Virus record (IMG/VR): IMGVR_UViG_3300042475_003078
Direction: 5' to 3' (one strand)
Source of the DNA: an uncultured virus (IMG/VR IMGVR_UViG_3300042475_003078)
Lineage: Duplodnaviria; Heunggongvirae; Uroviricota; Caudoviricetes
Length of the DNA stretch: 20,000 bases
The notes under the pieces: model-generated
Database searches by the model: none
Seen by the model: the letters and a program-made list of their open reading frames with translations, nothing else
What the model was told of the DNA's origin: nothing
Part shown: positions 1-20,000 of the stretch, piece after piece
Layout of the letters: each line of letters begins with the position of its first letter
Position numbering within the stretch: position 1 is the stretch's first letter
Made by a program: the position numbers and the translations under genes

Positions 1-103
1 TAGCTATATAGTCTATATAACCCCTAATGAACAGCGATAGCTTATGTTGCCCAGCGAAGCTGTGTTGTCCCTTCAGGGCTCTTAAGAGCCTTCAACAAAA
101 ACA

Positions 104-352
104 ATGACACCATCAACATTTCTTAAGAGCAGATATAAAACAAGAACAGAGCTTGGAAACAGAGTTCATCAATTCCCTTATTCTGTTTTTAGTGTTGTGA
201 TGGATGAGTTGTTTAAGAAGGAAGAAAGAGTTGGTAGTGTTGGTTTTCATTCCGATGTTTATTACATCAGGGCTCTGATAGAGAAGAGAGAAGGTGTTGT
301 GTTGCCTTTATGGGTGGTGCAGAAGGCAATGAAGCAAGAAGGGATGTGTTGA
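104..352 (+). CDS. Hypothetical phage protein (82 aa)
   Basis: ORF ends 1 nt before the next gene; HSDVYYIRALIE segment looks like a conserved phage hypothetical; start uncertain. Confidence 0.65.
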   Translation: MTPSTFLKSRYKTRTELGNRVHQFPYSVFSVVMDELFKKEERVGSVGFHSDVYYIRALIEKREGVVLPLWVVQKAMKQEGMC

Positions 353-353
353 T

Positions 354-875
354 ATGCCCACAAAAGAACGCTGGGCTAAAATGTCCGAAGAAGAGAAACA
401 AAAATATACAGAGCGACATCGAGAATGGGTGTCTAAAAATAAAGAACGTAGTAGAGAGATTTGCAGAAAAAGCTATTTAAAAAAAGTAGGAGGTGTTCTT
501 TTTAGGCTTTCAACGTTAGAAGATGAAAAAGTTAAGAAAGAACACAGAAAGAAAAGAAAAACAGAAACAACTATTCTGTGGCAAAAAGCCAACCCAGATA
601 AGGTAAAGCTTTATAGAACAAAAGAGAAAGAAGAAGGAAAACAAGCAGCTAAGGCGGCTAAAAGGAGAGCTGCTAAATTAAATGCAACGCCTGCTTGGGC
701 AGATTTAGAAGCTATAAAAATAGTGTACGAAGAAGCTAAGATGGCAGGCATGCACGTAGATCACATAGTTCCTTTGCAGGGCTTGAATGTTTGTGGTTTA
801 CATATTGAAGCAAATTTACAGCTTTTAGATCCAATAGAAAATATCAAAAAGGGGAATAAGTTTGCCTTACAGTAA
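354..875 (+). CDS. Free-standing HNH (homing-type) endonuclease
   Basis: C-terminal RRAAKLNATPAWAD...HVDHIVPLQG..VCGLH...NLQLL...ENIKKGN beta-beta-alpha-Me motif; basic helical N-terminus; more A-rich than neighbours. Confidence 0.9.
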   Translation: MPTKERWAKMSEEEKQKYTERHREWVSKNKERSREICRKSYLKKVGGVLFRLSTLEDEKVKKEHRKKRKTETTILWQKANPDKVKLYRTKEKEEGKQAAKAAKRRAAKLNATPAWADLEAIKIVYEEAKMAGMHVDHIVPLQGLNVCGLHIEANLQLLDPIENIKKGNKFALQ

Positions 876-1137
876 AACAGTTAATGGTGTTTCTACCCGT
901 GACTATAGACGCCAATATGACAAATATGACGGCAAGCCTTCTGTTGTTGCTGACAGAGCCCAACGTAACGCTGCTAGAGCTAAGCTGAAGGCTTCTGGTG
1001 TTGATGTTGCTGGTAAGGATGTTGCTCACAAGGTGGCGTTGTCTAAGGGCGGTAGTAATGAAATGAAGAACTTGTCTGTTCAGTCTAAGGCTAAGAACAG
1101 GAGTTTTAAGAGAGATAAGAATGGGACTATGAAATGA
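862..1137 (+). CDS. Small basic HNH-fold phage protein (91 aa, TTG start)
   Basis: KDVAHKVALSKGGSNEMKNLSVQSKAKNRS resembles the DVDH..PLSKGG.N..NL...NR motif of small phage HNH proteins; purine-rich RBS AAGGGGAA upstream of TTG; ATGA overlap with next gene. Confidence 0.75.
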   Translation: MPYSKTVNGVSTRDYRRQYDKYDGKPSVVADRAQRNAARAKLKASGVDVAGKDVAHKVALSKGGSNEMKNLSVQSKAKNRSFKRDKNGTMK

Positions 1138-1412
1138 AAGACAGCAGGCTTGTCAGGGCTGGTGTTAGCGGCTATAACAAGCCTAAGCGTACCCCAGACC
1201 ATCCTAAGAAGAGTCACGTTGTTGTTGCTAAAGAGGGTGACACAGTGAAGACCATTAGGTTTGGACAGCAGGGTGTTTCTGGTAGCCCAGCTAAGCAGGG
1301 CGAGTCTGATGCCTATAGAAAGCGTCGAGAGAGCTTCAAATCCAGACACGCTAGTAACATAGCCAAAGGAAAGCTGTCTGCTGCTTATTGGGCTGATAAG
1401 GTGAAGTGGTAA
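1134..1412 (+). CDS. Conserved small basic phage protein (92 aa)
   Basis: Motifs IRFGQQG, RRESFKSRH and SAAYWADKVKW recalled from uncultured phage hypotheticals; coupled at both ends (ATGA, TAATG). Confidence 0.85.
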   Translation: MKDSRLVRAGVSGYNKPKRTPDHPKKSHVVVAKEGDTVKTIRFGQQGVSGSPAKQGESDAYRKRRESFKSRHASNIAKGKLSAAYWADKVKW

Positions 1413-1783
1413 TGGCACGCACTAACGAAGCTCTATGGGAGAAGGCTAAGGCAGAAGCCAAAGCCAAGATGGGTGGTAAACACTCGGCAAGAATGATGCA
1501 GCTTGCTGGTCGCATTTACAAAGACAAAGGCGGCAGCTACAAAGGACCAAAGACAGAGGCTCAAAAGGCTATGTCGAAATGGACGAAGGAAGAATGGACA
1601 ACATCTTCTGGGAAGCCTTCTGAAGGGAAGCGTCGTTATTTGCCTAAGGCTGCCTGGTCTTCGTTGTCTGCTTCAGAGAAGGCAGCAACTAACAGAGCTA
1701 AAGCTGCGGGAGCTAAGCAAGGGAAACAATTTGTTGCTCAGCCTAAGAAGGTGGCTGAGAAGACGGCTAAATATAGGAGTTGA
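1412..1783 (+). CDS. Basic phage protein, DUF5872-like (123 aa)
   Basis: HSARMMQLAGRIYKDKGGSY, KWTKEEW, RYLPKAAW and GKQFVAQPK motifs; ATG at 1412 overlaps the upstream TAA. Confidence 0.85.
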   Translation: MARTNEALWEKAKAEAKAKMGGKHSARMMQLAGRIYKDKGGSYKGPKTEAQKAMSKWTKEEWTTSSGKPSEGKRRYLPKAAWSSLSASEKAATNRAKAAGAKQGKQFVAQPKKVAEKTAKYRS

Positions 1784-1784
1784 T

Positions 1785-1946
1785 ATGAAGTGTGGTACAA
1801 AGAAGATGGCATACGGCGGTATGGCAACGCCTATGCAGCCTAAGAAGCCTATGGCTATGATGGCCAAGGGTGGTGTTACACCCGCCGCCCCTCGGGTGGC
1901 GAATTGCGGTGCTTCAATGAAGCCTCAACAACAAAGGAAGAAGTGA
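1785..1946 (+). CDS. Small basic protein (53 aa) with two xAxGG motifs
   Basis: AGGAG RBS at 1775-1779, ATG 1785; MKCGTKKMAYGGMA...MAKGGV...QQQRKK. This is the real part of track ORF 1503..1946. Confidence 0.8.
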   Translation: MKCGTKKMAYGGMATPMQPKKPMAMMAKGGVTPAAPRVANCGASMKPQQQRKK

Positions 1947-1947
1947 A

Positions 1948-2571
1948 ATGGCTACGTTCAAGGAAGCGTTTAGAGAAGCCAGAAACGCTGGCAAGAAGAC
2001 GTTTACATGGCAAGGTAATAAATACACCACTGAGTTGAAGGAAGAGGCTGCTACAAGGGCTCCTAAAGCCTCTGCTGGCCCTCGTCGTACAGCAAAGGAA
2101 GACACAGGTTCTGATGCAATGCTTCAACGTATGAAGTCTCGTTCAGAGCGTGGTATGAGAGTACGTAGTAATGAAGAGATGCGTGATAGATATCGAGACG
2201 AAGCTATTGGCTACGGCACCGCCGCTGCTGGATTAGCTACAGGCCCTCTTCGTGCTTTGTCGGGAGCAGCAGCTAAGAAGTCATCTGATAGAATGACAGA
2301 TGAGCTTAAGAAGCGCATGTCGCGTGAAGAACCTAAAGGCGATGTTGGTGTTGAAATTAAACCTGCTGTGTTTAGACGTCTTAGAGAAGAAGCCAAAGAC
2401 CCTCTTGAAGGTCGTCGTGTTGGCGATGTGTCTAAGGAGTTGAAGGAGCAGGCTAAGAGAGAAGCTGAGAGAGCCGCTACAAAGCGTGCAACACAGTTTA
2501 GAAGCCGCACTGCCGATAGAATGGATGGCTTTGCCAAAGGTGGTTTGGCTAAGAAGAAAAGGAAGAAATAA
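1948..2571 (+). CDS. Basic phage protein (207 aa), putative internal virion protein
   Basis: N-terminal FKEAFREARNAGKKTFTWQGNKYTT motif; C-terminal FAKGGLAKKKRKK; function inferred. Confidence 0.8.
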   Translation: MATFKEAFREARNAGKKTFTWQGNKYTTELKEEAATRAPKASAGPRRTAKEDTGSDAMLQRMKSRSERGMRVRSNEEMRDRYRDEAIGYGTAAAGLATGPLRALSGAAAKKSSDRMTDELKKRMSREEPKGDVGVEIKPAVFRRLREEAKDPLEGRRVGDVSKELKEQAKREAERAATKRATQFRSRTADRMDGFAKGGLAKKKRKK

Positions 2572-2741
2572 TGCCTGCAAAGAAGTTTATGCCTTGTGAA
2601 GATTGTCCCAACCCTGCTGCTTGCAAGAAAGCAGGGAAGTGCATGATGACGTCTAGCAAGGCTAAGAAGCCTCAACGAGGCGGTAAGCAATCCTTAGCCA
2701 TTATGGTGGCTGTTGGTGTGCCTAAGAAGGGAAAGAAGTAA
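2571..2741 (+). CDS. Small Cys-rich basic protein (56 aa), not in the ORF track
   Basis: MPAKKFMPCEDCPNPAACKKAGKCMMTSSKAKKPQRGGKQSLAIMVAVGVPKKGKK fills the gap exactly with TAATG overlaps at both ends; C-x2-C-x5-C-x5-C. Confidence 0.85.
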   Translation: MPAKKFMPCEDCPNPAACKKAGKCMMTSSKAKKPQRGGKQSLAIMVAVGVPKKGKK

Positions 2742-3283
2742 TGGCTACGAAGAATCCTGTCAAAAAGGCTAAGGAAAAGTTGAAGGAGTCTGCGGCGGGT
2801 TCTGGTAAGCGTTTCGGTGAAGAGAAGCCTGTTCAACGTAACGTTAGAAGCAAAGGCCCTAAGCCCAATCGCTCTCCTGATGAAAGCAATGCCAACAGAT
2901 GGGCTGCTGATGTTAAAGAAGACGTTGTCAAGTCGCAGAAGACAGACATTGAGAGACTTCGTAAAGGCATCAGCGGTAAGGCCAAGGAAGGTCTTACACA
3001 GGCCCAGGCAGACTTTGGTAGAAAGCAGACAAAGGCATCGGCTGTTAGAGGTGCTCTTCGTACTGCCAGTAGATTAGGCTATCTTGGTGGCGCTGCTGGT
3101 GCAGGCTATCTTGCTGGAGACACTGCTAAGCAGCTTTATGACAACGCTAAAGAAGGCAGGCAGCGTCGTCGTATGCAAGAGGAATATGAAAAAGATTTGG
3201 ACAAGCAACGTGACATCATGGACAGAGAAGATGTCATTGGCCTGCGTAAAGGCGGCATGGTAAAGAAGGGAAAGAAGTAATGG
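2724..3283 (+). repeat. 21-nt direct repeat AAGAAGGGAAAGAAGTAATGG at 2724-2744 and 3263-3283
   Basis: Identical copies bracket gene 2741..3280; each encodes KKGKK-stop plus the next start codon. Confidence 0.9.
2741..3280 (+). CDS. Basic phage protein (179 aa), putative internal virion protein
   Basis: Coupled ORF; Gly/Ala-rich segment LGYLGGAAGAGYLAG; C-terminal LRKGGMVKKGKK. Confidence 0.8.
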   Translation: MATKNPVKKAKEKLKESAAGSGKRFGEEKPVQRNVRSKGPKPNRSPDESNANRWAADVKEDVVKSQKTDIERLRKGISGKAKEGLTQAQADFGRKQTKASAVRGALRTASRLGYLGGAAGAGYLAGDTAKQLYDNAKEGRQRRRMQEEYEKDLDKQRDIMDREDVIGLRKGGMVKKGKK

Positions 3284-3639
3284 AAACAGCATCGAAGAAG
3301 AAGCCGGTGAAGCAGCCGTCAAAGACAAAGCCTACAAAGGCTGAGAAGCCTGTCTACACCTTTGACGACACGAAGAACAACACCTCCAGCAAAGCTGCTA
3401 AGGAAGCCATTAGAGAGCTTCGTGATGCAGAGATGCGTCGTAAGATGGGTGAGCGCTATGACGAAATCGTAGGCAAGCCTGAGATGGCTAAGGGTGGTGC
3501 TGTTCAGAAGAAGATGTCTAAGGTGATGGGTGAGTACAAAGCAGGAACGCTTCGTAGTGGCGGTACAGGCAAGGCTGTGAAGAACCCCAAGCAAGCCGTT
3601 GCCATTGGGTTGTCTGAAGCTCGTCGTCTGAAGAAATAA
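3280..3639 (+). CDS. Basic phage protein with C-terminal DUF6496-like domain (119 aa)
   Basis: KVMGEYKAGTLRSG...VKNPKQAVAIGLSEARR motif, directly preceded by MAKGGAV. Confidence 0.85.
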   Translation: METASKKKPVKQPSKTKPTKAEKPVYTFDDTKNNTSSKAAKEAIRELRDAEMRRKMGERYDEIVGKPEMAKGGAVQKKMSKVMGEYKAGTLRSGGTGKAVKNPKQAVAIGLSEARRLKK

Positions 3640-4874
3640 TGAGCGTCACGAGCTACCCAGCGCTAGTACGCTTAGACGACTATGGCAACATTGTTCGTAT
3701 CGGCGGTACTAGCGCTGATGCTTTTGGTCGCGCTCGGGTTAGTGCTCCGTTCACGCTTTTCGACAGCCAAAACAGATATGCAAAGAGTGATGACTTTGAT
3801 GAGTCTGTATCTGGTAGCGCTACTGTCACTTATTCTGCTAATGAATCTACTGTTCTCCTTAATGTCACCAGTGCCAGTGGAGATGAAGTAGTTAGAGAAA
3901 CAAAGAGGGTGTTTTCATATCAGCCTGGTAAGTCTTTGCTAGTGATGAACACCTTTGTCATGCCTACAGCAGAAGCTAACATGCGTTGTCGTGTTGGCTA
4001 TTTCAGCACACAGAACGGTGTCTATTTTGAACGCAGCGGCATTACATTAAACATTGTTAGACGCACCTACACCAGTGGTAGTGTTGTCAATAACGCTGTA
4101 GCACAGGCAAGTTGGAACGGCGACAAGCTCGATGGCACAGGTCCATCAGGGCTCACCATTGACGTTACAAAGTCGCAGATATTCTGGCAAGATTTTGAGT
4201 GGCTCGGTGTTGGTAGCGTACGCACTGGCTTTGTTATCAACGGCTTGTTCATTGTCTGCCACACGTTCAACAACGCTAACAATCTTGCACTTGTCTACAT
4301 GACAACGGCTGTGTTGCCTATTCGATATGAAATCACTAACACAGGCGCTTTAGCTGGCAGCAGGACAATGAAGCAGATTTGCTCCACCGTCATCAGTGAA
4401 GGTGGATATGAGCGTAAGACAATTTTACAGACAGCTAGGATGTCTTCGACGGGTACAGTGAGTACAACATTGGTGCCTTTGGTGTCGTTGCGTCTTGACC
4501 CCAGCAGGCTTGATGCTGTTGTCCTTCCAGACGGCTACAGAGTGTTGCCTATTGCGTCATCGTCTACAACGTTTGAAATACAGCTTGTGAAGAACGCTAC
4601 GCTAACAGGAGCAAGCTGGGCTCAGACGACGTCTGACAACGTTGAATTTGATGTGTCTGCTACGGCCATTAGTGGTGGCACTGTTGTTGACAGCCTCTAC
4701 ACACAAGAGTCTAACCAAGTGTCTGCTGCTGTTAGTAACAACCAAGACTACAATTTTGATATGCAGTTTGGTAGGACGTTGGCGGGTGTCAGCGACATCT
4801 ACACCATTGCTGCACGCACTCTTAGCGGCAATCAATCAGCAATAGCAACATTCTCATTCTGGGACTTGACATGA
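3639..4874 (+). CDS. Conserved phage protein, beta-rich, probably virion structural (411 aa)
   Basis: Long coupled ORF, Ser/Thr/Val rich; motifs DAFGRARVSAPFTLFDS, YQPGKS and WLGVGSVRTGF; function inferred. Confidence 0.8.
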   Translation: MSVTSYPALVRLDDYGNIVRIGGTSADAFGRARVSAPFTLFDSQNRYAKSDDFDESVSGSATVTYSANESTVLLNVTSASGDEVVRETKRVFSYQPGKSLLVMNTFVMPTAEANMRCRVGYFSTQNGVYFERSGITLNIVRRTYTSGSVVNNAVAQASWNGDKLDGTGPSGLTIDVTKSQIFWQDFEWLGVGSVRTGFVINGLFIVCHTFNNANNLALVYMTTAVLPIRYEITNTGALAGSRTMKQICSTVISEGGYERKTILQTARMSSTGTVSTTLVPLVSLRLDPSRLDAVVLPDGYRVLPIASSSTTFEIQLVKNATLTGASWAQTTSDNVEFDVSATAISGGTVVDSLYTQESNQVSAAVSNNQDYNFDMQFGRTLAGVSDIYTIAARTLSGNQSAIATFSFWDLT

Positions 4875-5209
4875 CCAACGGAAACAAGAATAGAAGTGTA
4901 GGCAAGGTGTTGACAGGCAGTGTTGCTGATGTCTATGTCGTCCCTGCTGCCTTCAAAGCTGATGTTGAAAGCATTGTCATTGTCAACACCAGCAACAGTG
5001 TTGTCAAATTTGATTTGAATTGGTATCAGGCAACAACGACAACATCATATGCCATTGCTAACGATGTTGAGTTGAAGCCAAACAGCCTTTTGCAGCTAAC
5101 CAATTCGTTGTACTTGGACAAGAACGACAAGATCACTGGATTAGCTTCCATTGCTGACATAGTAACAGTGAGTGTTAGAGTACGCGAATACTTCGCAGAA
5201 AGGTTGTAG
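4871..5209 (+). CDS. Phage protein (112 aa), beta-sandwich-like
   Basis: ATGA overlap with upstream gene; VYVVP...IVIVN alternating hydrophobic pattern. Confidence 0.8.
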   Translation: MTNGNKNRSVGKVLTGSVADVYVVPAAFKADVESIVIVNTSNSVVKFDLNWYQATTTTSYAIANDVELKPNSLLQLTNSLYLDKNDKITGLASIADIVTVSVRVREYFAERL

Positions 5210-5210
5210 A

Positions 5211-5417
5211 ATGTTTACATCATTGCTTCTTGTTTGTGTTTTAGGTACAGATAAGTGTGAGTTGATGAAACGAACCGATAACAAAACCTACCAAACAATG
5301 GAGCAATGTTTGGAAGCAACGGCTGTTGATGCTAAACAAGTGTATGAGTATTTAGCTGTTAAAGGCATATACACTCAAGTTGGTTTCAAATGTGAAGAGG
5401 ACAAAAACAGTATATGA
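5211..5417 (+). CDS. Small four-Cys protein with hydrophobic N-terminus (68 aa)
   Basis: ATG 1 nt after the previous stop, with GAAAGG upstream; MFTSLLLVCVLGTDKC...QC...FKC; ATGA overlap with terS. Confidence 0.75.
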   Translation: MFTSLLLVCVLGTDKCELMKRTDNKTYQTMEQCLEATAVDAKQVYEYLAVKGIYTQVGFKCEEDKNSI

Positions 5418-5779
5418 GCAAAAGAGAGCTAACAGAACAGCAACGCAAGTTCATTGAGGTGTTGTTCACCGAAGCTGGTGGCAACCCTGCAAAGGCTAAA
5501 ATCTTGGCTGGTTACAGCGAGAACTATCCAACTAAGGCATTGATGTCTGGATTGAAAGAGGAAGTCATTGAAGCAACGCAAATGTACATTGCTATGCACG
5601 CACCGAAGGCGGCTATGGCTGTCATTGGCGGCATTGATGATCCTACACAGCTAGGCATGAGAGAGAAGCTCAAAGCTGCTCAGGACATGCTTGACAGGGC
5701 TGGTGTTGTGAAGACAGAGAAGGTGGAAGTGACAGCGCCCTCTGGTGTGATGGTGTTGCCTCCGAAGGACAATGGATAA
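5414..5779 (+). CDS. terS: Probable terminase small subunit
   Basis: LTEQQRKFIEVLF...GNPAKAKILAGYS HTH signature and KLKAAQDMLDRAG; upstream of terL. Confidence 0.75.
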   Translation: MSKRELTEQQRKFIEVLFTEAGGNPAKAKILAGYSENYPTKALMSGLKEEVIEATQMYIAMHAPKAAMAVIGGIDDPTQLGMREKLKAAQDMLDRAGVVKTEKVEVTAPSGVMVLPPKDNG

Positions 5780-5788
5780 GCATTTGCT

Positions 5789-6337
5789 GTGGCATCAAAT
5801 GATAGAGATTTAGGCGCTTGGATTCTTCCACAACCGATACGATATGAACGTTATGTGGCTATTCCCAGAATTGTTCAAAGCAACGTTGTTCCTTTTGGTT
5901 ATAGAATCGATGATGAAGACCCCTCACTTCTACAGCCAATCACTAAAGAGTTGGATGCGCTTGAGCTTGCAAAGGAGTATGTAAAACGATATTCTTACAG
6001 AAATGTAGCAGCGTGGCTGTCTAAAGAAACCGGAAGGAGCATATCTGCTAATGGACTTAGACACAGAATCAACACAGAAATTGACGCAAGAAAGCGCTAT
6101 AAGTTTTATAGAGCCCTTGCAAGAAAGTACAAAGAAGCCCTCAAGAAGGCCAAAGAGTACGAAGAAAGACTCGGGAAGACAGAAAAGACAGAGTTCTTCG
6201 AAACCGGAATCTACACCGAAATTAGTAGAGACTGGGATGCAGAACTACAAAGTGAGCATACCGGAGGAGATGCAAAACGAAAACATCGTTTTTCAGCCAA
6301 ATCCAGGACCACAAACGGCATTTTTAGCAGCACCTGA
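5789..6337 (+). CDS. Putative DNA-binding protein with recombinase-domain-like PFGY/HTH segment
   Basis: VPFGYRID...SYRNVAAWLSKETGRSISANGLRHRI; GTG start uncertain; 3' end overlaps terL exon 1. Confidence 0.7.
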   Translation: MASNDRDLGAWILPQPIRYERYVAIPRIVQSNVVPFGYRIDDEDPSLLQPITKELDALELAKEYVKRYSYRNVAAWLSKETGRSISANGLRHRINTEIDARKRYKFYRALARKYKEALKKAKEYEERLGKTEKTEFFETGIYTEISRDWDAELQSEHTGGDAKRKHRFSAKSRTTNGIFSST

Positions 6338-6371
6338 AAGGGAAGTTCTCTTCGGAGGAGCTGCCGGTGGT
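6051..6371 (+). CDS. terL: Terminase large subunit, exon 1 (in-frame start may be 6051, 6237 or 6270)
   Basis: FQPNPGPQTAFLAAPEREVLFGGAAGG is the Q motif plus first part of Walker A; continues as GKS at 7224. Confidence 0.9.
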
Positions 6372-7223
6372 AGAGGTCAAGGCCTTTCTCTTGCCACCTT
6401 TCATTGGTAACAATGTCAAAATAAACTTCGTGAATTGCTGGAACGTTTTGTAACGTGACCGTGCTACAGCATAACCGGCGACGGTAGGTGCGAATGCTAG
6501 AAAAACGATCACCAGAAACTATCAGCAGCCAAGCAAGTCATTGACTTGAAGGTTCAGAGACTATCCCGTAAGGGAGTACACCGAAAGGTGGAAGCGCGAA
6601 GCCCCTGTAAAGGGTGAAGATATAGTCCGAGGCGCACTAACCAGCTATAAGCTGAAGGAGCATACATGACACAGTATTGCCTATATAAAGCCACATCTCC
6701 GTCTGGAAAAGTCTATGTTGGTATCACCAACAATTTCAAACGAAGAATGAAAGAACACCGAACCAGCAAGTATCCATTTGGTGCTGCTCTTAGAAAATAC
6801 GGAATAGATTCTTTTGTTTTTGAGTTTGAGTTGTTTGAGTGTGTGGAAGATGCTTTAGCAAGAGAGCAAGAATTAGCTAACTTAGACACCTTGGACAAAG
6901 AAAAGATGTACAACATCAGCGTCGGTGGGGTATTTGCGAATGTCCTAAAAGATCAAAATCCGATGAAAAACAAAGATGTTGTTGACAAACATCCTAATGT
7001 ATGGAGAAAAGGCAGTAAAAACAATCCTATATTGAACCCTGAGATTAAAGAAAAAATGATTAAGTCTCAGAAGTGTAAAAAGGTATCAATAGATGGTGTT
7101 ATTTACTACGGCGTTAGGGAAGCAGCAAGGCAGTTGAGCATATCTAGGCAGTTGGTTGTCTATAGACTCAAAGCCAAGAGCTTCGATACGTGGTTTTATG
7201 TGAAAGAACAATAGTGCGCCTCG
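6372..7223 (+). ncRNA. Group I intron (IA2-like, 852 nt) in terL
   Basis: P1 GGTGGT(6366-6371)/GCCACC(6393-6398) with U.G at the splice site; P AATTGCTGGAA 6433-6443; Q ATCAGCAGCC 6521-6530; R GTTCAGAGACTA 6552-6563; S AAGATATAGTCC 6617-6628; P3 6426-6432/6595-6601; P7.1 and P7.2 hairpins; terminal G7223; removal restores GGAAGG-GKS in frame. Confidence 0.96.
6666..7214 (+). CDS. Intron-encoded GIY-YIG homing endonuclease
   Basis: YCLYKATSPSGKVYVGITNNFKRRMKEH...AREQELA..MYN nuclease motif; C-terminal NUMOD1-like IDGVIYYGVREAARQL; RBS AAGGAG 6655-6660. Confidence 0.92.
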   Translation: MTQYCLYKATSPSGKVYVGITNNFKRRMKEHRTSKYPFGAALRKYGIDSFVFEFELFECVEDALAREQELANLDTLDKEKMYNISVGGVFANVLKDQNPMKNKDVVDKHPNVWRKGSKNNPILNPEIKEKMIKSQKCKKVSIDGVIYYGVREAARQLSISRQLVVYRLKAKSFDTWFYVKEQ

Positions 7224-8522
7224 GGAAAAAGTTACGCAATCTTAGCTGACCCATTACGTTACATCTCTCATCCGCAGTTTTCAGGGCTTCTGTTGCGTCA
7301 TACAACAGAAGAACTAAGAGAACTCATCTGGAAAAGCCAAGAACTCTACCCAAAAATCATTCCAGGTATTGTTTGGAGTGAGAGAAAGATGCAATGGGTG
7401 TCGCCAAGTGGTGGCAGATTGTGGATGTCATACCTCGATAGAGACGAAGACGTTCTTAGATATCAGGGTTTGAGCTTCGTTTGGGTTGGTTTTGACGAAC
7501 TCAGCCAATGGTCTACGCCTTTTGCGTGGAACTATATGCGTTCTCGCCTCAGAACAGCAGCGTCTGACCTGCCTGTTTACATGAGAGCAACGACTAACCC
7601 AGGCAATGCTGGTCATGGGTGGGTTAAGAAGATGTTCATTGACCCTGCACCACCTGGTCAAGCCTTCTGGGCAACAGACATTGACACTGGTGAAGTGTTA
7701 CGTTACCCCAAAGGACACAGCAAAGAAGGTCTGCCGTTGTTTAAGCGGCGTTTCATCCCTTCAAGACTCTCTGACAACCCCTATCTTGCTGCCTCAGGCG
7801 ACTACGAAACCATGTTGTTGTCGCTTCCGGAGCAACAACGTCGTCAACTTCTTGATGGTGACTGGGATGTTGCTGAAGGTGCCGCGTTTCCTGAGTTTAA
7901 GAGAAGCGTTCATGTCGTTGATTCCTATGACATTCCTCATGATTGGCCTAGATTTAGAGCCTGTGACTACGGATATGGAAGCTGGTCTGCTGTTTTGTGG
8001 TTTGCTGTAGCCCCAGATGAGTCATTAGTGGTATATAGAGAGCTATATGTCACTAAAGTGCTTGCAGAAGACTTGGCAGAGATGGTGTTGAACGCTGAAG
8101 ACGGTGAAAAGATACGTTATGGTGTTCTAGACAGCTCTACATGGCATAAAAGAGGCGACACAGGCCCTTCCATTGCTGAAAGAATGATAATGAAGGGGTG
8201 TCGTTGGCGTCCTTCTGACAGAAGTGCTGGTAGTAGAGTGTCTGGTAAGAACGAAATACATAGACGTCTTCAGATAGATTCCTTCACAGAGCGTCCGCGT
8301 ATTGTCTTTTTCAGCAACTGTGTTAAAACTATTGCTGAACTACCAACAATACCTCTAGATAAGAAGAATCCAGAGGACATTGACACCAACATCAACTTTG
8401 ATCACGGATATGACGCATTGAGATATGGTGTAATGTCAAGACCGAGGAGTAAAAACATCTTTGACACTAATACATCGGGGCAGAGCGGCTTCGCTCCAGC
8501 ATCGAAAGTTTTTGGATACTAG
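7224..8522 (+). CDS. terL: Terminase large subunit, exon 2
   Basis: GKSYAILADPLRY; Walker B VGFDE; motif III ATTNPG; nuclease acidic motifs ACDYG and DHGYDALRY. Confidence 0.96.
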   Translation, partial: GKSYAILADPLRYISHPQFSGLLLRHTTEELRELIWKSQELYPKIIPGIVWSERKMQWVSPSGGRLWMSYLDRDEDVLRYQGLSFVWVGFDELSQWSTPFAWNYMRSRLRTAASDLPVYMRATTNPGNAGHGWVKKMFIDPAPPGQAFWATDIDTGEVLRYPKGHSKEGLPLFKRRFIPSRLSDNPYLAASGDYETMLLSLPEQQRRQLLDGDWDVAEGAAFPEFKRSVHVVDSYDIPHDWPRFRACDYGYGSWSAVLWFAVAPDESLVVYRELYVTKVLAEDLAEMVLNAEDGEKIRYGVLDSSTWHKRGDTGPSIAERMIMKGCRWRPSDRSAGSRVSGKNEIHRRLQIDSFTERPRIVFFSNCVKTIAELPTIPLDKKNPEDIDTNINFDHGYDALRYGVMSRPRSKNIFDTNTSGQSGFAPASKVFGY

Positions 8523-8528
8523 GACACT

Positions 8529-10649
8529 ATGGCAAAAAACATCGACACACCCTTCACTGACGACAAAGCCATTGGCTTGCCTGACAGCACTGATGCTGTT
8601 CAGGACACATTCAAGCCTACAACGCTGGCCCGTCACATTGAAGAGCGCTTTCAGCGTTCTAAGACGGCTCGTCGCTTTGATGAAGAGCGTTGGTTGCGTG
8701 CCTATACCAACTACAGAGGCATCTATGGTCCTGACACCAAGTTCACTGAAGCAGAGAAGAGCCGTGTCTTCCTCAAGATTACGAAGGTAAAGACTCTGGC
8801 AGCATACGGACAAATCACCGAGGTGCTGCTGGCTAACAACAGCTTCCCATTGTCTGTAGAGCCTACAACGCTGCCAGAAGGCGTTGCAGAGCACGTTCAC
8901 ATTGACACCAACCCCCAGGCTGCACAAGGCCAACAAAGCGCTCCTGAGCCCGATTTAGGGGCTCTGTTTGGCTATAAGGGAGACGGCAAAGAGCTTCCTC
9001 CTGGTGCAACCCCACAGAGCCTTATGGAGCGTCTTGGTCCTCTGAAGCAATCGCTTGAGGGCTTGGATGTCAAGGAAGGGGCAGGACAGACACCAACCTC
9101 CATCACCTTCAGCCCTGCAATGGTAGCGGCTAAGAAGATGGAGAAGAAGATTAAGGACCAGCTTGAGGAGAGCGGTGCCAGCAAGCATCTGCGTGCTACA
9201 GCGTTTGAAATGGCGCTGTTTGGTACAGGTGTTATGAAAGGCCCCTTTGCTGTAGACAAAGAATATCCCAAGTGGAACACTGATGGTGGCTATGAACCCA
9301 TCATCAAAACCATGCCGCAGACGTCTCATGTCAGCATATTCAATAGCTATCCTGATCCAGATGCTACCAACATGGACGAATGCGGCTACTTTATCGAGCG
9401 TCACAAGCTGAGTAAGTCTCAGTTGTTAGCTCTAAAGAAGCGTCCAATGTTCCGTAACAAAGTCATTGACAACCTCATTAACGAAGGGCCTAATTACATC
9501 AAAGAATGGTGGGAAGACGATCTCAATGACTATTCTCCCGTTGCTGAAGTGGAACGATGGGAAGTGTTGGAGTTTTGGGGCTCTGTTGATGTTGAGATGT
9601 TGGAAGAGAACGACATTGATGTTCCCAAGGAATTGAAGGACGCTGTCGAAGTTCAAGCCAACATCTGGTATAGCCAAGGCAAGGTGATCAGGCTTGTCAT
9701 CAATCCGTTCAAGCCTGCCCGCATTCCCTACTATGCTGTGCCATATGAACTCAATCCATACTCGTTCTTTGGCGTTGGTGTTGCTGAGAACATGGACGAT
9801 AGTCAGACGCTGATGAATGGCTTCATGAGGTTGGCTGTGGACAATGCTGTGCTGTCTGGCAATCTGGTGCTGGAGGTGGACGAGACCAACCTTGTGCCCG
9901 GCCAAGACCTCACTGTATATCCAGGTAAGGTGTTCCGTCGTCAAGGCGGTGCTCCAGGTCAAGCCATCTTCGGAACACAGTTTCCTAACGTAGCTGCTCA
10001 AAACCTGCAACTGTTTGATAAGGCTCGTGTTTTAGCTGATGAGTCAACAGGATTGCCTTCGTTTGCACACGGACAAACTGGTGTCTCTGGTGTTGGTAGA
10101 ACAGCCTCTGGCATCTCTATGTTGATGTCTGCTGCAAGTGGCAGCATCAAGACAGTGATTAAGAACGTTGATGACTATCTGCTGCGTCCGTTGGGTGAGT
10201 CCTTCTTCGCCTTCAACATGCAGTTTGACCCTACGCCGGATATTGTTGGTGATCTTGAGGTGAAGGCACGGGGAACGGAATCGCTTCTAGCTAATGAGGT
10301 CAGAAGTCAACGTCTGCTTCAGTTCTTGCAAGTGGTGCAGAACCCCATCCTTGCTCCCTTTGCCAAGTTCCCCTACATCGTCAGAGAAATTGCTAAAGCT
10401 ATGGATTTGGACCCTGACTTGGTGTCTAACAACATGGACGAGGCGGCTAAGCAAGCCTTTATTCTTCAGAAGATGAACCCGCCTGCACCGTCGGCTCAAC
10501 AGGCTCCAGCAGCGGGTGGTGGCGCTCCTCCGCCGTCTGACATGACAGGTGGGGGTGGTGGCAACATTGGTGTTGGTGCTGCTGCTACACCGGGTGAACA
10601 AGGCTTTAGCGCTGCTCCTGCGTCTCCCACAATGGGAGCACCTCAGTGA
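8529..10649 (+). CDS. Portal (head-tail connector) protein
   Basis: 706 aa directly after terL; LFGTGVMKGP, YPDPDA, FFGVGVAE and RTASGISML motifs of podovirus-type portals; low-complexity C-terminal tail. Confidence 0.92.
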   Translation: MAKNIDTPFTDDKAIGLPDSTDAVQDTFKPTTLARHIEERFQRSKTARRFDEERWLRAYTNYRGIYGPDTKFTEAEKSRVFLKITKVKTLAAYGQITEVLLANNSFPLSVEPTTLPEGVAEHVHIDTNPQAAQGQQSAPEPDLGALFGYKGDGKELPPGATPQSLMERLGPLKQSLEGLDVKEGAGQTPTSITFSPAMVAAKKMEKKIKDQLEESGASKHLRATAFEMALFGTGVMKGPFAVDKEYPKWNTDGGYEPIIKTMPQTSHVSIFNSYPDPDATNMDECGYFIERHKLSKSQLLALKKRPMFRNKVIDNLINEGPNYIKEWWEDDLNDYSPVAEVERWEVLEFWGSVDVEMLEENDIDVPKELKDAVEVQANIWYSQGKVIRLVINPFKPARIPYYAVPYELNPYSFFGVGVAENMDDSQTLMNGFMRLAVDNAVLSGNLVLEVDETNLVPGQDLTVYPGKVFRRQGGAPGQAIFGTQFPNVAAQNLQLFDKARVLADESTGLPSFAHGQTGVSGVGRTASGISMLMSAASGSIKTVIKNVDDYLLRPLGESFFAFNMQFDPTPDIVGDLEVKARGTESLLANEVRSQRLLQFLQVVQNPILAPFAKFPYIVREIAKAMDLDPDLVSNNMDEAAKQAFILQKMNPPAPSAQQAPAAGGGAPPPSDMTGGGGGNIGVGAAATPGEQGFSAAPASPTMGAPQ

Positions 10650-10873
10650 CAACACCAGAAAAGCCGTGGCTTAAGAAGCTAACACGTATGACTGATACGC
10701 AGATGTGGGAAGCGTTTGACGACATGTTGAACTATTCCATTAGTCTGCAACATAAGAAGATGGAACAAAGTCATGAGCCTGTTGACATCTACAGAGCACA
10801 AGGCTTTATTCAAGCTCTCAAGCAGCTTAAGTATTTGAAGGAAGAGATACAACATGCTCAAACGCAGAAATAG
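10646..10873 (+). CDS. Small helical protein downstream of portal (75 aa)
   Basis: GTGA overlap with portal stop; IYRAQGFIQALKQLKYLKEEI motif typical of the small post-portal gene. Confidence 0.8.
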   Translation: MTTPEKPWLKKLTRMTDTQMWEAFDDMLNYSISLQHKKMEQSHEPVDIYRAQGFIQALKQLKYLKEEIQHAQTQK

Positions 10874-12077
10874 CATCCCAGGCTTCCAAGAAGGAGGCAT
10901 GAACGTCGATCCTGTCAGCGGCAACGAAGTGCCTGTCGGCTCTCTTCCTGAGGAAGTCAGGGATGACGTAGACGCTAAGCTGTCGCCAGGCGAGTTTGTT
11001 ATTCCCGCTGATGTCGTTCGCTTCATCGGACTAGAGCGTTTAATGAAGATGCGTGATGAAGCCAAGAAAGGCATTCAACGCATGACTGACATTGGTCAGA
11101 TGGGTAATGCTGATGAAGTTGGTGAAGAGTCCAACAGCACCTATGAAGACGATGGCTTTGAGAGTGAGATTGATGACATCCTCGGTGAAGTGGAAAACGA
11201 GAACAACGGCGGTGATGTCGATGATCAGATGAAGATGGCCTTTGGCGGCTATGTCGGCAGCGGCACAGACTTGTCCAAGGCTCCTAAGAATCCTGCCTTT
11301 GATGTTCGCTATTACAAGAACAAAGAAGGTGCCACGATGTTCATTACGCACATCAATGGTAAGCCTATGACGCCTATTCCTGAAGGCTTCACTGCTGTGT
11401 CGTCTGAAGAGGCTATGAAGGTTGGTTCTGCTGCTGATGAGGAGAAGAAGAAGGCAGCAACAGGAAGTGCTGCAGATCAAGGCGGCTATGACGCTTCTCA
11501 GCTTGATCCTGCTGTGGCTAAGTTCTTAGAGAATGAAACACCAGCAGAGCGTGATGCGCGTATGGGAAGAGTTAGTAAAAACATTGAGCGAATCACAGGA
11601 GCGCTTCCTTTCGTTGGCGCTGCTAAGAAGGCTTTTGAATTCTTTAAGGGACCACAACGTACTGATGAAGAAGCTGCAAGAATCCCAGAAGAAACAAGAA
11701 CACCAGGGCTTCCTTTCAACGAACAACAATCTATTGTTAGCACTGTATATAGTGCTGTACAAAATGCAGGTGTTGTTAACGATGAGATTGCAAGAAAAGC
11801 AGCTTCTAGGGTTCTTTCAGACGTTAATTCTGGTGTTGATATTAACACAGCAACAAATAAAGCTGTCGTTGAAGCACAGGCAAGACAAGACATGATTGAT
11901 AGAGAAGGTGGGGGTACTGAAAGCATTGTTGGTACTCCGGAATCAACACCAGACCCTTTCTCTGCTTCTTTTGATGGTCGAGCTGGTCCTTTTGGAGCAG
12001 CCAAAGGCGGCTTAGTAGCAAAGCGCCAATACCCTACCAAGAAAAAGAAAGGCAAAGGCATCGCTGCTTCTAAATAA
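10854..12077 (+). CDS. Uncharacterised head-module protein (407 aa) with DDVxAxLSxGEFVIPA domain and three xxxGG motifs
   Basis: GAAGGA RBS upstream; FQEGG, DDVDAKLSPGEFVIPADVVRFIG, MAFGGYV, AAKGGLV and Lys-rich tail; lies between portal and scaffold. Confidence 0.85.
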   Translation: MLKRRNSIPGFQEGGMNVDPVSGNEVPVGSLPEEVRDDVDAKLSPGEFVIPADVVRFIGLERLMKMRDEAKKGIQRMTDIGQMGNADEVGEESNSTYEDDGFESEIDDILGEVENENNGGDVDDQMKMAFGGYVGSGTDLSKAPKNPAFDVRYYKNKEGATMFITHINGKPMTPIPEGFTAVSSEEAMKVGSAADEEKKKAATGSAADQGGYDASQLDPAVAKFLENETPAERDARMGRVSKNIERITGALPFVGAAKKAFEFFKGPQRTDEEAARIPEETRTPGLPFNEQQSIVSTVYSAVQNAGVVNDEIARKAASRVLSDVNSGVDINTATNKAVVEAQARQDMIDREGGGTESIVGTPESTPDPFSASFDGRAGPFGAAKGGLVAKRQYPTKKKKGKGIAASK

Positions 12078-12198
12078 CCTACAATGGACAGGCTAGCTCT
12101 GGAGCGTCCTAACTAGCCATTAACAAAAAGACGCATTGTTGGCTACCTATTTCCCCAGCCTATGCTGGCTACAGATAGCCCCAAGTTAAGGAAAGTAT

Positions 12199-13074
12199 AT
12201 GTCTACAGAAGTTGTTATCCCTCAGACGGTTAAAGTGGCCCCATTTTCTATGCGGCGTAATACACACGAAGACCGCATCAAGAAAGATGAAGAAGAGCTT
12301 GAAGCGCTTCAGAAGCAATATGCAACAGAAGAAACAACCAAGGTTGTTGCTGCTACAGATGAAGACGGAGAAGAGCCTACATCGGCTGAAGAAAAGACAT
12401 TCAAGAAGCGCTATGGCGATCTGAGGCGTCATTCACAGAAACAACAGACAGAGCTTCAGACTCAGATTGATGAGCTTAGAAAGCAACTGGAAGCAACAAC
12501 AAAGAAGGAAATCAAGCTGCCTAAGAGCGAAGCAGAACTCAGTGCTTGGGCAGAGCAATATCCTGATGTCTACAAAATTGTAGAAACCATTGCCATCAAG
12601 AAGGCTAAGGAAACATCAAGCTCGTTAGAAGAACGGATGCGTAAAGTTGATGAGATGGAACATCAAGCTCAGCGACAAAAGGCTGAAGCAGAACTAGTAC
12701 GTCTGCATCCAGACTTCGACACCATCCGCGAAGACGATGAATTCCATAATTGGGTAGAAGAACAACCAAAGTGGGTGCAGCAGGCTCTGTATGAGAACGA
12801 CAACGATGCCAAGGCTGCGGCACGCGCTATCGATCTGTACAAGGCTGATAAGGGCATTGCCAAGGCTAAGAAGGCCGATAGTAGAGGCGCAGCTATGGCT
12901 GTCAACACACGCGCTGGTAAAACTGCACCAACTACGGAAGCGTCTGATGGAGTGATTTACGAAAGTCAAATCCAGAAGATGAATGACAAAGAGTTTGAAG
13001 CCAACATGGAAAAGATTGAAATGGCACGCAGAGCAGGCAAGATTGTCTATGACATGAGTGGCGGCGCTCGGTGA
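12199..13074 (+). CDS. Capsid scaffolding protein
   Basis: Acidic coiled-coil protein before MCP; FKKRYGDLRRH, HPDFDTIREDDEFHNW, and C-terminal IEMARRAGKI; RBS TAAGGA. Confidence 0.88.
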   Translation: MSTEVVIPQTVKVAPFSMRRNTHEDRIKKDEEELEALQKQYATEETTKVVAATDEDGEEPTSAEEKTFKKRYGDLRRHSQKQQTELQTQIDELRKQLEATTKKEIKLPKSEAELSAWAEQYPDVYKIVETIAIKKAKETSSSLEERMRKVDEMEHQAQRQKAEAELVRLHPDFDTIREDDEFHNWVEEQPKWVQQALYENDNDAKAAARAIDLYKADKGIAKAKKADSRGAAMAVNTRAGKTAPTTEASDGVIYESQIQKMNDKEFEANMEKIEMARRAGKIVYDMSGGAR

Positions 13075-13076
13075 TG

Positions 13077-13105
13077 TTGACATTGGAGTGAAATTGTGAT
13101 TTAAC
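13077..13105 (+). promoter_or_regulatory. Possible sigma70-like promoter upstream of MCP
   Basis: TTGACA 13077-13082, 17-nt spacer ending in TGA, weak -10 TTTAAC; intergenic location. Confidence 0.4.
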
Positions 13106-13304
13106 GTGGTAGCAGCATCTTCCCGTGTAACAACACCAACGAAGATGCTCTACATCTTGTGTCGTATTGAACGATGTTCGTCGTACACTCTAGGAGCTTA
13201 GCCGTTACTGAGCATGTTGCTATAGAGACATGTTTATGACCACCTAATGCAAATAGACCCGAAAGAATAAGGAGATACGTTAGCCATTATTAAGGAGAAA
13301 TCAA

Positions 13305-13591
13305 ATGGCGTTTGCATCAGCTTCGGGCTATACAAGCCTCCAAAATGGTAATTGGTCGCCAATTATCTACAGTAAAAAAGTACAACTCGCGTTTAGGAAA
13401 TCTTCGGTCGCCCAAGCGATCACCAACTCCGAATATTTCGGAGAAATCTCCAGCATGGGCGATGCAGTCCGCATCGTTAAGGAGCCTGAGGTCAGCGTGC
13501 AGGCTTATGCTCGCGGTACTCAGATCACGGCTCAAGACCTTGATGACAGCGATTTCACGCTGGTTGTCGATAAGGCCAACTACTTCGCGTT
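13305..13591 (+). CDS. Major capsid protein, exon 1
   Basis: Strong RBS TAAGGAG; NWSPIIYSKKVQLAFRK...YFGEISSMGDAVRIVKEP...VDKANYFAF; ends within the Phe codon. Confidence 0.93.
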
Positions 13592-13666
13592 TAACACTAA
13601 CAGACGCATTTGAGAGTAATCTCATCTAAATAACTGGGTGAATTGCTGGAAAACCTAAATAAAGTG

Positions 13667-13718
13667 TTGACAACTACTTCGATCATGATATACCATCGAC
13701 ATAACCGATGGGGGTCAT
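13667..13718 (+). promoter_or_regulatory. Candidate intron-internal promoter and RBS-sequestering hairpin
   Basis: TTGACA 13667-13672, 18 nt, TACCAT 13691-13696; pairings CCATCG/CGATGG (13693-13698/13706-13711) and ATGAT/GTCAT (13685-13689/13714-13718) bracket GGGGG 13710-13714. Confidence 0.55.
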
Positions 13719-14237
13719 ATGAAGAAGTGTTCCAAGTGTAAAGAAGAAAAAGAACTAAGCGAGTTTCCAAAAACCAAGACAAACAAAGACGGCTACTCTT
13801 ATCTATGCTTCCCTTGTAACAGGGAAACTTCTAGAAGATACAGACAAGAAAACTCTGAAACCTACTACAGGAATCAGAAACAAAAGAGACAAGAAGAGCC
13901 GACGTTTGTAGCACAACTCTTGTACGCAACTAAAACAAGAGCACAGAAGAAGAAGTTAGATCACACACTGACTTTTGACTTCTTGCTAAAGTTGCTAAAA
14001 GAATCAGAATACAAGTGTGCTGTAACAGGTCTTGAAATGAATCTCAAAACAGATTCTAGGAAAAAAGCTAATTTGTTTAAGTGCTCCTTAGATAGAATTG
14101 ACTCTACTAAGGGATACACTGAAGACAACGTTCAATTTGTCTGCTGGGCTGTGAACCAGATGAAAGCAGACAAAACAGAAGATGAATTAAAGTTTTGGAC
14201 AGAAACACTTTACAAGGCAATCAGCAGCCAAGCATAG
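13719..14237 (+). CDS. Intron-encoded HNH-like (beta-beta-alpha-Me) endonuclease with N-terminal Zn finger
   Basis: KKCSKC...LCFPC Zn finger; CAVTG...SLDRIDSTKGYTEDNVQFVCWAVNQMK nuclease motif. Confidence 0.88.
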   Translation: MKKCSKCKEEKELSEFPKTKTNKDGYSYLCFPCNRETSRRYRQENSETYYRNQKQKRQEEPTFVAQLLYATKTRAQKKKLDHTLTFDFLLKLLKESEYKCAVTGLEMNLKTDSRKKANLFKCSLDRIDSTKGYTEDNVQFVCWAVNQMKADKTEDELKFWTETLYKAISSQA

Positions 14238-14428
14238 ACCGAAAGGTCTTTGAAGGTTCAACGACTAGGATATACCGCCCTACGGGGAGATGAAATCCAT
14301 ACGCTCAAGTGAGCGGAAGCGCCCAGCCCCTGATAAGTCAGGGTGATGATATAGTCTACTCTGCATTGAAAAATGCAGCAGCTTGAATAAAGCGGGTAAG
14401 GATTAACGACCCTTGCTGAATATAAAGG

Positions 14429-15212
14429 TAAAGTTGACGACATCGAAGCAACTCAGTCGCACATCAATTGGATGTCTTTGGCATCTGATCGTGCTGCCTA
14501 TCGCTTGAAGGACCAGTTCGACCAAGACGTTCTCGGCTACCTCGCTGGTTATCAACAGTCTGTGTTGCATGGCAGCGCCGACACCGCCCGCACTACCTTC
14601 CCTGGTACGAAGGCTGTTTCGACTGCTGGTAACGACGAACTGCTGACGTCGATGAAGCTCATCAAGGGCTCGTTTGGCAACATCACCACTGTTAGTGCTG
14701 GTGACCACTCTGTTCCCATTGCAGCGCGTCTGCCTGGTGCTACGGCTCTGTCTACGTCGGTGGTGTCGCCGTTGATGATCATTGCTCGTATGTCGCGTCT
14801 GTTGGATCAGCAAAACGTTGACACCACTGGTCGTTGGCTTGTGGTTGATCCGGTGTTCGTTGAAGTGCTGAAGGACGAAGACAGCCGTCTTCTGAATGCA
14901 GACTTCGGTGGCTCTGGTCTGCAAAACGGTCTTCTGTTGAACAACCTGCACGGCTTCAAGGTCTATGTCAGCAACAACCTGCCGAAGGTTGGTACTGGCC
15001 CGGGCACGACAGGCACGGCTAACCAGAACACCGATTTCGGTGTCATCGTTGCCGGTCACGACAACGCTGTTGCTTCTGCTGAGCAGATCAACAAGACTGA
15101 GACCTATCGCGATCCGGACTCGTTTGCTGACATTGTGCGTGGTATGCACCTCTATGGCCGAAAAATTCTCAGAAGTGAGGCCATTACCACCTGCAAGTAC
15201 AACGTGGCCTAA
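14429..15212 (+). CDS. Major capsid protein, exon 2 (spliced product 356 aa)
   Basis: KVDDIEATQSHINW...LDQQNVDTTGRWLVVDP...GFKVYVSNNLP...SFADIVRGMHLYGRKILR motifs of HK97-fold coat proteins. Confidence 0.95.
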
Positions 15213-15322
15213 TCTTGGTTTAATGTCTAAGACGCCCGACACCTCTGCACTTTTGTGTACGTGTCGGCTTTCTGAACTAAGAAGACTAATAACCATCTCA
15301 AACAATTTGAAAGGAAACCATA

Positions 15323-15823
15323 ATGGCTACTATTGATCTCTCTAACGGCTTAGGCGGCGCTCCTCGTCCGGTGCGTTCGCTTACGAACATTCCGTATTTC
15401 GTTGAGCAAGAAATTGACTGGGCTGTTGCAGCCACGGCTAAGGCATCTGCTCTGGCTGCTGCTGACGTCATTGAAGCTATCGATGTTCCCGCGAACACGA
15501 TGGTGCTCAATGCTGGCATTGAAGTCACTGCTGTTGCTACTGGCGAGTCCAACGACAACACCCTTGATCTTGGCATCACTGGTGTTGACGCTGACTGCTT
15601 CGTTGACGGCTTTGACCTTGACGCTGCTGCTGCTGGTGCTTATGCACAGAACGCTGCTGCTTATCAGCCGCTGATTGTTGGTGCTACTGCTGACACCATC
15701 GACGTTCTCATTGCCACTGCGACCACTGCCCCCACTGGCGGCAAGATTCGTGTGTGGGCGCTGTTGTGCAACATCGATGCTAAGCCCGCTCCTGGCGGCG
15801 TTGACCGCGACACACTGGCTTAA
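15323..15823 (+). CDS. Probable capsid decoration/cement protein (166 aa)
   Basis: Follows MCP before the terminator; RBS GAAAGGA; Ala/Thr/Asp-rich beta protein with codon bias like the MCP gene. Confidence 0.7.
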   Translation: MATIDLSNGLGGAPRPVRSLTNIPYFVEQEIDWAVAATAKASALAAADVIEAIDVPANTMVLNAGIEVTAVATGESNDNTLDLGITGVDADCFVDGFDLDAAAAGAYAQNAAAYQPLIVGATADTIDVLIATATTAPTGGKIRVWALLCNIDAKPAPGGVDRDTLA

Positions 15824-15834
15824 GCTGGTATAAC

Positions 15835-15877
15835 GGGGGAGTCGGGACAGGTCTGTCCTGTCTCCCCTTTTTGTTTT
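15835..15877 (+). terminator. Rho-independent terminator
   Basis: GGGGGAG/CTCCCCT and CGGGACAG/CTGTCCTG stems followed by TTTTTGTTTT. Confidence 0.85.
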
Positions 15878-15890
15878 CTAAGGAACTGAT

Positions 15891-16310
15891 ATGCCCATCA
15901 CACAAGCTATGTGCAATTCGTTCAAGACTGAGTTGCTTGGTGGCACTCACGATCTTGACACCGACACCATCAAGATTGCTTTGTTTACAAGCTCTGCTAC
16001 TCTTGGTGCTTCTACAACAGCCTATTCCACTTCTAACGAAGTGTCTGGTACAGGCTACACCGCTGGTGGCAATACGCTGGCTGGAGCAACCATTTCGTTG
16101 AGTGGCTCCACTGCCATTGTTGATTTTACTGACACAACCTGGTCCAGTGCCACCATCACTGCCAGAGGCGCTCTCATTTACAACAGCAGCAAGGCCGACA
16201 GAGCCATTGCTGTTCTTGACTTTAGCAGCGACAAGTCCAGCACCAATGGTGACTTCACTGTTGTGTTCCCTGCTGCTGACGCTTCTAACGCCATCATCCG
16301 CATTGCTTAA
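15891..16310 (+). CDS. Conserved phage structural protein (139 aa)
   Basis: RBS TAAGGA; CNSFKTELL...DTIKIALFTSSATL...NEVSGTGYTAGG...ITARGALIYN motif recalled from fibre-associated phage proteins. Confidence 0.85.
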   Translation: MPITQAMCNSFKTELLGGTHDLDTDTIKIALFTSSATLGASTTAYSTSNEVSGTGYTAGGNTLAGATISLSGSTAIVDFTDTTWSSATITARGALIYNSSKADRAIAVLDFSSDKSSTNGDFTVVFPAADASNAIIRIA

Positions 16311-16315
16311 TTGCT

Positions 16316-16522
16316 ATGAAGATTGACTTCTCCTTCGACACTCCTCACGGCAAGTTTGCCGACGCGCTTCATCTGCCTGATGACCACGGCTTCAGCGAAG
16401 CTGAAATCCAGGCGATGAAGGAGCAACGTCGAGACAACTGGATTGCTGTGGTGACAGCTCCGCCTGTTGAGGCTGAGCCTGAGTACATTGAGATCGACGG
16501 TGTTCGCTACGTGAAGGCGTAA
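16316..16522 (+). CDS. Small acidic protein (68 aa) preceding the fibre gene
   Basis: Fills the gap between two genes with 5-nt and 3-nt spacers; possible chaperone (inference). Confidence 0.75.
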   Translation: MKIDFSFDTPHGKFADALHLPDDHGFSEAEIQAMKEQRRDNWIAVVTAPPVEAEPEYIEIDGVRYVKA

Positions 16523-16525
16523 GAG

Positions 16526-19500
16526 ATGGCTGACAGGTTTTGGCGGGGTGGAACTGCGGCGTGGGATGGCACAGCAGGCACTAAATGGGCCGCTACAGTA
16601 GGCGGCGCTGGTGGTGCTTCTGTGCCTACCAGTGCTGACGACGTTTTCTTTGACGCCACCTCCTCCGGCACCTGCACCATCTCCAGCGGAAACACCGGTG
16701 CCAAGTCCATCAACTGCACTGGGTTTACGGGGACGTTGGCGGGTAATGCCGTCATTATCGTCTCTGGTAGCGTTACTCTAGTGGCGGGGATGACGTTTAC
16801 TTACAACGGTACGATGACGCTGAATGGTACAGGAACCTTGACCAGCGCAGGCAAGACGTTTGGTCCTGTTAATATCAGTGGTAGCGGCATCACTGTGACA
16901 TTGGGGGATGCACTGACGTCTTCTAATCAAATCACAATAACACAGGGTATATTTGACACTGCAAACTATAATATTACAGCTTCCGTTTTATCCTCAAGTA
17001 ATTCAAATATTCGAACAATCACCTTTGGATCTTCTACTGTTACACTAAGTTCTGCAAGCCAAGCTGTAAATTTTTCAACTAATACAAATTTAACTTTTAA
17101 TGCAAACACTTCTTCTATTGTTCTTTCTGGTGCTGGAGCAACGATAACGGGAGGAGCCACTAGTGGAACTGGGGTTACATTTTATAACGTATCCACTACA
17201 TCTACCGCAGTAAACACTTTTTTAATCCAATCAATCAACACCTTCAACAATCTGACCATTACCGCGCCATCATCTGCCGGTGTAGTTCAAGTCACCTTCG
17301 ACTCCCGCCAGACCATCAACGGCACCCTGTCCACCAGCGGCACCGCAGGCAACCGCAGAGTCTGGTTCCGTGCAAACACCTACGGCATCGCCCAAACCCT
17401 CACCATCAACTCAGCCCCAAGCCTGACCGACGCAGACTTCCGAGACCTCTACGTCATCGGCACAGCCGCGCCCATCAGCGGCACTCGTGTTGGCGACCTG
17501 CGTGGGTGCAGAGGCATCACCTTCGACACGCCGAAGACGGTGTACTGGAACCGTGCTGCTGGCGGCAACTGGTCTACGGACTCTTGGGCTGCAAGTTCTG
17601 GTGCTGGTGTCAGCACAGACAACTTCCCGTTGGCCCAGGATACCGCTGTCATCGAGAACACGGGGCTGAATACGTCGGCTACGGTGACGCTTGATGCGCC
17701 TGTGCCTTACTTTGGCACTATTGATATGTCCACTCGGACAAATGCGATGACGTTGGCTGGATCGACGGCTTATACGGTGTATGGTGATTGGGAGTTTGGC
17801 AGCGGAGTTACACGGTCCTATTCAGGCTCTTTGACTTTCTCTGGGCGAAATACGCAGGTCATTACGAGTGCGGGTAAATCGTTTTCTCAGGCTGTCACCG
17901 TTGACTCCTACGGCGGCACCGTTGAACTTGCTGACGCTTTAAATACTGGTGGCGGGGGGCTAATCGTCACCAACGGCACCTTCGACACCAAAAACTACAA
18001 CTTGACCACTACTCAGTTAAATTCATCCGGATCCACAGTTAGAGAAATAGTTTTTGGATCTAGTGTTTTAACGATGTCAAATTCAACAGCTATTGATTTT
18101 TCTACGTCTACAAACCTTACATTTGATGCAGGTACGTCAACAATTAACCACGGACATGCCGGAAATCCTGCTTTTTTTGGTGGTGGGTTGACTTTTTATA
18201 ATCTTAATTACACTTCAAACAATGCGGCAATTTGTTCTATAACAGGGACCAATACGTTTAACAATGTTACGGTTGCGTCTCCGTCTTCAGCCGGATTTCG
18301 GCAACTTACATTAGCGGCAGACCAAACCATCACCGGCACCCTAACCGTCGCCGGTGCCACAGCCGTTCGCCGCATCTTCGTCCGCTCTGACACCCTCGGC
18401 ACCACCCGCACCCTCACCGTAGGCACGCTGTCGGCCACCGACTGCGACTTCCGCGACATCACCATTGCAGGCACCGCAGCAGGCTCTTCTCCGACCCGTG
18501 CAGGCGATTGTGGCGGCAACAGCGGCATCACCTTCCCTGCGGCCAAGACCGTCTATTGGAACCTTGCTGGAGCACAGAACTGGTCTGCAACGGCTTGGGC
18601 ACCGGGCTCTGGTGGAAGTCCAGACATCAACAACTTCCCGTTGGCGCAGGACACGGCGGTGTTTGATGAAGCTGCTGGCAGCGTCACAGGCACCATCACC
18701 ATCAATACCGCATGGAACATCGGAACGCTTGACATGTCTGCTCGAACAAGCGCAATGACGTTGTCAACTAGCACCAATGCGCCGCTTGTCTACGGTGATT
18801 GGAAGTTTGGAACAGGGGTGACTAGTAACAGTACGACAGGCACGATTACGTTCGCCAAACGCGGAACGCAGACCATTACCAGCAACGGCATTACTTTTGG
18901 TTGTCCTGTCACGATAGATTCCGTTACTGGTGTTGTCCAGCTTGCTGATGCGTTGTCTCTAGGTTCCACAAGAACCCTGACACTAGCCAGCGGCACGTTT
19001 GACGCTGTCACATATAACGTGACGACGGGGTTGTTTGAGGTAACGGTTACAACAAATACAACATTAAAAATGGGTTCAGGAACATGGACGCTGTCTGGTA
19101 CGGGTAATTTCTGGATGGCCAGTAATGCCCCAAATGCGTTTTACAAAGGCACCGCAAACATTGTCTTGTCAGACACCAGCGCTTCTGCGCGTTCTTTTGC
19201 CGGACGTGGTCTCTCCTACAACAAACTCACCATCGGCGGCGCCACCGGCATATCCACGCTCACCATCAGTGGAAACAACCAATTCACCGAACTTGCCAGC
19301 ACCAAAACCGTAGCCCACACCATTGCCCTTGGCAGCACAACGCAGACCTTCGGCAAATGGACGGTGACGGGTACATCAGGCAACGTCGTCACCCTCACCG
19401 GCACAGGCACCTCGCACATCCTCGCAGGAGCCTGCACAGACAGCATTGACTACCTTGCGATGGGCAGCATTGGCTTTTCTGCAAATTCTCCTGGTGAGTT

Positions 19501-20000
19501 CTACGCTGGGGCCAACAGCACCGGCACAGCCGCAGCGCCTGTCTACCGCACAGCCAAGCCTGCCGACAGCACGCGCTACTGGGTAGGTGGCACAGGCAAC
19601 TGGAGCGACACCGCTCGTTGGTCTACAGGATCTGGTGGAGGCTCAGGCGCGTCTGTGCCGAGAAGCCATGATGATGTTGTCTTCGACAGCCTGTCCAACG
19701 CCACAGCCTACACAGCCACGGTGAACGCTGTCACTGGCGGCATTCGCTGCAAAGCCCTCACCATTGCAGGCCCGTTGGTGGGCAACGTGACGCTGGCGGG
19801 CAGCACAGCTATTGACGGTATTCACGGCAACGTGACGCTGCCTGCGACAGGGCTGACAAGGACGTACACGGGTGCTATCACGCTGTCTGGAAGCACGTCA
19901 GGCAAGGTGCTGACGACGAATGGTGTTGCGTTGGCATCGTCTATTACGGTGAATGGGGTTGGGTGTGAGTGGACGTTGGGGAGTGCTTTAGATTTGAGCA
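16526..20000 (+). CDS. Large repetitive Thr/Gly/Ser-rich adhesin-like fibre protein (partial, >=1158 aa)
   Basis: ATG 16526, MADRFWRGGTAAWDG...VPTSADDVFFD; same frame confirmed at 17522, 18542 and 19562; absent from the track, consistent with no in-window stop; about 335-341-aa repeats. Confidence 0.9.
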   Translation, partial: MADRFWRGGTAAWDGTAGTKWAATVGGAGGASVPTSADDVFFDATSSGTCTISSGNTGAKSINCTGFTGTLAGNAVIIVSGSVTLVAGMTFTYNGTMTLNGTGTLTSAGKTFGPVNISGSGITVTLGDALTSSNQITITQGIFDTANYNITASVLSSSNSNIRTITFGSSTVTLSSASQAVNFSTNTNLTFNANTSSIVLSGAGATITGGATSGTGVTFYNVSTTSTAVNTFLIQSINTFNNLTITAPSSAGVVQVTFDSRQTINGTLSTSGTAGNRRVWFRANTYGIAQTLTINSAPSLTDADFRDLYVIGTAAPISGTRVGDLRGCRGITFDTPKTVYWNRAAGGNWSTDSWAASSGAGVSTDNFPLAQDTAVIENTGLNTSATVTLDAPVPYFGTIDMSTRTNAMTLAGSTAYTVYGDWEFGSGVTRSYSGSLTFSGRNTQVITSAGKSFSQAVTVDSYGGTVELADALNTGGGGLIVTNGTFDTKNYNLTTTQLNSSGSTVREIVFGSSVLTMSNSTAIDFSTSTNLTFDAGTSTINHGHAGNPAFFGGGLTFYNLNYTSNNAAICSITGTNTFNNVTVASPSSAGFRQLTLAADQTITGTLTVAGATAVRRIFVRSDTLGTTRTLTVGTLSATDCDFRDITIAGTAAGSSPTRAGDCGGNSGITFPAAKTVYWNLAGAQNWSATAWAPGSGGSPDINNFPLAQDTAVFDEAAGSVTGTITINTAWNIGTLDMSARTSAMTLSTSTNAPLVYGDWKFGTGVTSNSTTGTITFAKRGTQTITSNGITFGCPVTIDSVTGVVQLADALSLGSTRTLTLASGTFDAVTYNVTTGLFEVTVTTNTTLKMGSGTWTLSGTGNFWMASNAPNAFYKGTANIVLSDTSASARSFAGRGLSYNKLTIGGATGISTLTISGNNQFTELASTKTVAHTIALGSTTQTFGKWTVTGTSGNVVTLTGTGTSHILAGACTDSIDYLAMGSIGFSANSPGEFYAGANSTGTAAAPVYRTAKPADSTRYWVGGTGNWSDTARWSTGSGGGSGASVPRSHDDVVFDSLSNATAYTATVNAVTGGIRCKALTIAGPLVGNVTLAGSTAIDGIHGNVTLPATGLTRTYTGAITLSGSTSGKVLTTNGVALASSITVNGVGCEWTLGSALDLS

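Follow-up and report, generated by a model that had tools for sequence, protein, structure and literature searches.

A tape-measure-type cassette in the portal-adjacent protein of an HMO-2011-type marine podovirus

Tape measures, packaged effectors, and the gene beside the portal

Siphophage tape measure proteins (TMPs) are characterized by a long coiled-coil ruler and a position in the tail module after frameshifted chaperones. The lambda TMP, gpH, loses ~14 kDa from its Gly-rich C-terminal region on conversion to gpH*; this cleavage has been known since 1974, and PMC12617516 states that its site is unmapped and its catalyst not known. In maps of lambda, Douge, and JBD30, the visible hub-bound part comprises only the last 30-40 TMP residues, according to PMC12617516, PMC13033339, and PMC11445458. 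Lambda gpK is required for tail assembly and is absent from virions (PMC10721106).

Polyvalent proteins carry several effector or LPD domains per chain, are encoded among virion genes near the portal or terminase, and are argued to be packaged and injected in Iyer et al. 2017 (PMC5512222). In crAss001, cargo protein 1 (gp45, PF25725) has been proven to be ejected as cargo, and it binds the portal wing through residues 425-552 (PMC10172136).

The protein analyzed here is encoded at 10854..12077 (+) in the window, which is the whole 20,000-nucleotide stretch of DNA, and the list of open reading frames gives it 407 aa. The DNA belongs to a marine podovirus of the HMO-2011 type, a group with T7-like tubular tail genes, and phage HMO-2011 served as the whole-genome stand-in for comparisons. 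The order of genes around the target is syntenic with HMO-2011, and by position and N-terminal similarity the target is the orthologue of HMO-2011 gp49, a 762-aa protein annotated as 'hypothetical'. Matches found by tblastn are restricted to HMO-2011-type phages and cover only the N-terminal 16-51% of the protein; at E<=1e-3, 2054 of the 8000 candidates scored are homologues.

The target gene adjoins the portal in all related loci examined. The portal protein (8529..10649, +) matches PF23899 SU10_portal (E 6e-21) and phrog_332 (E 2e-79) and is 66.5% identical to the HMO-2011 portal. A helical 75-aa ORF (10646..10873, +) overlaps the portal gene at its stop and the target gene at its start. As the counterpart of HMO-2011 gp50 it is conserved, and it weakly matches phrog_19882 (E 0.004). 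Downstream lies an acidic 291-aa protein (12199..13074, +), the orthologue of HMO-2011 gp48, which matches phrog_13678 (annotated function unknown) at E 7e-61. The initial annotation placed the target between portal and scaffold: the portal is upheld by its PF23899 match, whereas the scaffold is named from position only. Rfam and tRNA scans of the window returned no matches.

Taken with the comparisons below, the evidence argues more for an injected virion protein than for a protease. The reading favored here, held tentatively and at somewhat less than even chances, is that the 407-aa protein is packaged and ejected and bears a docking or processing cassette of the type found at the C-terminal end of TMPs.

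A conserved cassette shared with tape measure proteins

The conserved cassette consists of a hydrophobic-x-x-G-G-hydrophobic motif, a D-x-[IV]-x-A-x-L-S-x-G-E-F-V-hydrophobic-P core, an amphipathic helix, and a second GG motif. The upstream motif, FQEGGM (residues 11-16; 10884..10901, +), contains G15, which is invariant or nearly so. Its FQEGG (residues 11-15) is followed 21 residues later by DDVDAKLSPGEFVIPADVV (residues 37-55; 10962-11018), exactly the layout described in the initial annotation. The core module (residues 34-68, EVRDDVDAKLSPGEFVIPADVVRFIGLERLMKMRD; 10953..11057, +) is defined by invariant columns and a profile match to TMPs, and is predicted to form an extended segment and then the start of a helix. 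It runs into the amphipathic helix (residues 52-81) and a GQMGNA turn (residues 81-86), which together span 11007..11111 (+) and are delimited by AlphaFold2 helices and by invariant residues from R56 to A86. The second GG motif, MAFGGY (residues 128-133; 11235..11252, +), has conserved A129, G131, and G132 and is preceded by an acidic helix (residues 100-117).

Beyond the cassette, conservation and AlphaFold2 strands define a small beta domain, APKNPxFDVRYYKN...INGKPMTPIP (residues 143-182; 11280..11399, +), with A143-P147, D150, R152, Y153, and N168-P171 invariant. The protein closes with a Lys-rich GG tail, AKGGLVAKRQYPTKKKKGKGIAASK (residues 383-407; 12000..12074, +), whose start lies in AAKGGL (residues 382-387) and in which conservation is 90% or more at A383, G385, G386, V388, P394, K401, and G402. 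The initial annotation had ended its domain at 11090, a boundary that is arbitrary since the conserved block extends to residue 86 (11111). It had also described the remainder as largely low-complexity sequence with two further GG motifs. Both motifs are real and conserved (MAFGGY and AAKGGL), and the low-complexity description holds only in part: residues 98-180 are conserved, with the beta domain predicted at 149-182 (pLDDT ~80).

In 123 aligned homologues, the invariant positions are G23, N24, V26, P27, E34, V35, D37, D38, S44, G46, E47, F48, A52, V54, R56, G59, L60, M64, R67, A70, and G73. The core motif is present in 348 of 356 stored homologues. Among these 348, the upstream hydrophobic-xx-GG-hydrophobic motif occurs in 324, at 31-45 residues before Glu47 and at exactly 31, 32, or 37 residues in 318 of the 324. 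A downstream GG motif follows 38-113 residues past Glu47 in 321, and 222 have a GG motif within the last 40 residues. The cassette pattern is therefore more than chance. The family comprises 3030 clusters at E<=1e-3; the cassette block is its most conserved part, and the N-terminal module and C-terminal GG tail are its two conserved ends. The strict conservation of D37, S44, and E47 resembles an active site as much as a binding surface, an observation that tells against docking.

The AlphaFold2 model, built from 123 sequences, has a mean pLDDT of 62 and lacks a globular N-domain. It renders the SxGEFV motif as coil (pLDDT ~56-65), followed by helices at residues 52-58 and 60-81 (pLDDT 67-76), and places strands at 149-155, 161-167, and 180-182 (pLDDT ~80). 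Fold searches with this low-confidence model gave a best Foldseek E of 0.41 and a best VIA Z of 3.5, with no fold match for the small beta domain above Z 3.5; a search of the PDB by sequence with the whole-family profile returned only low-complexity noise. The prediction of coil followed by helices, with no globular fold, fits a segment that folds on binding.

The module is homologous to a module of siphophage TMPs. A profile built from HMO-type sequences only (68 effective rows) aligns with a profile of the module from 10 TMPs at an hhalign Prob of 95.9% and E 5.2e-9 over 33 columns, corresponding to target residues 36-68. The target by itself matches the TMP family phrog_37649 (E 1.6e-4, residues 22-83), and a mixed profile detects two copies in the TMP of mycobacteriophage Douge (gp16) at E 4e-7, although Douge was absent from that profile. 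The module of the TMP of Rhodococcus phage MacGully (gp48) matches 655 of 50,697 phage records, and 36 of 45 sampled rows fall in annotated TMPs. An FAxGG ... SxGEFV arrangement in cis, which the initial annotation had attributed to TMPs, is thus confirmed, and the small domain and an xAxGG-type motif occur together in cis in both the HMO family and TMPs. The whole-family alignment matches the single lambda gpH sequence only weakly (hhalign Prob 0.58%, E 0.1); the valid test of homology is the profile-profile comparison with the 10 TMPs.

Lambda gpH is among the carriers of the TMP form (residues 736-784, within a C-terminal stretch of about 733-784), with VHRGEFV as its version of the motif. 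In many TMPs the cassette lies ~65-95 residues before the C-terminus. In seven TMPs, lambda and six others from Burkholderia, Paracoccus, Pseudomonas, Acinetobacter, Dinoroseobacter, and Salmonella phages, the module ends ~64-93 residues before the C-terminus. All 10 aligned TMPs have a GG motif directly upstream of the module, and eight have a strict one downstream; the Asp is kept in 9/10, the Ser in 9/10, and the Glu in 10/10. In MacGully the cassette sits between the rod and an M23/transglycosylase-like part. No phage structure has yet resolved the module, no Pfam family covers it, and searches with motif strings of the openly readable papers found no account of the motif among the matches listed.

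The target thus has the core motif, the following helix, and the flanking GG motifs in common with the C-terminal region of siphophage TMPs (lambda gpH, MacGully gp48, Douge gp16), and both kinds of protein are expected to exit the virion before the DNA. In the target, however, the cassette is N-terminal rather than near the C-terminus; the GG-to-Glu spacing is 31-37 residues in the HMO type and 21 in TMPs; and where TMPs have GPGTxTSD the target has DPVSGNEVPxGS. TMP Pfam families give no match to the target, and the ruler and the position after frameshifted chaperones were not found for this 407-aa podovirus protein. It is not a TMP, since it is a podovirus product encoded beside the portal, has no ruler, and carries its cassette N-terminally with a different spacing. 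It may instead be a virion-internal protein ejected into the host, equivalent in a podovirus to the stretch with which the siphophage TMP ends. The cassette is very common, with 3030 HMO-type protein clusters and a TMP form in 655 cultured phage genomes, and one cassette would link two classes of ejected protein, tape measures and podovirus internal proteins.

Proposed proteolysis in and around the cassette

The initial annotation assigned the gene to a prohead-protease slot. Map position (portal/scaffold-like) is the only likeness to prohead proteases of the HK97 type (S78/U35) or ClpP/S49 type, and the target has no family match to HK97 S78/U35, ClpP/S49, or T4 S77 proteases, while its low-confidence model shows no fold match and no globular domain. 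The target has no peptidase match in Pfam, PHROGs, or NCBIfam, and none of 75 homologues matches a peptidase family at E<=10 (0/75). HMO-2011 has a coat protein with the annotation P22-coat-like, and phages with a P22-like coat need no prohead protease, which makes the slot argument weak. The accompanying claim that the window holds no recognizable protease stands at the level of Pfam and PHROGs for the 27 window ORFs scanned, nor does a canonical protease appear among the 47 of 74 HMO-2011 proteins scanned. JAB, NlpC, and cysteine-protease families, including clan CE (adenain type), are likewise absent from both sets. The sole peptidase name among the 47 HMO-2011 proteins is a sub-threshold match of Peptidase_S28 to gp48 (E 0.0067, 15.7 vs 25 bits).

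The initial annotation further proposed the conserved Asp, Ser, and Glu as catalytic residues. D37, S44, and E47 are invariant in the HMO type, but elsewhere Ser44 is replaced by His (lambda), Asn (a Rhizobium phage), or Pro (copy 1 of Dartukuta/USP_18), and Glu47 by Ser in the same copy 1 of these Bacillus and Pseudomonas phages, so the proposal does not carry across the module.

The module could nevertheless, probably once oligomerized in the channel, catalyze or direct the cutting of the chain that carries it, at the GG motifs on either side, which would free cargo and end pieces and would be the activity behind the conversion of lambda gpH to gpH*. This reading is rather unlikely; it is retained because lambda gpH carries the module and is cut nearby. 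In the HMO type, the module has GG motifs on both sides at fixed spacing (324/348 upstream and 321/348 downstream), and the TMPs have them as well (10/10 upstream, 8/10 downstream). GG motifs also fall at borders between cargo domains and module, and the MacGully cassette lies between rod and M23/transglycosylase-like part. The Asp, Ser, and Glu are well kept, and no other protease was found among the 47 HMO-2011 proteins scanned. Cleavage at lambda gpH G736-G737 would yield a computed C-terminal piece of about 12.1-12.5 kDa. Against this, the module showed no similarity to a peptidase family and its low-confidence model none to a peptidase fold, the conserved core measures only ~33 residues and is predicted to be unstructured, and the distant copies replace Ser44 and Glu47. 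T5 pb2 is moreover cut after R1127, two residues before a GG rather than after it (PMC10038345).

A broader version makes the cassette a self-processing module, switched on upon assembly of the chain in the channel of the tail or portal. It would be the gpH to gpH* activity, and it would also trim the GG-tagged internal proteins of HMO-2011-type phages and free injected cargo. We consider this version less probable again. If true, self-processing would act in HMO-2011-type podoviruses, which would be protease-less and are among the most abundant marine phages. The module lies in the stretch of lambda gpH that is cleaved, so an old question becomes testable with a few lambda point mutants. As a separate observation, the cleavage of gpH, the one well-studied carrier, near the module tells against a docking role.

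The GG motifs may alternatively be sites for another protease, from the host or from the phage (JAB/NlpC, like lambda gpK), with the module merely positioning the chain. JAB enzymes cut after Gly-Gly. The adenain site consensus is (M/L/I)XGG|X, cut by a clan CE protease, and we take the hydrophobic-x-G-G|x pattern here to resemble such adenovirus protease sites. Lambda gpK has an NlpC/P60 match (E 3e-13) and a Prok-JAB end (E 6e-5; at 23.3 bits, under the 25-bit cut-off), and the T5 paper cites a 1973 work whose title tells of host involvement in T5 tail-protein cleavage. The lack of JAB, NlpC, and cysteine-protease families in the window ORFs and the 47 HMO-2011 proteins speaks against this reading, as do the three MacGully proteins just downstream of the TMP, of which one is Sipho_Gp37 and two have no match, with no peptidase family among them. 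It is accordingly quite unlikely, slightly more so than self-processing.

The motif might also act on peptidoglycan, by binding or cutting it once ejected, a role that has been claimed for a 'zinc carboxypeptidase motif' in T5 pb2. In PMC10038345, this motif is termed a metallopeptidase motif with muralytic activity, and pb2C (AEGGMMYPGVSYQMGEHGTEVVTP...) presents a look-alike GG ... HxxE-hydrophobic-V ... P motif. The lambda version, VHRGEFV, has the His, and the module often adjoins lytic domains. Most copies, however, have Ser rather than His and therefore no HxxE metal site; homology to T5 is not detectable; the module matches none of the lytic families in Pfam; and, according to the Ur-lambda paper, an enzyme of this kind is absent from lambda virions. 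Of the readings weighed here, a role at the cell wall is the least probable. T5 pb2 was also considered as a carrier of the module, as a GG and the look-alike motif lie near its cut. The module profile gives no match to it (no module detectable in T5 at E<=1), so T5 is treated as a resemblance only.

Cargo fusions, GG-tailed proteins, and the proposed docking element

Homologues of the target fuse cargo domains to the module. A Pfam domain is present in seven of 10 longer homologues scanned, some below cut-off: ART-PolyVal, Phage_lysozyme2 with LysM, and RTX repeats exceed the Pfam cut-off, while LPD23 (24.2-24.6 bits) and some L5-gp82 matches fall just under the 27-bit cut-off. In these longer homologues, GG motifs are located at the borders between cargo domain and module. 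Rhizobium phage gp086, Bacillus phage Dartukuta gp56, and Pseudomonas phage USP_18 gp30 are module carriers that adjoin tail-lysozyme and giant proteins.

The fusions to ART-PolyVal, LPD23, L5-gp82-like, lysozyme with LysM, and RTX domains recall the polyvalent and MuF-type effectors (PMC5512222; the SPP1 gp7/Mu F slot), and the target gene likewise lies directly after the portal, among virion genes. The target itself differs in having no recognizable effector or Pfam domain, and its conserved module is of the TMP type rather than the MuF type of SPP1 gp7; Phage_Mu_F gives no Pfam match to the whole target at E<=0.01 or to residues 1-95 at E<=10.

The favored reading of a packaged and ejected protein can be extended to a mechanism. 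The cassette would act as a docking or gating element, unfolded until it is confined in the portal-tail channel or becomes part of an oligomer, and would keep the protein and any fused cargo poised for ejection. The GG motifs, which lie at module borders, may be hinges or places of processing, and the Lys-rich GG tail may be positioned with the DNA. The TMP homology of the module, the architecture, and the cargo fusions of homologues are shown, and virion presence, ejection, docking, and the absence of catalysis are inferred.

In a protein-atlas feature search, crAss001 gp45 was the nearest protein (score 0.85, a lead only); xxGG motifs and a stretch reading LVEQGEVVY occur in it, and its C-terminal KKAKGGKVRTKKKKGLTYG tail resembles the target's. 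Homology was rejected on profile evidence. None of 75 family members matches PF25725 at E<=10, the C1 set (12 domains) aligns with the HMO profile at an hhalign Prob of 0.95%, and the mixed module profile aligns with gp45 at 0.11%. A homologue search for C1 had returned near-identical proteins only, hence diverse copies were gathered, nine from phage records and two from viral contigs. That gp45, the only solved portal-binding cargo domain, is not detectably related to the target is a further observation against docking.

At 1785..3639 (+), successive genes encode small basic proteins that have [FMY]-A-K-G-G-hydrophobic motifs and tails rich in Lys. From the translations, these are proteins at 1785-1946 (+; MAYGGM and MAKGGV), 1948-2571 (+; ending FAKGGLAKKKRKK), 2571-2741 (+), 2741-3280 (+; ending LRKGGMVKKGKK), and 3280-3639 (+; MAKGGA). 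HMO-2011 gp67 and gp68 are likewise GG-tailed. Across 79 related loci, GG tails occur in 111 of 2367 coding-strand ORFs vs 14 of 3174 opposite-strand ORFs; hydrophobic-x-x-G-G-hydrophobic motifs are ~8-fold enriched in HMO-type coding frames and often form the Lys-rich C-terminal tails of small basic proteins. GG-tailed small proteins are thus a real, enriched feature of HMO-2011-type phages. The T7 proteins gp6.7 and gp7.3 are also small and basic, and gp6.7 is annotated as injected in the T7 record; gp6.7 ends SAFGGKK and gp7.3 has ARAGGKK, a resemblance to the window's GG-tailed proteins at the level of the motif only.

The initial annotation proposed that the module reads such tags in trans. 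Stated fully, it would bind the small basic proteins by their GG tails, along with the C-terminal tail of its own protein, and so recruit them into the capsid. The module and GG-tailed small proteins do co-occur in the window, in HMO-2011 (gp49 with gp67 and gp68), and in the 79 related loci, and the family's two conserved ends are the module and a GG tail. This co-occurrence is confined to one phage lineage, however, and is therefore not independent evidence. HMO-2011 gp49 lacks the C-terminal tail; T7 gp6.7 (AFGGKK) and crAss001 gp45 are tailed in genomes that have no module at E<=1; and the lambda GG motifs examined sit inside gpH itself. A fusion (Rosetta-stone) test, in which 13 proteins of the window were compared by BLASTP with the 356 module proteins, found no match at E<=1e-3, and the cis FQEGG in the AlphaFold2 model shows pLDDT <50 at residues 14-16 and no contact-like order. 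A reader in trans is thus improbable.

For marine virology, the cassette is a starting point for assigning function, both to a core gene that HMO-2011-type phages carry without annotation and to the unusual small proteins, rich in Lys, Met, and Gly, of these phages. The minimal natural homologues (P0311 and P0329; 185-205 aa) consist of the GG motifs, the module, and the GG tail, to which P0311 adds the small beta domain.

The target protein, its gene neighbourhood and its family

The target is a 407-aa protein encoded at 10854-12077 (+) in DNA of an HMO-2011-type marine podovirus. The portal of this virus (8529-10649) matches PF23899 (SU10_portal) and shares 66.5% identity with the portal of Puniceispirillum phage HMO-2011 and 54-70% with CRP roseophage portals. 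Ahead of the portal gene lies the coding region for the large-terminase C-terminal part (7293-8522), with a GIY-YIG endonuclease gene directly upstream, and a 75-aa ORF between portal and target overlaps both neighbours. On the 3' side, the target is followed by a 291-aa acidic protein, which belongs to a PHROG family without known function and is scaffold-like by position only, and then by the major head protein, whose coding sequence an HNH endonuclease gene divides in two.

The large terminase gene is apparently interrupted (6051-8522): a GIY-YIG / I-TevI-type homing endonuclease gene (6666-7214) separates a 119-aa ORF (6051-6410), weakly matching TerL PHROG positions 110-177, from 7293-8522, which matches the remainder. 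The major head protein (13305-15212) is likewise in two pieces, 13305-13613 and 14472-15212, both phrog_267, separated by an HNH / endonuclease VII-like gene (13719-14237); the interruption is probably an intron or intein-free insertion. An Rfam scan of the window gave no group I intron at gathering score in the terminase region and no match in the major head protein region. Elsewhere, a 92-aa protein (1134-1412; phrog_7595, E 5e-39), conserved as HMO-2011 gp69, has a second match, to phrog_220 'minor head protein and DNA pilot' (positions 534-604, E 8.5e-5). It resembles a free-standing version of a domain that elsewhere is embedded in large pilot proteins.

Homologues of the target number 2054 among 8000 scored candidates of similar length at E<=1e-3, and a further 842 are longer. 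Residues 8-95 alone retrieve 3030 clusters at E<=1e-3, and 2490 at E<=1e-10, from a representative library of 1.84 billion proteins. Alignments contain three conserved parts and a variable middle. The first (residues 10-86) comprises a GG motif (hydrophobic-xx-GG-hydrophobic) and the SxGEFV module, the second (residues 98-180) an acidic helix, MAxGGF and a small beta domain, and the third a C-terminal tail, AKGGLVxKRQYPxKKKRGKGIAAxK. The initial annotation had reported FQEGG followed by DDVDAKLSPGEFVIPADVV, and these lie, as claimed, at residues 11-15 and 37-55 (10962-11018).

The core motif is found in 348/356 stored homologues. Among these 348, 324 have an upstream GG motif 31-45 residues before Glu47 (31, 32 or 37 residues in 318 of the 324), 321 have one 38-113 residues past Glu47, and 222 have one within the final 40 residues. 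Natural minimal homologues of 185-205 aa consist of GG motifs, module and GG tail, to which homologue P0311 adds the beta domain. One automatic source labels many family members, including P0001 and P0010, 'Arc/MetJ-type ribbon-helix-helix transcriptional regulator', a label without support in Pfam scans.

The module in tape-measure proteins

Pfam and NCBIfam contain no match to the target, and PHROGs only one, to a tape-measure protein (TMP) family: phrog_37649 at E 1.6e-4, with residues 22-83 aligned to positions 1889-1953 of the 2006-position profile. A comparable arrangement occurs in lambda gpH (residues 731-784, FHFATGGFTGTGGKYEPAGIVHRGEFVFTKEATSRIGVGNLYRLMRGYATGGYVG) and in the TMP of Rhodococcus phage MacGully, where YATGGYVRGPGGPTDDAIDARLSNGEFVMRAEAVKRIGVDKLNQMN...YADGGT directly precedes the lytic part. 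In a Rhizobium phage it sits at the C-terminus of a protein whose gene neighbours that of a tail-lysozyme protein, and it is present as two tandem copies in each of two Bacillus/Pseudomonas phage proteins whose genes precede giant genes. The MacGully module alone matches 655/50,697 phage records, and annotated TMPs underlie 36/45 among the matches listed. A mixed 12-row profile, which includes lambda by construction, detects the module twice in the mycobacteriophage Douge TMP (E 4e-7), a protein outside the profile.

The clean test compares two independent profiles with hhalign: an HMO-only profile (residues 1-135, 68/75 rows used) and a TMP-only profile of 10 TMP modules. Residues 36-68 align with Prob 95.9% and E 5.2e-9, which bears out the TMP arrangement that the initial annotation had pointed to. 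The metagenomic protein P0323 carries HMO-type and TMP-type copies in one chain. At the level of sequence profiles, the link between module and TMPs is real. In seven TMPs (lambda and Burkholderia, Paracoccus, Pseudomonas, Acinetobacter, Dinoroseobacter and Salmonella phages) some 64-93 residues separate the module's end from the C-terminus; in three actinophage TMPs the module lies further inside the chain.

Ejection, docking and cleavage

Longer homologues carry cargo N-terminal to the GG-GG-module block. Polyvalent-type domains occur in 7/10 scanned: ART-PolyVal, Phage_lysozyme2 with LysM, and RTX repeats score above the Pfam cut-off, and LPD23 and some L5-gp82-like matches just below it. 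Polyvalent proteins are argued to be packaged and injected (PMC5512222, in excerpt), and TMPs are themselves ejected and channel-forming (PMC12617516 among excerpted papers). The target shares the after-portal gene slot of MuF/gp7-type head proteins but has no MuF domain in Pfam. Based on TMP-cassette homology, polyvalent cargo, gene slot and TMP ejection, the target is tentatively read as an internal protein that is ejected and has the TMP C-terminal cassette (GG motif, core, helix, GG motif) in common with TMPs. We infer the step from cassette homology to channel docking; in the portal-tail lumen the cassette would dock or gate, and the GG motifs would serve as hinges or processing points. 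The cassette is a common element of ejected phage proteins that has neither a name nor a solved structure. Residues 425-552 of the crAss001 cargo protein gp45 bind the portal wing (PMC10172136, in excerpt); its kinship with the target was not confirmed by hhalign profile comparisons or family search.

The initial annotation instead proposed a small domain in the prohead-protease slot that binds or cleaves GG peptides in cis and in trans, an interpretation that is unproven. Its slot argument is weak, because the HMO-2011 coat is annotated P22-coat-like, and heads of the P22 and T7 types need no protease to mature. Among 47/74 annotated HMO-2011 proteins scanned (the hypothetical and structural ones), no peptidase domain exceeds threshold; the sole peptidase name is a sub-threshold Peptidase_S28 in gp48 (15.7 bits against a 25-bit cut-off), and no family matches gp04, a 60-aa protein labelled 'protease'.

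Catalysis or direction of cleavage of its own chain by the module, at the flanking GG motifs, is a possible but less likely reading. GG motifs do mark the borders of the module, for instance where ART, lysozyme or L5-gp82-like cargo meets it, and the proposed catalytic residues Asp37, Ser44 and Glu47 are invariant across the HMO family and kept in 9/10, 9/10 and 10/10 aligned TMPs. In distant copies, however, Ser44 is His (lambda), Asn (Rhizobium phage) or Pro (one Bacillus/Pseudomonas protein copy, in which Glu47 is Ser). Peptidase families yield no match to the target, nor to any of 75 homologues with the cut-off relaxed to E<=10. The AlphaFold2 model (123 sequences, mean pLDDT 62) renders the motif as coil (pLDDT 56-65); after it come helical stretches at 52-81 and 100-117 and a small beta domain. 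Fold searches with the model give nothing above Z 3.5.

Cleavage in TMPs is consistent with such processing. According to excerpts of the Ur-lambda paper (2025; PMC12617516), gpH sheds ~14 kDa from its glycine-rich C-terminal region. By our calculation, a cut at G736-G737 would release a C-terminal piece of 12.1-12.5 kDa. T5 pb2 is cleaved within residues 1120-1150, after R1127, FVPR|AEGGMMYPGVSYQMGEHGTEVVTP (PMC10038345, in excerpt), two residues before a GG (EGGMM) and 19 before a look-alike Glu (HGTE). This HGTE, part of a so-called zinc carboxypeptidase motif, resembles a variant of the TMP 'GG ... xGE-hydrophobic-V-x-P' pattern; it is resemblance only, since T5 has no match to the module profile.

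A separate enzyme may cut instead. Lambda gpK (gene K, L138:877-1473) contains an NlpC/P60 domain (E 3e-13) and, just below the Pfam cut-off, the C-terminal end of a Prok-JAB domain (E 6e-5). JAB enzymes cleave after Gly-Gly. From these domain matches, we infer gpK as a JAB-type candidate for gpH cleavage beside FATGG; it is needed for tail assembly and missing from virions (PMC10721106, in excerpt). No such enzyme was seen in the HMO-type material examined, and the excerpted lambda tail literature holds no statement connecting the gpK JAB domain to gpH cleavage.

GG tags on small proteins

Small basic proteins in the window end FAKGGLAKKKRKK and LRKGGMVKKGKK, or contain MAKGG and MAYGG. Across the window and 79 related viral contigs, counting all ORFs of at least 40 aa, spurious ones included, GG motifs lie within 25 residues of the end in 111/2367 coding-strand ORFs (motif density 1.62 per 1000 aa) versus 14/3174 opposite-strand ORFs (motif density 0.21 per 1000 aa). 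Given this comparison and such motifs in HMO-2011 gp67 and gp68, the tag is real.

Tag and module co-occur, as the initial annotation expected, but in one lineage only. T7 and crAss001, podoviruses unrelated to the HMO type, have tagged proteins yet no module match at E<=1, which makes it unlikely that the module reads GG tags of other proteins. T7 gp6.7 (L139:365-628), labelled injected in the T7 record, ends SAFGGKK, and crAss001 gp45 (L089:11988-14513) ends KKAKGGKVRTKKKKGLTYG. Both are ejected, and in their GG and lysine-rich ends they resemble the small proteins of the window as well as the C-tail of the target. A GG motif plus lysine-rich tail may mark internal or ejected proteins in general.

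Two families of tiny Met/Lys/Gly-rich proteins also recur, at 1785-1946 and 2571-2741 in the window and at many related loci. One ends ...NCGASMKPQQRKK following YAKGGM-type motifs, and the other begins with a Cys-rich stretch (CxxCxxxxxCKxxGKC), contains a hydrophobic AIMIGM patch and ends in MNKGGMAKKGKC.
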